This document shows positions 1 to 64,000 of a stretch of 64,000 nt of DNA, one piece after another. The translations under genes and the position numbers were made by a program. The notes beneath the pieces were generated by a model that did no database searches, was not told the origin of the DNA, and saw nothing but the letters and a program-made list of their open reading frames with translations. The DNA lies in NCBI GenBank assembly GCA_049509455.1, contig JBEKZX010000002.1, positions 2,764-66,763 on the forward strand. The letters are read 5' to 3'. The stretch's first letter is position 1. The number at the start of each line of letters is the position of its first letter. This stretch comes from Conexivisphaerales archaeon. Its GTDB lineage: Archaea; Thermoproteota; Nitrososphaeria; Conexivisphaerales; DTJL01.

Positions 1-1187
1 TTCCCCTTTGGCTCATCTTCCTGATGGGAGGCGTCCTCGTCATGCTCGCGGGCCTCGTCTCGCCGGCTCAGGCTCAGTCGGCGGTGGACCTCCGGGTCAT
101 CGCCTTCCTGTTCAGCATGTTCGCGATAACGGCGGGGCTGCAGATATCGGGCGACCTGGACCGCTTCACCCGGTGGATCGTGGGCCACGCCCACAGGCCC
201 GGGGAGCTGGTCCTGTTCGTCTCGGTGGGGTTCGGCCTGGCGTCGTCCGTGCTGATGAACGATACGCTGGCGGTGATGGGGACGCCCATCCTGATAGCCA
301 CCGCCAGGAGCCTGGGAATGAAGGCGAAGCCGCTGCTCCTCACGCTGGCGTTCGCCGTGACCATAGGGAGCGCCCTGACACCCATAGGGAACCCCCAGAA
401 CATGCTGATAGCCGTCGAAAGCGGGATGCCTCAGCCCTTCCTATACTACGTCTATTACCTCCTCCCGTCCACGCTCATCAACATCGGCATCCTCTCGGGC
501 TTCGTCTACCTCGTCTTCCGCAAGGACCTGAAAGCCATGAAGGGGGCTCCCCCGGGCGACGAGCCTCCCTGCGACAGGCGGCTTTCTCTGCTCAGCCGCG
601 CGGCCCTGGCCCTGGCGGTGGGCGGGATGGTCGCCGTCAACGTCCTTTCCCTGGTCGGCCTGAGCTACGACATAGGCATAAGCGAGGTCGCCCTGGCGGC
701 CGCCGCCTTCCTCCTGCTGGCTTCGAAGCGCAGGAGTGAGATCCTGGCGAAGGTCGACTGGGGCGTGCTGGTCATGTTCGCCGGCCTCTTCGTGTTCACC
801 AGGGGGATCTACAACGGCGGCCTCGTCGACTTGATCAAGCCCATCTTCGGATCGTTCACGGGGCTGGAGCTCCTCCTGTTCATAGTGGTCTCCAGCGTGG
901 CCATCAGCCAGATAGTGAGCAACGTCCCCCTGGTGACCCTCCTCCTTCCCCTCTACGCGCAGATCATCCCGGCCACGTCCATCGCCCTGTGGGCGGCCTT
1001 CGCCGGCTCCAGCACCCTGGCGGGGAACGTCACCCTCCTGGGGGCCGCCAGCAACCTGATAATCGTCGAACAGGCCGAGAAGGAGGGGGAGCAGATCGGC
1101 TTCGGCGAATTCCTCAAGCTCGGGATACCCCTGTCGCTGGCCTGCCTGGCCGTCCTGATACTGACCTTCATCCCCTACGCCAAGTAG
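1..1187 (+). CDS. ArsB/NhaD-superfamily (YbiR-like) anion permease, probably 5'-truncated by the window edge
   Basis: 387-aa multi-TM ORF (24..1187) with permease-type motif TIGSALTPIGNPQNMLIA. The frame stays open upstream of the ATG to nt 3. Confidence 0.6.
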   Translation, partial: PLWLIFLMGGVLVMLAGLVSPAQAQSAVDLRVIAFLFSMFAITAGLQISGDLDRFTRWIVGHAHRPGELVLFVSVGFGLASSVLMNDTLAVMGTPILIATARSLGMKAKPLLLTLAFAVTIGSALTPIGNPQNMLIAVESGMPQPFLYYVYYLLPSTLINIGILSGFVYLVFRKDLKAMKGAPPGDEPPCDRRLSLLSRAALALAVGGMVAVNVLSLVGLSYDIGISEVALAAAAFLLLASKRRSEILAKVDWGVLVMFAGLFVFTRGIYNGGLVDLIKPIFGSFTGLELLLFIVVSSVAISQIVSNVPLVTLLLPLYAQIIPATSIALWAAFAGSSTLAGNVTLLGAASNLIIVEQAEKEGEQIGFGEFLKLGIPLSLACLAVLILTFIPYAK

Positions 1188-1319
1188 GCCGTGCTGCGGC
1201 GTGGACAGCTTTCTTTGACCGCCCTCGACGGCCCTGGGGCAGGCGATGGCGGCCCCCCTTGTACCATGGACGCCATTGCTCCGAAGCCCTCATAAGCTCA
1301 GCCGACTTTACATCATCCC

Positions 1320-2123
1320 ATGCCACTGGTATCAGCTGCCATACTCCCCCACGGCGGGGCCGCCATACCGGGCTTCAAGGAAGGTAAGGCCGACTTCTCG
1401 GAGGTCCGAAGAGGCATGAAGGAAGCTGTCGGCATGGTCATGAGCAGGGAGCCGCAGACGGTGGTGATCGCTTCGCCCCACAACATGAGGGTTGAGAATA
1501 ACATGGCCATCGTGACGGCGGAGAACTACGCCGGAAAGTTGGAGGAGGGAAGCAGGAAGGTGACGGTCGCCAGGAAGTGCGATGTCGGGCTCGCCAAGTC
1601 CATCTATGCCATCGCCACGAAGAGGAGGATGCCCGTGGTGGCGGTCAACTTTGGGACGAGCTCCGGTCCCGAATCGAAGATGCCGTTAGACTGGGGGACG
1701 ATGGTCCCCTTATGGTTCTTCCCCAGGAGGGTGAAGGTTGTGGTGGTCACTCCTTCGAGGGAGATTCCCTGGAAGGATTTGATGAAGATGGGCGAATGCA
1801 TAGGTCAGGCCTCTAGGCTGACGCCGACCAGGGTCTCTTTCATCGCCAGCGCCGACCAAGCCCACGCCCACTCGAAGTCCGGCCCCTACGGCTACGACGA
1901 AGCCGCCGACGAATATGATTCAAGGATCGTCAAACTCGTCAAGAGGGATAGGCTCGGTTCTTTGATGCGCTTCGAGCCAGCCCTCATTGAAAGGGCTAAA
2001 CCCGATGGCTTCTGGCAGATGCTCATCCTAATGGGGGCGCTCAAGGGGAAGGGCCTGAAGCCGTCCTGTTATAGCTACTCGTGCCCCACCTACTATGGAA
2101 TGCTTTCAGCCGCCTACGTCTGA
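1320..2123 (+). CDS. LigB-family (class III extradiol dioxygenase-like) protein
   Basis: 267 aa. Motifs are ILPHGG near the N-terminus, ASPHN, PLDWGTMVPLWFF (DHG..PL-like) and IASADQAHAH, which matches the PF02900-type pattern from memory. Confidence 0.5.
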   Translation: MPLVSAAILPHGGAAIPGFKEGKADFSEVRRGMKEAVGMVMSREPQTVVIASPHNMRVENNMAIVTAENYAGKLEEGSRKVTVARKCDVGLAKSIYAIATKRRMPVVAVNFGTSSGPESKMPLDWGTMVPLWFFPRRVKVVVVTPSREIPWKDLMKMGECIGQASRLTPTRVSFIASADQAHAHSKSGPYGYDEAADEYDSRIVKLVKRDRLGSLMRFEPALIERAKPDGFWQMLILMGALKGKGLKPSCYSYSCPTYYGMLSAAYV

Positions 2124-2268
2124 GCGCTGAATGCGTAACGCTCCGTGGCGGCCGACGGCAAGGTCATCCTGAAGAACGGAAAGCTCATCTAGTCGTTTAG
2201 ACTCGCTCCGATTGCGCACTCACGATAAACTTAATTACTAATCTCCGAAGTGATTGATTCAAGTTAAT

Positions 2269-2359
2269 GGCCGCCATCGTATAGTGGTAGTATCGAGGCC
2301 TGTGGTCGCTCTGCGGCAGAAAGCCTTGGGCAGGGGTTCGATTCCCCTTGGCGGCCCCA
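2269..2359 (+). tRNA. tRNA-His(GUG) with encoded G-1, one canonical 37/38 intron (~16 nt) and encoded CCA
   Basis: Hand fold: G-1 + GCCGCCA / UGGCGGC acceptor, GUAU/GUAU D stem, anticodon stem GAGGC/GCCUU with loop CUGUGG|intron|A, and T arm AGGGG-UUCGAUU-CCCCU. C73 is followed by CCA. Confidence 0.8.
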
Positions 2360-2411
2360 CCAAAGCTCCCGCATCCAACTTTAAATCGAGGAAGCCCTCC
2401 TTTTTCGGCGC

Positions 2412-3197
2412 TTGAGAGGGAAAGTGGACCTCAACGCCGACATGGGCGAGTCTTACGGCGCGTTGAAGGTGGGCTCGGACGAGGAGCTGGTCAGGATGGT
2501 TTCGTCGGCCAGCCTGGCCTGCGGCTTCCATGGGGGAGACCCTCTCACCATCGTAAGGGCCATAGAGATGTGCCGCACCAACGGCGTCGATGTCGGCGCC
2601 CATCCCAGCTTCCCCGACCGAGAAGGGTTCGGCAGGAAGGAGATGGAGATGCCCGAGAAGGAGCTAGAGGCTTCGATCCTCTACCAGGTGTCGGCGTTGA
2701 AAGGGGTGTCCGAGTCCCTCGGGGTGAGGCTGCAGCACGTCAAGCCCCACGGCGCCCTCTACAACATGGCCTGGAACAGGGAGGACTACGCGAGAGCCAT
2801 AGTGGAGGCTGTGAGCTCCATCTCGAGAGACCTGATCCTAGTGGTCCCCCCGAATTCGGTGGTCGAAAGAATGGCGCGGTCCGGAGGGCTCGTGGTCGCG
2901 AAGGAGGGGTTCCCCGAGAGGGGCTACCTCGATGACGGAAGGCTGGCGCCCAGGGGGACGGAGGGCGCCCTCATAACCGACCCCAAGGCCGCCGCCGAAC
3001 GAGCCGCCTCGATGGCTACGCAGGGTAGGGTCCTTTCCACGACGGGCAGGGAGGTCGAGATGGAGGTGGACACGCTCTGCGTGCACAGCGACACCCCGGG
3101 CGCCCCGGCCATCGCCAGGGAGATCCGGCGGAGGCTGAAGGAGGAGGGGGTGGAGGTCCTATCCCTGCGCTCACTCCTTGGGGGGCGCCGGCGATGA
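2412..3197 (+). CDS. pxpA: 5-oxoprolinase subunit A (LamB/YcsF family)
   Basis: 261 aa with a TTG start. N-terminal VDLNADMGESYG and ACGFHGGDP are hallmark LamB/YcsF motifs. The stop overlaps the next gene (ATGA at 3194-3197). Confidence 0.85.
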   Translation: MRGKVDLNADMGESYGALKVGSDEELVRMVSSASLACGFHGGDPLTIVRAIEMCRTNGVDVGAHPSFPDREGFGRKEMEMPEKELEASILYQVSALKGVSESLGVRLQHVKPHGALYNMAWNREDYARAIVEAVSSISRDLILVVPPNSVVERMARSGGLVVAKEGFPERGYLDDGRLAPRGTEGALITDPKAAAERAASMATQGRVLSTTGREVEMEVDTLCVHSDTPGAPAIAREIRRRLKEEGVEVLSLRSLLGGRRR

Positions 3198-4843
3198 TCT
3201 ACGACAGGCCCCGCTTCTCCGTGCTGGCGGGAGAGGTCCTGCACATCGAAGTCGGAGACGAGATAAGCCTCCCCTGCAGCGCCAAGGTGCGTAACCTGTC
3301 CGCGGCGCTTTCAGCGTTGGAGGGCGTGAGCGAAGTGACGCCCGCCTACGGGAGCCTGGCGGCCAGGGTCGACACGATGTCCACCAAGATGGCATCGGTC
3401 ATCAGGGCGGCCGAGAGGGCTTGGGCTCGGCGGACCGCCGGCGAGAGCGAGGGGAAGCTGGTCAAGGTCCCCGTCTGTTATGAAGGGGCGTTCGCCCCGG
3501 ACCTGGATTGGGTGGCCCAGAAGGCCGGGCTCAAGACGGAGGAGGTCGTGGCGTTGCACTCCTCCAAGGAGTACACCTGCATGATGATGGGCTTCTCGCC
3601 AGGGTTCGTCTATCTCGACGAAGTGGATCCCAGGATAAGGGCGGATAGGCTGGAGTCGCCTAGGACCAAGGTGCCGGCGGGGTCGGTGGGGGTGGCAGGA
3701 GCCCAGACCGGCATCTACGGCCTGGAGACGCCGGGCGGCTGGCGGCTCGTCGGGAGGACGCCGCTGACTATGTTCAACCCGCGGGCCTCGCCTCCGACGC
3801 CCATCGCCCCCGGTGATCGCGTGAAGTTCGAGCCGGTATCGTCCGATGAATTCAAGTTCATAAGGAAGGCTTCCCCGCCGTGGGCCCCTCCAGCCGCAGG
3901 CATCCCCGCCCTCGAAGTCAGGCAGCCTGGCCTGTTCGCGACGCTGCAGGACATGGGGAGGCCCTCCTTCAGGCATCTGGGCGTCCCGTGTTCGGGCGGG
4001 CTCGACCTAGTCTCTCAGCTGCAGTCGAACTACGTAGTCGGCAATCCGGGGCGGTCCCCGGTGATCGAAGTGATGGGGGGGTTCTTCGGGATCAAGGCGC
4101 TGGTGGACGTCGTCGTGGCCGTCACAGGGCCTGACTGCGAGCTGACGGTGAGCGGGGAGAAGGCCGAGACCTACTCCCCCCTTCTGCTCGGCGAGGGAGT
4201 TGAGCTGTCGATAGGGAGGACGGCGGGCCTCCTGAATTACGTCGCCGTGGCCGGAGAGCTTGTCGCGGACAACGTCATGGGAAGCTGTTCGACGTATTCC
4301 AGGGGCGGGTTCGGGGGTTATTCCGGGAGGTCGTTCAAAGCCAACGACGTCCTGAGCGTCGAGGGCCTGTCCGACCATGTCCTCATGCGCAGCGTCCCGC
4401 TCGAAAGAAGGACGGAGTTCACAGATGCCAAGCCCGTCAAGGCGGTGAGGAGCACCCTTCACGACGGCGGACCCGCCATGGGAGATTCAATTTTTGACCA
4501 GGAGTTCACCGTGAGCGAATCCTCCGACAGGACCGGGTATCGTTTGAAGCGTGCCGGAAGGGCTCCCGGTGCCACCGGTCAGGTGCTGACGTATCCCACG
4601 TTTCCTGGCTACGTTCAGATCCCACCCGACGGCTCCCCCATCGTCCTGCAGCAGGATTGCCCGACCACCGGCGGATATCAGCTGGCGGCAGCCATGATGC
4701 CCTCGGAGATGGGGAGGTTCTCGCAGTTGAAGCCAGGTTCGAAGGTGCGATTCGAAGAGGTCGACCAAGAGGCCGCGGCGAAGCTCTCAATCGGATTCCG
4801 GAAGGCCCTTCAGGGATACGCCTTCAGAGGCCCGGGGCTCTGA
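3194..4843 (+). CDS. Fused 5-oxoprolinase subunits B and C (KipI/KipA, allophanate-hydrolase subunit 1+2 domains)
   Basis: 549 aa. The N half is PxpB-like (MMGFSPGFVYL, GSVGVAGAQTGIY). The C half is PxpC-like (ALEVRQPGLFATLQDMGR, TGGYQ). It is translationally coupled to pxpA. Confidence 0.8.
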   Translation: MIYDRPRFSVLAGEVLHIEVGDEISLPCSAKVRNLSAALSALEGVSEVTPAYGSLAARVDTMSTKMASVIRAAERAWARRTAGESEGKLVKVPVCYEGAFAPDLDWVAQKAGLKTEEVVALHSSKEYTCMMMGFSPGFVYLDEVDPRIRADRLESPRTKVPAGSVGVAGAQTGIYGLETPGGWRLVGRTPLTMFNPRASPPTPIAPGDRVKFEPVSSDEFKFIRKASPPWAPPAAGIPALEVRQPGLFATLQDMGRPSFRHLGVPCSGGLDLVSQLQSNYVVGNPGRSPVIEVMGGFFGIKALVDVVVAVTGPDCELTVSGEKAETYSPLLLGEGVELSIGRTAGLLNYVAVAGELVADNVMGSCSTYSRGGFGGYSGRSFKANDVLSVEGLSDHVLMRSVPLERRTEFTDAKPVKAVRSTLHDGGPAMGDSIFDQEFTVSESSDRTGYRLKRAGRAPGATGQVLTYPTFPGYVQIPPDGSPIVLQQDCPTTGGYQLAAAMMPSEMGRFSQLKPGSKVRFEEVDQEAAAKLSIGFRKALQGYAFRGPGL

Positions 4844-4925
4844 TGGGCTGAGCGCTCAGAGTTGTCCCATTGGAGCGGGCCAAGCGCCGTGAGACGGGCC
4901 CCTCGACCGGCATGCTTTTAGGGAG

Positions 4926-5645
4926 TTGAAAGGGCGTCCCATGGCGAGCTTGTCAGCCGAGAGCCTCCCATCGCCGGAGACGCTTGCCTCCATGATTCAT
5001 AACACACTGGTTAATCCTGAGGCCTCTTGGAAGGAGCTTCAGGAGTTCGTCCTGAAGTCGGCTGACTGCGGCTTCTGGGCGGTCGTGGTGCAGGGTCGCT
5101 GGGCCAGAGAAGCCAAGGAGCTCGTCAAAGGGTCGGACGTCCGCATGTCGGTCGGCGTGGGGTTCCCGATGGGTGAAGGTTCCATGGAATCCAAGAAGGC
5201 AGAAATTGAGCAGGCCCTCGCGGCTGGCGCAGACCTCTTTGATTTTGTGCCGAACATGAGTTATCTGAAGTCGGGCATGTATGACAGGTTCGGCATGGAG
5301 ATGGCCGAGATAGTGAAGGCCGCCGAGGGGAGGCCCGTGAGCGCCGCGCTCGAGTACCCCCTGCTGAACCTCGACGAGAAGGTCAGGGCCGCTATGCTGG
5401 CACAGGAAGCCGGCGTTATGATAGTGGGGAACTCAAGTATCTGGGGGAGGGCCGAACCCGCCATGGTGGGCGATATAATGCTCCTCCGAAGCATAACGAG
5501 CAGCAGGACGAAGGTGAAAGCGTCGGGAGGGGTCCATGACCTCGACGCCGCGCTCAGATTGATCGGCGCGGGGGCGGACTTCGTCGGGACCGGCTCAGGC
5601 GTATCGATAATTGACGAACTAAGACGGAGGACCGCAGGGAGATGA
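4926..5645 (+). CDS. deoC: Deoxyribose-phosphate aldolase (DeoC) family protein
   Basis: 239 aa. Motifs are IHNTLVNPEAS, VGVGFPMGEG and VKASGGV...GADFVGTGSG, a DeoC class I aldolase pattern. The start may be the ATG at 4941 rather than the TTG at 4926. Confidence 0.65.
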   Translation: MKGRPMASLSAESLPSPETLASMIHNTLVNPEASWKELQEFVLKSADCGFWAVVVQGRWAREAKELVKGSDVRMSVGVGFPMGEGSMESKKAEIEQALAAGADLFDFVPNMSYLKSGMYDRFGMEMAEIVKAAEGRPVSAALEYPLLNLDEKVRAAMLAQEAGVMIVGNSSIWGRAEPAMVGDIMLLRSITSSRTKVKASGGVHDLDAALRLIGAGADFVGTGSGVSIIDELRRRTAGR

Positions 5646-5815
5646 CCAAGATGGTGGCCATGGGGGGTCGCAACGGAGGGCTCTTCGGATGGGAGCTGGA
5701 CGAATCCACGATGAATGACGCTCTGGAATGACCGCTTCGTGTGCGGCCTCCCCCGCGGGAGCGCCGCTACAAATCTTCCGTAGAATAAATATCGTGGTAG
5801 CGCGAGGAGGTCCTT

Positions 5816-6136
5816 GTGCAGTACTTCGATGCCGTCCAGGTCGGGCAGAGGAGGAGCGACGACGCGGAGAAGCTCCTGGCCAAATACACTCAGTTCGCGA
5901 GGGCCTCCATATTCCTGAAGGATAAGAAGGGAAGCTTCGAGCCCGTCGGCGAAGAGAACCTCTATGCCGTGGTCGAAATAAACCCTGGCACCGTCATGGT
6001 GGCGCTCGTGGACGGGGAGGGGAACGCGAAGGCCATGTCGTCCTACATCGGGAAGATTAGGTCGCAGCAGATCATCAAGCAGATCGAGCTCGACGGTATC
6101 AAGAAGTTCGAAGGGAAGGTCAACCTCCCCGTCTGA
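5816..6136 (+). CDS. Hypothetical small protein (possibly Roadblock/LC7-like)
   Basis: 106-aa ORF with a GTG start and protein-like composition. AT-rich aataaata lies ~25 nt upstream. The 302-aa antisense ORF 5261..6169 overlaps deoC and is taken as a shadow. Confidence 0.35.
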   Translation: MQYFDAVQVGQRRSDDAEKLLAKYTQFARASIFLKDKKGSFEPVGEENLYAVVEINPGTVMVALVDGEGNAKAMSSYIGKIRSQQIIKQIELDGIKKFEGKVNLPV

Positions 6137-6149
6137 GCAGAGTCTCGGC

Positions 6150-6389
6150 CTAGCGCTGCAGGAAGGCAACGTAGGCGCCGTAGCCGGTCCTGTCCACGGC
6201 TTCCCTGATCTCCTCTACTCTGACCTTCGAAGGGTCGTAGTCGACGAACACCTTGTTCAGCATCACAGCTACCCTGACGTCCGAGACGCCGTCCAGCTTC
6301 TTCGTCTGCTTCTCGATGGCCATGGCGCAGGTGGCACAGCTGATCTCCCTGACGAGGAAGGCCGCCCTGGACCGTTTGCCGTGCGTCAG
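6150..6389 (-). CDS. HMA (CopZ-like) metal-binding domain with no ATG/GTG/TTG start, probably a frameshifted C-terminal metal-binding domain of copA
   Basis: Hand translation of the minus strand gives ...RSRAAFLVREISCATCAMAIEKQTKKLDGVSDVRVAVMLNKVFVDYDPSKVRVEEIREAVDRTGYGAYVAFLQR*. The CxxC is at 6327-6338 and the stop at 6150-6152. The frame is -1 relative to copA and remains open back across the copA stop (6395-6397). Confidence 0.6.
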   Translation of the reverse strand: MTHGKRSRAAFLVREISCATCAMAIEKQTKKLDGVSDVRVAVMLNKVFVDYDPSKVRVEEIREAVDRTGYGAYVAFLQR

Positions 6390-6394
6390 GTGGC

Positions 6395-8479
6395 TTACGC
6401 CTCCTTCGCCTTGAACCTGAACAGCGTCAGCGAGTTGCTCACTACGGTCACCGAGCTCAACGCCATGGCCCCTGCGGCGAGGAAGGGGAGGGTGTTGTAG
6501 ATTCCTATGCCGAAGAGGGGCACCAGAGCGCCTGCGGCGATGGGTATGAGCAGGACGTTGTAGGCGAAGGCCCAGAACAGGTTCTGCCTGATCTTCGATA
6601 GGGTGCTCCTGCTCAGCCTGATGGCGGTCGCTACGTCACTCAGGTCCTCCCCGATCAGCACGATGCCGCCGGTCTCCTTGGCGATGTCGGTTCCGCTGCC
6701 GATGGCGATGCCCACGTCGGCCTTGGCCAGGGCCGGAGCGTCGTTGATGCCGTCCCCCACCATGGCCACCACGAGGCCCTCCTTCTGGAGCGATTCGATG
6801 GCCTCCTCCTTCTGCTGGGGGAGGACATCGGCGACGTAACGGTCGATGCCCGTCGACTTCGCAATGGCCGCGGCCACCCTGGCGTTGTCACCGGTGACCA
6901 TTATCACGCTTACGTTGAGCTTCTTCAAGGCGCTGACGGCGTTCGCGGCTGACGGCTTGAGCGTGTCGGCCACGCCGATCAAGCCGACGATCCTGCCGTC
7001 AACCGACAAGATCATCACCGTCTTTCCCTGCCGTTCCAGCCCATCAATCTTCGCATCTACGGCGGGAAGCCCTTCGTGATTGGCGAAGTTCTTCCTGTTG
7101 CCCAGAAAGACGTTCTTTCCGTCGACTTCGGCCCTGACGCCGCTTCCGGTCACCGCTTCGAAACCCTTCGTTTCGAGGAGCTGCAACGCCCTTGACGACG
7201 ACTCGGCCACTATAGCCCTGGCCAGGGGGTGCTCTGAGGCCTTCTCGACCGAGCCGGCGATCCTCGCTATGGTGTCGGCGTCGAGGTTCGCTGTCGGCAC
7301 AACGTCGGTGACAGATGGCCTGCCGACGGTGAGGGTCCCCGTCTTGTCGAAGGCCACGGCGTTGACCTTGGCCGCGCGCTCAAGGTACTCCCCACCCTTG
7401 ATCAGTATGCCGTTCTCGGCACCTTTGCTCGTCCCCACCAGCAGCGCCGCGGGCGTCGCTATTCCCAGGGCGCAGGGGCAGGCGATGACGACGACGGAGA
7501 CGAATATCAGGACGGCGAAGTTCGGCGCCACATGCCCAAAGAGTAGCCAAGCCACCCCGGCGATCACTGCGACAGAGACGACCATGGGAACGAAGTAGGA
7601 GGCGATCCTGTCGGCCAGGCGCTGGATGGGGGCCCTGCCGACCTGGGCTTCTTCGACCAGCCTGACGATCTGGGAGAGGGTCGTATCCTGGCCGACCTTA
7701 TCGGCCCTGACCTTGAGGAGCCCGGTCATGTTGAGGGTGGCGCCGATGACCTGGTCACCTTCCGCCTTCTCCGCGGGGATGCTCTCCCCCGTCACAGCCG
7801 ATTCGTCCACGGTCGACGGGCCTTGGATGACGACTCCGTCCACCGGGACCTTTTCGCCGGGCTTCACGAGGAGGATGTCGCCAACCTCCACATGTTCTAC
7901 GGGGACCTCCTCCTCCACGCCACCCTTCAGCCTGCGGGCCATCGTCGGCTGGAGGTCCATCAGCTTCCTGACGGCGTCGGAGGCGCGGGCCTTGGTGACG
8001 TGCTCGAGGTAGTTCCCGGCTAGGATCAGCGTTATGATGACGGCTGAAGTGTCGAAGTAGACGCTCGTCGTCGGGGCCAGCTTGGGGAACAGGGTCACCG
8101 CGTAGGAGTATGCCCACGCCGCGCTGGTTCCCAGGGCTATCAGCACGTCCATGTTCCCCATCCTGTTCCTGATGCTATCGTAGGTCCCCCTGTAGAACCG
8201 CCAACCCACGATGAACTGTACCGGCGTGTCCAGGATCAAGAGGATATAATTAGACGGCCGGGGAGGGAACAGGGCCAGATATGTAACGAGCAGGATGGGC
8301 ACGGTGAGGACCCCCGACGCGACGAGAGAGTACTTCAGGATCTTGAGGGCCCGCTCCGGAGCTACGAATTGCTGCAGACATGTCTCGCTACAGAAGTAGT
8401 AGGTGGTCCCCCTTACTGTAGCCTTGAGCTCGGCCGTCGTCTCGTCCACGAACATGCCGCACACGGGATCTTTTGCCAA
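6395..8479 (-). CDS. copA: Copper-translocating P1B-type ATPase with N-terminal TRASH/YHS-type domain
   Basis: 694 aa. Motifs are N-terminal CGMFVD...YYFCSETC, a CPC transmembrane motif ([11 protein letters not shown]), DKTGTLT and GDGINDAP. Confidence 0.9.
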
Positions 8480-8540
8480 AGAGTGAAGTGCACAACGGAT
8501 TGGGAGCTTAAAACGGTTTCAACAGATGCCATCGACATGG

Positions 8541-8993
8541 CTACTTTCGACGTTCGGAGGGGAGCCCTAGGACCAGCCTGACCGAGGATTCGATCTCATC
8601 AGCGACCTCCTCGTAGCTCACCTCCCCCTTGGAGGGGTCGTCTAAGTCTTGGGGGCTGTTCTTGGCGTATTCGCTCAGCGTGAACACCCTGCCCAAAAGG
8701 AAGGGGTGCTTGGAGAGTATCCTCTCCTTCTGCGACCTGGTCATGGTCAACACCATGTCCTTCGGACCTATGTCGGGTCGGAAGACCTTGGACCTGTGCG
8801 AAGTGAGGTCGACCCCCCTAGCCTTCATCGTCTCAATGGTCTCCTCCGTCGCCGGCATCCCTGCGAGGGCATCGAGGCCAGAGGAGTCCACCTTAACCTT
8901 GGAGATGTTGTTGTCGTGTAAGAGCTTCCGAGTGATGCCTTCCGCCATGGGGCTCCTGCAGGCGTTGGCCGAGCAGACGAACAGTATCTTCAT
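8541..8993 (-). CDS. Low-molecular-weight protein-tyrosine phosphatase / ArsC-type reductase family
   Basis: 150 aa. The N-terminal MKILFVCSANACRSPMAEG carries the CX5R(S/T) P-loop. Confidence 0.8.
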   Translation of the reverse strand: MKILFVCSANACRSPMAEGITRKLLHDNNISKVKVDSSGLDALAGMPATEETIETMKARGVDLTSHRSKVFRPDIGPKDMVLTMTRSQKERILSKHPFLLGRVFTLSEYAKNSPQDLDDPSKGEVSYEEVADEIESSVRLVLGLPSERRK

Positions 8994-9053
8994 GAATCTC
9001 CAAGGTGAGCGCGACCGGCAATATAGGGATGCCGCTATCCTATTCGAAGGGTC

Positions 9054-9947
9054 TCAATCGCTCCTGCTGATTAGGATTATCCCGGCGAAAAGGATGGCCC
9101 CGCCGACGATCTGAACCGATGTGATGGGCTCTCCGAGAAGGACGTGGGCGTAGAGAGTCCCGAAGAGAGAGCCGGTAGAGAATACCAAGAGGCTCCTGAC
9201 CGCCCCGATCCTGCTGAGCGCAAGGTAGAGGAAGGCCGTGGTGAGGCCGACGGGGATTATCCCAATGAGCACAATGTAAGGAATCGTGGAGGCCTCAATC
9301 GAGATGTTCTGCCCTGAGACCAAGATGAACGCTAGGAGCGTGAGCCCGCCAACGAGATTCCTCCACTTTGCCATTACTATGGCGTCTACGTGTAGGCTCA
9401 GCTTTCGGACGAGGTTGTTTTCGATGCTCCAGGATAATGTCGCCCCGAGGATGAAGAGGCTGCCGGCGAGGTTACTCAGAAGGGACGTGGCATGCAGGTT
9501 GAGGTTTGTGGAGATGGCTACGATGCCTGCCACCACGAGCAGGCTGGCGAAGTACTGGCGGCGGCTGAGAGACTCTTTGAAGATCGCTATCGCTATGATT
9601 GAAGTGAACAGGAGCTCGCCGTTGGAGAGAAGGGCTGTGCTCACAGCAGACGTGAGCCTGAGGCCGCTGTAGAAGAGGATGGGCCCGATGATAGCTCCAC
9701 ACAGGGTGACCAGGGCGAAGAGCGGAAGGCTCCCGCGGTCAATCTTGGCTGTGGGCCTATAGGCAAACAACATTAGACCGCCGACTGTGGCGGCAGAAGA
9801 GGCTATGAGGATGGGACTGGCTGAGCCCAAGGCTAACTTGCCCAGCGCGGAGGCCGAGCCATAGCCTAGGGCCGCCAGAAAGGCGAAGATGTATCCCTGG
9901 AGTCGTCTATTATGTTGTTCGAGCTGCAATCCTTCGTTTGTAACCAA
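9054..9947 (-). CDS. EamA/DMT-family transporter
   Basis: 297 aa with about 10 hydrophobic segments arranged as two EamA-like halves. Confidence 0.65.
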   Translation of the reverse strand: MVTNEGLQLEQHNRRLQGYIFAFLAALGYGSASALGKLALGSASPILIASSAATVGGLMLFAYRPTAKIDRGSLPLFALVTLCGAIIGPILFYSGLRLTSAVSTALLSNGELLFTSIIAIAIFKESLSRRQYFASLLVVAGIVAISTNLNLHATSLLSNLAGSLFILGATLSWSIENNLVRKLSLHVDAIVMAKWRNLVGGLTLLAFILVSGQNISIEASTIPYIVLIGIIPVGLTTAFLYLALSRIGAVRSLLVFSTGSLFGTLYAHVLLGEPITSVQIVGGAILFAGIILISRSD

Positions 9948-10099
9948 TCTCGTCGTGCTTGAAAGGCTCCTTATGCTTTTCTGGGCGAATATGGCGAGGG
10001 CCGAATAGGGCGTTATTGAGTTCGTTGTACGTGGGGCGGAAGGGAGGCGTCAACCAATGGGTTTTTAGCCGGCTTAGTGATAGAGAGCAAACGATAGGC

Positions 10100-10441
10100 A
10101 TGATCAAGGATATCGGATCGGTGGCAGTCGTCGTCAGCGACGCTGCTAAAGCCAAAGAGTGGTATAAGGAGAAGCTGGGGTTCAAGGTCGTCTCAGAAGA
10201 GGGGCACTGGGTGACCGTCGCCCCTAGGGGGTCCAAGGGACCGGTGCTCCACCTGTGCAAGACGACCCCCCTAGAGCAAGGGAACACGGGCATCCTCCTT
10301 CACGTAGACGACCTGAACAAGACGTTCAAGGCCTTGAGCAAGAAAGGGGTGAAGTTCACGCATGAGCCGAAGGATGAAGGGTGGGGCCCCTACGCGATGT
10401 TCGCGGACCTCGACGGGAACGTATTCTGGCTAGAAGAATGA
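10100..10441 (+). CDS. VOC (glyoxalase/bleomycin-resistance) family protein
   Basis: Within ORF 9959..10441. The internal ATG at 10100 gives MIKDIGSVAVVVSDAAKAKEWYKEKLGFKVV... (~113 aa), a typical VOC size and N-terminus. Confidence 0.7.
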   Translation: MIKDIGSVAVVVSDAAKAKEWYKEKLGFKVVSEEGHWVTVAPRGSKGPVLHLCKTTPLEQGNTGILLHVDDLNKTFKALSKKGVKFTHEPKDEGWGPYAMFADLDGNVFWLEE

Positions 10442-10652
10442 TGGGGTCGGCAGGCGCCTCGTAGGGGCGTCGCCAGTTTCTCTGACGAAGATTTCATAGG
10501 AAAAATCCTCCCGTCCTGAGCCTAGGCCTCCGATCGATCTGACGGTCAAGAGACTACACGCCAGGGCAGGACGAAGCGATAAGAACGTCCGGACGGACTC
10601 CGCTCCCTCAATGCCCAAGGCTAACTATGATGAAATGATGTTAAGAACGGCG

Positions 10653-10669
10653 AACGCCATGTATAGGAA
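10653..10669 (-). other. 3' arm of the 23S pre-rRNA processing stem (pairs with 13790..13806)
   Basis: aacgccatgtataggaa versus the reverse complement of ttcctatacacggcgtt. This is 17 bp with one G.U pair, flanking the 23S gene. Confidence 0.6.
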
Positions 10670-10739
10670 AATTGCGCCCTTATGTATCGCCCTCATATGA
10701 TGGGCGTGTTGGACGTTTAGTAACGGCAGGCTGAACTGG

Positions 10740-13765
<3,026 letters not shown>

Positions 13766-13789
13766 GAGCAATACATTAAGGCTTGCGCG

Positions 13790-13806
13790 TTCCTATACAC
13801 GGCGTT
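13790..13806 (-). other. 5' arm of the 23S pre-rRNA processing stem
   Basis: Complementary to 10653..10669 (see that feature). Confidence 0.6.
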
Positions 13807-13892
13807 AATCGCGGACAGACCCTGAGGGCCTTCCGCTACGCCCTTCACCCGACATCTTGGCTGGTGCCGAGTTGCATCTTAACAGAGCAATT

Positions 13893-13924
13893 GAGTTGCA
13901 GGCTTTTCTTCGCAGCCAATAGCG
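13893..13924 (-). other. 3' arm of the 16S pre-rRNA processing stem (pairs with 15459..15490)
   Basis: gagttgc...gccaatagcg versus cgctattggc...gcaactc. Helices of 7 bp and 10 bp are separated by an imperfect middle, as expected for a bulge-helix-bulge processing stem. Confidence 0.6.
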
Positions 13925-13947
13925 CCGTACACTCCTACTTGTTTCGT

Positions 13948-15447
<1,500 letters not shown>

Positions 15448-15458
15448 CGGGAGAACGA

Positions 15459-15490
15459 CGCTATTGGCTATTGCGAGAAGCACGCAACTC
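15459..15490 (-). other. 5' arm of the 16S pre-rRNA processing stem
   Basis: Complementary to 13893..13924 (see that feature). Confidence 0.6.
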
Positions 15491-15854
15491 AAATGCTCAG
15501 ATTCAATCCGTAAGGGTTGAACCCTCATTTTGTACGCACATCAGGAGGTTGTCGATTCACAGTCGGGCTAGACCCGCCTCGGCGACAACGCCGCCAATTA
15601 CAATGTGCGAAACATAGCCCAGTGGTGGGGCGATATAAGCTTTTGGTGGGTTGCCCTCTAAATAAAATGGGAAAAACGTTAGGTCATAGGCATGGCTAGG
15701 CCAAAGTCATGCAAACTATACGCTGCCAACGACAAAACAAACAAAATATCGTATGCATGAATCGCTACGAAGCCGATGAAACGAAACAGACCGAGTTCTT
15801 CCTTCGCACATAACTTATTAATACGTCTCAGATGCGCGTCAAAGATGACCGTTC

Positions 15855-17435
15855 ATGAGTAAGGACGATGAAGGCGAGGATTCGCTGGTTCAGCTGCGGT
15901 CCATGATAGGGAAGGCCAAGCTGGGAGGTGGAATCGAGGAGATTGAGAAGCAGCATCAGAGAGGTAAGTCAACTGCGCGGGAGAGGGTAGAGATGCTTCT
16001 CGACCCAAACACTTTCCTCGAGTTCGGCATGTTCGCGGAGCATCATTCTGTTGATTTTGGTATGGAGAAGAAGAAGGTTTTCGGGGATGGTGTCGTCACG
16101 GGGTTGGGGAAAGCTAACGCCCGCGACTTGGTTGTGGTAGCCCAAGATTTCACGTTCCTCGGGGGGTCGCTGGGCGAAATGAACGCGACGAAGGCTGCCA
16201 AGGCCATCGACGAAGCCGTCAAACTGGGCGTGCCCGTCGTGTTCATGAACGATTCGGGCGGGGCGAGGATCCAGGAGGGCGTCGACGCCCTAAAGGGCTA
16301 CGGTGACATCTTCTACATGAATACGAGAGCATCCGGAGTAGTTCCGCAGATTGCGGTTATAATGGGTCCCTGCGCAGGAGGTGCTGTCTACTCTCCGGCA
16401 CTGATGGATTTCATCATCATGGTCAGGGGGTCAGGGTTCATGTTCATCACAGGCCCGAAGGTCGTCAAGGCCACCACCGGCGAGGACACGGACGAATTCA
16501 AGCTGGGAGGTGCGGAAGTTCATTTCACTAAGAGCGGCGTCGCTGATTTCATCGCCGAAGACGACGCGGACGCTGTAAGGATAGTCCGGAAGTTGCTGAG
16601 CTACCTTCCCCAGAACAACCTCCAAGACCCGCCGTATGTAGACACGAGAGACGACCCAAACAGGGTGTCCCTGGAGCTGAACAAAGTGGTGCCAGCCGAG
16701 CCCTATAAGTCATTCAACATGTATGCCGTCATCGACAATGTGTTCGACAGAGAGTCCTTCTTAGAGATAAAACGTGGCTGGGCTAGGTCGGCTATAACGG
16801 GGTTCGCCAGGTTGCATGGGCATGTGGTCGGTGTGATCGCTAACCAGCCCAATTGGCTTGCTGGCGTCATAGACATAGACGCGTCAGATAAGATTTCTAG
16901 GTTCGTCATGTTCTGCGACGCGTTTGGCATACCCCTCGTGACCTTGGTGGATGTACCGGGCTTCATGCCTGGGACGAAAGTCGAACATGGTGGCATCATA
17001 AGGCATGGGGCCAAGATCCTCTATGCCTATTCTAGGTCGACCGTCCCCAAGATGACCTTAGAGATCAGGAAGGCCTACGGCGGGGCGTACATCGCCATGA
17101 GCAGCAAGCACCTGGGAGCTGACTTCGTGGCAGCGTGGCCTACGGCAGAAATCGCTGTGATGGGCGCCGAGGGGGCGGCTGAGGTGCTGGCCAGGAAGGA
17201 ACTGGCCGAGGCCGAGACCCCGGAGGAGAGGGAGAGGGTACTGAAGACTTTCGTCGAAGATTACAGGAAACAGTTCGCCAATCCCTATTATGCAGCCTCC
17301 AAAGGCTACGTGGACCAGATTGTGGAGCCTGCGCAGACGAGGCCAACGCTCATCAGAGCGTTGGAAGCTCTCCTGCCCAGGCGCAGCAGGATGGTGGGGG
17401 ACCAGCTACGCAAGCATGGAAACGTACCCGTCTAG
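15855..17435 (+). CDS. Acyl-CoA carboxylase carboxyltransferase subunit (PccB / methylmalonyl-CoA decarboxylase alpha-like)
   Basis: 526 aa. Features are a QHQRGKSTARERV N-terminus, FTFLGGSLGE, GPCAGGAVYSPAL and a duplicated crotonase-like carboxyltransferase layout. Confidence 0.85.
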   Translation: MSKDDEGEDSLVQLRSMIGKAKLGGGIEEIEKQHQRGKSTARERVEMLLDPNTFLEFGMFAEHHSVDFGMEKKKVFGDGVVTGLGKANARDLVVVAQDFTFLGGSLGEMNATKAAKAIDEAVKLGVPVVFMNDSGGARIQEGVDALKGYGDIFYMNTRASGVVPQIAVIMGPCAGGAVYSPALMDFIIMVRGSGFMFITGPKVVKATTGEDTDEFKLGGAEVHFTKSGVADFIAEDDADAVRIVRKLLSYLPQNNLQDPPYVDTRDDPNRVSLELNKVVPAEPYKSFNMYAVIDNVFDRESFLEIKRGWARSAITGFARLHGHVVGVIANQPNWLAGVIDIDASDKISRFVMFCDAFGIPLVTLVDVPGFMPGTKVEHGGIIRHGAKILYAYSRSTVPKMTLEIRKAYGGAYIAMSSKHLGADFVAAWPTAEIAVMGAEGAAEVLARKELAEAETPEERERVLKTFVEDYRKQFANPYYAASKGYVDQIVEPAQTRPTLIRALEALLPRRSRMVGDQLRKHGNVPV

Positions 17436-17482
17436 GACACCCGGGCGCCGAGCTCCAAAGGTTCCGTCAAAAAGGAAGGGAG

Positions 17483-17610
17483 CGCCGGGGATGGGACTTG
17501 AACCCATGAGGGCCGTGAAGGCCCATCAGCTGTCTAGCCACTTTCGTTGAGATCTCGAGGCTGACGCGTTCTGTGACGGCCTTAAGCCGCAGCCACTCCG
17601 CCACCCCGGC
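17483..17610 (-). tRNA. tRNA-Ser(CGA), class II, with two inferred introns (D-loop and 37/38)
   Basis: Acceptor GCCGGGG/CCCCGGC+G, anticodon stem UCAGC/GCUGA with loop CUCGAG|~22-nt intron|A, long variable arm GGGCCUUCACGGCCC, and T arm AUGGG-UUCAAGU-CCCAU. At 128 nt it is ~40 nt longer than a class II tRNA, with the extra ~18 nt in the D loop. Confidence 0.7.
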
Positions 17611-17669
17611 AGCTCAAGCCCTCATACGCTGTTATTCTTTATTTAAGGAGTGCTAGATGGTCTGTCGGC

Positions 17670-18920
17670 TCATATCTTCTTGAATCTCACGCCGGCAAGC
17701 GATGCCAATTCTTGCAGCGAGTTGATGTGATTTCCGTACGTCATGACGAGATGGTTTCCCATAGGATCCTGTTTGATTGTCTCGGCGTCGCCGTCCATCT
17801 CTATCTCGACTTGGGTCCGGCATAGCTCCTCGCTCCAAGCATCCCCTTTGACTATCCTACCCTCTCCCGCGCGCAGAACGCTGTATTCTCGGTTGTATCT
17901 AGCTATCGTGACCCTCTCCCCTTCTTTCAGAGCGCCCGATATGGCTACGCCCAGCCCGGACTCGAAGTGAGTACGGTACCGGTACCCCGTGGTGAGTTTG
18001 GGTGCTATGGTGCAGTGGGCGAGCACGAGCTTGTGGCCCTTGATATATGTCGGGTTAGCCAAGAATGTGGGACGACCGGTGACCTCAGAGAGAGTGATCA
18101 TGGCCACGGTGGCGGGTATGTCGCCTTCACATCCCGCGACCACTCCACGGTCGTTCAGGAAGGAGACGGCATAACATCCGGTCGACCTGTATTTGTTAAT
18201 GAAGTCGAAGCAGCGAACGCTGAGCGATGTCAACTCATGCCTCTCCATGAGCTCCTTCAATGCGACGCATATCCTAGCCGACTTGTTGAAATCCTCGTAA
18301 TCAATCTCGGCGGTCGATGGAGCCCTAGAGCGTGCTTCCTTGGCGAGCTTGGCGACCAAGGGCTCACGTGCTCTCTCGTATTCGCGATCGAACTCCTCCA
18401 TCGGTATGGTCAAAATCTTCATACCAAAACGCCCCTCCAGGCTCTTCTCGTCGGGCAGACTATACGTCAGCCAGGAGCTCGGCCCGCCCACAAGACCTAT
18501 CCTATGGCCCCCCATCCTGTTAAGCGCCTTAGCCGCTGCTACAAACCGTTTGACCTTAGCGAGTTCGACGCTGTTCTGACCAAACGCCACCGCCGTCCCG
18601 TGAGACTGGTCGAGGGAGGGTAGGGCTTCGAGCGCCGCCGGCAGACTGTTCATGGACTCGTGCGCAAGGATCATGAGAGGGCGGCCAAAGTTGGCCATGG
18701 ACTGAATCAGCCTCTCGGTGCCTCCAGTGACCACCAAGGCCAAGATGCCCGCGACATGTCCCAAGTCAAGCGAGTATAGCGCTCCTGCTTCTGAAACCGG
18801 ATGCAGCTTCATGTCGTAAGAACCCTTCAGCCACGCGGTGTAGTGATTCAAGACACCCTTGACGGACTCAGGATCATGGAGCGCTGAGATGAGGGGGACG
18901 AGAACGACGTTGTTCTGCAA
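17670..18920 (-). CDS. FucI/AraA-like sugar isomerase family protein (COG2407-like)
   Basis: 416 aa with a TTG start. The call rests on overall resemblance (GCEGD, LAHCT motifs) recalled from fucose-isomerase-like proteins, so the assignment is tentative. Confidence 0.45.
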   Translation of the reverse strand: MQNNVVLVPLISALHDPESVKGVLNHYTAWLKGSYDMKLHPVSEAGALYSLDLGHVAGILALVVTGGTERLIQSMANFGRPLMILAHESMNSLPAALEALPSLDQSHGTAVAFGQNSVELAKVKRFVAAAKALNRMGGHRIGLVGGPSSWLTYSLPDEKSLEGRFGMKILTIPMEEFDREYERAREPLVAKLAKEARSRAPSTAEIDYEDFNKSARICVALKELMERHELTSLSVRCFDFINKYRSTGCYAVSFLNDRGVVAGCEGDIPATVAMITLSEVTGRPTFLANPTYIKGHKLVLAHCTIAPKLTTGYRYRTHFESGLGVAISGALKEGERVTIARYNREYSVLRAGEGRIVKGDAWSEELCRTQVEIEMDGDAETIKQDPMGNHLVMTYGNHINSLQELASLAGVRFKKI

Positions 18921-19069
18921 GGTCGCTCAAGTTGTTCGACCGAGGAGCTTATAGAGTTTGGCGGGTCGCGTCGCATGACGCCTCAAGTCTGGAGGCGACT
19001 TTTTGTAAGACGAAATTGGAGAACAGATTATATCGACGCCTTTCGACTTCAAGATAGGTCTATTCTGAA

Positions 19070-20227
19070 TTGGAGGTAAGGGCTCCCATGGTAGACGAGA
19101 GATTCCTCAAGGAGGATGGATATGAGGTCTTCAACGGCAGCGAGCTCATAGTGAAGGGTTCTTTGGAGGCGGGAATCCCCATAGCTTCTGGCTATATGGG
19201 TTCGCCTGTTGCCGAGTTCTTCACCTTCTCTGAGAACTTCAAGGGATGGTTGAGCTTCAACGGGTTCTACTGGGAGGCCGCCAAGAACGAAGCGGAAGGA
19301 GCTGCTCGCCTGAACGGGGCCCGCGTCATGGGGAAGGATGCAATGGCCGTAATGAAGAGTGTCGGATTGAACGTGGCGGCCGATCCGCTCGAAATCTCCA
19401 ATTACCAAGCGGCTGCCACCGTTGGTTGGGGAGGAATCGTAGTGGTGGGGGACGACCCTCATGCGTCCAGCACGCAGGTCGCCTCAAGCTCACGTTACCT
19501 CCTGCGCAAGCTGAGGATGCCCATCATTGAGCCCAGCACCCCGCAGGAGGTCAAGGATTTCATCGGAGCGTCGCTGGAGCTCTCGCGTTCGTCTCAGCTA
19601 ATCGTTGGATACCTTATACAGACCTTCCAGGCGGACGGGATCGGTTCGGTAGAGCTTTACAAGAACAAGTACCCGACGAAAGAGAAGGTCAAAGTGGATA
19701 TCAGCCGCATCGACGTCATGAAAGGGACCAGCCTCCCGCCGGTTTCCGGCGAGCATGAGAAGGACATCGTCATACGGAGGCTGCCCCTAGCTATCAGGCA
19801 TGCGAGGGAGAAGAACCTCAACCGAATACTCTACGGTGATATGGATAGTTCGCATAGGCCGATCGGGTTCATCGCTTCGGGCCTCGCGTACAACTACCTA
19901 GAGCAGGCCTTCCATGCGCTCGGCATGGACGAACGATTTCCTGTATTAAAGCTGGGAATGATTTATCCTCTGGACGAAGAGATAGTGAAATCGTTCGCTA
20001 AGGGCGTCGACACCATATATGTAGTAGAAGAGAAGGAGCCGTTCATCGAATCAGACGTTTCATACATCCTGAATGGGGCGTATCAAAACAGGGAGGTTGA
20101 CCACGTAGATATTTGGGGGAAGAAGTTTCCTGACGGGAAGGATGGATTCCCAGAGTTCGGCGGATTGGACCCGAGCATCATGATAGGGAAGGTTGGAGGT
20201 GCTATACTGCGTCTTCAGACGCTATAA
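19070..20227 (+). CDS. Indolepyruvate/2-oxoacid:ferredoxin oxidoreductase family, N-terminal (Pyr-domain) part of a frameshift-split gene
   Basis: 385 aa with ...GSELIVKGSLEAGIPIASGYMGSPVAEFF..., resembling the N-terminus of fused IOR-family proteins. It ends at a TAA at 20225 while the -1 frame continues with homologous-looking sequence. Confidence 0.75.
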   Translation: MEVRAPMVDERFLKEDGYEVFNGSELIVKGSLEAGIPIASGYMGSPVAEFFTFSENFKGWLSFNGFYWEAAKNEAEGAARLNGARVMGKDAMAVMKSVGLNVAADPLEISNYQAAATVGWGGIVVVGDDPHASSTQVASSSRYLLRKLRMPIIEPSTPQEVKDFIGASLELSRSSQLIVGYLIQTFQADGIGSVELYKNKYPTKEKVKVDISRIDVMKGTSLPPVSGEHEKDIVIRRLPLAIRHAREKNLNRILYGDMDSSHRPIGFIASGLAYNYLEQAFHALGMDERFPVLKLGMIYPLDEEIVKSFAKGVDTIYVVEEKEPFIESDVSYILNGAYQNREVDHVDIWGKKFPDGKDGFPEFGGLDPSIMIGKVGGAILRLQTL

Positions 20228-20292
20228 CAGTAGAAGATAGGCAGAGAATAGAGCGTGAGCTTGCTCGTATCAAAAAGGCCAGCGACTTCTCG

Positions 20293-22740
20293 TTGGTGCT
20301 GCCGAAGAGGACGCCAGGGTACTGTGCTGGCTGCCCGCATCGTGGGACGAACAGCGTAATTAAGTATATGAGAGCCGAGACGGAGAACAAGGACTTCCTG
20401 ACGATACCTGACATAGGCTGCTATTCCATGTCTATGTACGGCCCCTGGAGGGAGGCTCACGCCTTCAACGCCATGGGCCACGCTGGCGCATCGGCGGACG
20501 CCATGAAGGATGTGATCAACAAGAAGCTGGTATTGATAGGCGATGGAACTTTCGAACATGGTGGAAAGAATTCCGTGCAGGAAGCCATCGACGGCGAGCG
20601 TGACCGAGTCACCATAATCATGGACAACAAGTGCGTCGCCATGACGGGCCATCAAGAGTCGATCACGACGGAGTTCCGCGGGAAGGAGAAGATTCAATCC
20701 CGCAAGTTCGAGCCCATAATCAAAGGGATGGCCGGGAGCAAAGAGGTCTACATCAAGACGATAAACCCCGATGACAGGCGCGGCTACGTCGACGAGCTAA
20801 AGAAAGCCTTCAGACGTCAGACACCCACCGTATTCGTGTCGGAGAAGGAATGTGGCATAACGAAAGAAAGGAGGAGGAAGATGCTACGGAAGGGCCCCAA
20901 GACGGAGTTCGTCAATGTGACCCCCGAAGTCTGCGAGAACTGCAGAGAATGCACGATGAATACCGGATGCCCCGGCTTGGCGCTCACCGACACTATTTAC
21001 GGGCAAAAGGTAGCCATCGATATGTCGATATGCACCGAGGATGTCTATTGCGCTAAGATTGAGGCATGCCCATCCTTCGAACGTGTCAAAGTGAGCTATG
21101 CTAATGGGGTTCCAAGAGAGAGGCTAACCGACGCAGAGCTGGGAGAGATCCCTGAGCCGGCTAAGAAGGTAGACTTCGATGACATGTATTCCATTTACAC
21201 CGGCTCCTTCGGCGGCATGGGAGGAGGGCTCAACACGGTGGTTCTTGCGAGGGCCGCGGCCAAGCAGGGTTACAACAAGGGTCAATGGATTGGACATGAT
21301 AAGAAGGGGTTGGCGGTACGCAACGGTGGGGTTTACAGCCATGTCATATTCCAGAGGAGTGGGGTCAACATATCTCCGGTGATATCGGCCGGCCACGCCG
21401 ACCTCATAAACGGTCTAGATAAGCTGGAAGGGACGAGAGGAATGAAATACGCGAACGAGTCCACTATCTTCGTCTCTAATGAAACGGCCTTGCCCACGAT
21501 ACCGATGCTGACCGGCGAAGAGGACTATCCCGACGACATAGATGACAGGATTAGGGGGAAGGTGGGGAAGGACGACTACTTTGGACTCCCTGTTTCCGAG
21601 TTGACGGAATTCTACCTCGGCAGCAAAATCTACTCAAACATGGTCATGCTAGGAATGACCTACCAGCTGGGGCTTCTTCCGCTGGAGCTTCGAAACCTTG
21701 AGGACTCCATCGTGCAGTCCGCAAAGGCCGGCAAGAGCACCAACATCAAGGCCTTCAGGCTAGGGAGGAAACTGGTTGCCGACAAGGGCTTTTCTGACCG
21801 TCTTGTCAATAATCCTGACTTCCTTCTTGTCTACAATGAGAAAGAGTGGTTCTCAAGAATCACGCTCGAAGGCGTCATCAAAGAGAAGAGGGAATACCTC
21901 CGCGACTACTATTTCCTGAAATCGAGGGGGGAGAAGGCCGCCGAGCAGTACCAAGCTCTCGTCGAATCCGTCGCCAAGTCAGGGTTTGACGCCCCTGACG
22001 TCAAGGAGTTAGCCGTAAGGGTCTATGATTTGGCCAGGTGGGGGAACTTCGCCTATGCCAAGAGTTACGTAGACAAGGTGCTGAAGGTTTATGCAAGCGA
22101 TGACAGAGACGAAGGTTTCAAGGCGACGAAGGCTGTCCTGTACAACCTCTACAAAGTCATGGCTATCAAAGACGAACTCTGGGTGGCAGAGTTGCTGTTG
22201 GCCAAAGAGAAGCTGAACAGAGACAGGGTGAGGTACAACATCAATCCCTCGAGGGGAGATTCGGTCAAATACGTCCACCTGAACCGTCCCCAACTGGATA
22301 TCTACGTCGGAGGAGTCATCGTCAAGATCGTGAAGGCGTTGAAGAAACGCGTTCCGAACCCGACCCGCAAGAGGATCGAGATTGACGTGTCTAAGAGCGA
22401 ACTGAAGGTGAGGTTTGATATGAATACGTCAACGTTTTCGCTCAGGAGCATAAGACGTTTGAAGTTCCTCAGGGGGGCCATCTTCAGGCACAAGAAGGAG
22501 GAAGGCTTCAGAGACTGGTACGCCGAAGAGGTGGTGGGCCAGTTCCTGACGGGGGCTTACAAGGATTACGATTCTGCAGTGAAGGCTCTGAGCATCCCGT
22601 TAGAGTTGAGCGTCCCCAATCACGTCAAGGGAGTGACCGGGTTCAGAGACATAATCTATCCGAAGATGGAGCTGGCGAAATATGTGTATGCGGCGAGCCT
22701 GAAGCCGACCAAGGACGTCCCCCAGATACTCGACCGTTAG
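20293..22740 (+). CDS. IOR-family oxidoreductase, C-terminal part (TPP/PP domain, 2x[4Fe-4S], gamma-like domain, long C-terminal extension)
   Basis: 815 aa. Motifs are PKRTPGYCAGCPHRG, CENCRECTMNTGCP, CTEDVYCAKIEACP and IYTGSFGGMGGG. There is no ATG start, and the frame is open upstream to at least 20161 (..ITVEDRQRIERELARIKK..). Confidence 0.75.
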   Translation: MVLPKRTPGYCAGCPHRGTNSVIKYMRAETENKDFLTIPDIGCYSMSMYGPWREAHAFNAMGHAGASADAMKDVINKKLVLIGDGTFEHGGKNSVQEAIDGERDRVTIIMDNKCVAMTGHQESITTEFRGKEKIQSRKFEPIIKGMAGSKEVYIKTINPDDRRGYVDELKKAFRRQTPTVFVSEKECGITKERRRKMLRKGPKTEFVNVTPEVCENCRECTMNTGCPGLALTDTIYGQKVAIDMSICTEDVYCAKIEACPSFERVKVSYANGVPRERLTDAELGEIPEPAKKVDFDDMYSIYTGSFGGMGGGLNTVVLARAAAKQGYNKGQWIGHDKKGLAVRNGGVYSHVIFQRSGVNISPVISAGHADLINGLDKLEGTRGMKYANESTIFVSNETALPTIPMLTGEEDYPDDIDDRIRGKVGKDDYFGLPVSELTEFYLGSKIYSNMVMLGMTYQLGLLPLELRNLEDSIVQSAKAGKSTNIKAFRLGRKLVADKGFSDRLVNNPDFLLVYNEKEWFSRITLEGVIKEKREYLRDYYFLKSRGEKAAEQYQALVESVAKSGFDAPDVKELAVRVYDLARWGNFAYAKSYVDKVLKVYASDDRDEGFKATKAVLYNLYKVMAIKDELWVAELLLAKEKLNRDRVRYNINPSRGDSVKYVHLNRPQLDIYVGGVIVKIVKALKKRVPNPTRKRIEIDVSKSELKVRFDMNTSTFSLRSIRRLKFLRGAIFRHKKEEGFRDWYAEEVVGQFLTGAYKDYDSAVKALSIPLELSVPNHVKGVTGFRDIIYPKMELAKYVYAASLKPTKDVPQILDR

Positions 22741-22991
22741 ATGACATGTTCCTGTCATAAGGGCGTTCAGCTACTCTGAGGCGAAAGAAGTCTCTTGATT
22801 ACATGTCTGATTATGGCGTAGACCACCACCGAAGCCTCGAAGACAACTATGATAATGATGATGGCAATCAGCGTGGAGTTCAGGGACACGGTAGACGAAT
22901 GAACAAGTCTGTCATTTAAAAGCTCGACGGCTAGCCGAGCGCATGAGTGGCTGCTTCGTCCGCGCCAGAGAGACTCGAGCGTTTATTGTGT

Positions 22992-23079
22992 TGGTGCGGG
23001 GGGTGGGATTTGAACCCACGAACTCCTACGAGATGAGGTCCTGAGCCTCACGCCTTTGACCAGGCTGGGCGACCCCCGC
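22992..23079 (-). tRNA. tRNA-Leu(CAG), class II, CCA encoded
   Basis: GCGGGGG...UGAGG-CUCAGGA-CCUCA, variable arm UCUCGUAGGAGUUC, T arm GUGGG-UUCAAAU-CCCAC, then CCCCCGC-A-CCA. Confidence 0.85.
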
Positions 23080-23266
23080 TTCGGACTGGACGTCAAGGAT
23101 GCCAGTTGTAAAAGCTTTTCGCGATGGCGACTGGAAAGAAATCTTTACATCAGCGACTACAAAGGCGTAACCTGATTAGTTGTCAAGCTTAGCCAAGTAC
23201 TTGGTGAGCGGTTGTTGACCATAAAGGGTATAACAAAGAAAGCTCCCAATTCACTATGAAGCTCAT

Positions 23267-23950
23267 ATGAACCTTGAGCTGATTGCCGTCTTGGTGGCCG
23301 TGGCTGCGATTATAATCATAGTGATACTAGCGCTAGGATTGAGGAGCGCGTCGCGGGCAGCGCCCGTAACGACGAGTGTTGCGCCTGCTTCGACCCCAGT
23401 GCAAGTGGCGACTGTGGCTATGCAACCGGTCCCCGAGCCTATCAAAGAAGAGGTTATGCCTCCACCGCTTGAACCCGCTCCGGAACCGATCCAGTCAGGT
23501 GAAGCTCCTGCCGCTCCCATGCCGACCGCAGAGGCGGTTATCGAGAAGCCTGAAACTACGGCGGCCGCAGCCGTTCCTGAACCAATCGTCGAAACCGCTC
23601 CGATGGTGGTCGCTCCTGAACCAGTCATGGAGACGGCGCCAGTGATGCCCGCAATGGAGACGCCGATCACGGAGAAACCCGATGTAGGTTTGGCAAAACC
23701 CAAGTTTGAATTGTACAAAGACAAGTCTGAGAAGTTCAGATTCCGGCTAAAGGCACGCAACGGCGAAATCATAGCTACAGGCGAAGCTTACAACTCGAAG
23801 GAAGGGTGCCTAAACGGAATCGAGTCGATGAAGAGGAACGCGCCCACCGCAGCTATCGTGGAAGTCGAGCCTGTCGTCACAAGGGTAAGGAGCACCAAGC
23901 CTCGCACGCCAAGGACCACTAGGACGAAGAAGAAAACAGGAATGCAATAG
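23267..23950 (+). CDS. Membrane-anchored DUF1508 (YegP-like) domain protein
   Basis: 227 aa. It has an N-terminal TM helix, a ~120-aa P/E/A/V-rich linker, the motif KPKFELYKDKSEKFRFRLKARNGEIIATGEAYNSKEGCLNGIESMKRNA, and a basic K/R/T tail. Confidence 0.6.
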   Translation: MNLELIAVLVAVAAIIIIVILALGLRSASRAAPVTTSVAPASTPVQVATVAMQPVPEPIKEEVMPPPLEPAPEPIQSGEAPAAPMPTAEAVIEKPETTAAAAVPEPIVETAPMVVAPEPVMETAPVMPAMETPITEKPDVGLAKPKFELYKDKSEKFRFRLKARNGEIIATGEAYNSKEGCLNGIESMKRNAPTAAIVEVEPVVTRVRSTKPRTPRTTRTKKKTGMQ

Positions 23951-23979
23951 AAACGGACCGAAGAGATGCCTTAATACGG

Positions 23980-24345
23980 ATGGCTATGATATGTGATAGT
24001 CGTCGGACCTTGAAGAAGAGGAAGATCGATCCGGAGGCCGTCTACTCTCTTGTAAAGCAGATCCCAAGAGGAAAGGTGACCAGCTATGGAGAGCTGGCGG
24101 TCGCTGTCGGCCATCCTAAGGCAGCCCGTGCCATAGGGAGCATCATGCATGTGAATCCTTACGCGCCGGTCGTCCCGTGCCACAGGGTCGTGCATAAAGA
24201 CGGCCGCATCGGAGGCTTCGGGGACAAGCACGGCGTGCCTAGGAAGATTGAACTGCTGGCGGCCGAAGGAGTATTTGTGAAAAAGGGCAAGGTGAAAGAC
24301 TTCGACAGGGTCTACTTTGTCGGGTTCAGGACGAAGCAGTCCTGA
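23980..24345 (+). CDS. MGMT-family alkyltransferase, DNA-binding/active-site domain only
   Basis: 121 aa. YGELAVAVGHPKAARAIGSIMHVNPYAPVVPCHRVV carries the PCHRV active-site motif. Confidence 0.75.
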   Translation: MAMICDSRRTLKKRKIDPEAVYSLVKQIPRGKVTSYGELAVAVGHPKAARAIGSIMHVNPYAPVVPCHRVVHKDGRIGGFGDKHGVPRKIELLAAEGVFVKKGKVKDFDRVYFVGFRTKQS

Positions 24346-24360
24346 ATCCTGTCCATAATG

Positions 24361-26517
24361 TCAGCAAGGCCGTTTCTGCATCGGCGGTTTGATTAGTATC
24401 CTCGCATCTAGAGCCTTGCAGCCCTTGCCATCCTCGAGTACCACGAGCGGATTAATGTCCAGCTCGCTGATCTCCTGAAGCTCGCAGGCCATCTGCGATA
24501 GCCTCTCTAGGTTCTCTTCGAGTTTAGTTATATCACCTTTCTTGGAACCCCTATAGCCAGCGAGGAGCTGACTGGCTCTGGTCGAGCTGATCATGTTATA
24601 CGCACCCAATTCCCTGATGGGTGCCAGCCTGAATGATACATCCTTGTAAAGTTCTACCGCTGTGCCTCCCGTGCCGAAGACAATGATGGGGCCGAACTGG
24701 GGGTCTCTCTTGACACCGAGGATGGTCTCTATTCCACCTTTCACCATTTCGTAGATTCCAACGCCCCAGACTTTCGCGTTGGGCGCGGCCGCGTTCACCG
24801 CCTTTATCATCTCTTCATACGATTGACGTAGCGCGCTAGCGTCCTGAATGCCGACCTTGACTCCTCCTACGTCCATCTTGTGGATGATGTCGGGTGACAC
24901 TATCTTCATGACCACAGGATAGCCTACCTCTTGGGCCGCTTTGATGGCCTCTTCCACGTTCTTCGCGAGATAGTGTCTTGGCACGTCGAACCTGTATGCT
25001 TCTAGGACATCGTAGGCTTCGGGTTCGGTCAGTACCTCTCTTTTCTCCTTCGTCACCGCGTCGATGATACTCTGGGCCTTCGCTCTGTCTACATCTTTGA
25101 ACGTCTTCACCTCTGTCCTGCGCCTGAGGACCCAGCTTTCATACTTCTGCATCATGGCAAGGGCCCTTACGGCGGACTCGGAGAATTGGTACACAGGAAC
25201 GTTGTTCTCCTCTAGGTAGACCACCCCTTCATCGTCGGGGGGGGCCCCTGGGAATGAAACCATGATTGTCTTGTCGGTCTGGCTGGCCGCTCTAGCGATG
25301 GCTTCGGCGATGGCCTTGGTGTCGGTCATGAATTGCCTAGTGGCGATCACAATCAGGGAGTCGATGGAGGGGTCCTTTATCATGACCCCAAGTGTCTTCT
25401 CATACCTGTTCTCGTCGGCGTCCCCAATTATGTCGATGGGATTGTTCAGGGCGGCGGCGGCCGGAAGGAATGATTTCAAAGCAGTGATCGTTTCGGGCAT
25501 GAGCGTTGGGATGGACATTTCATACCTGATGCAAGCGTCAGTCGTCAGTATGCCTGGTCCCCCGGCGTTCGTGATGATGCCAATCCTGTTGCTCTTGGGA
25601 AGGCGCTGCCTAGCAAAGGCGATAGCGTAGTCAAAGAGCTCTGCCGTGAATTCGACGCGAAGGACGCCGCTCTGGAGGAAGATGGCATCATACACTTCGT
25701 CGGAGCCGGCGAGAGACCCAGTGTGTGAAGAAGCCGCTTTGGCTCCTGCCGCCGTGCGACCGGCCTTTAGAGCCAAGATGGGCTTCCCAATTGTATCTGT
25801 CACCGTCCTGACCGTCTCTATGAATCCTCTGCCATCGACTAGATCTTCAAGGTAAAGCAAGATGACCTTGGTCAGGGGATCGCTGGCTAGGGCCTTCAGC
25901 AGGTCGAGCTCGTTGAGAACGGCCTTGTTTCCCAAGCTTACCACTTTGGATATCCCAATGTTCCGTGAAGAAGCGTAATCCATCAGCGACACGCCTAGCG
26001 CGCCACTCTGGGAAACGATGGCAATGTTCCCAGCCCTAGGAACACGCTTAGCGAAGGTCGCGTTCAGTTGGACGTTGGGATCCATATTACCCAACCCGAG
26101 ACAGTTGGGGCCAACCAGCGGCAGGTTGTAAGAATTGGCAGCTTCTTTTAGAGCCTCTTCCAACTTGGCTCCTTCGGCCCCCGTCTCTTTGAACCCGGCG
26201 CTGATGACGACCACGCCCTTGACGTCTTTCTTGCCGCAGTCGATTATACATTGAGGCACGAACTTACTGGGGATGCATATGACAGCTAAGTCTACAGGAT
26301 CTGGAATCTCTAAGACGGAAGAGTAACAACGCACTCCGAGAATGGAGCGTGTCGATGGGTTCACAGGATATACTATGCCTTTGAACCCCGTCTTCAGGAT
26401 GTTGGCGAAGACGGCGTAACCTACGCTGTCCTCCCTAGCGGAGGCCCCTATCACGGCTACGGACGATGGTTTCATGAAGGCGATGAGACGGGTGAAGGTG
26501 TTATCGAGGTCTGACAT
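24361..26517 (-). CDS. acd: Acetyl-CoA synthetase (ADP-forming), fused alpha/beta
   Basis: 718 aa. It has an N-terminal CoA-binding domain (VAVIGAS...GYAVF), a succinyl-CoA-synthetase-like flavodoxin domain (SHTGSLAGS) and a C-terminal ATP-grasp. Confidence 0.85.
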   Translation of the reverse strand: MSDLDNTFTRLIAFMKPSSVAVIGASAREDSVGYAVFANILKTGFKGIVYPVNPSTRSILGVRCYSSVLEIPDPVDLAVICIPSKFVPQCIIDCGKKDVKGVVVISAGFKETGAEGAKLEEALKEAANSYNLPLVGPNCLGLGNMDPNVQLNATFAKRVPRAGNIAIVSQSGALGVSLMDYASSRNIGISKVVSLGNKAVLNELDLLKALASDPLTKVILLYLEDLVDGRGFIETVRTVTDTIGKPILALKAGRTAAGAKAASSHTGSLAGSDEVYDAIFLQSGVLRVEFTAELFDYAIAFARQRLPKSNRIGIITNAGGPGILTTDACIRYEMSIPTLMPETITALKSFLPAAAALNNPIDIIGDADENRYEKTLGVMIKDPSIDSLIVIATRQFMTDTKAIAEAIARAASQTDKTIMVSFPGAPPDDEGVVYLEENNVPVYQFSESAVRALAMMQKYESWVLRRRTEVKTFKDVDRAKAQSIIDAVTKEKREVLTEPEAYDVLEAYRFDVPRHYLAKNVEEAIKAAQEVGYPVVMKIVSPDIIHKMDVGGVKVGIQDASALRQSYEEMIKAVNAAAPNAKVWGVGIYEMVKGGIETILGVKRDPQFGPIIVFGTGGTAVELYKDVSFRLAPIRELGAYNMISSTRASQLLAGYRGSKKGDITKLEENLERLSQMACELQEISELDINPLVVLEDGKGCKALDARILIKPPMQKRPC

Positions 26518-26792
26518 GCACCATTCATGTTCCCCACGTCGGTGGTAGTTTTAACCATGACCATCAGTCGTCAGCTTACATGTCTCCGAAAAGGGTAGGG
26601 CGTGATTCAATCTCTTTGCATCAAACGGTAGCTTGTGTATTGAGAGCTGAACATGGTCACTGGGTGGATCAAGACGGCGATGAGACTGTAAGGCCAAAGC
26701 CGGAAGAGATGATGGGGTTATTTCGTTCATTGAAGCTCAATGAATCGAGAGCAAGTATAAGGTAAATATACTGTCAGCAAGTAGGGATGCCT

Positions 26793-26931
26793 GCCGGGAG
26801 GCCGGGATTCAAACTTCAAGCCCGACAGCTCAGCCTGGTTAGAGCGCCAGCCTCCTTCGAAGGGCGATACTCATAATCTGGAGGTGGACGCGAGCCACCA
26901 GAAGTCGAGGGTTCGAAACCCTCTCCCGGCA
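26793..26931 (+). tRNA. tRNA-Met/Ile2(CAU) with three inferred introns (true 5' end may be 26801)
   Basis: 139 nt. Features are acceptor GCCGGGA/UCCCGGC+A, D arm GCUC-AGCCUGGUUA-GAGC, anticodon loop CUCAUAA and T arm GAGGG-UUCGAAA-CCCUC. Extra blocks of about 18-26, 18 and 19 nt sit after position 8, in the anticodon stem and in the variable region. The heptamer GCCGGGA occurs twice in tandem (26793, 26801). Confidence 0.65.
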
Positions 26932-26933
26932 CC

Positions 26934-26938
26934 TTTTT
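26934..26938 (+). terminator. Oligo-T terminator after tRNA-Met
   Basis: TTTTT followed by cttt, 3 nt after the discriminator base. This is the archaeal poly-T termination signal. Confidence 0.4.
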
Positions 26939-27007
26939 CTTTCTTGGGGCCGTTTGACGTTGTAAGCTTTAATAATTGAATGGATGGAGGGTGATGCTGT
27001 ATACTGT

Positions 27008-27118
27008 ATGACCCCCAGTCAATTCTTCTCATTCGCGGGTACGCTTACCTTCGTAATCCTCGTAGCGGCCGTCATATCCCTGTTCATATACGAGCACTAC
27101 GCAGCGAAGAAAAAGTAA
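27008..27118 (+). CDS. Possible 36-aa single-TM micro-protein
   Basis: ATG..TAA gives MTPSQFFSFAGTLTFVILVAAVISLFIYEHYAAKKK, with a hydrophobic core and a basic C-terminus. There is no other support. Confidence 0.25.
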   Translation: MTPSQFFSFAGTLTFVILVAAVISLFIYEHYAAKKK

Positions 27119-27134
27119 GATAGAACGACCCGTA

Positions 27135-29843
27135 TTGACAATGGCCGCGGACGTCGCGTTACGTGTCCTCCTGTCTAAGGCTGGCATAGAAAGTCCGACC
27201 TCCATTCAGACCAAGACTTGGCCTATCATAATAAGGCGCAAGAACTCCCTTGTGTGCGCTCCCACCGGGTCAGGGAAGACGGAAGCCGTCATGATTCCGG
27301 TGCTAGTGTCGATGGCAGCCTCTCGGAAGGTGCCGGGCATCAGGGCGCTCTACGTTACGCCCTTACGGGCTCTCAATCGTGACCTTCTGGTGCGGCTGAC
27401 GGAGTATGCAGAAGCGGTCGGGTTGAAGGCGGCAGTCAGACATGGCGACTCGCCAGAATCGGCCCGAAGGAAGACCTTGACGAATCCTCCTGATCTCCTC
27501 ATAACCACGCCTGAAACGTTGGGGATCCTTTTGTCCTCTAAGAAGTTCAAAGAGAACCTGAGGACGGTCGAATGGGTTGTAATAGATGAAGTCCATGAGT
27601 TGGTGAACAGTAAGAGGGGAGCTCACCTAGCTATCAGCCTCGAGCGCCTCGCATACATCGCTAGCAAACCTCCGGTCAGGGTCGGGGTCTCCGCCACTAT
27701 AGGGAACCTTGATTTGGCCGCCAAGTTCATCCTCGGCGCAGAGGGGGATTACGCGATAATCGTAGACCCCGTACCGAGGGAGTATGAAATAGAACCAATC
27801 CTGCTTGACGGTGACTTCCGGGCTGTGGCGAGTTACGTTCTCAAGGATATGGTAGGCAAGAACTATGGTACTTCTCTGGTATTTGCTAACACTAGAGATG
27901 AGGTGGAGATCATAACTGCTCTGATGAAAGAGAAGAACGAACTGAGCGTGGGAGTCCATCACGGCTCCCTGTCCAAGGAGATACGAGAAGATGTAGAGCG
28001 TGCGTTGAAGGGAGGGAAGCTTAGGGTCGTGGTGTCTACTTCCTCCCTTGAATTGGGTCTTGATATTGGGGACATCGACCATGTGTACCAAATCAATTCT
28101 CCGCGCCAGGTCACCAAGCTCGCTCAGAGAATAGGTCGCAGCTTCCATGAAGTTGGACATAGGGCTGGCGGAACGGTATTGTGTACCGATATGGACAACT
28201 ACGTGGAAAGCCTTGCGCTCATCAGACGCCTGAAGGAAGGCAGTATTGAGAAGATTGGTCCGTTGGACCACCCGCTAGATGTCTTGGCTCACCACATAGT
28301 CGGCACGACCATTGAGAGGGGGAGGTATTCTGGGACAGATTTCTTGACCATGGTGAGAGAAGCGTACCAGTATAGTGACCTAGACAGTCCTACATTTGAC
28401 GATGTTGTGACAATCCTCGCAGGAAACTATCTCGTTTGGCATGACGGACCAACTATCAGCGGGCGAGGGAAGAAGACTTACGAATTCTACTTTTCGAACG
28501 TCTCTATGATACCGGAAGTCGAGAACTATGAAGTGGTTGAGCTGATGAGCAGGAAGAAGATTGGTTTCTTGGACGAGAGGTTCGTCGCAGAAAACATGGA
28601 ACAGAACCAATCGGTTATACTGCACGGCGAACCCTGGCGCGTCGTGTCGATTGATGATCAAGAAGCCAAAGTGTTCGTCGAAAGGACGAAAACGCTCGCC
28701 GGGGCCATTCCCATATGGACGGGCGAAATGATGCCTGTCGAATGCGAGACCGCGCGGATGGTCGGACGGATCAGGAATGGTTCGTCAGGGGAAGGCGGTG
28801 AGCTTGCAAAATATCATGATCGGATTCTGGAAGAGCTGGGGGTGATTCCCGACGAGGACGATGTAATTATTGAGGTCGGAAGGGGTGGGGCTGTGATTCA
28901 TTCCTGTTTCGGGACGAAGATTAACAGCACGCTAGAGAAGATGGTTTCTGCTATGATACGGGGACTCCAGGGAGGCGTCCCTCAATCAATCAGTGACGCA
29001 TATAGGATACTTGTTCTTTCACAACCGCTTTTGAGTGGAGAAAGGCTCAGAGATTTGATTATGCAAGTGAAGGACCTAGAAGCTGTCACTGTCTCTGAAA
29101 TCATTTCGTATAGAGTATTCCAGTATGCAATATGGCAGGTCGCCAAGCGATTCGGTGTGATAGACAGGACGGCGAAGTACGATCGCAGGGCAGCCAAGGT
29201 GATTATGGAGAGGTATCGACAGACACCTGTCTATGTTGAAGCCCTAAACGAAGTGTTGCAAAGGAAGTACGACATTGCAGGCGCGAAGAATGTGTTAGAA
29301 AAAATGCAGGACGGCCGCATCAGGATTGGGATTGTGAACACAGAGAGGTATTCAGTGCTTTCATCTAGAATCGTTGATGATGCGATTGATAGGGGGGTCG
29401 AGGGACCTGAGAAAGCGGTCGAAAAGCTAAAGGAGCGTCTGAGCGTCCGTCACGTCAAATTGGTTTGCCTGACCTGCGGGAAATGGAGTAGTGTGATTAA
29501 GGCTTTTGAAGCCCAAGACAAGTTCCGATGCAAACTCTGTGGTTCCAGGATGATAGCGATTACTTCGCCGTATGACATCATGACTGAGAAGGTTGCGGAG
29601 AAGAGGGTGAAGAAGAAGCGGTTGGCCGAAGATGAGGACAAACGATTCAGGAAGGCTTGGAAGTCGGCGTCGTTGGGCATGTCCTTTGGACGCAAGGCGG
29701 CTATAGCTATGTCCTGCTACGGCGTAGGTGAAGACACTGCTGGCAGGATTCTCAGACAGTCTGTGACAGAGGAAGACATGTTCCTTCAGCTCTATTATGC
29801 GGAAAGGAACTTCCTCCTTTATCGCCAGTATTGGGACAACTAG
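27135..29843 (+). CDS. Lhr-like superfamily-2 ATP-dependent helicase
   Basis: 902 aa. Motifs are APTGSGKTEA (Walker A), DEVHEL, a helicase C domain, a DEAD/H-associated region and a C-terminal CLTCG...CKLCG zinc ribbon. Confidence 0.75.
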   Translation: MTMAADVALRVLLSKAGIESPTSIQTKTWPIIIRRKNSLVCAPTGSGKTEAVMIPVLVSMAASRKVPGIRALYVTPLRALNRDLLVRLTEYAEAVGLKAAVRHGDSPESARRKTLTNPPDLLITTPETLGILLSSKKFKENLRTVEWVVIDEVHELVNSKRGAHLAISLERLAYIASKPPVRVGVSATIGNLDLAAKFILGAEGDYAIIVDPVPREYEIEPILLDGDFRAVASYVLKDMVGKNYGTSLVFANTRDEVEIITALMKEKNELSVGVHHGSLSKEIREDVERALKGGKLRVVVSTSSLELGLDIGDIDHVYQINSPRQVTKLAQRIGRSFHEVGHRAGGTVLCTDMDNYVESLALIRRLKEGSIEKIGPLDHPLDVLAHHIVGTTIERGRYSGTDFLTMVREAYQYSDLDSPTFDDVVTILAGNYLVWHDGPTISGRGKKTYEFYFSNVSMIPEVENYEVVELMSRKKIGFLDERFVAENMEQNQSVILHGEPWRVVSIDDQEAKVFVERTKTLAGAIPIWTGEMMPVECETARMVGRIRNGSSGEGGELAKYHDRILEELGVIPDEDDVIIEVGRGGAVIHSCFGTKINSTLEKMVSAMIRGLQGGVPQSISDAYRILVLSQPLLSGERLRDLIMQVKDLEAVTVSEIISYRVFQYAIWQVAKRFGVIDRTAKYDRRAAKVIMERYRQTPVYVEALNEVLQRKYDIAGAKNVLEKMQDGRIRIGIVNTERYSVLSSRIVDDAIDRGVEGPEKAVEKLKERLSVRHVKLVCLTCGKWSSVIKAFEAQDKFRCKLCGSRMIAITSPYDIMTEKVAEKRVKKKRLAEDEDKRFRKAWKSASLGMSFGRKAAIAMSCYGVGEDTAGRILRQSVTEEDMFLQLYYAERNFLLYRQYWDN

Positions 29844-31321
29844 CTCCGTATATGTTGGACCGATGAGTAGTCTCTGAGCTCTATCGAATGGCTTCCCCGG
29901 CTGTCGGTCCGAGGCAATGCACCGTACACGAGCAGCCTTGTCCCGGGCAACAGACCGTTCAACATGTCCGATAGATTTCGCCACGCCACAAGCCTGCTTT
30001 CACCCGTTTCATCACCCACCAAGACCTCTCCCAAGGTGGTCGTCTTTCCATCTCTTAGAATGATATCCCTGGTGACGGGCTTGGCTAGGACTACCAATTC
30101 GATTATCCCCGCCGTGCGCACGGTAGGCAAATCTTGGATCCTAAATTTGAACTGGGCGAGCCCCTGTTGTGAGTTCCCAAGGAGCTGTAGGTCGTCTTCC
30201 GACAGGTTAGAAACGAAGATTTCATCCCCCTTGACGGAGAAGTTCTTCAGCCTGACTTGGTCCCCGGAATCCATGCTGTCGAACAGCCGCGCAGAAGCGT
30301 CGCTGGCAGCCAGCAGGAAAGTGCGTTTCTCCTTCCCCAACAGCACCGACCTTCGCTGTCTGCCGGCGAAGTCGCCTATCGGGCCTACGGATATGATTAC
30401 GAATGGTTCTTCTTCGTGGGTTGGTTGTTGGTTATTGCTCACCGGAGCCAGCAACTCAATCACGGTATTTTCATTGCCATGAAGCTCTAAGGAACCGTCG
30501 GGCTGACGTTTTGAATCCATGTTGATCAGCCGGATTTCCATGCCGCGTTTCACCTGCGTCTCGTATTCCGAGCGAATTGACCAGAGGACAACCCGTAACG
30601 GAGACTCGAAAGAATTCTGACTTGACAGAGTGAGCTGGAGCGCATTGCTGGATGAGCCATCTTGCCGCTTGAATGACATGGGTTTGGGGTCGCTGGTGAC
30701 GAAGCCCCTGACGACCAGACCTCGTCTCGCAAAGTTGATGTCAGAAGTCTTCAAAGTGATGGAATCTAGCTTCTTCGATCCATGGACGTGTGAATCCAAC
30801 ACCTCAATCTTGGTCTGGGCGCTCGAGTGAGTCTCTAGGAGATTGTCTTTCCCGATTCGTGCGGTTACGTTTGATATTCTTACAGGTTCGCCGATGGAAA
30901 CGTTCGCGAACGAACCGTTCTTGGCCAAAGCGTCCCACAGCATGAGCCTCACGGTGATGCCATCGTCGAAGAGGAGAACAGATTGATATGTTCCCTCCGA
31001 TCCGTCTCTCCGGCTGAAGTTGCGGGGAGTGGAGGCAGCCAAGAAATACGACTTGATGTTGACTGACGCCATCCCAGGCCCCAAGTCTTTGAGAGAGTAA
31101 TCGTTTAGGCCTGCGTTAGTGAGATCGATGTTGAGTTCGCTAGCGACCAAGTAACTGGCCCCTGTGTCTGTCAGGAACCCGGAGCCGACCTTTCTTTTCT
31201 TCTCAGCGATCAGGTCAAGCAGCTTGTCCTTCGTCAGGTCACTCCGCTGTCGAGTCATCTCGCTAAGAATCTTCTCTAGTCTGTCGTCTGGCAAAGTGAG
31301 GGCAGCCGGAGAGAAGGCCAT
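29840..31321 (-). CDS. Replication protein A-like ssDNA-binding protein with about four OB folds
   Basis: 493 aa. It has an N-terminal helical domain (LTDTGASYLVASELNIDL) and repeated OB-type patterns (..V.I...V......F.R.DGS.G....L.L.D..G..R..LW..). The stop overlaps the Lhr stop in a CTAG palindrome. Confidence 0.6.
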   Translation of the reverse strand: MAFSPAALTLPDDRLEKILSEMTRQRSDLTKDKLLDLIAEKKRKVGSGFLTDTGASYLVASELNIDLTNAGLNDYSLKDLGPGMASVNIKSYFLAASTPRNFSRRDGSEGTYQSVLLFDDGITVRLMLWDALAKNGSFANVSIGEPVRISNVTARIGKDNLLETHSSAQTKIEVLDSHVHGSKKLDSITLKTSDINFARRGLVVRGFVTSDPKPMSFKRQDGSSSNALQLTLSSQNSFESPLRVVLWSIRSEYETQVKRGMEIRLINMDSKRQPDGSLELHGNENTVIELLAPVSNNQQPTHEEEPFVIISVGPIGDFAGRQRRSVLLGKEKRTFLLAASDASARLFDSMDSGDQVRLKNFSVKGDEIFVSNLSEDDLQLLGNSQQGLAQFKFRIQDLPTVRTAGIIELVVLAKPVTRDIILRDGKTTTLGEVLVGDETGESRLVAWRNLSDMLNGLLPGTRLLVYGALPRTDSRGSHSIELRDYSSVQHIRS

Positions 31322-31365
31322 TTGTTTGTTATATTAACCTATACGTTTTCATGCGATTACCGAAT

Positions 31366-33144
31366 TCAGAAGACGAGCAAGGCAATCAATTCTGCGATAA
31401 GAAGGCAGAAGATGAGTAAAAGGCCTTTCTTGGTGGCGTTTACGGCGTTGGTGAGCGTGGCTTCCATTTGATCAAGTAGATCGGCCTTCGGGAGCTGAAT
31501 ATGTGACACCCATTCAAAGAATCCGAGAGAAGCACCCTTCGTATTAAGGAGAGATTGATCGGCCAGGTTTGACACGGCGGTCGTGATATTGGTGGAGGGC
31601 GTGGTTTCGCCTAGTGCCAAGTACCCCCTCTTGTTCCTGATTCTGGCGGCGTTGAAATGTGAATCGGACGTGCAGAATTCCAGCAGTTTAATCGATTTCG
31701 CAGCCAAGGCTGCGTCTATGTCATGTCTAAGCCCCACTAACGAGTTATTGGAATCCACAGATACTATGGTGTAGTTGACGCCATTGATTGTGATGGTCAT
31801 GCAACCCAGACCACCGGCTCCGATGTCGGCGCCGCTGATGGAAGGGAAGGCGTATGCCTTGTTGGCGCAGCCCAAGCTGAATTCGTATTGAGGGGCAGAG
31901 AAGAGTTCAGAAGCCACCTGTTTGATTCCTTCCAGGGCGTCGGACTGCAACGCGGCGGAAGGGTTGTCTCCTATGGAATTGTGGGCGTCGATTAGGACCA
32001 CCCTCCGATAGCCTATCTTTGCGCAGAGATTCTTTGCCGATTCTCTGAAACTGGAAGGGTAGTCTTCTGATCCTTTCGGCACCGATACGAAGATGCAGAG
32101 TGAGTCTCCAAATCGAATCCCTGTGACGATGGCATCTCCTGATTCTTTGACAAGGGGGGACGAGATTCTGTTACTGAAGGTGCCGTCTACGGGGGGGACG
32201 GTCAGCTGCGCTAGATATCGCTCTACTTCCCGTGAACTTGTGATGTTCAATGAATGATCGACGGCCCCATGGAGGACGAAAACATCATCGTATCCCTTTC
32301 CTCTCAAATACCAATGTATCCTTCCAGGAAGGTCGAAAGCTCCTACTGGCGCAAATGGGCCCGGATGAACTTCTGGTACTACCAAAGCTGTCTTCTTCCG
32401 GTCGTCAGTTGTGAATTCAAGTAGGTATGTGGAGACGGACCCAGCCTGACAAAACGTCGAGAGAGACGACTCCAGCGCGGCGCCATCGAAGTTGGTCCAT
32501 GCGTCGAGGAACGCTTTGAGCAGCTTGAATGAAGGCGTATGAAAGTGCTTCTTGGCAGCCCCGTTGATCCAGCTCAACGTAATCAACGTCGCGAAGAAGA
32601 AACCAGCTCCAAGAGCAAAGGGAAGGCTCAAGGCCGAAGAGACTCCGTACGACGAGATGTACAAGAAGAATCTGAGCGCAAGAGGGAGGGCGTTGAGAGC
32701 CGAGATTGCGATGGCGAGCCATACAGTCTCCGTGAACACGGGCCAGAAGATCAGCACATTGAAGGCCGCTGATACGAACGAAGTGAATGCGAATGAATAT
32801 AGGGCAGCCGGCGGATTGAATCCCTTCGCGAGAAGGATCAAAAGCGTGACGACGAGCCAGACGCCGTTGACGATTGTTAAACTCGCAGTTACTCTTCTGG
32901 TGGTGGCTATGGGAGAAAGATGGGAAGAGATCGTCGTAACCATCTGCAACACAAGAGCTTGAAGTATTAAGATGATGAGAATCATGAAGGTCGCGAGTGG
33001 TGGCTGCAGGCCATAGCAATATTCATAGACGGCAGCCAAGAAGAAGAAGACTACGAAGTATGTAGCTACGATTGAGTAGAGGGACCGGGGAAGCACGAAA
33101 AGCAGTTGAAACCTCTTCGCCATGCTGGCTGAAGCGCTTTCCAT
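31366..33144 (-). CDS. Polytopic membrane protein with large C-terminal soluble domain (possibly DUF2070 family)
   Basis: 592 aa with about 7 N-terminal TM helices and one C-terminal TM. The family assignment is from memory only. Confidence 0.4.
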   Translation of the reverse strand: MESASASMAKRFQLLFVLPRSLYSIVATYFVVFFFLAAVYEYCYGLQPPLATFMILIILILQALVLQMVTTISSHLSPIATTRRVTASLTIVNGVWLVVTLLILLAKGFNPPAALYSFAFTSFVSAAFNVLIFWPVFTETVWLAIAISALNALPLALRFFLYISSYGVSSALSLPFALGAGFFFATLITLSWINGAAKKHFHTPSFKLLKAFLDAWTNFDGAALESSLSTFCQAGSVSTYLLEFTTDDRKKTALVVPEVHPGPFAPVGAFDLPGRIHWYLRGKGYDDVFVLHGAVDHSLNITSSREVERYLAQLTVPPVDGTFSNRISSPLVKESGDAIVTGIRFGDSLCIFVSVPKGSEDYPSSFRESAKNLCAKIGYRRVVLIDAHNSIGDNPSAALQSDALEGIKQVASELFSAPQYEFSLGCANKAYAFPSISGADIGAGGLGCMTITINGVNYTIVSVDSNNSLVGLRHDIDAALAAKSIKLLEFCTSDSHFNAARIRNKRGYLALGETTPSTNITTAVSNLADQSLLNTKGASLGFFEWVSHIQLPKADLLDQMEATLTNAVNATKKGLLLIFCLLIAELIALLVF

Positions 33145-33198
33145 GAATCAATCGTGCACCTAGTGTACGTTGGGATGTTAGCGCATTCATTGTAACTA

Positions 33199-33382
33199 TT
33201 AATCTTTCGTTTGTTTGAAGAAGGCTAGGACCAGCAGAGAGCCTACTTGTAAAGTAGCTTTCGCGCCTAATGATGATGTCCACGTTCGTGCGGAAACTTG
33301 GCGTGTCGTCTTCGAAGAACCGTAGAAGACCCGCATTCAAAGCCGGCAACGGAGCCTTGTTCTTCCGTTTCCTCGTGCTCAT
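33199..33382 (-). CDS. Sec61-beta (SecG)-like protein, apparently interrupted by a +1 frameshift
   Basis: The N-terminus MSTRKRKNKAPLPALNAGLLRFFEDDTPS matches the archaeal Sec61beta motif. The tail-anchor-like segment (GAKATLQVGSLLVLAFFKQTKD*) is in the +1 frame and ends at 33199-33201. The in-frame track ORF (33023..33382) lacks a TM and overlaps the next gene by 120 nt. Confidence 0.4.
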
Positions 33383-33494
33383 GTTCGCTTCTAGCTAGCT
33401 CGCATCATGTTGACTTGGAAGGCGCTCTCATGGGTTTGGCGACCCTATCGTTCGCGGGACAAATTAAAATGATGGATGATTCTATATCTCAGCC

Positions 33495-34817
33495 ATGAGA
33501 ACGGATGCCGCCCGTGACGATTACGACAAAGTTTTCGAGCTAATGAAGTCGCATCATAAGTGGTTCTCCGAAAGCTTGCCCTTGATTGCATCGGAGAATG
33601 TCGTTAGTGCCGCTGTTAAGGAGGCAATGGTTTCGGATTTTGGAAACAGGTATGCCGAAGGATGGCCGGGAGAGAGAGTCTACGCCGGCTGTACCTATAT
33701 AGATGAAGTTGAAAGGATTGCGATACGCCTGGCTAAACAACTGTTCAACGCCGAGTTCGTGGATGTGAGACCAGTTTCCGGCGTCAACTCTAACTTAATT
33801 GCGTACACAATCTTTACGAACCCAGGAGACACGATCATGGCCTTGTCGATACCTAACGGAGGACATATTTCATATGGCCGAAACGAGCTTGGCGGCACCG
33901 CCGGCAGTGTGAGAGGCCTGAAGGTGGAGTACCTCGTTTTCGACCAAGAATCCATGAATGTCGATGTTGATGGTACGATTGCCAAGGTGAAGAAGTTAGA
34001 GGCGGAAGGGGTTCGACCCAAGATGGTCATATTCGGGGCGTCTGTCTTCCTCTTTCCCCATCCGGTCAAGGAACTTGAATCATTTTTCCATTCGATTGGA
34101 GCGACGGTGCTTTATGATGGTGCACACGTCCTTGGATTGATTGCTGGCAAGCAGTTCCAGGATCCTCTTCGAGAGGGTGCTGACTTAGTGACGGGAAGTA
34201 CTCATAAGACTCTGCCAGGGCCTCAAGGGGGCATAGTCCTGTCTTGGAACAAGTACGCTGATGCAATCAAGAAAGCGACCTTCCCCGGCAATGTCTCTAA
34301 TCATCACCTCCACCATGTCGCGGGAAAGGCTTTGGCGTTCGCAGAGATGCTCACATTCGGCGAATCCTATGCACAGGAGGTTGTGAAGAACGCTAGGGCG
34401 TTAGCTGAATCACTTAGCTCGAGAGGAATTACGGTCTTCGGAGAGAAGTTAGGCTTTACCCGTTCTCATCAAGTCTTGGTTGATGTGACGAAGTATGGTG
34501 ATGGCGGGACGCTTGAGAAGAAGCTCGAGTCAGCAAATATCATAGTAAACAGGAACATGATTCCGACGGACATCAAAGCCGGTAGACACTTCGATCACCC
34601 AGGAGGCCTTCGCTTCGGCGTTCAGGAATTGACGCGTCTCGGTATGGGTACGGATCAGATGGACCGGGTCGCCGAATTGGCAGCTAAAATCATAGTTGGC
34701 GGTGATGATTCGAGCCTGGTAGCGAGTGAAGTGAAAGACTTCCGGCGAGGATACCAGAAGATTCGTTACGCCTTTGACACGGCGAATGATGCCTATGGAT
34801 ATATCTCATTGAGGTAA
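33495..34817 (+). CDS. glyA: Serine hydroxymethyltransferase
   Basis: 440 aa with LIASENVVS, NRYAEGWPGERVYAGC and GSTHKTLPGPQGG (PLP lysine). Confidence 0.9.
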   Translation: MRTDAARDDYDKVFELMKSHHKWFSESLPLIASENVVSAAVKEAMVSDFGNRYAEGWPGERVYAGCTYIDEVERIAIRLAKQLFNAEFVDVRPVSGVNSNLIAYTIFTNPGDTIMALSIPNGGHISYGRNELGGTAGSVRGLKVEYLVFDQESMNVDVDGTIAKVKKLEAEGVRPKMVIFGASVFLFPHPVKELESFFHSIGATVLYDGAHVLGLIAGKQFQDPLREGADLVTGSTHKTLPGPQGGIVLSWNKYADAIKKATFPGNVSNHHLHHVAGKALAFAEMLTFGESYAQEVVKNARALAESLSSRGITVFGEKLGFTRSHQVLVDVTKYGDGGTLEKKLESANIIVNRNMIPTDIKAGRHFDHPGGLRFGVQELTRLGMGTDQMDRVAELAAKIIVGGDDSSLVASEVKDFRRGYQKIRYAFDTANDAYGYISLR

Positions 34818-37800
34818 TCAAACATAGTCCGCAATGGAAGTTTGCTTCTTTGATTCGGAGAGAAGTTGCAGGTTCTCTAGTGTCAGAGCGACCTTGTCTT
34901 TAATCGGTTGGGGGATTTTATGCGACCTTGTGAGTTCGTTAGCTAACAGCGCGTACTTCTCAACCGCGGCCATTGTAACGGTCGGAAGGAGCTCCCTTCC
35001 ACAGGTCAGACAGTTTCCTTTGAGTGGTGGACGGCGGTATGCCTCTCCACATCCCTTGCAACGGAACTTCTGAGTAGAGTACGCTTCCAGATTCTTGATT
35101 ATTTCTTTGACAAGGTAGTTGTTCAGCAGGGATGAGACGAGGGCATCAACGTCGACTGCCTGGATTCTGCTTGCAACGGCTATCTGTTTGTTCACTTTGT
35201 CGGGCATCGGTCCTGGAGCGGCGTATTGGGACCATGGCTGACGTGGAACTATGTTTGATGACCAGTGTGTGTACTCGTAGATTAGCTCTGGAGCCTCTGA
35301 ATTATCGCTTCGCGAAGCGGATGAGAACATGCGTTCGAATAATTGGGAGGAAACCTTCTCACTAGCCTTGATGAAGAACTCTTGAGGATATGAGCTCAAA
35401 GTGTCTAGAAGTGTGGGAGTCCTAGTCGTCGTTGACTGTAAGATGATTGGTTCTATCATTGTGGGTGTGTCCAGCAGCCCTTCCAGCTGGTCCGGGCAAA
35501 GCCTTGGGGAGTAATTCAGTAGGACATCCAAAAGCAGCGTCAGCGAGTCAGCGTCGCCTCCACAGTCTCGATGCTTGGCAGCATGCCACATGGGATGGGC
35601 AAAACAAACTCGTGCGTTTGCAAAGCCTATGATGCGACCCACTACTCCGATAGAGGCTTTGGGAGATATCCCGACCACAAGAGCGCCCAGAAGGTCGTCC
35701 TGTTTGTGGATGTCGTAAAACGCTTCGGTCTTAAAGAATCGTGTCAAGAGATCGTCCAAATAGGCGGCAAGTCTCTTGAGGTGATCGCCACATTCTTCGG
35801 GCAGGATTATGTCCTGAGGCTTGAGCTCCAAGGTTTGCTCTTCGGATTCCAAAGGTCTGCCGTATCGATCTACGACGTAACCGAGATTTTGAAGCGTTTT
35901 GATGTCCGTGTGGAGCTGGGAGGGTTTGAAGTGTGTCAGAGGAGCGTTGATAGTATCGTACCTTATTGTTCCATCCTTGAAGCTCGTCAGGCTATGGCGT
36001 TGTCTCATGATGCCTTTTTCAAGTCGCTCTGGTGTCAATGAGCGGTTCGCGAGTCTGACTACGCCCTTCAGAGGTGGATAGGGCTGAAGGCCTGTGCTAG
36101 CTGAAGCGGCACGAAGGATATCCAGTACCCTTGGGACCGCAGTAGTATAAGGCAACGTGACGCTTCCGCAGTCCGGACATTTCTCGGCGCGGCTCTCCTT
36201 TCGGCATGAAGTGCAGAAATATAGTCTAGACGTAGGGGATTCACAGAAGGGACAAGAGTTGTATGGGGAAGGAGAACCACAAGATGGGCATATCTGCATG
36301 AGAAGGTCAACTGTTGAAGGAGAGTGTGAAAACTGGAGGAGATCCCGAGACGGTCCAACTTTCGACCCCACCGGAAACAATACATGGATTGGAGGTCTCA
36401 TCTTGCGCTCGTTTGCCAACTCTATCCTGCGCAGTGCCACCCCAACATATGTTGAGGACTTCTTCCTGATCTCGAGGCCAGAAAGGAACTTGAGCAGAGT
36501 CAACGTATCCGAATAGTTGGTTCCGAGAGGGATGGTCTTCTCCGGGGCTAGTGTTAGATAGGCTGATTCCGCGTCGTCCCCGGAGACGACGAGGAGGGAA
36601 CCCGAGACTTTATGTGGGATGCCGATTGTCTCTAGGATTCGCTTGATTTGTGAAGAATTCAAGAAGGCGAGCGTCTTAGGGCGATATTCATCGTTTTGAT
36701 AGTCGACAATGTTATCCCTGAGCGAAAATATGTCTTTTATGGCGAGCAAGTCCCAGAAGAACGTATAATGTGGATGGAGCGGGATTGCGAGCGCGTTGCA
36801 GAGTTGTAAGGACTCGAGAAGGGTGGGTGTGGTAGAAATGGGATTAGCTAATATCGTTTGAAGCCTATTGATGTCGATGGTGGCTAGGGCCGACAGCTGT
36901 TCGAGGGTAAGGTGTCTCTGTTCTCCTCCGCTTTGGACATCTGTGATCCACCATTCTTCGACGTAGCCGGAAGGATCTAGTTTTAAGCCAGAAGATAGAA
37001 ACTCGCTCGGCGAGGTTAGGATGTCTCCGAGATGAAGAATGCAGTCCAGGCTATCCTTGAGGGCTCGTGCCTCATCGGCGCTTTCAATCCTGCGCGTGTC
37101 ACCGTTGTGAAGGCGAACTATAGGAGGTTCGATTGAATCGACCATAGCTACCGAACCCGTCCGCCCCAAGATGCTGATCTTGATCTGTGTCCCAGTGGTT
37201 ATTGGGAAGTCTAGGAGCTCGAGGACGGCGGGGTGGAAGCCAAAGCAACCAAATCCGGTATCTTGGGCTCTACCGTACCGCAGCCTGAAGCTCCCTTGCT
37301 TGTCCGGCAACGACAAGACCGGCCTGCCTGGCTTGGCGTCCAGAATGTATGATTGTGGGTCTTCTGGTTTACGTATCTTGGTACCGCCCTCTAGACTCGA
37401 GAGCCAATCCCATTCTTGGATTTGCAACTCCCTAGCAAGATCGAGTAGACGGGAAGATCTGCCAATAACTCCATCGACTAGAACATGCAGGGCCCCTCCT
37501 CTCACTCGATCCTCCTTGATTCTGCTTAGACCTCGGTTGACGAGGACTTCGGTGCCTGAGGTTCCGTAGCCGTCCACTTCGACTGGGATGTTATGGAGAA
37601 CGGATTGCAAGTCGGCTTCGCTAACTTTGAATTGAAATGGACCGGTTTCTCTCTGGCATAGGCGCAACTCCTCCAAGAATCGTGCGGTTTCATTCTCACC
37701 CGTTGAGTCGATGTGATATTTATCGAGACCGATGATGAGTCGAACCCTGTCAACAACTAGGAGCATAAACGCGGCTTGGAGAGGCGAGATAATGCCGGAA

Positions 37801-38285
37801 ATCTGGCCGAACACTACTGCAGGATAGGATGTGCCATCGCCGTTCTTCTTAATGACGACCTTTGTGATGTTCTCAACAGGAATGGCCAAAGCACATGATG
37901 TCACAAGAGCCAACGCCGCTTTCAGGACAGAATTAAGCGTTTCTTCCTTTTCGAAGAAGCCGAAATGGCCTAACGCTATGTCTTCAGCTATCTTGAGAGC
38001 CGTTTTGGCCACTGGGTCCTTGGAATCATAGGAAGTGAGCCTTTCTGAGATGCCACTAATGCCAGTAATCATCTCTAGCCGGTCGGCTATATCACATACC
38101 GCATGTGATTGTGGTTCCCTATCCAAGTCGATTCCCTTTGACATTGCAGTAGTTGCGCACTCGAAGGCTTTGACGTAGGAGTCTCCAATGTTCCGAAGGT
38201 AAGTGATTTGAGACGGTTCGACTACGCGCTCAAGGATTCTCTTGATGGTGTTTCTGGGATCGGTCCTGTCCTTGTCTAGGCTCAA
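34818..38285 (-). CDS. DNA polymerase D (Pol II) large subunit DP2
   Basis: 1155 aa with an internal cysteine cluster (CPSCGS...CPFC...CTSC...CPDCG) and a C-terminal CKGCG...CLTCG zinc finger. Size and layout are typical of an intein-free DP2. Confidence 0.9.
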   Translation of the reverse strand: MSLDKDRTDPRNTIKRILERVVEPSQITYLRNIGDSYVKAFECATTAMSKGIDLDREPQSHAVCDIADRLEMITGISGISERLTSYDSKDPVAKTALKIAEDIALGHFGFFEKEETLNSVLKAALALVTSCALAIPVENITKVVIKKNGDGTSYPAVVFGQISGIISPLQAAFMLLVVDRVRLIIGLDKYHIDSTGENETARFLEELRLCQRETGPFQFKVSEADLQSVLHNIPVEVDGYGTSGTEVLVNRGLSRIKEDRVRGGALHVLVDGVIGRSSRLLDLARELQIQEWDWLSSLEGGTKIRKPEDPQSYILDAKPGRPVLSLPDKQGSFRLRYGRAQDTGFGCFGFHPAVLELLDFPITTGTQIKISILGRTGSVAMVDSIEPPIVRLHNGDTRRIESADEARALKDSLDCILHLGDILTSPSEFLSSGLKLDPSGYVEEWWITDVQSGGEQRHLTLEQLSALATIDINRLQTILANPISTTPTLLESLQLCNALAIPLHPHYTFFWDLLAIKDIFSLRDNIVDYQNDEYRPKTLAFLNSSQIKRILETIGIPHKVSGSLLVVSGDDAESAYLTLAPEKTIPLGTNYSDTLTLLKFLSGLEIRKKSSTYVGVALRRIELANERKMRPPIHVLFPVGSKVGPSRDLLQFSHSPSTVDLLMQICPSCGSPSPYNSCPFCESPTSRLYFCTSCRKESRAEKCPDCGSVTLPYTTAVPRVLDILRAASASTGLQPYPPLKGVVRLANRSLTPERLEKGIMRQRHSLTSFKDGTIRYDTINAPLTHFKPSQLHTDIKTLQNLGYVVDRYGRPLESEEQTLELKPQDIILPEECGDHLKRLAAYLDDLLTRFFKTEAFYDIHKQDDLLGALVVGISPKASIGVVGRIIGFANARVCFAHPMWHAAKHRDCGGDADSLTLLLDVLLNYSPRLCPDQLEGLLDTPTMIEPIILQSTTTRTPTLLDTLSSYPQEFFIKASEKVSSQLFERMFSSASRSDNSEAPELIYEYTHWSSNIVPRQPWSQYAAPGPMPDKVNKQIAVASRIQAVDVDALVSSLLNNYLVKEIIKNLEAYSTQKFRCKGCGEAYRRPPLKGNCLTCGRELLPTVTMAAVEKYALLANELTRSHKIPQPIKDKVALTLENLQLLSESKKQTSIADYV

Positions 38286-38290
38286 GCTCC

Positions 38291-39049
38291 TTAACTCTTC
38301 GGCCCTTTGAGGTGGGCGGTTTCTACTATTTGACGTAAAACAACGTCGAAGTCCCGTGTCTCAAGCAGGTTCCCAATTACAAGGATGTCCGCTCCGGCCT
38401 CCACAGCGGCTCGAGCTGTTTCACCGTCTCTTATGCCACCCCCCACTATGAGCATTCCTTTGTAGAGACCTCGGACCGTCTTCACGGTCCCGGCAGGTAT
38501 GTTAGAAGTCGCACCGGACCCGGCCTCTAGGTAGACATATTTCATACCTAGGTATTGAGCAGCTAGGGCGTAGAGAGCTACCAATTCAGGTTTGTTTTGA
38601 GGGAACGGACGTGCCCTCCCGACGAACCCAGCGGTTCCCCCCTCTCCGGCGATGATATATCCCGTCGGAAGTGCTTCAATGTTGTACTTTCTCACCAAGG
38701 ACGAACCAAGTGCCTGCGCTCCTGTGATGAAATATGGGTCCTCGGAATTAAGGAGTGATGCAAATAGTATGGCATCGGCGCCCGGCGACACTCCTGTCAC
38801 ATTTCCGGGAAAAAGAATCACAGGTATAGTCACATGTTTCTTGACTTGTGTAACTACTGCGTCAAGGGTTAATTGATCAATGGCAGTCGATCCTCCAACT
38901 AATATGGCGTCGACCCCGGCTTCTGCCACCCTCCTAGCCAATGGCGGCGCCGCTTCAGCAGTTATGTTATCAGAATCCAGGAGTGCGAATACTAGAGCTT
39001 TCTTCTTTCCAAGTTCTCGTAGTATGTATGAATCAACCTTGGAGTCCAA
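38291..39049 (-). CDS. Geranylgeranylglyceryl phosphate synthase (PcrB/GGGPS family)
   Basis: 252 aa with a TIM-barrel pattern: LLDSDN, ILVGGSTA, YLEAGSGA and GGGIRD. Confidence 0.8.
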   Translation of the reverse strand: MDSKVDSYILRELGKKKALVFALLDSDNITAEAAPPLARRVAEAGVDAILVGGSTAIDQLTLDAVVTQVKKHVTIPVILFPGNVTGVSPGADAILFASLLNSEDPYFITGAQALGSSLVRKYNIEALPTGYIIAGEGGTAGFVGRARPFPQNKPELVALYALAAQYLGMKYVYLEAGSGATSNIPAGTVKTVRGLYKGMLIVGGGIRDGETARAAVEAGADILVIGNLLETRDFDVVLRQIVETAHLKGPKS

Positions 39050-39052
39050 AGG

Positions 39053-39289
39053 TTAACCCCCAATCTTGCCTTTGTAAAATGCATCCACAAAATCGTTGAA
39101 GATGTCGATGACTTCACGAGGTCTAGGGGGGACGGTATCGTAGACCAGGTTACAAGATCCACATATTACATGAAACCCTTCGGTTTCTTTTAATACTTTT
39201 ACTGATGGTGCTCCGCACCTAGGGCAATTGAATATTTTTGGAAGCGTTTTCCTAACCGGTTTATATACCTTCCTTCGACGTCTTCCCAT
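39053..39289 (-). CDS. elf1: Transcription elongation factor Elf1 homolog (zinc ribbon)
   Basis: The internal ATG at 39289 gives MGRRRRKVYKPVRKTLPKIFNCPRCG...ICGSCN...VIDIFNDFVDAF (78 aa), which parallels eukaryotic Elf1. The longer track ORF N-terminus is not protein-like. Confidence 0.7.
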   Translation of the reverse strand: MGRRRRKVYKPVRKTLPKIFNCPRCGAPSVKVLKETEGFHVICGSCNLVYDTVPPRPREVIDIFNDFVDAFYKGKIGG

Positions 39290-39408
39290 TATCTCACCGA
39301 GTGGCTTCGTTCTTGAGTAAGGATTCGGATGAGTTATAAAGGTATCACACGCGTCTGTCTGTTCCCTGTTAACCCTAGCAAGCAGTAGACAACCATAAAT
39401 ATACAAAA

Positions 39409-39813
39409 ATGTATAACAGGGCCATGCTTAAGGCGGCGCTCGAACCAGAGGCCCTCCAACTATTATTCAAAAGGTCTCACTTCAAGGAGGCGCAACTTGA
39501 TGCTCTTCTCGTAAAGAGATCTTGCGATAAGAATGGTGTGAAGCTGAAAGAGGGTTTGCGAATGAGAGATAAGGAAGCTTCATTGGGTTCGACTTTGAGG
39601 TCTGCGTCGCAAGCCGAGGGCGTCATCTCTAAGTCAATAGCATCTTTGGTTCTTGCCATAAGCATGGGACTAGTGAGTTCATCCACCCTAGACGCGGCTT
39701 CCAAGGTGGCAAGTGCTGTCGAACAGTCAATGCTGCATAGATTGGATGAAGAGCAATTCATTCAGCTGACGAGGATAGTGGACGCGTTTTTGCAACAAGC
39801 ATCACATCAATGA
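39409..39813 (+). CDS. Hypothetical alpha-helical protein
   Basis: 134-aa ORF. The TATA-like ataaatata at 39391-39399 suggests a leaderless start at the second ATG (39424). No family was recognised. Confidence 0.4.
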   Translation: MYNRAMLKAALEPEALQLLFKRSHFKEAQLDALLVKRSCDKNGVKLKEGLRMRDKEASLGSTLRSASQAEGVISKSIASLVLAISMGLVSSSTLDAASKVASAVEQSMLHRLDEEQFIQLTRIVDAFLQQASHQ

Positions 39814-39841
39814 CCAACGCCGGCAACGCTTATATCACACC

Positions 39842-40498
39842 TTGAGAATCACATTATGTCACTCAATGACCGACCTGACATCCTATTTGGCATTGGGGAT
39901 TTCCCTAGTGAGCCTTGTCGTCGTAGTCATTGTCAGCCGGTATCTCCCTGTCCTAAGGAAGGCCTCCGCGGCCTATGTTGACGGTTCCGATGTTGTCTCA
40001 AAGATTATGAGTGAATTGAATGCTAGGGCCTCAATCCAGGACAGACGCCTAGCTGATACACAAGTCAAATTAGATGTGTTGGAGGACCGGTGGATTAGAA
40101 GTGGTTGGATGCCTACCCAGGGTCCTTCATCTTATCCGTCTTCGAGGACCCGGTCTGGCATCAGCCCCAGAGAGTCAGCAGTCGAGACTACCATAAACCG
40201 GACGGAAGCCAGATTTGATACTGGCTTTGGTCTGGGCTTGAGCGCCCCGCTCAAGCAGAGGTTTGCAAGGCCTTCTAGAGTGGAGACCTCTGTGCTAGAG
40301 AGTCTCCTCAGCAAGGAGATGACCTCTCCCGAAGTGAGAGGGCTGCTGGGAAGCAGTAGAGAGCACGCAGCGAGGGTCATGAAATCGTTGACAGACAACG
40401 GTTTGGTGATGAGGGAGACTTCGAAGAAGCCTTACGTCTACCAGATTAGTGATGCAGGGCGTGACATGGTCACAAACGGCACTGCATCAGGTTCATAA
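39842..40498 (+). CDS. Membrane-anchored protein with C-terminal winged-helix (MarR-like) domain
   Basis: 218 aa. It has an N-terminal TM (LALGISLVSLVVVVIV), a coiled-coil, an S/P-rich linker and a C-terminal SVLESLLSKEMTSPEVRGLL..HAARVMKSLTDNGLVMRE. Confidence 0.45.
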   Translation: MRITLCHSMTDLTSYLALGISLVSLVVVVIVSRYLPVLRKASAAYVDGSDVVSKIMSELNARASIQDRRLADTQVKLDVLEDRWIRSGWMPTQGPSSYPSSRTRSGISPRESAVETTINRTEARFDTGFGLGLSAPLKQRFARPSRVETSVLESLLSKEMTSPEVRGLLGSSREHAARVMKSLTDNGLVMRETSKKPYVYQISDAGRDMVTNGTASGS

Positions 40499-40533
40499 AA
40501 TGTTCGGTTATGAAATTAGCGGACACATGTAAG

Positions 40534-41016
40534 CTAACGGTCTATTATCTGGCTGAATCGCGTTCCTTGTTGTCTCATCGCTGAAGGTGTTTGAATAGTA
40601 GTCGAGGGAGCTAAAGTGTAAACCCATTTCCTTCCACGTTTGGACCTAGAGATAAGATTTTGATCATTCATTCTGAGAAGGTATGTACTTATTGCGGCCA
40701 GTTTCATCGGTTGGTTATATGTGTCTTCGAACGCGTCACGAATCTGGTCTGATGTAAATCGTTTGAACATGAACTTCTCAGAAATCAGATTTTGGACTTT
40801 ACCATAAAGTGTGTCGTCTGTTTGGGTGGTCTTGGAGCTCTCCTCCTTAGCCAAGAGTTCATACATATCCATGACACGCATCACCTTATCTTTCGACAGA
40901 CTTCCCTCTAGTTTGATGGTATATCGTTCCCCACCAGATCCTTCGAACTGAATCCGGACAGCATGTCTGCCCAAGGAGTAGGGTAAGGTCTTTGTCTGAC
41001 GGATATAACCGTTCAC
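40534..41016 (-). CDS. Hypothetical protein with C-terminal winged-helix domain, origin-adjacent
   Basis: 160 aa with the C-terminal segment MKLAAISTYLLRMNDQNLISRSKRGRKWVYTLA. It is divergent from oriC/cdc6. Confidence 0.45.
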   Translation of the reverse strand: MNGYIRQTKTLPYSLGRHAVRIQFEGSGGERYTIKLEGSLSKDKVMRVMDMYELLAKEESSKTTQTDDTLYGKVQNLISEKFMFKRFTSDQIRDAFEDTYNQPMKLAAISTYLLRMNDQNLISRSKRGRKWVYTLAPSTTIQTPSAMRQQGTRFSQIIDR

Positions 41017-41019
41017 AGT

Positions 41020-41531
41020 GATAATGTGTGAACTAGGTTGTTAATCTTAATGAACTAACGTTGAGAGGAATTGTGAAGGTCCAGCCTAGTTTACTGGAGT
41101 TAGCAGGCACTATTCGCCCTTGTTGGGAGTAAGCGGCTGCACGGGTTCCAGTGGACGCACTGGGGTGGCGGTGGTCGGTTAACAAACTTAAAGGTGTAGA
41201 TTGGGTCCACTGGAAACAATGGGGTTCAAAGCTGGCTCCTTTTGGTTGCGATACAAGTGTATGTTAACAAATAGGCTACTATCTATGATTGTCGTTCAGG
41301 TTGATGAGGGGCACCCGTAGATCGCCAGTGGAGACCCCTTATAGAATCTGGAATATTGACTATTGGCGTCGAAGTAGTCTAGACTAGATTTAACTGTCTT
41401 ATCAGTCAACTAGTGTTAACATGATTGTATATATGCTTCTTGGGGCATCAAATAGCGGTATATTTTCCATCTTCCCGTTTATCATCTTTAACTTATATAT
41501 TTTCCAGTGGAAGTAATGGGGGGAGGGGCTC
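41020..41531. other. Chromosomal replication origin (oriC) with ORB boxes and an AT-rich unwinding element
   Basis: There are three same-orientation boxes: TTCCAGTGGA-N5-TGGGG at 41143-41165, GTCCACTGGA-N5-TGGGG at 41203-41224 and TTCCAGTGGA-N5-TGGGGGG at 41500-41524. One degenerate inverted box lies at 41314-41336. The AT-rich stretch 41340-41500 sits between the inverted and last boxes. The locus is directly upstream of orc1/cdc6. Confidence 0.8.
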
Positions 41532-42734
41532 TTGTCAAACCCATCAAGCGATCCATTAAATGACATATTCGATAGGGCGATTAACGGGGAAAGTCTCTTC
41601 CTAAACAGAAATGCCCTCAGGAACGAATTCATCCCTAACCAAATCCACTTCAGAGACGAACAGATCAAGAATGTGGGCCAAATATTATCCCCCGCTCTCA
41701 CTGGTCACAAACCTTCTAGTCTGTTAATTTACGGCAAAACCGGCACAGGGAAGACCGTAGTCGTAAGATATGTAATCAACCGCCTAGTCGAGAGAAGCAA
41801 AACAATGGACACAAACATCCGAACGGCCTATGTGAATACACGCGTAGCTTCAACCGAGTATCGAATTCTGTCTGAAGTTGCGATTGAGCTGGGAGTAGCT
41901 TTACCATTTACCGGACTGTCTCTCAGTGAAGCATTCAATAGAATAACTAGCAACATGAGAGAACACTCGCTCAAAACCATCTTCGTTCTTGACGAGATCG
42001 ATTTTCTGGTCAAATCGTCAGGCGACAACCTCCTTTACGAATTCACTAGAGCCAACGAAAATTTGACCAACAACGCTTTCATCGCGTTAGTGGGGATATC
42101 CAACGACCTCAAATTCAAAGAGACACTCGATCCGAGGGTCCTTAGCAGCCTAAACGAAGAAGAAATAGTGTTCTCTCCCTACTCAGTAGACGAACTAAGG
42201 GCCATCTTGCGCGAACGGATTGAGGTAGCTTTTGTCCCAGGGAAAGTAAGCGAAGCCGCAGTCAACCTGTGCGCAGGCATGGGGGCCGCAGAGCATGGAG
42301 ACGCGAGACGCGCCGTCGACCTCCTTCGAGTAGCTGGAGAGCTTGCTGAAAGAGAAGGCGCGCAAACGGTTGAGGACTCCCATGTAAGAGAAGCCTCGAA
42401 GAGCATCGAAAGAGACCGAGTGCTTGAAGCAATCCAGTCATTACCCATTCATGGCAAATTGACACTCCTAGCCGTCTCATCCTTCAAAGAAGCCGAGAAC
42501 ACAGGCCATATATACGCCAAATACATTGAGGTCACCAAACAACTTGGGCTCGAACCCTTGACGCAGAGAAGGGTAAGCGGCCTCCTAAGTGAACTTGATC
42601 TCTTGGGACTTGTTTCGGCTCCAGTCGTTAGCAAGGGCAGGATGGGCCGATCCAAGAAGGTCAGGCTGGAAATACCACAACAGGTCGTCGAAGCCTCTCT
42701 CAAGGACGATGAAACCGTCAAAACGCTTCTCTAG
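41532..42734 (+). CDS. cdc6: Orc1/Cdc6 replication initiator
   Basis: 400 aa with a TTG start. It has Walker A GKTGTGKT, Walker B LDEIDF and a C-terminal winged helix. Confidence 0.9.
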   Translation: MSNPSSDPLNDIFDRAINGESLFLNRNALRNEFIPNQIHFRDEQIKNVGQILSPALTGHKPSSLLIYGKTGTGKTVVVRYVINRLVERSKTMDTNIRTAYVNTRVASTEYRILSEVAIELGVALPFTGLSLSEAFNRITSNMREHSLKTIFVLDEIDFLVKSSGDNLLYEFTRANENLTNNAFIALVGISNDLKFKETLDPRVLSSLNEEEIVFSPYSVDELRAILRERIEVAFVPGKVSEAAVNLCAGMGAAEHGDARRAVDLLRVAGELAEREGAQTVEDSHVREASKSIERDRVLEAIQSLPIHGKLTLLAVSSFKEAENTGHIYAKYIEVTKQLGLEPLTQRRVSGLLSELDLLGLVSAPVVSKGRMGRSKKVRLEIPQQVVEASLKDDETVKTLL

Positions 42735-42736
42735 GC

Positions 42737-44227
42737 TCAAGCGCGCCACAAGACATCAAAAGTTGATAGGTCTACTAGCGCCGCTTTTCCTTGGCTTCGC
42801 ACAGCAGATTTCGTACCGGCAATCCAAGACGGAGTAGAGAGCAACAGCGTACCTCTGTAAACTTCTTCATCAGGTATACCAACATGGCCACAATGCATTA
42901 TGTCAGGTATAGGATCTATAATCAGCAGGTCATCCTTCTCTGGAGCCAACAGCGTCAAGCCACCATACGTTGGAGCCACATGCCTAGCTCTGAGCAAAGC
43001 GCGCATTCCCGTAGAGGGTCGGCTCACGGAGACAGACTGTAGCTGCCTGAACACTTCATCTAGACTCTGCCCATGATAGAGGAGTACATTCACGCCATCA
43101 AGTCTTACCATGGAGGGGTTACCCAACATGACGACATTTTTCATTTCATAAAGTCTCTTGGCGTACTTCCTTATGATTGCAGGCTGGGGCAAAGCAATTC
43201 TAGTAGCATCCGTGTCTCCTGGTGTGAGGAAAATCTTCATCGGCCTCCTTATGTTTTCAAGATATCCTGCGAGCACATCATAGGAAGACCTAACGTCATG
43301 CTCACTCAGGCGTCCATCGCCTGCCAACGGATTTTCGATAAGATCACCATTCAAGACCAGATATCCGATCCTAGACACCACTTCAAGTTCACCTAGGTCT
43401 CCATTAATCCAGTCAATCATCTTCTGAAACGAAGTCTCGTCAAAGTCTGGCGACCCCACATGAAGGTCTGACAAGAACATAGCATAGATTTTTTTATCGG
43501 CCGTCCTCTTGGCCCTCTCGGGCACATCTAGATGGTAGATATTCTTAGCATAATACCCTCTAGGTTGCGACTCAACTTCCACCAAAACGAACTCATCAAT
43601 GAGAACTTCGTCCATCTTGCGTATCGCGTCGCCTGTACACATCAGTCGAAGGTACCCGCTATCGTCCTCCAGCGTTAAAGACATATAATCACTTGAAATC
43701 TTTTTAGACGCTACAAGTCCAACCACTTTCGCTAGGACTTTTCTACCTGAGAGCGGGGTCTTAATGGCATTCAGCTTCTCAATCTGGAAGAAATCTGGCC
43801 GACCCCTGATTAGCGAAGACATCCTCTCGAGCCTGTTCCTAAACATTAGAACATATCCCGATGTATCAGTAGTCGGGCTGATGGCGCTCGTTGGATCAGA
43901 AAGCACTTCGAAATCTAGAACGAGCTCCCTTTCCGCGTCCTCCAGGTCATTTCTAGAATGCAAAAACGGTTTGATATCCTTGGAGCCTATGACGAAGTGT
44001 TTTCCACGCTGTTTGGCCTTCGTTTTCATAACGGCCTCAAGAACGCGAAGTACCGAATCCGGCTCTCCTTCCTGATCGAGGAGCTCCCGTACCGCATCCA
44101 ATTCCACTTGGTAGCCCTGTTCTAACATCCTCCTTACTATCATGACTTCGTCGTCCTTTCGGCTTGCCATCGGATTCGCGTTACTACTGTTCTGGAGGCG
44201 CCCTATTTTACGATTATATTCATGCAT
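42737..44227 (-). CDS. DNA polymerase D small subunit DP1 (Mre11-like phosphoesterase/exonuclease)
   Basis: 496 aa with an OB-fold region followed by the calcineurin-like motifs FLSDLHVGS, NGDLIE, PGDTD, YHGQS and HCGHVG. Confidence 0.9.
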   Translation of the reverse strand: MHEYNRKIGRLQNSSNANPMASRKDDEVMIVRRMLEQGYQVELDAVRELLDQEGEPDSVLRVLEAVMKTKAKQRGKHFVIGSKDIKPFLHSRNDLEDAERELVLDFEVLSDPTSAISPTTDTSGYVLMFRNRLERMSSLIRGRPDFFQIEKLNAIKTPLSGRKVLAKVVGLVASKKISSDYMSLTLEDDSGYLRLMCTGDAIRKMDEVLIDEFVLVEVESQPRGYYAKNIYHLDVPERAKRTADKKIYAMFLSDLHVGSPDFDETSFQKMIDWINGDLGELEVVSRIGYLVLNGDLIENPLAGDGRLSEHDVRSSYDVLAGYLENIRRPMKIFLTPGDTDATRIALPQPAIIRKYAKRLYEMKNVVMLGNPSMVRLDGVNVLLYHGQSLDEVFRQLQSVSVSRPSTGMRALLRARHVAPTYGGLTLLAPEKDDLLIIDPIPDIMHCGHVGIPDEEVYRGTLLLSTPSWIAGTKSAVRSQGKAALVDLSTFDVLWRA

Positions 44228-44884
44228 CTGCTAGGGTGGACTCGGTTGCCATCAAAACCAGACGCCGTTGCCGCTCTCATACTTGCGGGCGGTCTTTCTT
44301 CCCGTATGGGTCAGGAGAAAGCCACGCTAATGATCAAATCTAGACCATTGATTAGTTGGGCTTACGACGCCGCAAATAGATTCACCAATCATATCTACAT
44401 ATCATCTCACGATGAAAGCATGACTAACCGTTTCCGACCACTGTTACCAGCCGATGTGGTTTTCATAGCCGATCTATATGACGGCCCACGCTCGGTGCTT
44501 CTGGCCTTGCTCTCATCCTTTCAGTCTATCAAGGAAGAATACATAATTGTATTTCCTGTAGACTCACCCCTCATAAGGCCTAATCTGATGGCCGAAATGG
44601 TTTCCAAATCAAAGGAGTTTGACCTCGTAATACCCGTCTGGCCAGACGGCAAGCTCGAAGCGATACATGCGGTCTATGACAGGGAAGCCACCTTACCGGT
44701 CATTAGAGACCTGTGGCACAGCAGGACGTTGGAGCTCTGGCAGATAGCTAAGCATGCCAAGAAAACACTATTCATATCCACAGAACGCCTTGCTGAACTG
44801 GATCCAGGCCTCGTCTCGCTTCTTGATGCTGACACACCCGATGAATTCGAAACTCTCAAATCAGTTGCAGCCAACTACATGTAA
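44222..44884 (+). CDS. MobA-like nucleotidyltransferase (molybdenum cofactor guanylyl/cytidylyltransferase family)
   Basis: 220 aa with the N-terminal motif ALILAGGLSSRMGQEK. It overlaps the DP1 start region by 6 nt on the opposite strand. Confidence 0.65.
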   Translation: MHLLGWTRLPSKPDAVAALILAGGLSSRMGQEKATLMIKSRPLISWAYDAANRFTNHIYISSHDESMTNRFRPLLPADVVFIADLYDGPRSVLLALLSSFQSIKEEYIIVFPVDSPLIRPNLMAEMVSKSKEFDLVIPVWPDGKLEAIHAVYDREATLPVIRDLWHSRTLELWQIAKHAKKTLFISTERLAELDPGLVSLLDADTPDEFETLKSVAANYM

Positions 44885-45208
44885 ACATAGACAGTGCTCT
44901 GTCCAGTGTTCATTGACACCCGTTTCAGGCCCCTGGGTCCAACATACTCTGCTTCAGACCCGATCATCTTACTCTCTTTCAAATGCAAACAATCCTCCTT
45001 TTCGGAAGGAGCCTTCAGGGATGAGATAGGCTGTCTCTTCGAAGCTAACATGCTTTACCATGCCTACGATGTTATAAACTCGACAGGCTAAGAAACCGTC
45101 CGACGTGCTCTTCACGATTTCCATTCGACTAACAACCACACTATACAGTCCCTTTAGCAGACAATTCAATCCGGGCGCCTGACGCCCTAAAGCGCTTCTT
45201 CTGCTGTT

Positions 45209-46147
45209 CTAGCGCGATTTCAAAAACCTAGCGGCAGCTCCGGCCGACCTGGAGTCGAAGCTTTCATACGAGTAGTAGTCAATTAGATTATAGATGTCCT
45301 CCCTGGTCATCATCCTGTCTAACATTCCTTCTTGTGAGCCCGAACGCTTCAACTCGACATAAGTCTCCTCCATTGTTTTGAGAGAGGCCCTGAAAGCCGC
45401 CATGGGGAATATTACGACCTTATACCCCATTCGCCAAAACTCATTCACCTTGATGTAAGGAGACTTGCCGAACTCCGTCATGTTTGCAAGCAAAGGAACA
45501 TGAACCTTCTTGGCGAACTCCTTGAATTCGTCGACGCTCTCTAAAGCCTCTGGGAATATCATATCGGCTCCTGCCCTAGCGTAGGCCTTGGCCCTTTCGA
45601 TTGCGGCATCCATTCCTTCAACCTCTCTGGCATCAGTCCTGGCTATCACCACGATGCCCTTTCTACTGCTGTCTTTGGCTGCAACAATCTTCTTCACCAT
45701 TTCACCCATACCTACGACTTGCTTCCCCGACAACTGCCCGCACTTCTTAGGCATCAATTGATCTTCGATGTGCAAACCCGCAACGTCTAGTCTTTCCAAC
45801 CCACGTACGGTTCTCATCACATTAACGGCTTCACCAAACCCCGTGTCGACGTCTACAATCAAAGGCAATTTCACCCTGTCCACGATATAGCTAACAGCTT
45901 GAATACACTCACTCATCGTAGTCATCCCCAAATCGGGTAATCCTAACGAGTTCGCAAAACCCCCACCCGAGAAGTAAAGGGCTTTGAAACCAACTTGGGC
46001 CGCTATCAAAGCCGATATCGGATCTAATACACCTGGCGCCACTATGATGTCATCTCCTTTGAGAGCATCCCTCAGATTATCGACCGCACTTCTTCCATGT
46101 TCCATGATCATATCAATCTCCTCTCGGCAGCGTCCTGATGATATCAC
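45209..46147 (-). CDS. Methylisocitrate lyase / PEP-mutase (ICL/PEPM) family protein
   Basis: 312 aa with GVLDPISALIAAQVGFKALYFSGGG and IEDQLMPKKCGQLSGK. The true start is probably a few codons downstream (MIMEHG). Confidence 0.75.
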   Translation of the reverse strand: MISSGRCREEIDMIMEHGRSAVDNLRDALKGDDIIVAPGVLDPISALIAAQVGFKALYFSGGGFANSLGLPDLGMTTMSECIQAVSYIVDRVKLPLIVDVDTGFGEAVNVMRTVRGLERLDVAGLHIEDQLMPKKCGQLSGKQVVGMGEMVKKIVAAKDSSRKGIVVIARTDAREVEGMDAAIERAKAYARAGADMIFPEALESVDEFKEFAKKVHVPLLANMTEFGKSPYIKVNEFWRMGYKVVIFPMAAFRASLKTMEETYVELKRSGSQEGMLDRMMTREDIYNLIDYYSYESFDSRSAGAAARFLKSR

Positions 46148-46341
46148 CGATGTCGTCTCCTTCGATGTTCCAGAACTTCGTTAAAGCGTCCTTCGGGGCT
46201 CTCAATTTGATGAATCTCGATTCCATTTCCCCAGCTAGCGTCATGCCCTAGGTCTCACAATGGGAGAACTATAAACAGTGATACGACAAACCAACATCTA
46301 GCGGCGACCATCGGCACTCCGTCTCGGTTTCTTAGTCTGAA

Positions 46342-46471
46342 TGCGGGGGGTGGGATTCGGACCCACGAAGGCCTACGCCAGCAGATCTTGAGTTTGGGCT
46401 TTGCAGACGCCGTCACTGCCCCCTTTTGTCGCCCAATTCGAAAGGCTTTGACCTGGCTCGGGGACCCCCGC
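46342..46471 (-). tRNA. tRNA-Leu(CAA), class II, with two inferred introns
   Basis: Acceptor GCGGGGG/CCCCCGC+A and anticodon stem GCAG|~22 nt|A...UCUGC with loop CUCAAGA. A ~23-nt insert sits in the D loop. The T arm is GUGGG-UCCGAAU-CCCAC, with C at position 55. Length is 130 nt. Confidence 0.7.
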
Positions 46472-46520
46472 AGTCCTCAACTTGGGTTCATGGTTATTTT
46501 ATGCTTTGCATCCAGCTAGA

Positions 46521-46739
46521 TCAGGCCTTGGAGAGCAATTGCAGAAAGACAAACAAGATGGCTATGCCGAACATGGCCACCAAGACGAACCTAGTTACGA
46601 AATCTCCATTTTTCCTCCGCCTTTCCTCCCTAAGGCCAATCTTCTCACACTCACCAGAACAGTAATTCTTACCGGGTGAAATGGCCTTGCCGCAGGTCCT
46701 ACAGTGCGCATGGGCCGGTAACTGCGAAAGGTCCTTCAT
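46521..46739 (-). CDS. Zinc-ribbon plus C-terminal TM small protein (DUF2116-like)
   Basis: 72 aa with CRTCGKAISPGKNYCSGEC followed by a hydrophobic C-terminal helix. Confidence 0.5.
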   Translation of the reverse strand: MKDLSQLPAHAHCRTCGKAISPGKNYCSGECEKIGLREERRRKNGDFVTRFVLVAMFGIAILFVFLQLLSKA

Positions 46740-46743
46740 GAAG

Positions 46744-47421
46744 TTACACGACGACTAGCGTACCCACTGGTTCTCCCTTTATAGCTTTGTTAATGGCGGA
46801 CGGCTCACACTTGAGAATGACCGTCTTTATCTTCGACCGTTCGATGATGTTAACTGCCAAGAGGTCCAACAACTCATATGTACCCGCTTTCATCTGCCCC
46901 TCCCCGAACATCTTCCGTAACTGTGGCGGCGTAACTCGATTCAGTTTCCTGGCGTTACCGTCCTTGTCTGGGTCAGCCGTGTAAACGCCGTCTACGTCTG
47001 TTGCGTTTACAAACAGGTTTGCATGCACCCTTTCAGCAGTCAACGCGGCCACGGCATTGGTGCTATGACCTGGGTGGAAACCACCTACGACGACGATTTT
47101 CCCCGTGGCATACGCCTCCGCCGCCCGATCCATGTTCTCAGGGATAGTTGGGTAAGCCAAGTCCCCCAATCCACCTGCCAACAACTCAGCGTTGAGTCGT
47201 GCTGCCCTCAACCCCAAATCGTCCAACATGGATTCGTCGATACCAAGCTTCCTCCCAGCCATAATATATCGTCGAGCAGTCTCACCACCTCCAGCCACCA
47301 AAACTAGCCTCTCTCCTTCCTCGGCAAGATTTTTGAAAAGCGTCAGCAACGGAGGGAGATTCTTATCTACACTGTCCCAATAGAATGTGGAACCGCTAAT
47401 CTTAATTACTGTCCCTTTCAA
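46744..47421 (-). CDS. pyrH: Uridylate kinase, archaeal type
   Basis: 225 aa with VIKISGS, LVLVAGGGETARRYI and VVGGFHPGHSTNAVAA. Confidence 0.85.
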   Translation of the reverse strand: MKGTVIKISGSTFYWDSVDKNLPPLLTLFKNLAEEGERLVLVAGGGETARRYIMAGRKLGIDESMLDDLGLRAARLNAELLAGGLGDLAYPTIPENMDRAAEAYATGKIVVVGGFHPGHSTNAVAALTAERVHANLFVNATDVDGVYTADPDKDGNARKLNRVTPPQLRKMFGEGQMKAGTYELLDLLAVNIIERSKIKTVILKCEPSAINKAIKGEPVGTLVVV

Positions 47422-47484
47422 GGCTTTCCCATAAGTTCATCTAACCCCTCAATAAAAAGTTGAGGGTGAGGATGGCGATGCTAT

Positions 47485-48732
47485 TTGCCAGAGTACGACT
47501 CAGTAGCAATGTACAGGGTGAGGAAACTACTAACGGAGCTCGGCAGCAAACAGGGTCGTGGAACGGAACTAATCTCACTCTACGTTCCCCCCAAGAGGCC
47601 CATCTATGACGTCATAGCCAACCTGAGAGACGAATATGGCACCGCATCCAACATAAAGAGCGATACAACTCGCAACCACGTACAGGACGCGCTTACCCGC
47701 GTCCAGCAACGCTTGAAACTATACAAGAACGCACCACCCCATGGCCTCGTAATCTTTTGCGGGGCATTACCTGTCAGTGGCCCGAACACCGAAGTGATCC
47801 AGCTGTTCGAAATCGAGCCGCCGAAGCCCATCAGCGTATACCTGTATCGGTGCGACGATCACTTCCATCTAGATCTTCTCAGGGACACGATCAGAGAGCA
47901 AGAGGCTATTGGAATCCTCACCATCGACACAGCGGAAGCCGCGCTGGGCCTTCTTGTAGGAGACAAAGTATCCGTAATCGAGGAGATGACTTCGGGCGTG
48001 GCCGGCAAGCACCGCCAAGGCGGTCAATCAGCACGCAGGTTCGAGAGGCTTCGGGCTAATGAAATCAATGATTTCTTCAATCGAATTGCAGTACATTCAT
48101 ACAAAGCCTTCATAGAGGCCACGCCCGTCAAGAAGATGATCCTCGGTGGCCCTGGGCCTACCAAAGATTCCTTCTACAAAGGGGAGTACCTAGATTATAG
48201 GCTCCAAAACGCCGTCATCGGGCTCGTCGACATCTCCTACTCAGGCGAGGCTGGCATCCGCGAAACGGTCGAGAAGGCAGGCCCACTTCTACAGGATATC
48301 AGGTTCGTCCAAGAAAAGAACATCATCAACAAATTCATCGGAGAGGCGTCCAAAGACTACGGCCTGGCCGTCTACGGTCTGGATAACGTCTTGAACTGTC
48401 TCAAGAACAACTCGGCGGATACCATCATAATCTCCGATGAATTAGACTCAAACCATCTTGCATTCAAATGCAGGAAGTGCGGCGAAACGATTGAGAAGTT
48501 CCTAAAACAGAGCGAAATCTTTGGAGAGAAGGTGGAGGTCATGGGCAAGAACTGCCCCTCATGTAATGCCAATGAATGGGACTATTCGCAACAAGACCTA
48601 GTGGATTACCTCTTTGATCAGGCGTCCACCACAGGCGCCAAGGTCGAAGTCGTCAGCACCAAGACAGAGCATGGGCAGATGTTCAGAAGCTTCGGCGGAA
48701 TAGGTGCCTTGCTCAGATACAGGACCAAGTAG
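47485..48732 (+). CDS. prf1: Peptide chain release factor aRF1
   Basis: 415 aa with the NIKS motif (TASNIKS), the GGQ motif (HRQGGQSARRF) and a C-terminal zinc ribbon. Confidence 0.9.
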   Translation: MPEYDSVAMYRVRKLLTELGSKQGRGTELISLYVPPKRPIYDVIANLRDEYGTASNIKSDTTRNHVQDALTRVQQRLKLYKNAPPHGLVIFCGALPVSGPNTEVIQLFEIEPPKPISVYLYRCDDHFHLDLLRDTIREQEAIGILTIDTAEAALGLLVGDKVSVIEEMTSGVAGKHRQGGQSARRFERLRANEINDFFNRIAVHSYKAFIEATPVKKMILGGPGPTKDSFYKGEYLDYRLQNAVIGLVDISYSGEAGIRETVEKAGPLLQDIRFVQEKNIINKFIGEASKDYGLAVYGLDNVLNCLKNNSADTIIISDELDSNHLAFKCRKCGETIEKFLKQSEIFGEKVEVMGKNCPSCNANEWDYSQQDLVDYLFDQASTTGAKVEVVSTKTEHGQMFRSFGGIGALLRYRTK

Positions 48733-48785
48733 CCAGGTAACAGACCAAACTTTTAAGGGACCATCCATGGACGTCATTCCCATTA

Positions 48786-51143
48786 ATGCAAGCCGTACCT
48801 TTCAAGCCCACGATTGAGGAAAAGGCCTGGAGCCATGAACTTGAGGAGAAGATGTTCGAGTTGTGGTCCAGAGAGCAACTCTACCACTTCGACAAGAATT
48901 CGGAGAAACCAGTCTACAGTATAGACACTCCTCCCCCTTACATCAACACGCCTGTCCACATAGGCCAAGCCTACACGTATACATGGATGGACGCCATCGC
49001 CAGATACAAGCGGATGTCCGGCTTCAACGTGCTTTTCCCAATAGGTCTGGACAGGAACGGCCTCCCCATCGAAGTGCAAGCCGAGAAGGAATTCAAGATT
49101 AGCATCAGGAACACCCCGAGAGAGGAGTTCATTCAGAAAGCAAGAAGCCTCTTGGATCGCTACGAAGGCATTTCAGTTTCTACCTTCAAGAAGCTCGGCC
49201 TCAGCGTCAGCCAATGGGAGAAGGGCAATTCGATAGGCTCAGTTTATGAGACCGACGATACCGAATACAGGAAGCTCACACAGGAGACCTTCATTAAACT
49301 GTTCAAGGAAGGTCTGGTCTATGAAGGCGTGAAGACGGCCAACTACTGCCCAGTATGCCGTACGACCATCTCCGATGCGGAAGTGGAGTACAAAGAGTAT
49401 CCTGCTAGCCTCAACTATGTCAATTTTGCACTTGTCGACGGCGGCGCGATAGCGGTGGCTACTACAAGACCGGAGTTGCTTTCAGCATGCAAAATCGTCC
49501 TCTACAATCCTGACGACGATCGATATAAAGGCCTCCAAGGGAGAGAAGCCATCGTCCCTATATTCGGGAAGACCGTGAAGGTCATCCCTCACCCCTACGC
49601 GAAACCGGAGTACGGATCCGGTATGGTCATGGTTTGTAGCTACGGCGACTATAACGACGTCAGAATCCTTAGGGAGCTTTCCATAGCTCCTACGTACGTC
49701 ATAGACCAAGACGGTCGTATGATCGGCGAGGCTGGCCCCTACGCGGGGCTTACCGTGAAGGAGGCCCGAAAGAAGATAATCGAAGACCTCCAGGCCAAAG
49801 GCTTTCTGATTAAGGCAGAACAAGCTATTCATAGGGAGCCCATTTGCTGGCGGACCAAGAATCCCATAGAATTCATACCGACAAAGGAAATCTACCTCAA
49901 ACAGGTCGAATTCAAGGAGGACCTGCTCAGAATGACTGATCTGATGTCCTTCCATGCTCCACAGAGCAAGAACCTCTTGACAGACTGGGTGAACAGCATT
50001 TCCGTGGACTGGGTCCTTTCACGTAGGCGATTCTACGGCACTGAGATTCCCCTTTGGTACTGCCTCAAGTGCGGAGAAACCATCTTGCCTCCCGCCGGCA
50101 GGTACTACCATCCCTGGAGAGAGAACCCTCCCATCGAAAGGTGCCCAAAGTGCGGAGGAACGGAATTCAGAGGAGAAGAAAGGATCTTCGACACTTGGTT
50201 CGATTCAAGTAGCAGCCAGCAATACATTCTTGGCTATCTCTGGGACAAGGAGTTCTTCGAGAAGAATTACCCATGCTCGCTAAGGCCCCAGGGTAAAGAG
50301 ATCGTCCGAAGCTGGCTCTACTTTACGGTGCTCAAATCCTATCTTCAATTCAAGGAGCCGCCGTTCAAAGACGTCTGGATTAATCATCATGTCGTGGACG
50401 AATCAGGCGAGAAGATGAGCAAGAGCTTGGGCAACGTAATCGATCCCCAAGAAGTCATCAAGCGGTTCGGAGCCGAAGCCTTCCGAGCTTGGGTCTTCCT
50501 AGAGGGGGACATCACGGAAGGCGACGTGAAGTATTCCTATGCCAGAACAGAAGGATCAGGGAAGTTCCTGACCAAACTTTGGAATATCTCCAGACTGATT
50601 TCGTCCTTCCCAGAGGGCCCCAGCATGGCTCTCACCCTGAGCGAGGATTGGTTGCTGGCCGAATTATCTTCCGTTGTAACTAGAGTGAAATCTGACTATG
50701 AGAATTACTCCTTCAACAGAGCCGCCCTAGACGTCAGATTTTTCATCTGGAACGTTTTTGCTGACCACTACGTTGAAATGGTCAAAGCTAGGGCTTACGG
50801 CGGGCCTGGCGTAACAAAGGAGGAACAGGAAGCCGCTTGGAATGGGTTACACACCGGTTTGAAGAACATCCTGCTGCTGATGGCACCGTTGACGCCATTT
50901 ATCACGGACTATTTATGGAGGAAGCTGTACGGGTCGTCCAGCGTGCATTTACAAAGCTTCCCCACATTCAAGCATGAATCGGAAAGTATCAGCCTGACTC
51001 CGTCGCTCATTGACTTTGACTCGACGGTATGGAACACCAAGAAATCCCAAGGGCTATCCCTGAAGGACCCCATCACGATTGTCATACCAGATCAGCTCAA
51101 GCCATTCGAGTCCGACCTTCGCCGCATGCATCACATCGAGTGA
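48786..51143 (+). CDS. valS: Valyl-tRNA synthetase
   Basis: 785 aa. It has PPPYINTPVHIGQAYTY (HIGH-type), the class Ia editing domain and KMSKSLGN. Confidence 0.85.
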   Translation: MQAVPFKPTIEEKAWSHELEEKMFELWSREQLYHFDKNSEKPVYSIDTPPPYINTPVHIGQAYTYTWMDAIARYKRMSGFNVLFPIGLDRNGLPIEVQAEKEFKISIRNTPREEFIQKARSLLDRYEGISVSTFKKLGLSVSQWEKGNSIGSVYETDDTEYRKLTQETFIKLFKEGLVYEGVKTANYCPVCRTTISDAEVEYKEYPASLNYVNFALVDGGAIAVATTRPELLSACKIVLYNPDDDRYKGLQGREAIVPIFGKTVKVIPHPYAKPEYGSGMVMVCSYGDYNDVRILRELSIAPTYVIDQDGRMIGEAGPYAGLTVKEARKKIIEDLQAKGFLIKAEQAIHREPICWRTKNPIEFIPTKEIYLKQVEFKEDLLRMTDLMSFHAPQSKNLLTDWVNSISVDWVLSRRRFYGTEIPLWYCLKCGETILPPAGRYYHPWRENPPIERCPKCGGTEFRGEERIFDTWFDSSSSQQYILGYLWDKEFFEKNYPCSLRPQGKEIVRSWLYFTVLKSYLQFKEPPFKDVWINHHVVDESGEKMSKSLGNVIDPQEVIKRFGAEAFRAWVFLEGDITEGDVKYSYARTEGSGKFLTKLWNISRLISSFPEGPSMALTLSEDWLLAELSSVVTRVKSDYENYSFNRAALDVRFFIWNVFADHYVEMVKARAYGGPGVTKEEQEAAWNGLHTGLKNILLLMAPLTPFITDYLWRKLYGSSSVHLQSFPTFKHESESISLTPSLIDFDSTVWNTKKSQGLSLKDPITIVIPDQLKPFESDLRRMHHIE

Positions 51144-51210
51144 TGCCCCCCAGCTCCGGTCGAAATTCTTAAAAACTCCCACTGGGTCGTGGCTTCAAGA
51201 GCCCCGGAAG

Positions 51211-51323
51211 GCCCCGGTACCTCGTCAGTGCCCGAGGCTGGAAAGCATAGTGGTCGAATGTGCTTCCTTGGTAGACTCGATACAAAGAGGAAGAGACCGC
51301 GGGTTCAAATCCCGCCCGGGGCT
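51211..51323 (+). tRNA. tRNA-Thr(GGU) with two inferred introns (after position 8 and at 37/38)
   Basis: Acceptor GCCCCGG/CCGGGGC+U, D arm GCAU-AGUGGUCGA-AUGU, anticodon stem CUUCC/GGAAG with loop UUGGUA|~14 nt|A, and T arm GCGGG-UUCAAAU-CCCGC. The heptamer GCCCCGG is duplicated 3 nt upstream (51201). Confidence 0.65.
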
Positions 51324-51401
51324 CCTTTTCAGAGGCGTCTAGAGTATGGTCTGACGCATGTCGCCAATTCAGAATCGAACGCATCTATCCCCTCGTGTGA
51401 G

Positions 51402-51665
51402 ATGATCCGAACGCTCGAAATCCTATTCGAGTCCTCTAGGGATAAGCCTGTGCTGATGTCGGCACACATCGGAGAAAGGCTGTCCACAGCACCTCTCTTG
51501 AAGGCCCACCCCATCATCTTTGAAGACACGTCCCCAGATGATGCCAGCCCAATGATTGCGCTCATACGAGAATTCCTAGTGGCAGTGGGTCAACGCAGTT
51601 TCAAGAAGACAGTAAAGGGACATAAAAAAGCGGTGCAAGCTCTAGCAGACGAAGCCGTCTCTTGA
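51402..51665 (+). CDS. Hypothetical protein
   Basis: 87-aa ORF from the first ATG downstream of the tRNA. The longer track ORF 51189..51665 runs through the tRNA gene. Confidence 0.3.
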   Translation: MIRTLEILFESSRDKPVLMSAHIGERLSTAPLLKAHPIIFEDTSPDDASPMIALIREFLVAVGQRSFKKTVKGHKKAVQALADEAVS

Positions 51666-51849
51666 GCCAATCGCTAGAGTCCACCTGTCAGTCTTCCCCT
51701 CAAGGTATACCTGTGCCTCCACTGTGAGAAGGTCTTCACAAGCGAAGAAAGATATAGGGTCCACATCATCATTCATTACGTCTAACCCCGCTACAAACAC
51801 TTATCTTGCTCGTGCATGTGAGCAGCCGCAAGAGAGCGTTCACTCGAAT

Positions 51850-51925
51850 GGGGCCGTGGGCTAGCCTGGTCCACGCTACCAGCCTTGGGCGCTGGTGATC
51901 GGCGGTTCAAATCCGCCCGGCCCCA
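51850..51925 (+). tRNA. tRNA-Pro(UGG)
   Basis: GGGGCCG...CCAGC-CUUGGGC-GCUGG...GGCGG-UUCAAAU-CCGCC-CGGCCCC-A, 76 nt, with no intron. Confidence 0.9.
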
Positions 51926-51926
51926 C

Positions 51927-52676
51927 CTATTCCTTTCCCGATGCGATAATCTCAGAAGCCTTTCCAGAAGCAACCTTCTTCAGCTGAAGGTCCCGGACTT
52001 CGTAGCCGTACCTGCCGATGCGAAGCCTCTTCAAGAATGGGGCTACCGTCGACGGAGGGCCTGGCCTGTAGCCTGCCCGCGACGCATACCTGCTAAAATG
52101 GGGCAACATGATGACCTTGGCAGGCTTGACCCCATGACCTTTCAAGGTAAGCCACACAGGACTCCATTCTCCGTTGACAATCCACTGCGGATGCACATGA
52201 CCGCATACCATCATGTCATATGACTCCGGGCTCTCAGCCAGCCTAGGCAGGGAATGCCCATGCATGAAAACTGTCTTCTCGATTTCTAGCCCACCTTTTC
52301 CGACGATTCTTACTCGCTCGTCCAAACATTCCTCGATTCCATAGTCATGGTTGCCTTTCATGACCCACACTTCGAAGTCTTCCGCTAGGCCCTCCGTCAG
52401 GCTTCTCAGCGCTTTCCTCTCATGCATGGTAGGCTCAAATATTCTATGCTTGAGGTCCCCCAGCACGATGATGTTATGTGCGTCCGCTTGATGGCAAGCC
52501 AAGACGACCCTTTCAAGGACATCCTTGGCTTCCTCTTCCGGAGAAGGTCTTCGCAGCCCCATCCAAGCAGTCATCCCGATATGAAGGTCGCTTATGACTA
52601 GGAAGAGTCTGCCATCCCTTGTTCGCGCGACCAAAGCGGGGAATCCCTTTAACGGCGTTACCTTCAAACACACCAT
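51927..52676 (-). CDS. Calcineurin-like metallophosphoesterase
   Basis: The internal ATG at 52676 gives MVCLKV..FLVISDLHIG..VLGDLKH..GNHD..MHGH..CGHVHP (249 aa). The longer track ORF N-terminus overlaps the SWIM gene on the other strand. Confidence 0.7.
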   Translation of the reverse strand: MVCLKVTPLKGFPALVARTRDGRLFLVISDLHIGMTAWMGLRRPSPEEEAKDVLERVVLACHQADAHNIIVLGDLKHRIFEPTMHERKALRSLTEGLAEDFEVWVMKGNHDYGIEECLDERVRIVGKGGLEIEKTVFMHGHSLPRLAESPESYDMMVCGHVHPQWIVNGEWSPVWLTLKGHGVKPAKVIMLPHFSRYASRAGYRPGPPSTVAPFLKRLRIGRYGYEVRDLQLKKVASGKASEIIASGKE

Positions 52677-52722
52677 CCATCTTTGCTTAAACAGATAAAT
52701 CATCCTCTTCTTGTAAGAACGA

Positions 52723-53082
52723 ATGATGTCGAGACCTGCCGACGACGACGATTCGTACCATGCCAAGGCGTCGAAAATCGTCGATTCTGGCGGTGTCAAG
52801 CGACATATCTTCGAACCCAGCGGAACCGAAATCTGGACCGTCGTCGGAGCGGAAGGAGAGTATCTTGTATCCGATGACCCCCCATTGTGCACGTGTCCAG
52901 CCTTCTACTTCTCTCTGACGCGTGGCAAAAAGAGGAACTGCCATCACCTCATAGCCGTGGAACTGGCCAAGCAGGAGGACCATGTGGCGACGACGGTGGG
53001 ACGAGACGAGGAGATCCGCATATTCCTGAAGTTACTCTGCGAAGAGGCCAGCGAGGACGACAGCAGTCAGCTTAATGAATAA
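52723..53082 (+). CDS. SWIM zinc-finger protein
   Basis: 119 aa with CTCPAFYF...CHHLIAV, which is the CxCxnCxH SWIM signature. Confidence 0.65.
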   Translation: MMSRPADDDDSYHAKASKIVDSGGVKRHIFEPSGTEIWTVVGAEGEYLVSDDPPLCTCPAFYFSLTRGKKRNCHHLIAVELAKQEDHVATTVGRDEEIRIFLKLLCEEASEDDSSQLNE

Positions 53083-53247
53083 GTTCTTTCACTCAATGAC
53101 TGAGGCTGTGAGATGCATGTACCTCAAGGATTCTAGGTTCCAGAAGATGACCGACTTGGGTTTCGAGCCTCGCCTGGGTCACCATCTTGCTGAAGTGACC
53201 TCGGCCTGAGCCAGCCGTCGAAACGGTCACCGTTCAGGTCGCAATAA

Positions 53248-53442
53248 AGGACTGCTGGCTCTGGTTCCAAAACCATTATCGGTGAAGCTATCCTTCCTGC
53301 TTATCTAGACCATGTCTTCAGCCATTATAACGTCAGATGCCTCGAAGGCGTCAAAATCGCGCTTGGCGACCTACTTAACAGGAAGACCCTAGCCCTATTC
53401 ACAGGACACGACTGGTTATACGACAGGTTCTCGCAGGAATAG
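53248..53442 (+). pseudogene. Start-less protein-like ORF fragment (possible gene relic)
   Basis: Hand translation gives RTAGSGSKTIIGEAILPAYLDHVFSHYNVRCLEGVKIALGDLLNRKTLALFTGHDWLYDRFSQE*. It has no ATG/GTG/TTG start. The same frame stays open for 42 more codons after the TAG, up to the next TAG at 53569-53571. Confidence 0.3.
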
Positions 53443-54005
53443 GCCCCCTCAACCACTAGCTCCTACTTTTCGGGAACCTCCCAAGTCGTAGTAGGTTGTT
53501 TACGTCAGGTAGGTTTCGACGGCCCCGAAATACGCCAACGAAGTTATGCCGCATCCCCCGAAAAGGGTTAGCTCATGTTAGCTCATTTCCTGTCGTCGGC
53601 CCGTCGGCGGTAGGTCGGTGACGACAATTCTCCTTTCCGACCTAAGCCTGTTTCCTCTTCGTCAGTGTTAGGCCCACAGGCTCTATATTGGTCAACACGA
53701 ACCAAAAACACTAAACGGAACTAACCCCGCCACCGAGGGAACTAACCCTCCAACGGACCGCAAGAGCCACCAGAAGTCGAGGAAGGCTCGGGGGAGGGAG
53801 AGGAGGGAGGTCGGGAAGGCGCAAACCAATAAGGGAAGCAACGTAGACCACCGATGGGCAAAGTGCAGGTGCAATGGATTTACAACGGTTTCGAGGCGGA
53901 GATGACAGTACCGCAGTTGACAGAACCCCTCGGCCCTAGTCGGCTCCCCACCGTCGCCTTCTTGCCCTGCACCTTCCTTCTTCCCTCGCCTCCTACCGTC
54001 GCGGG

Positions 54006-54144
54006 TGGGAGGTTGTGAGAGGTTGTCTCCGTCGGCTGGGAGGTTGGTGGGAGGTTGGTGGGAGGTTCGCCTAGGGTTGGTGGGAGGTTCGCCTAGGGTT
54101 GGTGGGAGGTTCACTACCTCCTACTTCTGCGTCGGTGGGAGGTT
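54006..54144 (+). repeat. Iteron cluster A: 7 copies of TGGGAGGTT plus 1 variant, phased at multiples of ~11 bp
   Basis: Copies start at 54006, (54016 TGAGAGGTT), 54037, 54048, 54059, 54081, 54103 and 54136. The cluster includes the perfect 22-bp tandem GGTTGGTGGGAGGTTCGCCTAG at 54053-54074 and 54075-54096, plus a 16-nt third copy. Confidence 0.9.
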
Positions 54145-54213
54145 TGTCAAGAGATTCGGGTCTGATGTTCGTCGGCTAACGAGATAACGGGTAGAACAAA
54201 CGATACCCATTGC

Positions 54214-54274
54214 TGGGAGGTTAGTGGGAGGTTGCGGGAGGTTAATGGGAGGTTTTGGGAGGCATTGGGAGGCA
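54214..54274 (+). repeat. Iteron cluster B: 6 copies of (T/C)GGGAGG(TT/CA) at 10-11 bp spacing
   Basis: Copies start at 54214, 54225, 54235, 54246, 54256 and 54266. Confidence 0.9.
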
Positions 54275-54387
54275 TGAACCCCCCCGTTAAGGCTATCACT
54301 ATAGAAGACCCAAGCAGAAAACAGGCTCAAGTCGGAGAGGAGAATTCTATCCTCGGCCACCTCTCCGGCCCAGACCCTTCTCCGGAG

Positions 54388-54405
54388 ACCTCCCACTACC
54401 TCCCA
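54388..54405 (-). repeat. Two inverted iteron copies (ACCTCCCA x2, 10 bp apart)
   Basis: The copies lie at 54388-54395 and 54398-54405. A further full inverted copy, AACCTCCCA, lies at 53475-53483. Confidence 0.8.
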
Positions 54406-54471
54406 CCCCTCTTGACGGATGCGGTATAACACCAAAGACCACTTTCACGCGGTCTCCGGGGCTCGCACGAC

Positions 54472-54672
54472 ATGAGCATCCCAGACTTCTTCAACGAGTG
54501 CGTCGACTTCTACCAGATGAACCACGGCATGATTTCGGAGCTACGCTTCAAGAACGTGGCCATGGTCGACTACATTGACCTGCTGAAGGCGAAGATAACC
54601 TTGCTGGAGCAACGAATCGACACGCAGGACATGGCTACCCAAACGGTTTACGAGATGATGACGAATAGGTGA
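54472..54672 (+). CDS. Hypothetical 66-aa helical protein, the only intact ORF in the island
   Basis: ATG-initiated ORF with a coiled-coil-like segment (IDLLKAKITLLEQRIDTQD). No family was recognised. Confidence 0.3.
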   Translation: MSIPDFFNECVDFYQMNHGMISELRFKNVAMVDYIDLLKAKITLLEQRIDTQDMATQTVYEMMTNR

Positions 54673-54781
54673 ACACGTTAGCACCTCCTAGACCTTGCCT
54701 CAGGCTGACCGCCCACTCCCAAGGCATCCAGAACGGAGATCCTGAATCAGAATGGTGATATATTTTATGCTTAGAGTTAGG

Positions 54782-54856
54782 AGCCTCGGAGGGGCTTCGC
54801 TCCCCTGACCCACAGCTTACAAGGCTGTTGCTCTAACTAGGCTGAGCTACCGAGGC
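54782..54856 (-). tRNA. tRNA-Thr(UGU) with non-canonical D and T loops
   Basis: GCCUCGG-UA-GCUC-AGCCUAGUUA-GAGC-A-ACAGC-CUUGUAA-GCUGU-GGGUC-AGGGG-AGCGAAG-CCCCU-CCGAGGC-U. The stems are intact, but the T loop is AGCGAAG instead of UUCRAAU and the D loop lacks the GG pair. Confidence 0.6.
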
Positions 54857-54881
54857 CCTCGAACAACTCTCCCCAAGAGGC

Positions 54882-54890
54882 AATTATATA
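54882..54890 (-). promoter_or_regulatory. TATA box for tRNA-Thr(UGU)
   Basis: The minus strand reads TATATAATT about 26-32 nt upstream of the tRNA 5' end. Confidence 0.45.
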
Positions 54891-54970
54891 CTTCGCTTCT
54901 TCGACGCGGCGGACGACATTCGCTTCAGGTCGGCAACACATTTTTAACTCTTGCCCCTTGAGCCGAATTC

Positions 54971-55864
54971 ATGTTTCTGGTACCGGGGTCTGGCAACAGG
55001 CCCCTAGGGCTCAAGATTGCCGAGAATCTGCCTTGCGAAGTGATAGATTACGAGACAAGGCGCTTCCCTGATGGTGAAAGGTACATCCGGTTCACAAGAG
55101 ACGTGCCTCGAGATACTGCCCTGGTCACCCAGTCGCTGTATAAAGATCCAGATGACCTGTTGATAGAATACACATTCCTGGCGAAGACCCTCCTAAGCCT
55201 CGGCGCGAAGAACATCGTCGGCGTGTTCCCATATATGGCGTATTTAAGGCAAGACAATCGTTTCAAACCTGGAGAAGCTATCAGTGCTAACATAATCAGC
55301 CAGATAATTGAATCTGCACCGACATCCGCCGTTGTGACCATGGACAGCCACCTCCATAGGATTCACGACCTGAGCGGGCTATTCCAAGTACCAGCCGTCA
55401 ACCTTTCTGCCATTCCCTCTTTGGCAGAATGCCTAAAATCAGAATGCAATCTTCAAAATCCCGTCGTCGTCGCGCCTGACGAAGAAGCAAAGCAATGGGC
55501 GAACCTAGCGGCGCCGGTCCTTGAAGCGGAGTCTGTCATCATGCAGAAAGTCAGGCGTGGAGATACATCAGTAGATATAGACTTGGGCCACGTGAAACCC
55601 CATGGTCGGGACATCGTGCTTGTGGATGACATCATCAGCACAGGCGGGACCATAGCTCAGGCGGCTCAACAGCTTAAAAGCAAAGGGGCAAACCACGTTC
55701 ATGCGTTAGTAACGCATGGCCTGTTCGTAGAGGGCGCATTTGATAGGGTCTCCAAGGCTGGCGTCGAGCACCTCATAACATCCGATACCGTGCCAAACCA
55801 GTTCAGCAAAGTGACCGTGGCCCCTGTGTTCGCCAAAGCCCTCAATGAAGGTCCGGTCACATAG
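54971..55864 (+). CDS. prs: Ribose-phosphate pyrophosphokinase
   Basis: 297 aa with FPDGE and the PRPP-binding loop VLVDDIISTGGTI. Confidence 0.9.
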   Translation: MFLVPGSGNRPLGLKIAENLPCEVIDYETRRFPDGERYIRFTRDVPRDTALVTQSLYKDPDDLLIEYTFLAKTLLSLGAKNIVGVFPYMAYLRQDNRFKPGEAISANIISQIIESAPTSAVVTMDSHLHRIHDLSGLFQVPAVNLSAIPSLAECLKSECNLQNPVVVAPDEEAKQWANLAAPVLEAESVIMQKVRRGDTSVDIDLGHVKPHGRDIVLVDDIISTGGTIAQAAQQLKSKGANHVHALVTHGLFVEGAFDRVSKAGVEHLITSDTVPNQFSKVTVAPVFAKALNEGPVT

Positions 55865-55870
55865 TCTTCA

Positions 55871-56032
55871 TCATGCGTTACTCGTCACAGAGACTTCGAA
55901 CTCTTCCGGATTCAACTTGACGCCGCACTTCTTGCATTGTCCTTTATACAGGCGTAATATCTGTCTAGGCGATTTCACTTCGTCTCCGGCGTAGATTTTG
56001 GCACCGCACTTCGAGCAGACGATCTCGAACAT
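55871..56032 (-). CDS. 53-aa zinc-ribbon protein
   Basis: Hand translation gives MFEIVCSKCGAKIYAGDEVKSPRQILRLYKGQCKKCGVKLNPEEFEVSVTSNA*, with two CxxC pairs. It falls below the track's 60-aa cutoff. Confidence 0.4.
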   Translation of the reverse strand: MFEIVCSKCGAKIYAGDEVKSPRQILRLYKGQCKKCGVKLNPEEFEVSVTSNA

Positions 56033-56106
56033 CCTTCCAATGCTTGCGGTCAGCTATGATTTAAATATAAAAGGGCCAACTTCCAACAGGCGGTTCAGTT
56101 CATCAT

Positions 56107-58209
56107 ATGTCAGTGTTGCCGAAGGACTACACTCTGGTGGTGACCGAGAAGCCAGACGTTGCCAGGCGAATCGCAGCCGCCTTGGGGGAAGACTCCTCAC
56201 AAGTCGAAGGCAACTACGAATACATCCTATGTCCAGGCAAGACGAATTACATAATCGTCTCAGCCGTCGGTCACCTCTTCTCGCTTATGCCTACTTACCC
56301 CAGGCGAGACATATATCCTGTGCTCGATACGAGGTGGGTACCGCTTTCTGCCGTCGACAAGAAGCGAAAGGACGTCGACCGAAGGATAAGGACCATCAAA
56401 TCCCTCTCGAAGGGAGCCTCGAAGTTGGTCATAGCCTGCGACTACGATTTAGAGGGAGACACAATCGGCTACAACATCCTGAAATACGCGTGCGGGGCGA
56501 AGAAGGTTAAAGCCTTTCGAGCGAAGTTCTCGACTCTCGCGCTAGACGAACTATCGAAATCCTTCTCCGATTTGACATGGCACGAGGAGTGGCCCAGGGC
56601 CGAAGCAGGTCGCGCCAGACATCTCCTAGATTTCGTCTGGGGCGTAAACCTGTCCAGGGTCCTCCTGGACAGCCTCCTCGAGGCTGGTGGCAGGTACACA
56701 ACTTTGAGCATCGGGCGCGTCCAAGGTCCTGCGCTCAACTACATCCACGACAGAGAGCTAGAGATCATGGCCCATGTGCCCGTGCCGTATTGGAGAGCCA
56801 AAGCCCTAGTCGACGCCGATGGAAAACGCTTCACGGCAGAATACACGGTCGACAGGATCGGGACTGAAGCCGGAGCTAGACTCGTGAAGGGACAGGTCGA
56901 AGGGAATAGGGGAACAGTGGTTGAGGCCAGCAGACGACCGTTCGCAATCCCACCTCCGCCTTCTTTCAACCTTGGAGACCTTCAGCATGAAGCATTTCAG
57001 ATTCTCGGCTTCTCACCATCCCAGACCCTTTCCATTGCGGAAAAACTCTATCTCCAAGCGGCTATATCCTACCCTAGGACTTCGTCGCAACGGATTCCTC
57101 CTTCCATCGATTGTGAACGCATTCTAAGCTCGCTCGCAAGGCAGGAAGCCTTCAAGCCTTACGTAACGCTGGTGATGAAAGAGAGCCTATCTCCGGCGCA
57201 GGGCCAGAAGACCGACCCGGCGCATCCAGCCATATTCCCGACCGGGGAACCCCCCAGCGGGACAGACGCCAAAGAATGGCAGCTCTACAACCTCATCGTA
57301 CGCAGGTTCATTTCTGCTTTCGCCGAGCGGGCTGTTAAAGAAAGACATTCTCTCAGGATTGCCTGCGGAAGGCATGAGTTTCGAGCTTCGGCAACGAGCA
57401 TCATATCGCCGGGTTGGTCGGCGATCTATGATTTCGGCAGCGAGAAGGAGATGCGGGGACTACCTTCACTGAATGTGGTCGACATCGTCTCATTCGTCAC
57501 GGTGGATGTCGTCGAGTGCTTCGATCACCCTCCGTCAAGGTATAACCAAAGTTCGCTTCTGGAACAGATGGAAAGCGACGAGATAGGGACCAAAGCCACC
57601 AGGGCGGAGATAATCTCAACCTTGGTCGACCGAGGCTACGTTTCGGGAGGCAGCATCGAACTGTCTGAGCTCGGGTTTGCCATCGTTGACGCTGCGTCGA
57701 AATACTCTCCCTCGATTCTATCGCCACAGATGACTAGGTCAATCGAAGAGAAGCTCGATGGTGTGGAAGCCGCTTCTCTTGACCCTGGCACCGTAACCTT
57801 CGACGGCGTAGATCAGCTTCTCTCATGCCTCCGTCTCTTTGAGGAGAACATGGCCGAAGTGGGCGCCATGATTCGCCTTGCTAACCTGCAGACGGCCAAG
57901 GGTAGGGAGACGCTGGGGAGCTGCCCGGTCTGCCACGATGGCCAGCTCATAATAATCCGTTCTCACAAGAGCGGCAAGAGGTTCGTCGGTTGCAGCAGGT
58001 ACTCCAATGGCTGTAGAGCCTCTGCGCCTCTTCCCCAGAATGGCATCATAAGGGCCACTAAAGGTCCTTGCAAGACCTGCGGCTGGCCTGTGATTCTCGT
58101 GTTTACGAGCCGCGGCCGCCGACCTTGGCGGCTGTGCGTCAACCCGGATTGCCCCATGAAAGGGTCAGCGCTAAATCGCAAGGCCGTCTCTGGAGGTTCT
58201 CGAAGTTGA
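56107..58209 (+). CDS. topA: Type IA DNA topoisomerase
   Basis: 700 aa. It has an N-terminal Toprim domain (LVVTEKPDVARRIA, DYDLEGD), an active-site region (ISYPRTSSQ) and C-terminal zinc ribbons (CPVCHDG..., CKTCGWP). Confidence 0.9.
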   Translation: MSVLPKDYTLVVTEKPDVARRIAAALGEDSSQVEGNYEYILCPGKTNYIIVSAVGHLFSLMPTYPRRDIYPVLDTRWVPLSAVDKKRKDVDRRIRTIKSLSKGASKLVIACDYDLEGDTIGYNILKYACGAKKVKAFRAKFSTLALDELSKSFSDLTWHEEWPRAEAGRARHLLDFVWGVNLSRVLLDSLLEAGGRYTTLSIGRVQGPALNYIHDRELEIMAHVPVPYWRAKALVDADGKRFTAEYTVDRIGTEAGARLVKGQVEGNRGTVVEASRRPFAIPPPPSFNLGDLQHEAFQILGFSPSQTLSIAEKLYLQAAISYPRTSSQRIPPSIDCERILSSLARQEAFKPYVTLVMKESLSPAQGQKTDPAHPAIFPTGEPPSGTDAKEWQLYNLIVRRFISAFAERAVKERHSLRIACGRHEFRASATSIISPGWSAIYDFGSEKEMRGLPSLNVVDIVSFVTVDVVECFDHPPSRYNQSSLLEQMESDEIGTKATRAEIISTLVDRGYVSGGSIELSELGFAIVDAASKYSPSILSPQMTRSIEEKLDGVEAASLDPGTVTFDGVDQLLSCLRLFEENMAEVGAMIRLANLQTAKGRETLGSCPVCHDGQLIIIRSHKSGKRFVGCSRYSNGCRASAPLPQNGIIRATKGPCKTCGWPVILVFTSRGRRPWRLCVNPDCPMKGSALNRKAVSGGSRS

Positions 58210-58424
58210 TTTGTCCCATATGCGGCAGAGAGTCCGCACGACCTTCGGAGTTGTGCGGACGCCACAACCTCGCGAAGAAGAATCTCACCGCCTCTTATGA
58301 GAAATGGCGCCTGGCGTACGGGAGCATGGACTGGAGAGAATACCTGAGCAAGATTGAGAAACTGGAGGACTCAGGCGAGTGGGTCAAGGAGGTAGCGAGA
58401 TACCTCGCTACCAAGCAAGGCTAG
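58206..58424 (+). CDS. Small zinc-ribbon/helical protein translationally coupled to topA
   Basis: The TTG at 58206 overlaps the topA TGA (TTGA). The product is (M)ICPICGRES..CGRHNLAKKNL...EWVKEVARYLATKQG, 72 aa. Confidence 0.4.
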   Translation: MICPICGRESARPSELCGRHNLAKKNLTASYEKWRLAYGSMDWREYLSKIEKLEDSGEWVKEVARYLATKQG

Positions 58425-58768
58425 GAATACTGTCTCCAAGTATAGCCGCATTTAGTGCATCGGTAGAACTGAGTCGGTGGTTCATCGCCGCTTCTGGTCT
58501 GCACAAACCACCATTCAGCTTCATTGTTATGACAGCGAGGGCACTCCACGGTGGTCGTCGGCATCGTCCTGATTTGGCTGGCCTCATCACCCACCACTTT
58601 TATCGGCGCAGAACTCTCCGACTCCTCCTCTATCGTCACGTTCTCCTCCTTGACGCTCTTCGAGAAGTAGCCACACTTATCGCAGGTCAGCGCCATGAAG
58701 CTATCCTTGTCCGTCTTCACGAGCTTCACCTTCAGCCACATGCCACAGTTCGGACAAAACTGCATCAT
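58421..58768 (-). CDS. tfs: Transcription factor S (TFS / RPB9-TFIIS-like)
   Basis: From the ATG at 58768: MMQFCPNCG...CDKCG...CPRCHNNEAEWWFVQTRSGDEPPTQFYRCTKCGYTWR (115 aa). The longer track ORF N-terminus is arginine-rich shadow sequence. Confidence 0.85.
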   Translation of the reverse strand: MMQFCPNCGMWLKVKLVKTDKDSFMALTCDKCGYFSKSVKEENVTIEEESESSAPIKVVGDEASQIRTMPTTTVECPRCHNNEAEWWFVQTRSGDEPPTQFYRCTKCGYTWRQYS

Positions 58769-58787
58769 ACAACCCTCCGCTTGGGAA

Positions 58788-59069
58788 TCAGGCCCTCTCC
58801 ATGACCTTACCGAGCAAGGTGAGAGTCTTCTTAGTCTTTTCGACCGCCTTCTCACAGCTTTCACTGAAGACCTCTTTCGGATTACCTTGATTGACGGCGA
58901 CACGCATGGTCTGGCTCTTCAAGAGCGGATGCGGTCTGTTATAAGCGGCGAAGGTCACCCGCTTGTCACTGAGCAGTTGCTCTTGTATTATCTGAAGTAA
59001 CGACTGGTCAGCTCCAGTGACATCGATTTCCAGACTTCTGGAATCTTCTTTGATGATCTTTATCTGCAT
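58788..59069 (-). CDS. rpoL: RNA polymerase subunit L (Rpo11)
   Basis: 93 aa with MQIKIIKEDSRSLEIDVTGADQSLLQIIQEQLLSDKRVTFAAYNRPHPLL. Confidence 0.85.
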   Translation of the reverse strand: MQIKIIKEDSRSLEIDVTGADQSLLQIIQEQLLSDKRVTFAAYNRPHPLLKSQTMRVAVNQGNPKEVFSESCEKAVEKTKKTLTLLGKVMERA

Positions 59070-59134
59070 GCCTACATTTAGGAGTCTTAGACGATGTGTG
59101 TTTAAGTGTTTCCTTTTTACCGGTCTTCAAAGCG

Positions 59135-59788
59135 TCAGCGGGGGCGCCTGTAGCTCCTTCTGTGGGGGCCGCCGTAGCGGCCTTCTCCATGGCCTTGGCG
59201 GCGCCTGTCGCTGTACCGTCTCGGTCTATCGCTAAACTGCGGTTCTTCCTCGAATCCGGCCATCTTGCGGTATTCGATGTTACCGCAGACGGTACACTTG
59301 GCCTTTCCTCCGCTGATACCTTCCATCAGACCGCCGCAGAGTGAACACCAGGTCTTCACCACGCCCAGGCCCATATCTCTGAATCCTAGGAATATCATGC
59401 TGTTTGCATTACTCGTAACTGCCGCACGCACGATGTCTCCCGGTTTGCTCGGGCTCGAAGCCCTAGTTCTCGTGAGCAGCATCCCCATCAGATTATTGTT
59501 CACCTCCATATCGTTCACCGCATAGATCCTAATTTGGAGGCCGGCACCTTGCTGAACCTCGACGACACCCATGACGATGTCGCCTCTAGTCGGGATGGGG
59601 CTCTTCATCCCCTTACCTACAACGCTCACTTCACGCCTAGCGCGGTCATATTCGACTTTCCCCGAGACAAGCGACCTGATTTCGCCTTCCTTTTCATAGG
59701 CACCCTTGGATGCGGCGAACTCCTCTATGACGGACAGCCTGTCTCCAGGGGCGGCTTTGTCCGGTCGGACCTTCTTTATGGTTGCCAA
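59135..59788 (-). CDS. csl4: Exosome RNA-binding subunit Csl4
   Basis: 217 aa. It has an S1 domain (GDIVMGVVEV...IRIYAV), a zinc ribbon (CSLCGG...CTVCG) and an R-rich tail. The dph2-csl4-rpoL neighbourhood is conserved. Confidence 0.8.
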   Translation of the reverse strand: MATIKKVRPDKAAPGDRLSVIEEFAASKGAYEKEGEIRSLVSGKVEYDRARREVSVVGKGMKSPIPTRGDIVMGVVEVQQGAGLQIRIYAVNDMEVNNNLMGMLLTRTRASSPSKPGDIVRAAVTSNANSMIFLGFRDMGLGVVKTWCSLCGGLMEGISGGKAKCTVCGNIEYRKMAGFEEEPQFSDRPRRYSDRRRQGHGEGRYGGPHRRSYRRPR

Positions 59789-59794
59789 GTCACA

Positions 59795-60811
59795 TTACAC
59801 CCAAAACCCTGAACTGAACATATCCCCCAGCTCTTTCCCTTCTAATAACCTTATCAAACCTAGTGCCTGTTCGTATGAGAGCATTAGCCGGTCGAAGTCC
59901 TCGTTATCCAGAGCCACCCTTGGGCACGCCGTTTCCACGAAAGCATCTATGTCGCGAATAGCAGCTATCCTTTGCGGAGTGATTTCACGCAGGTGAAAGA
60001 GGTAAGCCTTCTTCCCCAGCCCGGTTAGCCTCTCCTTGATTTCATCAGCCTGTTTTCTGAAGAGCTGCCCCTCTTTCATGCTCACCACGATTCCAATCTT
60101 TCGAGCATCTTTGGCCTTGAGAACCGACAATATGGCCTTCCTTTCGACGTGGTCAGCCTCTTTGGACATGTCCTCGACGAGGTTGAAGAATGGATCCAAC
60201 ATAAAGGTAGGCTTGCGTGCGTTCAGGCAGACCCCTATGGCGTGGAACCTGCTCTGTCCTAAGAAGAAGAAAGCATCAACGTCTTCTTTGATGCTCCTGA
60301 CGCTGTAGTAATTGCAGCCGAAGACCTGGCCGTCGAAGAGCATGCCTTCGCTCCTTCCTTTCACTGCAGCCAGCCCTCTCTCATTCAGATAGCTGACAGC
60401 GGCATCTAGCTGCGACTTGTGATTGCTGATCGTCACGACGCCGACCCGTGCGAACTTCCCTTTGAGCTGTTTCAAGGCTAGGTCCAAAACAGGCCCAAAA
60501 TCGACATCATACTCGACATCGATAAGGTAGGTGTACTTGCCCATCTTGTCGACGCCCACAGTGTGGCCCAAATTCAGGATTATGTCCAGACCCAGGCGTT
60601 CGGCATCGAAGTTCAGCGTGTCGCACGTACCGTAGCTCGGGTCTAAGAGTATCATCGTTTCCACACCATGCTTCTGTTCTAACCTTTCGGCGAGCTCGAG
60701 CACAGAATTCAGGAGTCCGTCCGGCGCCTGAATCCCAACCTTCCTAGGTCTTTGCTCGACCAATATTCTTGATATCTGGTCCTCACGTATCGATATGCCC
60801 ACGTCAAGCAC
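59795..60811 (-). CDS. dph2: Diphthamide synthesis protein Dph2 (radical-SAM-type ACP transferase)
   Basis: KVGIQAPDGLL...LDPSYGTCD, about 338 aa from the GTG at 60811 (or 60802). The track ATG at 60907 would overlap L10e by 100 nt. Confidence 0.8.
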   Translation of the reverse strand: MLDVGISIREDQISRILVEQRPRKVGIQAPDGLLNSVLELAERLEQKHGVETMILLDPSYGTCDTLNFDAERLGLDIILNLGHTVGVDKMGKYTYLIDVEYDVDFGPVLDLALKQLKGKFARVGVVTISNHKSQLDAAVSYLNERGLAAVKGRSEGMLFDGQVFGCNYYSVRSIKEDVDAFFFLGQSRFHAIGVCLNARKPTFMLDPFFNLVEDMSKEADHVERKAILSVLKAKDARKIGIVVSMKEGQLFRKQADEIKERLTGLGKKAYLFHLREITPQRIAAIRDIDAFVETACPRVALDNEDFDRLMLSYEQALGLIRLLEGKELGDMFSSGFWV

Positions 60812-61328
60812 CAGACGCGGCGGCTGGCGATTCAATAATCTCCAGCCGGGTCTTGACAGGCAGTTTACTGGAAGCCACCTTGAGGGCATCCTTTGCCTGC
60901 TGGACATTCTTCCCCCTTATGCCCAGCTCTAGCAAGACGGTGCCATCTTCCACCCTCGCGGCGAGACCTACGGGCTTGCCGAAGGCACGTCTCATTCCCT
61001 CAGACAACCTATCTGCACCAGCCGTGGCCACTACTTTATTCTCACGCAAGATGATGTGTGGAAAGGCCTTGACTGAGAGGTAGTAGTTCCCCTCTCCGAG
61101 GGGCGTAGCGAGCTTGTTCACGGACACTCTGGCCGCTTCAAGGGCATTATGCCTTATCTGAGCCTTCTCGCATGATATGAGCTTGAACACATAATCATAT
61201 CTTTCACTCGGATTGCCTATCGTAAACTTGGCAATCTTAGGCTGAGGGTGGCCCTTGATATACTCGGTTCTCGTGTAGGGTTGTCCCTTCACCTCTCGAT
61301 AGTTACGTCCTTTCAACTTAGTCAACAC
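60804..61328 (-). CDS. rpl10e: Ribosomal protein L10e (uL16)
   Basis: 174 aa with YTRTEYIKGHPQPKIAKF...IRHNALEAARVSVNK. Confidence 0.9.
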   Translation of the reverse strand: MLTKLKGRNYREVKGQPYTRTEYIKGHPQPKIAKFTIGNPSERYDYVFKLISCEKAQIRHNALEAARVSVNKLATPLGEGNYYLSVKAFPHIILRENKVVATAGADRLSEGMRRAFGKPVGLAARVEDGTVLLELGIRGKNVQQAKDALKVASSKLPVKTRLEIIESPAAASGA

Positions 61329-61364
61329 CGTAGGTTTGAGGCGGCTTTAAAAGTATATTGGTCG

Positions 61365-62096
61365 TTAGAATCGTCTCTCCAGCGCCAGGTTCACCTTACG
61401 AAACACCCCCATCAGCGCTATAATCTCATCCTGCTGCGCCCCCGACTGAATCATGGCGTTGCCAAGTATCTTTATGGCCATCCGTCTCCTGTGCTCGGGG
61501 TATCTGCTTACGCCCAACATCTCTGAGAAGTACTTCAGCATTCTATCCATGTAAACTCGATCTACTCGGCGAGCCTCCGCAGATTCGGTCGAGCTCAGTT
61601 TGTAAAGCATTATGGCCAACGCATGCGAGATGTTCAACGTCGGGTAGGAAGTCCCCGTATGCACATGCACCACAATGTCGCATGCGTTCAGCTCGGTAGC
61701 GGTCAGCCCCGTCGTGTCTCTCCCGAGGACAATCACCATATCGGCCGGGTCGACCCTCAGTGTAGCCAGAGCGTCGAGCGAAACGGTCTTCCTCACCGGG
61801 TTCCTTCCTCTGCTTCCCGTGATGGCCGTGGTACCCACAACGACGTCGAACTTCTTCCTCAATTCGCGCAGGCTCACATACTCTGCACCCTTCACTATGT
61901 CTGCGCCATGCGATGCAAAACGTATGGCTGAGCGAGGCACGTCGTCTTTCCCTACAATGAAGAGATGGCTCACGCCGAAGTTCTTCATCGTCCTGGCAAC
62001 ATAACCGATGTTCAGGCCGAACCTCGGTTCAACCATGGCCACGCTAAGCCGCTCTAGATGCATGCCCGTTCCGGGAGGAACATTAAAAACAGGCAT
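61365..62096 (-). CDS. SPOUT (TrmH/TrmJ-like) RNA 2'-O-methyltransferase
   Basis: 243 aa with EPRFGLNIGYVARTMKNFGVSHLFIVG and C-terminal SPOUT knot motifs (NISHALAIMLY). Confidence 0.7.
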   Translation of the reverse strand: MPVFNVPPGTGMHLERLSVAMVEPRFGLNIGYVARTMKNFGVSHLFIVGKDDVPRSAIRFASHGADIVKGAEYVSLRELRKKFDVVVGTTAITGSRGRNPVRKTVSLDALATLRVDPADMVIVLGRDTTGLTATELNACDIVVHVHTGTSYPTLNISHALAIMLYKLSSTESAEARRVDRVYMDRMLKYFSEMLGVSRYPEHRRRMAIKILGNAMIQSGAQQDEIIALMGVFRKVNLALERRF

Positions 62097-62103
62097 TTAA
62101 CGA

Positions 62104-63219
62104 TTGGTCCAACCAAGTCGACAGTTGCCCACCAACATCACAGCGGAGGCCAGAGCCCGCTGGGCCAAGGCTCGCGCCACAAAAGATCCCAAGGAGAAAG
62201 CGAAGCTGCTTCGGGAGTTCTATTCTCTGATGCCTCATCATAAATCGACGGAGAGGTTGGAGGTGTCCATCAAGAAGCAGATTTCAAACCTCGAGGACGA
62301 GATCGAGTCGGCAAAGTCGAGAAAGACTGGCAGCACGCGCGTCGAATGGCAGGTGGAGAAGGGCATCTTTCCACAGCTAGCCCTCAGTGGACCCTTCGAA
62401 CGTGCCGCGCATCTCTTCAAAGAGCTCACCGGGCTGACGGCTTCGCTATTCGAAGTCCATAAAGGTCCCGTGGTGGGCGTATATCGTCTAGGTGGGCTCA
62501 CACTGCAAGTCATGCTAACTCCCTACGATCAAGCTATTGGAAGGCAGGTGCGAGAGAGGATGCTCTATCTGATCAGGACCTCTGACCTTCTCCTAATCGA
62601 CCTCCCTCCGAAATCATGGGAAGAGTATTGGGCTGAATTCAGCCAATGGACTCTGGAACACAACCTCGAAGTTTCTCCGAAACAGGCGGCTGTGGAGCTC
62701 AGGAACATGCCCACCGGCGGCATCCGGCTCGTCGGCAGGTCCGGCTCGTTCAGCGAGGCCGAAATAATCTCGTTCCTTCAAAGCTATAACATCCTGAACT
62801 GTATCGTCAAGATATCGCAAGATGCCACCTTGGACGACGTGGAGGCAGTGATCTTCGGCAGGGCCTTCAAGAAGTGCGCTTTTCTGACCCCGGCGGGGGT
62901 TCCAGCCGTCGGGGGGGTGTCGTCAGGATCTTTCAGCCTTGATGGCGTATTCACTTCACCTCAGAAGTTCGTAGATATGTTGCTGGCCAACATGGAGCTG
63001 ATCCGAATCAATACGCGGTCGGCGAGCGGAACCATAGCCCAGAGGCCCCTTCTGGTCAGGCGTAACTGCAAGGTCATAGAAGTGGCTAGAGACATCCACA
63101 AGGACCTCTGGCGAAACTTCAAATACGCCAAAGTCTGGCATGGTGCAGGCAGACCACCCATCAGGGTCGGCAAGGACTTCAAAATCGCTAACGGTGACAT
63201 CATAGAGATTTTTGACTGA
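62104..63219 (+). CDS. DRG/Obg-like protein with C-terminal TGS domain but a degenerate GTPase core
   Basis: 371 aa. The C-terminus LIRINTR...VARDIHKDLWRNFKYAKVWHG..IRVGKDFKIANGDIIEI aligns by eye to the DRG TGS domain. The position of the G1 loop reads LALSGPFERAAHLF instead of G.PSVGKS. Confidence 0.6.
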   Translation: MVQPSRQLPTNITAEARARWAKARATKDPKEKAKLLREFYSLMPHHKSTERLEVSIKKQISNLEDEIESAKSRKTGSTRVEWQVEKGIFPQLALSGPFERAAHLFKELTGLTASLFEVHKGPVVGVYRLGGLTLQVMLTPYDQAIGRQVRERMLYLIRTSDLLLIDLPPKSWEEYWAEFSQWTLEHNLEVSPKQAAVELRNMPTGGIRLVGRSGSFSEAEIISFLQSYNILNCIVKISQDATLDDVEAVIFGRAFKKCAFLTPAGVPAVGGVSSGSFSLDGVFTSPQKFVDMLLANMELIRINTRSASGTIAQRPLLVRRNCKVIEVARDIHKDLWRNFKYAKVWHGAGRPPIRVGKDFKIANGDIIEIFD

Positions 63220-63763
63220 CCAACTCTTTAGTCACCTTGAACGCGTAAAGCTCCTCGAAAAACAACTTCAACGAAACCAGTTGCACCGCATTCTTCCCTT
63301 CCCGGCGTAGCTTCTGCAAGAGAGATTCAAGATTGGATAGGTTGGAAGCAAGGAACACCATGCAACCGTGATCGACCAAAGCCTCATAGGAGCTGCAAGC
63401 CATCTCGTAGGTTCTTTCGAAGCCTTCCCTTCCACCCGACGTTGCCAAATCTTCAGCGTCCTCGTCTCTAAGATAAGGTGGGTTGAAGAAGACCATCTGG
63501 AAGGAGCCCTCCCTGAATGGGTCACAGGAGAGGCAAAGCACATGGTCGATTATCTCACGGCCGTTCCTGTCACGAGCTATCTTCAGGGCTTCTATGTCCA
63601 GGTCGGTGCCTACGGCAATGTCAGGCGAGTTGGCCTTGACATATTCATGAATTACGAAGCCGGATCCGATTCCGACTTCAGCCACCTTTGCCGCACGGAT
63701 TCGTTCCACCACCTTTAAGAGGAAAAAGCTGTCTTCGCTTGGCTGGTAGACCCGGCTCAACAC
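63200..63763 (-). CDS. HemK/PrmC (Mtq2)-like N5-glutamine methyltransferase
   Basis: 187 aa with VYQPSEDSF, the SAM motif EVGIGSGFV and the NPPY motif (FFNPPYL). Confidence 0.75.
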   Translation of the reverse strand: MLSRVYQPSEDSFFLLKVVERIRAAKVAEVGIGSGFVIHEYVKANSPDIAVGTDLDIEALKIARDRNGREIIDHVLCLSCDPFREGSFQMVFFNPPYLRDEDAEDLATSGGREGFERTYEMACSSYEALVDHGCMVFLASNLSNLESLLQKLRREGKNAVQLVSLKLFFEELYAFKVTKELVSQKSL

Positions 63764-64000
63764 TGCTTCATCCTCTGGATTACGCTCATGGCTTCTGCAG
63801 GCGCAAGTTCCTCTACTCTCTTGCGTAGCAACGATCCTTCTGTTTGACCGCAGTCTCCCCAGAGTCCTCTCTTCTTCATATCTCGCACAAATGAAGCCGC
63901 CAATCTTCCTCTGTAGCTGAATAACGCCTTTAGCTTCACAGCAGTCGACTTGGCTTCCGGGACGCTTCTCAGCCTCTCCATTCGCAAGGCAGAAGAGAAG
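63757..64000 (-). CDS. Hypothetical protein, probably 5'-truncated by the window edge
   Basis: The ORF ends at 63757, overlapping the next gene start. The frame stays open from the TTG at 63987 to the window end. Confidence 0.3.
   Translation of the reverse strand, partial: FSSALRMERLRSVPEAKSTAVKLKALFSYRGRLAASFVRDMKKRGLWGDCGQTEGSLLRKRVEELAPAEAMSVIQRMKQC

Follow-up and report, generated by a model that had tools for sequence, protein, structure and literature searches.

The parC site of plasmid R1 carries two clusters of five 11-bp repeats that are bound by ParR, and in type III toxin-antitoxin systems a tandem array of RNA repeats, each of ~36 nt, precedes the gene for the protein, an endoribonuclease of ~170 aa. 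To our knowledge, mobile elements are almost unknown in the non-ammonia-oxidising Nitrososphaeria. Of the integrated elements in Thaumarchaeota, 57% have a tRNA gene as their target, in nearly every case its 3′ part; the median att length is 17 bp and the smallest reported element is 2.6 kb (Krupovic et al. 2019, PMC6563490). The locus described here occupies positions 53083-54781 of a 64,000-nt stretch of DNA (the window) from a Conexivisphaerales archaeon (GCA_049509455.1, JBEKZX010000002.1). An earlier inspection of the letters of this DNA, which we refer to as the sequence-only reading, had taken the whole interval for the relic of an integrated element, and each item on its list of features was found again at its position. 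We favour a narrower version of that proposal, in which only the right-hand part would be what is left of an integrated mobile element, or a miniature of one, poor in genes but with its cis-acting repeat region kept. We hold this explanation tentatively, as quite plausible but somewhat short of probable.

Our analysis has shown that the interval 53083-54779 is a composite of two parts. From 53083 to ~53452 it is ancestral chromosome, made up of a micro-ORF and a pseudogene remnant, and from ~53453 to 54779 (~1.3 kb) it is a lineage-restricted block directly adjoining the 3′ end of tRNA-Thr(UGU). DNA homology to relatives is lost at 53318-53323 and is back at 54779/54780, the end of the tRNA, which is 100% identical in the sister lineage. 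Since this tRNA gene lies on the minus strand (Table 1), the island terminates at its 3′ end, with the block running to 54779 and the tRNA beginning at 54780, as had been proposed from the letters. The relatives L148 and L023 are so distant that neutral DNA would be unalignable anyway, which weighs against a mobile origin, and "lineage-specific" therefore rests mainly on the length of the block and on the loss of a gene. The interval is poor in reading frames, as the sequence-only reading had it, with no ORF of at least 60 aa in 53083-53691, and its GC content is 0.51-0.61 in 300-bp windows. An assembly artefact was ruled out by 12 other, independent contigs (JGI, ENA, Logan) that carry the same interval at 99.89-100% identity. 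The repeat arrays do break short-read assemblies of this species.

Table 1. Features of the locus, in window positions.
Feature	Positions	Strand	Remarks
Micro-ORF, 33 aa (VRCMYLKDSRFQKMTDLGFEPR...)	53108..53209	+	Conserved, ancestral, outside the inserted block
Decayed 3′ remnant of a conserved 170-178-aa gene	53199..53328	-	Frameshift and in-frame stop
Left limit of the lineage-specific block	53421..53452	.	~30 nt common to L148 only; last match outside the species
Left arm, start of left module	53543..53660	+	Inverted pairs I1 and I2 in one register; arm alignment
GARCTAA repeat array	53697..53748	+	Complementary to the TTAGCTC arm repeats; 2 exact copies
19-nt exact copy of tRNA-Met gene	53764-53782 = 26892-26910	+	Intron end, variable loop and T-stem
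Fast-evolving centre	53775..53995	.	Between purine and pyrimidine tracts
Array 1	54006..54144	+	Eight TGGGAGGTT-type copies, including the 22-bp unit x2.7
Array 2	54214..54275	+	Six TGGGAGG(TT/CA) copies; array of the right module
Right arm, start of right module read on the minus strand	54312..54430	-	Arm alignment; L155 blastn
ORF66	54472..54672	+	Small protein, predicted to form one long helix
tRNA-Thr(UGU)	54780-54856	-	Bounds the block on the right with its 3′ end

The left ~370 bp, being ancestral chromosome, cannot be part of a relic, and in this respect the original proposal was too wide. Its micro-ORF was overlooked by the sequence-only reading. The core of the micro-ORF is near-invariant in nine sequences from the lineages sampled, and the substitutions are of the synonymous type (AGG/CGG, CAG/CAA, GAC/GAT). 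Its start codon is GTG or ATG with GAGG 3 nt upstream, and there is an alternative ATG at 53075. The feature next to it had been described as a start-less, protein-like ORF; it is present and probably represents what is left of the 3′ part of a conserved gene (the ORF178 family) that in relatives converges on the SWIM gene and takes up the room as far as the tRNA. ORF178 of L021 matches this remnant by tblastn (E 7e-8) in two pieces that lie in different frames, and the remnant was aligned with homologues from L021, L023, L024 and L025.

The junction with tRNA-Thr(UGU) has different contents in different relatives. A genome scan with prs yielded a single useful relative, L021, along with four that are distant. 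L023 represents the empty state, in which the ORF178-family gene stops 45 bp short of the tRNA, and L148 carries an unrelated 176 bp. L021 has a 3.4-kb insert between exact 17-bp direct repeats of the tRNA 3′ end, a repeat length equal to the median att length of the published elements (PMC6563490). tRNA-Thr(UGU) is an integration hot spot in the Conexivisphaerales, occurring across lineages as an empty site, as an att-flanked islet and, in our window, as what may be a stripped relic. No second copy of AGGAGCCTCGGAGGGGC was found in or near the island of the window with up to three mismatches allowed, in agreement with the earlier inspection, which had seen no clean att repeats by eye. The idea of an integrated-element relic is partly supported, in that the right ~1.3 kb is lineage-restricted and ends at a tRNA, but it lacks the support of an att pair or an integrase fragment. 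Reading frames of at least 35 aa contained no remnants of an integrase, Rep, Par or any other identifiable protein (Pfam, PHROG, NCBIfam). The comparison with viruses and plasmids, to which the sequence-only reading had pointed, gave no similarity between the block and phage records, plasmid records or IMG/VR contigs. IMG/VR was also scanned with the motif triple, two versions of core B, the ORF66 family, and the MCM and ORF317 of L107, and nothing related was retrieved, the only other yield being an unrelated three-copy site in L026. All of these absences count against the relic, as does the fact that it is apparently single-copy.

The block owes its distinctive character to its repeats. GGGAGGTT occurs 15 times in the 64-kb window compared with 3.0 expected (5-fold), a count that was reached in none of 100 shuffles. 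Twelve of the 15 copies are in the island, 11 of them on the plus strand at 54007-54254, so that the motif is concentrated within 1 kb. The two phased 9-bp arrays and the 22-bp tandem duplication noticed by eye are also seen by Tandem Repeats Finder (54037-54112 and 54214-54275). Array 1 has a period of 11, with a perfect 22-bp unit x2.7 at 54053-54112 and copies spaced at 11, 11, 11, 22 and 22 bp; array 2 has a period of 10-11 and spacings of 11, 10, 11, 10 and 10 bp. Both arrays therefore contain three or more direct repeats phased at approximately one helical turn. The motif is found in either orientation, and not all copies are in tandem, some standing alone; the one inverted copy in array 1 (54115-54123) can form alternative hairpins with its neighbours.

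The block consists of two inverted copies of a ~250-bp module together with ORF66. Each module runs from core A (a conserved, TATA-like 14 nt) through two tandem 10-bp repeats, a hairpin with the conserved 31-nt core B (AATTCTCCTYTYCGACYTRAGCCTGTTTYCT) and a G-run to an array of 2-14 complementary repeats. The starts of the two modules form an imperfect inverted repeat of ~115 bp (53543-53660 versus 54312-54430), with both arms in one register, which had been overlooked in the sequence-only reading. The left arm holds core A (53543-53556), TTAGCTC x2 (53567-53586), the CGTCGG hairpin (53591-53626) and core B (53626-53656), and the right arm holds core A′ (54417-54430), two arm repeats (54387-54406) and core B′ (54316-54346). 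The short elements listed previously were all located, namely GTTAGCTCAT twice at 53567-53586, GGAACTAACCC twice at 53717 and 53738, a hairpin in which TGTCGTC (53591-53597) pairs with GACGACA (53620-53626), a purine tract at ~53775-53830 and a pyrimidine tract at ~53940-53995. In the sister lineage, the GARCTAA array has six copies with 10/21-bp spacing. The 19-nt copy of tRNA-Met sequence is exact, as had been claimed, with a chance expectation of ~1e-3 by our own arithmetic. Its source is an intron-containing tRNA-Met gene (~26793-26935, read by eye) that both ARAGORN and Rfam miss.

Comparison of strains and lineages has shown how the repeats change. Strains that are 99.9% identical differ only by a 22-bp indel, which is a copy-number polymorphism in array 1, a 20-bp indel in array 2 and three SNPs. 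In the sister lineage, whose prs is 97% identical, every array-1 copy reads TATCAGGTT and not TGGGAGGTT, the isolated and inverted copies included, and the repeats of L155, described below, are TGACAGGTT. The sister-lineage sequence (samples SRR22234381 and SRR22234383) has a gap at 54185-54316, a stretch that includes array 2. The central triplet thus changes in concert from lineage to lineage (T-GGG-AGGTT, T-ATC-AGGTT, T-GAC-AGGTT). Judged from the letters, the phasing at 10-11 bp, the presence of both orientations and this co-variation together form the pattern that would be expected of cis-acting binding sites. The fast-evolving centre is 80-88% identical to the sister lineage, compared with ~97% for the left part and the genes, and changes in the ORFs that cross it are mostly non-synonymous. 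Two other candidate roles for the repeats were rejected. A Shine-Dalgarno or anti-Shine-Dalgarno sponge (GGAGGT) was discarded because the sister lineage and L155 carry ATCAGGT and GACAGGT, respectively. Protein-coding repeats ('PPTNLP', minus-strand ORFs) were discarded because 11 bp is not divisible by 3 and no family was matched; in addition, identity is down to 53% in P0016, the ORF140 homologue from a lineage whose genes are 97% identical.

It could be argued that the block is nothing but intergenic DNA left by gene decay, with minisatellites produced by slippage, unequal exchange and inverted duplication and with neither function nor mobile origin. Copy number does vary among near-identical strains, the centre diverges by 12-40% compared with 7% at prs synonymous sites, and there is no family match of any kind. 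Further, metagenomes commonly contain unrelated minisatellites built of this motif; a scan for three phased copies there returned more than 120, mostly unrelated, and only one contig of this species. Neutral decay leaves unexplained, however, the cassette of L155 with its conserved cores and small gene, the isolated and inverted copies that carry the lineage's triplet, and ~900 bp of non-repeat sequence in place of a 400-bp gene segment. We regard it as rather unlikely. A lead towards the relic that we prefer comes by analogy from contig L107 (Ga0315282_10015022), a metagenome contig that carries an integrase, Prim-Pol and MCM. At its end lie 13 copies of the 11-bp repeat GTGGGAGGTTT. It resembles the island in the 9-bp core, the 11-bp phase and the GGGAGGCT variants, and its context is that of an archaeal-type mobile element. 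In contrast to the island, it has neither cores A and B nor an ORF66 homologue; its flanks show no similarity to the island and a search for att sites in it found none. The weight of L107 as evidence for a relic is reduced because it was found by searching for the motif, of which so many unrelated arrays exist.

The sequence-only reading had also supposed that the element lost its genes. This was not quite borne out, since the intact 66-aa ORF that it had itself listed persists and has an 85-aa homologue beside a homologous module on contig L155. L155 is an unrelated contig with different flanks, no tRNA and a GC content of 0.586. The two proteins are 34-38% identical (tblastn E 2.6e-14), and the homology continues in frame upstream of ORF66 to 54430. 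ORF66 is predicted to be a single acidic helix (pLDDT 94.6). L155 holds one module, comprising core A, two arm repeats, core B (28/31 identical), the G-run and 5-6 repeats, and its positions 426-556 match window positions 54408-54278 by blastn (76% identity, E 8e-22); array 2 is homologous to its AACCTGTCA array. Between the arms and in L155, conservation of cores A and B is 87-90% (87% for core B of the left arm versus L155), compared with ~50-64% identity in the flanks. A second, homologous cassette therefore exists elsewhere, and on sequence grounds the pair would represent a discrete, transferable unit. In the mobile reading it is a drawback that the flanks of L155 show no sign of a mobile element and that the block has no AT-rich unwinding region in 300-bp GC windows.

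The conserved cores and the apparent pair covariation among four module copies could instead mean that the unit has a function of its own. Core A would then act as the promoter of a structured module RNA, in which the arm repeats pair with one array repeat and core B closes the hairpin, and this RNA would act with or regulate the helical protein, either as a leader or as an RNA-protein pair, an arrangement with some loose likeness to type III toxin-antitoxin loci. RNAalifold of the four module copies, two of which are near-identical, gave 35 pairs, nine with both sides changed. In the consensus, 97% of cells were paired compared with 85% in shuffles (0/500 reached this value) and 40-64% with slid partners; these controls overstate the support, since the same four sequences had served to build the structure. 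Both lineages retain the direct-inverted-direct hairpins at 54103-54144, with an altered sequence in the sister; several mismatches between arm and array repeats turn out to be G-U when read on the module-sense strand (our own reading); and in L155 the module and the gene are on the same strand, with the repeat array upstream of the gene. In the window, by contrast, the module nearest ORF66 is inverted relative to it, and the mismatches between the arms in core B favour the opposite strand. The minimum free energy structure over the whole interval is not conserved against the sister lineage (eight changes consistent, 11 pair-breaking, none compensatory), fold z-scores are only -2.5 and -1.7, and Rfam 15 matched only the tRNA, whether at the gathering score or at E up to 5. 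These results also argue against the long structured ncRNA that had been offered as an alternative, and a single RNA spanning the interval was rejected. ORF66 differs from the sister lineage by six non-synonymous changes and one synonymous change, and repeats of 9-11 nt with a 66-85-aa helix are unlike ToxI/ToxN. Taken together, a self-contained RNA-based unit is unlikely in our view, although it deserves some weight.

The inverted arms raise the question of whether 53543-54430 is a MITE-like, non-autonomous transposon of 888 bp that arose by internal deletion, kept its terminal inverted repeats and subterminal transposase-binding repeats, and was inserted in older intergenic DNA. Its terminal 14-nt repeats, GTTATRCCGCATCC and GGATGCGGTATAAC, are perfect in the sister lineage, and the second inverted core of 31 nt and short repeats are present in both arms. 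The flanks CGCCAACGAA and CACCAAAGAC match at 7/10 positions and could be a decayed target duplication. However, a 7/10 match has a chance of ~1-2% by our own estimate, and the unit is single-copy in all available data: 9/9 contigs with the element's 54-aa ORF share one context, no further copy was found in the 64-kb window, and no transposase relative was found. L155 has one module beside a small gene, and a duplicated module therefore fits better than transposon ends. We consider a MITE improbable.

Least probable, and very unlikely, is that the block is a resident protein-loading array, such as a secondary origin, a segregation site or a nucleation site for a nucleoid protein. The two helically phased clusters and their fixed position across strains would fit such a role, and a chromosomal array had been suggested as an alternative by the sequence-only reading. 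It is unlikely because an oriC with ORB boxes lies at 41.1-41.5 kb, 12 kb from the island. ORB cores occur only at 41147, 41206 and 41503 (41147-41511), with cdc6 adjoining at 41532-42734, the GC-skew maximum is likewise at 41.1-41.5 kb, and the skew turns at 40-42 kb. The island contains no ORB boxes and no AT-rich stretch, the array is missing from the same site in relatives, and conservation of the motif does not extend even to the sister lineage.

Returning to the relic of an integrated element, we predict the following course of events. The 3′ end of tRNA-Thr(UGU), a recombination hot spot of the clade, would have taken up a mobile element, whose distal att site would then have been lost together with most of the neighbouring gene. 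The cis-acting region that survived would be the two inverted ~250-bp modules, with ORF66 completing the cassette. The T-NNN-AGGTT 9-bp repeats, phased at 10-11 bp, would most likely be bound, at multiple sites, by a single sequence-specific factor, as iterons and centromeres are. Slippage would alter the repeat number between strains, and because every copy would have to fit a single factor, or the other copies, the central triplet would change in concert. A further possibility, which we rate as unlikely though deserving some weight, is that the module and small-protein cassette is a previously undescribed small archaeal unit that moves between contexts, with the triplet as a specificity code that is read by a co-evolving factor or by arm/array pairing as RNA or ssDNA. 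If the cassette is autonomous, it would represent a small archaeal system that is new, either of the RNA/protein or of the iteron type. Whatever its nature, the triplet was reset in all copies between lineages ~3% apart, which provides a natural experiment on a switch in a recognition site and the specificity of its reader, and cores A and B with the T-NNN-AGGTT arrays provide a searchable signature for the parent element.

How does this locus compare with known systems? It differs from MITEs in that the 888-bp unit is single-copy, its target duplication is doubtful and its L155 homologue is one-armed; it is similar to them in having terminal and subterminal inverted repeats without a transposase. 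In contrast to type III toxin-antitoxin loci, its repeats are of 9-11 nt, its protein is a helix of 66-85 aa and the proximal array of the window is inverted, whereas in L155 a short-repeat array does precede a small protein gene, the two sharing one strand. Unlike iterons and parC, the block is not accompanied by a rep or par gene and lacks an AT-rich unwinding element. The only neighbour of the arrays is ORF66, which has no family match, and no gene for an initiator or centromere-binding protein was found beside them; ORF66 is a predicted acidic helix rather than a ribbon-helix-helix or winged-helix binder. Similar to those systems, however, the block has two helically phased clusters of direct repeats together with inverted copies, and its repeats differ between close relatives, as incompatibility determinants do. 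Compared with the tRNA-integrated elements of Thaumarchaeota (PMC6563490), the block is small (1.3 kb versus a minimum of 2.6 kb) and without an integrase, an att pair or replication and structural genes. Like them, it places foreign-looking DNA at a tRNA 3′ end, at a site whose content varies between relatives and which in L021 is marked by a 17-bp att-type repeat.

Our comparisons have shown that DNA homology between the island and all relatives ends at 53318-53323 and resumes exactly at the end of tRNA-Thr, at a divergence where neutral DNA would fail to align anyway. A 30-mer at 53421-53452 was common to one relative only, L148. At the tRNA-Thr junction, the relative L023 is empty, L148 carries 176 unrelated bp, the window carries 1.33 kb, and the relative L021 (CAYYVT010000187.1, 6383-9830) carries 3.4 kb flanked on both sides by 17 bp that repeat the tRNA 3′ end exactly. 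The L021 insert encodes TusA/SnoaL, DsrE and a double-HTH Lrp-like regulator; no integrase was found in it, and it resembles a small cargo islet bounded by att sites. According to Krupovic et al. (PMC6563490), tRNA genes are the target of 57% of the integrated elements of Thaumarchaeota, almost always in their 3′ part, and the att sites have a median length of 17 bp. Because neutral DNA is unalignable at this divergence and the window holds no second att copy, the case for insertion rests on length and on a lost gene. Judging from these alignments, the right two thirds of the island is lineage-restricted and lies at an integration hot spot.

The lost gene is visible in the relatives, which were reached via prs (L021) or via SWIM homologues (L023, L024, L025, L147, L148, L154). 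In L021, L023, L024 and L025, a 170-178-aa gene that matches no known family is convergent with the SWIM gene. Its protein bears the C-terminal motif EPEPAVxYCGPNGDRYDGWLRPR, and in L023 only 45 bp separate the gene from the 3′ end of tRNA-Thr. A stretch of ~70 nt between the SWIM gene and the remnant in the window is almost invariant, though DNA identity between the lineages' genes is no more than 65-78%. This stretch reads as the micro-ORF, which is near-invariant across nine sequences from the sampled lineages; GTG and ATG alternate as its start, GAGG lies 3 nt upstream, and its changes are of synonymous type. No family in Pfam or NCBIfam matched it, and it is a small conserved gene outside any relic. 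The sequence-only reading, which took the whole island for a mobile relic, is supported in part: it fits the right two thirds, and it does not fit the left third, which is ancestral.

Features of the island, its surroundings and related loci (window coordinates unless a contig is named)
Feature	Position	Strand	Description
tRNA-Met(CAT)	26793-26935	+	intron-containing; read by eye; source of 19-nt copy
Chromosomal replication origin	41146-41528		three ORB boxes (TTCCAGTGGA...GGGG) just upstream of orc1/cdc6
orc1/cdc6	41532-42734		beside ORB boxes
Second intron-containing tRNA gene	~51208-51325	+	Rfam partial match 51244-51315, 33.8 bits
SWIM-finger gene	52723-53082	+	left neighbour of island
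Micro-ORF	53108-53209	+	33 aa (27-33 aa across lineages); directly after SWIM gene
Remnant of 170-178-aa gene	53199-53328	-	pseudogene; last ~43 codons; frameshift and stop
Intact 170-178-aa genes	L021 5793-6329; L025 2542-3054
Inverted-repeat arms	53543-53660; 54312-54430		imperfect, ~115 bp
Array 1	54037-54112		11-bp phase; perfect 22-bp unit x2.7
Array 2	54214-54275		10-11-bp phase
ORF66	54472-54672	+	66 aa
tRNA-Thr(UGU)	54780-54856	-	right neighbour of island; prs next beyond
L155 cassette		one strand	core A-like site; two arm repeats TGGCAGGTC, TGGGAGGTG; core B 28/31 identical; same spacer with G7 run; five to six AACCTGTCA repeats; 85-aa ORF66 homologue

Every feature listed for the island by eye was present in the sequence, including the paired copies of GTTAGCTCAT and of GGAACTAACCC, the CGTCGG hairpin and the purine and pyrimidine tracts. 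The motif GGGAGGTT occurs 15 times in the window (3.0 expected), 12 of these inside the island. A 19-nt copy of part of the tRNA-Met gene was also borne out (53764-53782 matches 26892-26910). Neither ARAGORN nor Rfam detects this tRNA-Met gene, and the two intron-containing tRNA genes of the window are poorly handled by tools. The possibility of an assembly artefact was dismissed, since the complete interval recurs, at 99.89-100% identity, in 12 other contigs from assemblies of JGI, ENA and Logan. Nothing separates them except one 22-bp unit of array 1, 20 bp of array 2 and three SNPs. The interval is thus genuine, and its arrays vary in length within the species, which would be due to slippage. 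Logan short-read contigs of the species and its sister lineage (L008, L015, L016, L017, L153) terminate in or beside the arrays, so the repeats fragment assemblies and hide the sister's array 2, which falls in an assembly gap.

The sister lineage was covered on the right side by L016 and L017 and on the left by L153. Its prs is 97% identical (synonymous difference 7%, dN/dS 0.22); identity is ~97% over 53083-53700 and falls to 80-88% centrally. All copies of array 1 read TATCAGGTT, not TGGGAGGTT, and this replacement extends to the inverted copy and to the isolated copy that precedes TTGTCAAGAG. In both lineages the trio at 54103-54144 (direct, inverted, direct) can fold into either of two hairpins of 9-10 bp, the sequence differing from one lineage to the other. 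The sister's GARCTAA array has six copies, and its right arm retains ACCTCC-type copies. The repeats may be multiple sites for one sequence-specific factor; consistent with this role, successive copies are spaced by one turn of the helix, and the triplet switches in concert in isolated as well as inverted copies. Neutral junk with minisatellites would accommodate the slippage, and we consider it unlikely beside this concerted switching.

The two arms of the block (~1.3 kb, from ~53453 to the tRNA) keep two cores well and in one register, core A of 14 nt and core B of 31 nt. Each arm places two tandem repeats of 10 bp between its cores (TTAGCTC-type left, GGGAGGT-type right), and interior to the arm comes an array of the repeat complementary to these (GARCTAA left, 53697-53748; GGGAGGT arrays right). 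Since arms and inner arrays share this layout, the block consists of one module in two inverted copies, with ORF66 after them. Inverted copies would suit a MITE-like transposon derivative; the element is single-copy in the available data, and this origin seems very unlikely.

With word-indexed searches, ORF66 turned up in no lineage but the species and its sister. An exhaustive HMMER search recovered P0017 (E 4.8e-8), encoded on contig L155 (GC 0.586), whose flanks are unrelated and without tRNA. L155 matched the window by blastn (76% identity, E 8e-22), and its 85-aa protein matched 54430-54666 by tblastn (34% identity, E 2.6e-14). Because L155 carries a homologous cassette amid unrelated flanks, module and small gene form a discrete unit found in two contexts. 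The repeats follow the pattern T-NNN-AGGTT, where NNN is GGG, ATC, or GAC/GGC. ORF66 probably represents a genuine gene; one long helix is predicted for it, and its non-synonymous to synonymous ratio against the sister is 6:1, from seven changes only.

A self-contained RNA/protein cassette would agree with this unit, and we regard it as somewhat unlikely. RNAalifold predicted 35 pairs in four module copies, nine changed on both sides; 97% of cells were paired, versus 85% in shuffles (0/500 reached 97%) and 40-64% with partners slid, the structure having been built from the same four sequences, two of them near-identical. Module-level RNA structure is a lead, not a result. One long structured RNA across the interval, also suggested earlier, is not supported: fold z-scores were -2.5 and -1.7, and sister changes break 11 predicted pairs and keep 8. 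No family in Rfam (up to E 5), or in Pfam, PHROG or NCBIfam across all frames, matched the interval, and no phage record, plasmid record or IMG/VR contig was similar to it.

The window is chromosomal DNA of an uncultured archaeon, with an rRNA operon; a protein identical to its SWIM protein is assigned by NCBI to a Conexivisphaerales MAG. Its chromosomal replication origin is a textbook one, 12 kb from the interval, and the window's cumulative GC-skew maximum and GC minimum coincide with the ORB-box site. The interval was rejected as a chromosomal origin, the ORB-box origin sitting beside orc1/cdc6. A resident loading array would account for phased sites, and with the block lineage-restricted we hold it to be highly improbable.

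Taken together, our tentative reading is that a mobile element integrated at tRNA-Thr and that the block is its gene-poor relic or a miniature form of it, in which the cis-acting repeats were retained. Two features stand out as unusual: the triplet switches in concert, and a conserved module is common to the window and the unrelated contig L155.

The GGGAGGTT motif alone is not diagnostic, because its tandem arrays, with a period of 10-11 bp, are common in metagenome contigs that are unrelated (L027-L146, GC 0.39-0.73; more than 120 among the matches listed). The viral contig L026 (IMGVR_UViG_3300003690_000657, 7740-7834) has three intergenic copies of GGGAGGTT, phased at 11 bp, next to a hairpin of 17 bp; this site is probably an operator or iteron that is unrelated. 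The metagenome contig L107 (Ga0315282_10015022, 1-9316), found by motif search and with flanks unrelated to the island, is an archaeal-type element encoding a tyrosine integrase, Prim-Pol, MCM helicase and a winged-helix-like ORF. At one of its ends an GTGGGAGGTTT repeat of 11 bp is present 13 times, and a second array, of 10 bp, occupies 7944-7999. Arrays of this kind are thus found in archaeal-type elements.

Follow-up and report, generated by a model that had tools for sequence, protein, structure and literature searches.

Iteron plasmids (pPS10, pSC101, P1, F and RK2) combine Rep-binding iterons with an inverted partial iteron at the rep promoter, and the type II/Ib centromeres (R1 parC with ParR, pSK41 parC, TP228 parH with ParG) carry two phased clusters of ~10-11-bp repeats with a small gene nearby. 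Elements integrated at archaeal tRNA genes have been catalogued for Thaumarchaeota. To our knowledge, almost nothing is known of mobile elements in the non-ammonia-oxidising Nitrososphaeria (Conexivisphaerales), and an iteron-like control region has yet to be described from them. Here we report on a repeat locus in a Conexivisphaerales contig, within a window of 64 kb (the whole stretch of DNA that was analysed), which a first-pass annotation had compared to plasmid iterons or a parC-type centromere. The formal layout was upheld, as a non-coding, locus-specific direct array with inverted copies by a promoter-like block, but the suggestion of an active origin or centromere of this replicon was not. 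The arrays belong to a small, previously undescribed non-coding module and are not a working plasmid origin or centromere.

The motif TGGGAGGTT occurs in 11 exact copies in the 64-kb window against 0.64 expected, a count reached in none of 100 shuffles, and all of them are confined to 53475-54254. Ten start at 54006, 54037, 54048, 54059, 54081, 54103, 54136, 54214, 54225 and 54246, and one lies on the minus strand at 53475. One-mismatch copies were found at 54016 (TGAGAGGTT) and 54235 (CGGGAGGTT) and, on the minus strand, at 54387 and 54397; beyond the locus, 18 one-mismatch matches were counted in the window and 16.8 are expected by chance. The arrays are thus genuine and specific to this locus. 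As for the individual copies listed in the first pass, the ten starts are exact, but 54235 has one mismatch, and 54256 and 54266 read TGGGAGGCA, two mismatches from TGGGAGGTT. The ~70-bp unique spacer reported between the two arrays measures 69 bp, the inverted copies are present at 54387-54407 and, in exact form, at 53475-53483, the CGTCGG prefixes stand at 54030 and 54130 as described, and Tandem Repeats Finder agrees that nothing comparable exists elsewhere in the 64 kb.

Start-to-start spacings are, in order, 10, 21, 11, 11, 22, 22 and 33 bp in array A, 78 bp between the arrays, and 11, 10, 11, 10 and 10 bp in array B. Direct repeats in helical phase of the iteron type are therefore present, as 11-bp units and as three 22-bp double units in array A (AACCTCCCACC plus a degenerate AACCCTAGGCG), which also embeds an opposite-sense copy at 54112-54124. 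The spacings of 10, 11, 21, 22 and 33 bp support the helical phasing claimed earlier, but the claim that all copies face the same side of the duplex is only approximately true: modulo 11 almost every copy falls in a single phase, and taken modulo 10.5 the copies shift by 4 bp over the length of cluster A, with those of cluster B ~4.5 bp out of phase. The phase is maintained even over non-repeat DNA, for example from 54016 to 54037. Since units of 10 and 11 nt cannot hold a reading frame, the arrays are non-coding. A coding (PPTNL-type) repeat was rejected: none of the unit lengths (10, 11 and 22 nt) is divisible by 3, and the 20- and 22-bp indels between strains would shift the frame; ORFs spanning the arrays gave no family matches.

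Those indels come from seven strains that differ by ~1 SNP per kb and yet carry two whole-unit length changes. The 22-bp unit of array A at 54071-54092 is present in the window and in L011 and missing in five other strains, and array B of strain L007 has a 20-bp whole-unit deletion (54246-54265). Repeat number hence drifts between near-identical strains, an outcome that the first-pass annotation had itself named as speaking against its reading. For practical work, the arrays offer a hypervariable marker for telling strains apart, and they cause assemblies to break. An invertible promoter switch was also considered and rejected, orientation polymorphism being absent among nine assemblies.

Table 1. 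Features of the repeat locus and its surroundings (window coordinates), with the matched motifs of the three modules.
Feature	Position	Strand	Description
178-aa gene remnant	53199..53328	-	only residues 136-178 left, frameshifted; left edge of foreign DNA
Lineage-specific insert	53330..54779	.	~1.45 kb, truncated gene to tRNA-Thr 3' end
Isolated exact TGGGAGGTT copy	53475..53483	-	loop of a CCTACT/AGTAGG hairpin, left of left module
Left module	53505..53760	+	diverged inverted copy of right-module architecture; nhmmer E=2.6e-47
Left block 1	53543-53556	+	left module
Left block 2	53565-53586	+	2 x GTTAGCTCAT; complementary to own array
Left core	53625-53656	+	left module
Left array	53717-53727, 53738-53748	+	2 x GGAACTAACCC
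Array A	54006..54144	-	nine good or variant units
Inter-array spacer	54145..54213	.	unique, 69 bp
Array B	54214..54274	-	six units AACCTCCCA or GCCTCCCA; + strand reads TGGGAGGTT or TGGGAGGCA; 10-11 nt spacing
Right blocks 4-5	54278..54347	-	conserved 70-nt core, GAATTCTCCTCTCCGACTTGAGCCTGTTTTCTGC...CTATAGTGATAGCCTTAACGGGGGGGT
Right block 3	54348..54386	-	variable G-rich stretch
Right block 2	54387..54407	-	two tandem 10-nt anti-repeats, GGTGGGAGGTA GTGGGAGGTC; inverted copies of the first-pass annotation
Right block 1	54417..54430	-	GTTATACCGCATCC (ggTATAAC on + strand); weak TATA-like GTTATACC, 54424-54430
Right block 0	54431..54472	-	AGACC/GGTCT hairpin; aligns with L139 362-404 and window 53505-53542
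ORF66	54472..54672	+	small acidic two-helix protein, 66 aa
tRNA-Thr(TGT)	54780..54856	-	3' end abuts insert; same tRNA bounds the L004 and L135 inserts
Right module, anti-repeat/array			GTGGGAGGT / AACCTCCCAC
L139 module, anti-repeat/array			GGTGGCAGGT / AACCTG(T/C)CACC (array also given as AACCTGTCACC)
Left module, anti-repeat/array			GGGTTAGCTCA / GGAACTAACCC

As listed in Table 1, the arrays make up the 3' portion of a ~470-nt module that is read on the minus strand from ~54472 to ~54000, in the order block 0/1, two anti-repeats, variable G-rich stretch, 70-nt core and variable-length array. Block 0 was retrieved by nhmmer with the module profile, and it shares sequence with the ORF66 5' leader and ATG on the opposite strand. 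Block 1, whose TATA-like element adjoins the two anti-repeats, is possibly a promoter. Block 2 is the reverse complement of the array unit, its 21 nt being 90% complementary to 54003-54023. The G-rich block 3 is poorly kept between modules and diverges by 17% from L013 (neighbouring intergenic DNA ~5.5%), and the core is 84% identical to positions 487-556 of L139, a distant module homologue that adjoins a homologue of ORF66; the linked ORF reaches 56% at the nucleotide level. The 69-bp spacer shows weak similarity to sequence beyond the L139 array.

One architecture was observed in three diverged modules, namely the right and left modules of the window and L139: a GTYATRCCGC block, two tandem 10-nt anti-repeats, the conserved core and a 10-11-nt repeat array. 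The module profile scored these three full modules at 1e-46 to 1e-52 and the partial L013 and L014 copies at 1e-27 to 1e-33, and nhmmer returned no other match. The left module is also evident as inverted-repeat arms and in three-way alignments. In every module the anti-repeat is the reverse complement of its own array unit, while the motif differs between modules. When this specificity was scored by an own-versus-other cross table and shuffle tests, the own-array match was equalled in 0 of 2000 shuffles for the right module, 0 of 2000 for L139 and 15 of 2000 for the left module. A specific recognition system would be expected to swap its motif in anti-repeat and array together, as is seen here. 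In L139 the block-2 G stands opposite a majority array T, which is G-U compatible; in the left module one anti-repeat/array difference is a C-A mismatch and not a wobble. Two further candidates were rejected. The inverted modules are not transposon ends, as the ends bear different motifs and a target duplication is not visible, and a rolling-circle nick site in the core is not conserved, CTTGAT of L139 being CTTAAC in the window.

The lineage-specific insert that holds both window modules abuts a tRNA-Thr gene. Searched by tblastn, the 178-aa protein of L004 is full length in L135, L136 and L137 (60-64% identity) and is reduced to two short pieces in the window, where DNA homology to L004 stops near 53355. 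The insert is missing from the syntenic loci L135 and L004, and the locus is missing in the related species and genomes compared. In L135 only 875 bp lie between the SWIM and PRPP synthetase genes, and the 178-aa gene reaches ~40 nt from the tRNA-Thr 3' end. At the same site L004 has a different 3.4-kb insert, with a 17-bp repeat of the tRNA-Thr 3' end on either side. These relatives show that the tRNA-Thr 3' end is an insertion hotspot, and in the window neither the 17-bp repeat nor a second copy of the tRNA end is left. We infer that the 1.45-kb insert is the relic of an integrated mobile element, from the window context only, since no mobile-element genes are visible in the 1.86 kb of L139, which adjoins a TudS-type gene. 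Integrase arm-type sites, which would lie within ~200 bp of the core site at the tRNA end, were rejected: the inverted copies lie 373 bp and the direct arrays at least 506 bp from the tRNA 3' end (54780), and there is no integrase.

Of conserved proteins, ORF66 alone is linked to the module family. One distant homologue (P0011, E=4.8e-8, 38% identity) was found among 1.84 billion representatives. Its identity to the L139 homologue by codon position (0.53/0.69/0.45) indicates long-term coding. Compared with L013 it has 6 non-synonymous changes and 1 synonymous change, with none at third positions, and purifying selection is not seen within the lineage, in which ORF66 is probably 5'-truncated or rearranged. 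AlphaFold2 modelled it with a pLDDT of 92.8; there was no fold match, PDB fold and sequence searches were uninformative, and neither PADLOC nor Pfam gave a match. A ribbon-helix-helix binder had been suggested by an N-x-G-x-x-S-E turn and was rejected, as the protein is acidic and the AlphaFold2 models of the 66-aa form and its 85-aa homologue are all-helical, without a beta strand. From these models an acidic, all-helical ORF66 is unlikely to be a DNA binder. No ORF66 paralogue adjoins the left module, and no candidate binding protein was found in or beside either locus (window and L139).

No relative of the module was found in plasmids and phages (blastn) or in viral contigs, and no intact parent element in any of these or in metagenomes. 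The viral-contig search used three DNA patterns and an ORF66 profile; a fourth pattern, the triple motif, retrieved only an unrelated phage array. A pseudo-protein search with the translated core likewise gave no module relative.

Our preferred reading, to which we assign a probability of roughly 0.45, is that the arrays belong, as its repeat part, to a non-coding control module left by a decayed mobile element once integrated at the tRNA-Thr 3' end, and that they serve as matched operator/iteron-like recognition sites. The motif would be the recognition site of a sequence-specific factor, with the promoter-proximal anti-repeat pair as its operator and cooperative binding along the phased array. 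The array may then serve for iteron-like titration or handcuffing, or as a centromere-type site, and specificity would differ from one module variant to the next, much as it does among plasmid incompatibility groups. As the factor is not encoded in the locus and ORF66 is an unlikely binder, the arrays in this chromosome are probably a residual, slippage-prone relic and not an active origin or centromere. Against the recognition-site reading, three specificities would require three proteins, and anti-repeat/array complementarity is equally predicted by RNA pairing. The drift of repeat number between near-identical strains and the lack of an adjoining A+T-rich unwinding element also count against it.

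An RNA-pairing mechanism is a serious rival, though one that we regard as doubtful. In a module transcribed, in the window, from the minus strand, the 5' anti-repeats would pair with array units into a length-variable, register-shifting stem round the core, which would regulate the linked small gene or act in trans. Complementarity that persists in three modules, each with a different motif and none with a gene for a cognate protein, fits this proposal, as does a 70-nt core whose 84% identity exceeds the 69% seen at second codon positions in the linked gene. In L139 the only TATA-like element (CATAAAG, ~392-400) precedes the module, and the array is followed on that strand by the ORF, so that the ORF66 homologue would have the whole module in its 5' leader. 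Between block 2 and the distal array dimer at 54003-54023, 19 Watson-Crick pairs and 1 G-U pair can form over 21 positions, the block-2 G of L139 is G-U compatible with the majority array T, and CGTCRG is strictly strand-biased (seven on the plus strand and none on the minus, ~1.25 expected). However, fold z-scores are weak (-1.3 to -2.25), the RNAalifold covariation term is unfavourable (positive) with no supported helix in the core, and the C-A difference of the left module offers no wobble. Rfam 15 supplied no relative: at 53000-54900 it matched tRNA-Thr and otherwise a chance-level lncRNA (E=2.6, 53013-53041) outside the modules, and in L139 its matches were at chance level, none across the module. 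A 10-11-nt period with phase-keeping has no obvious meaning for RNA either, and the window module is divergent from ORF66 and so cannot be its leader. It is unlikely, in our judgement, that the locus is a neutral minisatellite, with arrays made by replication slippage and inverted copies by fold-back duplication, and nothing that binds or pairs. The whole-unit indels among near-identical strains, the missing region in related species and an ORF66 without purifying selection within the lineage would all follow, and a metagenome scan for the triple motif gave at least 120 loci with three or more phased GGGAGGTT units, of which only L124, from the same species, is homologous, the others being unrelated 10/11-bp minisatellites. 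Yet slippage leaves unexplained the isolated in-phase copies amid non-repeat DNA, the parallel replacement of anti-repeat and array motifs in three modules, and an 84% core beside a 56% gene.

The original proposal of an active iteron-type origin or parC-type centromere for this replicon now appears highly improbable. Two clusters of helically phased direct repeats, the inverted copies near a promoter-like block and a distance of only 12.5 kb from the chromosomal origin speak for it, but the true chromosomal origin of the genome is at 41.1-41.5 kb, where ORB boxes (TTCCAGTGGAAGTAATGGGG) at 41146, 41205 and 41502 precede orc1/cdc6 (41532-42734). With ORB boxes, orc1/cdc6 and the GC-skew turn all at 41.1-42.7 kb and no ORB box at the arrays, these were rejected as a chromosomal origin. 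Pfam, PHROGs, NCBIfam and PADLOC revealed no Rep gene in any ORF of 51.9-58.2 kb, and no ParA/ParM NTPase or ParR-type ribbon-helix-helix gene was found near the arrays; the first-pass annotation had likewise seen no Rep or ParA/ParM-type gene. Nor does an A+T-rich unwinding element adjoin the arrays, which are themselves G-rich: the lowest 40-bp G+C values in the insert are 30% at 54739, which is by the tRNA end and ~470 bp away from array B, and 35% at 53684 in the left module, whereas oriC reaches 22.5%. The locus is missing in related genomes, and no TATA-like element or recognisable promoter was seen in the spacer between the two phased blocks. Least credible of all is an action of the motif through its sequence as such, as a ribosome/anti-Shine-Dalgarno sponge or a G-quadruplex cluster. 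GGGAGGU does pair with the ACCUCCU of the 16S 3' end (...GGAUCACCUCCU), so the Shine-Dalgarno match noted earlier is real, but the homologous modules carry GGTGGCAGGT / AACCTGTCACC and GTTAGCTCAT / GGAACTAACCC instead, which are neither Shine-Dalgarno-like nor rich in G-runs. A Shine-Dalgarno mimic is rejected, and the resemblance is incidental given that the motif differs between modules; this motif swap largely refutes the whole proposal. The G-quadruplex potential raised in the first pass appears unremarkable: G4Hunter gives 1.72 at 54037-54066 and 2.08 at 53778-53820, but 27 regions of the window score at least 1.5, the canonical pattern of four runs of at least three G with 1-7-nt loops occurs only at 53790-53815, and the arrays require 8-nt loops for three tetrads.

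More speculatively, and quite improbably on present evidence, the locus may represent a self-contained, undescribed archaeal cassette in which the anti-repeat by the core specifies the array by base-pairing, either as an RNA that pairs with it in shifting registers or as an RNA template or guide for copying or recognising the array units, with the small ORF66-family protein as partner. Such a layout, with about two template repeats beside a conserved core, resembles the template of telomerase RNA. In any case the locus supplies a defined and searchable non-coding module of 70-nt core, anti-repeat and array, whose specificity motif is exchanged in step between copies. Should a protein turn out to recognise the motif, the module would mark control regions of archaeal replicons or partition systems that form a new family, along with their incompatibility determinants; should recognition work through RNA pairing, it would be a riboregulatory or templating element of a new kind.

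Compared with known systems, the locus shares with the type II/Ib centromeres its two phased repeat clusters and nearby small gene, but there is no ParM/ParA NTPase, ORF66 is acidic and all-helical without the ribbon-helix-helix strand, and the spacer has no recognisable promoter. The L139 order of promoter, tandem array and protein gene resembles type III toxin-antitoxin systems (ToxIN), although the units are 10-11 nt and not 34-45 nt, the protein is not ToxN-like and the upstream anti-repeat has no ToxIN counterpart. Like the common region of geminiviruses and CRESS-DNA viruses, the locus has a conserved non-coding core and lineage-specific direct and inverted iterons near a TATA element that co-vary with specificity, but it lacks an HUH Rep gene and the conserved nonanucleotide stem-loop, and its arrays are much longer. 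As in elements integrated at archaeal tRNA genes, lineage-specific DNA abuts a tRNA 3' end, and the relative L004 retains the tRNA-end direct repeat round its own insert; unlike them, the window has neither integrase nor attachment repeat, and only 1.45 kb is left. Iteron plasmids differ in possessing a Rep gene and an A+T-rich unwinding element. Here, the promoter-proximal copies are a tandem pair and not a palindrome, a 70-nt core stands between pair and array, and the setting is a chromosomal relic in an archaeal host. What the locus has in common with iteron plasmids is a helically phased direct array of 11- and 22-bp units, opposite-orientation motif copies by a promoter-like block and, like incompatibility specificities, a motif that changes in both places together between related elements.

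The window contains 11 exact copies of TGGGAGGTT (0.64 expected in 64 kb), all of them within 53475-54254, so the repeats described in the first-pass annotation were borne out. A one-mismatch search added copies at 54016, 54235, 54387(-) and 54397(-), and the 18 matches in the remaining window were at chance level (16.8 expected). Tandem Repeats Finder detected no other array of this kind in the 64 kb; together with the one-mismatch count, this upheld for the 64 kb the earlier statement that the clustering is confined to this locus. Start-to-start spacings were 10, 21, 11, 11, 22, 22 and 33 in cluster A (54006-54144) and 11, 10, 11, 10 and 10 in cluster B (54214-54274), with a spacer of 69 bp of unique sequence between them. 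The proposal that all copies share one helix face fits an 11-bp period and holds only approximately for 10.5 bp. A second enriched motif, CGTCRG, occurred seven times on the plus strand and never on the minus strand (about 1.25 expected). The observation of the arrays is thus confirmed.

What is new here is a module family and its matched motif change. Alignments A3 and A5 showed non-coding DNA of L139, a contig from a second lineage, to be clearly homologous to the minus strand of the window from 54472 to 54130 and also to the plus strand from 53505 to 53760. The order of parts, blocks 0, 1, 2, 3, 4-5 and 6, is common to all three modules. Clusters A and B are block 6 of the right module (minus-strand unit AACCTCCCAC(C)), the inverted copies at 54387-54407 from the first-pass annotation are its block 2, and the long nested inverted repeats I1 and I2 are the left and right modules face to face. 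Despite different motifs, block 2 (the anti-repeat) is the reverse complement of its own array unit in 3 of 3 modules. In a cross table every anti-repeat fitted its own array and not those of the others, with one exception, the second L139 anti-repeat, which retains the GGGAGGT form. Shuffled downstream sequence matched as well as the real one in 0, 0 and 15 of 2000 trials each for the right, L139 and left modules. Because the motif is replaced, in matched fashion, in homologous modules, the likeness of GGGAGGT to a Shine-Dalgarno sequence raised earlier is incidental. The evidence for the module rests on three copies from two lineages, and its profile, searched against the window and 140 fetched loci, matched only the source sequences and their orthologues.

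Features of the locus, its modules and the chromosomal origin
Feature	Position	Strand	Description
ORB box consensus			TTCCAGTGGA(A/C)G...GGGG
orc1/cdc6	41532-42734		directly downstream of ORB boxes and A+T-rich stretch
PolD small subunit gene	42737-44227	minus	
SWIM-finger gene	52723-53082		
Pseudogene remnant	53199-53328	minus	residues 136-178 of 178-aa gene, frameshifted
tRNA-Thr(TGT)	54780-54856	minus	
Block 0			upstream stretch, small hairpin
Block 1			GTYATRCCGCMYCC
Block 2			about 10 nt, two copies in tandem
Block 3			about 40 nt, variable, G-rich
Blocks 4-5			core, GAATTCTCCTYTYCGACYTRAGCCTGTTTYCT...CTATRGYRATAGCCTTRAYGGGGGGGT
Block 6			direct-repeat array, 10-11-nt units
Right module	~54472 to ~54000	minus	anti-repeat GTGGGAGGT; array AACCTCCCAC, about 15 units
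L139 module			anti-repeat GGTGGCAGGT; array AACCTG(T/C)CACC, about 6 units, spaced 11, 10, 11, 11, 21
Left module	53505-53760	plus	anti-repeat GGGTTAGCTCA; array GGAACTAACCC, 2 units, 21 nt apart
Right-module block 3	54329-54387		divergence from L013/L014 strain 17%
Flanking segment	54388-54471		divergence from L013/L014 strain 2.4%
Neighbouring intergenic DNA			divergence from L013/L014 strain ~5.5%
PRPP synthetase			divergence from L013/L014 strain 2.9%; 16/26 changes at third codon positions
ORF66	54472-54672	plus	divergence from L013/L014 strain 3.5%; 7 changes, 0 third-position, 6 non-synonymous

ORF66, the 66-aa ORF beside the right module, had one distant homologue among 1.84 billion representative proteins searched exhaustively with HMMER. 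This protein, P0011, is encoded on L139 (E=4.8e-8, 38% identity); the match spans its C-terminal 64 residues, and its "N-terminal" part is gene-caller read-through of non-coding DNA. Between the window and L139, nucleotide identity is 56% for the linked ORF (0.53/0.69/0.45 by codon position) and 84% for the 70-nt core. These identities and the codon-position pattern show that ORF66 is a member of a genuine protein family, and that the non-coding core is more strongly constrained than the protein. In L139 the module, array and ORF follow one another on one strand; the neighbours there differ from those in the window, a TudS-related gene lying downstream and a tRNA being absent. The inverted module of the window adjoins the ORF66 ATG with its block 0, and ORF66 is shorter than the L139 form by 19-20 N-terminal residues. 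Judged by the codon positions of its changes, ORF66 shows no sign of purifying selection in the window's lineage. Taken with the arrangement and the missing N-terminus, this suggests a rearranged, perhaps decaying copy. Two long helices were predicted for ORF66 and three for the 85-aa L139 form.

Seven same-species assemblies (L006-L011 and L124) differed from the window by about 1 SNP per kb over 16 kb. Nonetheless, the comparison of copy number across strains, as proposed in the first-pass annotation, revealed two whole-unit indels in their arrays: a 22-bp unit (54071-54092) occurs only in the window and L011, and a 20-bp unit pair (54246-54265) is absent from L007. Two contigs, L013 and L014, from a strain that is slightly less closely related stop about 150 nt upstream of ORF66, probably owing to an assembly break at the repeats. 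Against this strain, 54329-54387 showed 10 substitutions and a 2-nt indel in 59 nt, forming a local hypervariable patch flanked by two well-conserved blocks.

The arrays lie in a 1.7-kb gene-poor gap between the SWIM-finger gene and tRNA-Thr(TGT), beyond which PRPP synthetase and then topoisomerase IA follow. Related genomes reveal the earlier state of this gap. In the corresponding locus L135, a conserved minus-strand gene encoding about 178 aa stops about 40 nt from the tRNA-Thr 3' end, and the gap from SWIM gene to PRPP synthetase totals 875 bp. In L004, whose PRPP synthetase is 76% identical, a 17-bp duplicate of the tRNA-Thr 3' end, AGGAGCCTCGGAGGGGC, comes after the 178-aa gene, and 3.4 kb of other genes (6383-9830) separate this copy from the intact tRNA-Thr. 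The insert, bracketed by the 17-bp direct repeat, carries TusA/SnoaL, DsrE and one double winged-helix Lrp/AsnC-type gene and no integrase; the arrangement is an integration footprint in the tRNA end. L004, L135, L136 and L137 all encode the 178-aa protein, of unknown function, at full length. Since this gene is truncated in the window and DNA homology to L004 ends near 53355, the comparison with L135 and L004 indicates that about 1.45 kb (53330-54779) is lineage-specific. We infer that this segment is the remnant of an element integrated at tRNA-Thr and later eroded by deletion, which also took most of the 178-aa gene. The window retains no duplicate of the tRNA end, and L004 shows no GGGAGGT clustering.

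Directly after the SWIM stop lies a stretch of about 75 non-coding nt, GGCTGTGAGATGCATGTACCTCAAGGATTCTAGGTTCCAGAAGATGACC...GTTTCGAGCCTC (53100-53175), which is also found at L004 5700-5775, L135 795-870 and L136 5455-5525. It is conserved although the SWIM proteins are just 64-67% identical between those genomes, may represent an RNA or a terminator/3' UTR element, and gave no Rfam match. At 51244-51315, next to a 158-aa ORF (51189-51665), Rfam gave a weak partial tRNA match (33.8 bits, model positions 9-63) without an ARAGORN call. An isolated exact motif copy lies within 53454-53495, where AACCTCCCA on the plus strand, opposite in sense to the arrays, sits in the loop of a CCTACT/AGTAGG hairpin; the preceding CACTAGCTCCTAC recurs at 54112 and 54394. 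The module model does not account for this copy.

The window is part of an archaeal chromosome, with genes for 16S and 23S rRNA, and the database entry with an identical SWIM protein names Conexivisphaerales archaeon as its source. The chromosomal replication origin is easy to recognise at 41100-41532. Three ORB boxes (TTCCAGTGGAAGTAATGGGG and variants) occur at 41146-41165, 41205-41224 and 41502-41521, the A+T-rich stretch beside orc1/cdc6 falls to 22.5% G+C over 40 bp, both PolD subunit genes are close by, and the cumulative GC skew maximum coincides with this site. As the repeat locus lacks an ORB box and lies 12.5 kb from this site, the arrays were ruled out as the chromosomal origin.

Plasmid and phage collections yielded no similarity, viral contigs no relatives of the core or ORF66, and the translated core no matches. 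Scanning metagenomes for GGGAGGTT in three phased units gave at least 120 loci, only L124 being homologous; short phased GGGAGGTT arrays are therefore common and uninformative on relationship. One unrelated metagenome contig (L095 100-240, G+C 0.53) carries at its end about 10 copies of (C/T)GTGGGAGGTTT, with an 11-bp unit length as in the window, nearly the same motif and no module homology. The earlier G-quadruplex idea found no backing, the potential of the locus being ordinary for this genome. The sole canonical pattern of the region, GGGGGAGGGAGAGGAGGGAGGTCGGG at 53790-53815 (G4Hunter 2.08), falls outside the arrays, in the interval that separates the left and right modules.

Protein and RNA mechanisms predict one and the same matched pattern. 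We favour, with a probability of roughly 0.45, a sequence-specific DNA-binding factor that reads the motif. Such a factor would bind the promoter-proximal pair and, cooperatively, the phased array, following classical iteron/operator or centromere logic with a specificity that differs per module. The 10-11-bp period of all modules, the in-phase copies across non-repeat DNA (54016-54037 and 54103-54136) and the 22-bp double units argue for it, as do the weak RNA fold z-scores (-1.3 to -2.25), the unfavourable (positive) covariation term and the lack of an Rfam match for the module. Against it, no candidate binder is encoded at the window locus or in L139, ORF66 is acidic, predicted all-helix and without a fold match, and no A+T-rich element adjoins the arrays.

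RNA pairing of anti-repeats with array units, which we regard as somewhat unlikely, would provide three specificities without proteins and agrees with the very high core conservation. The only TATA-like element of L139 lies upstream of the module, which would therefore be a 5' leader of the ORF66 homologue. Moreover, 54388-54408 and 54003-54023 could form a 21-nt duplex (19 Watson-Crick pairs and 1 G-U), and one difference in L139 is G-U compatible. However, the window module faces away from ORF66, and one left-module difference gives a C-A mismatch. A functionless relic or minisatellite is unlikely; the matched motif change and core constraint are not easily explained by a purely neutral minisatellite. 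As for known systems, the likeness to iterons or a centromere drawn in the first-pass annotation stands in its formal logic, i.e. specific, matched direct and inverted sites, but not as an origin or centromere at work in this replicon, an active one being highly improbable. For the DNA-binding factor, the module-specific specificity would be analogous to incompatibility groups.
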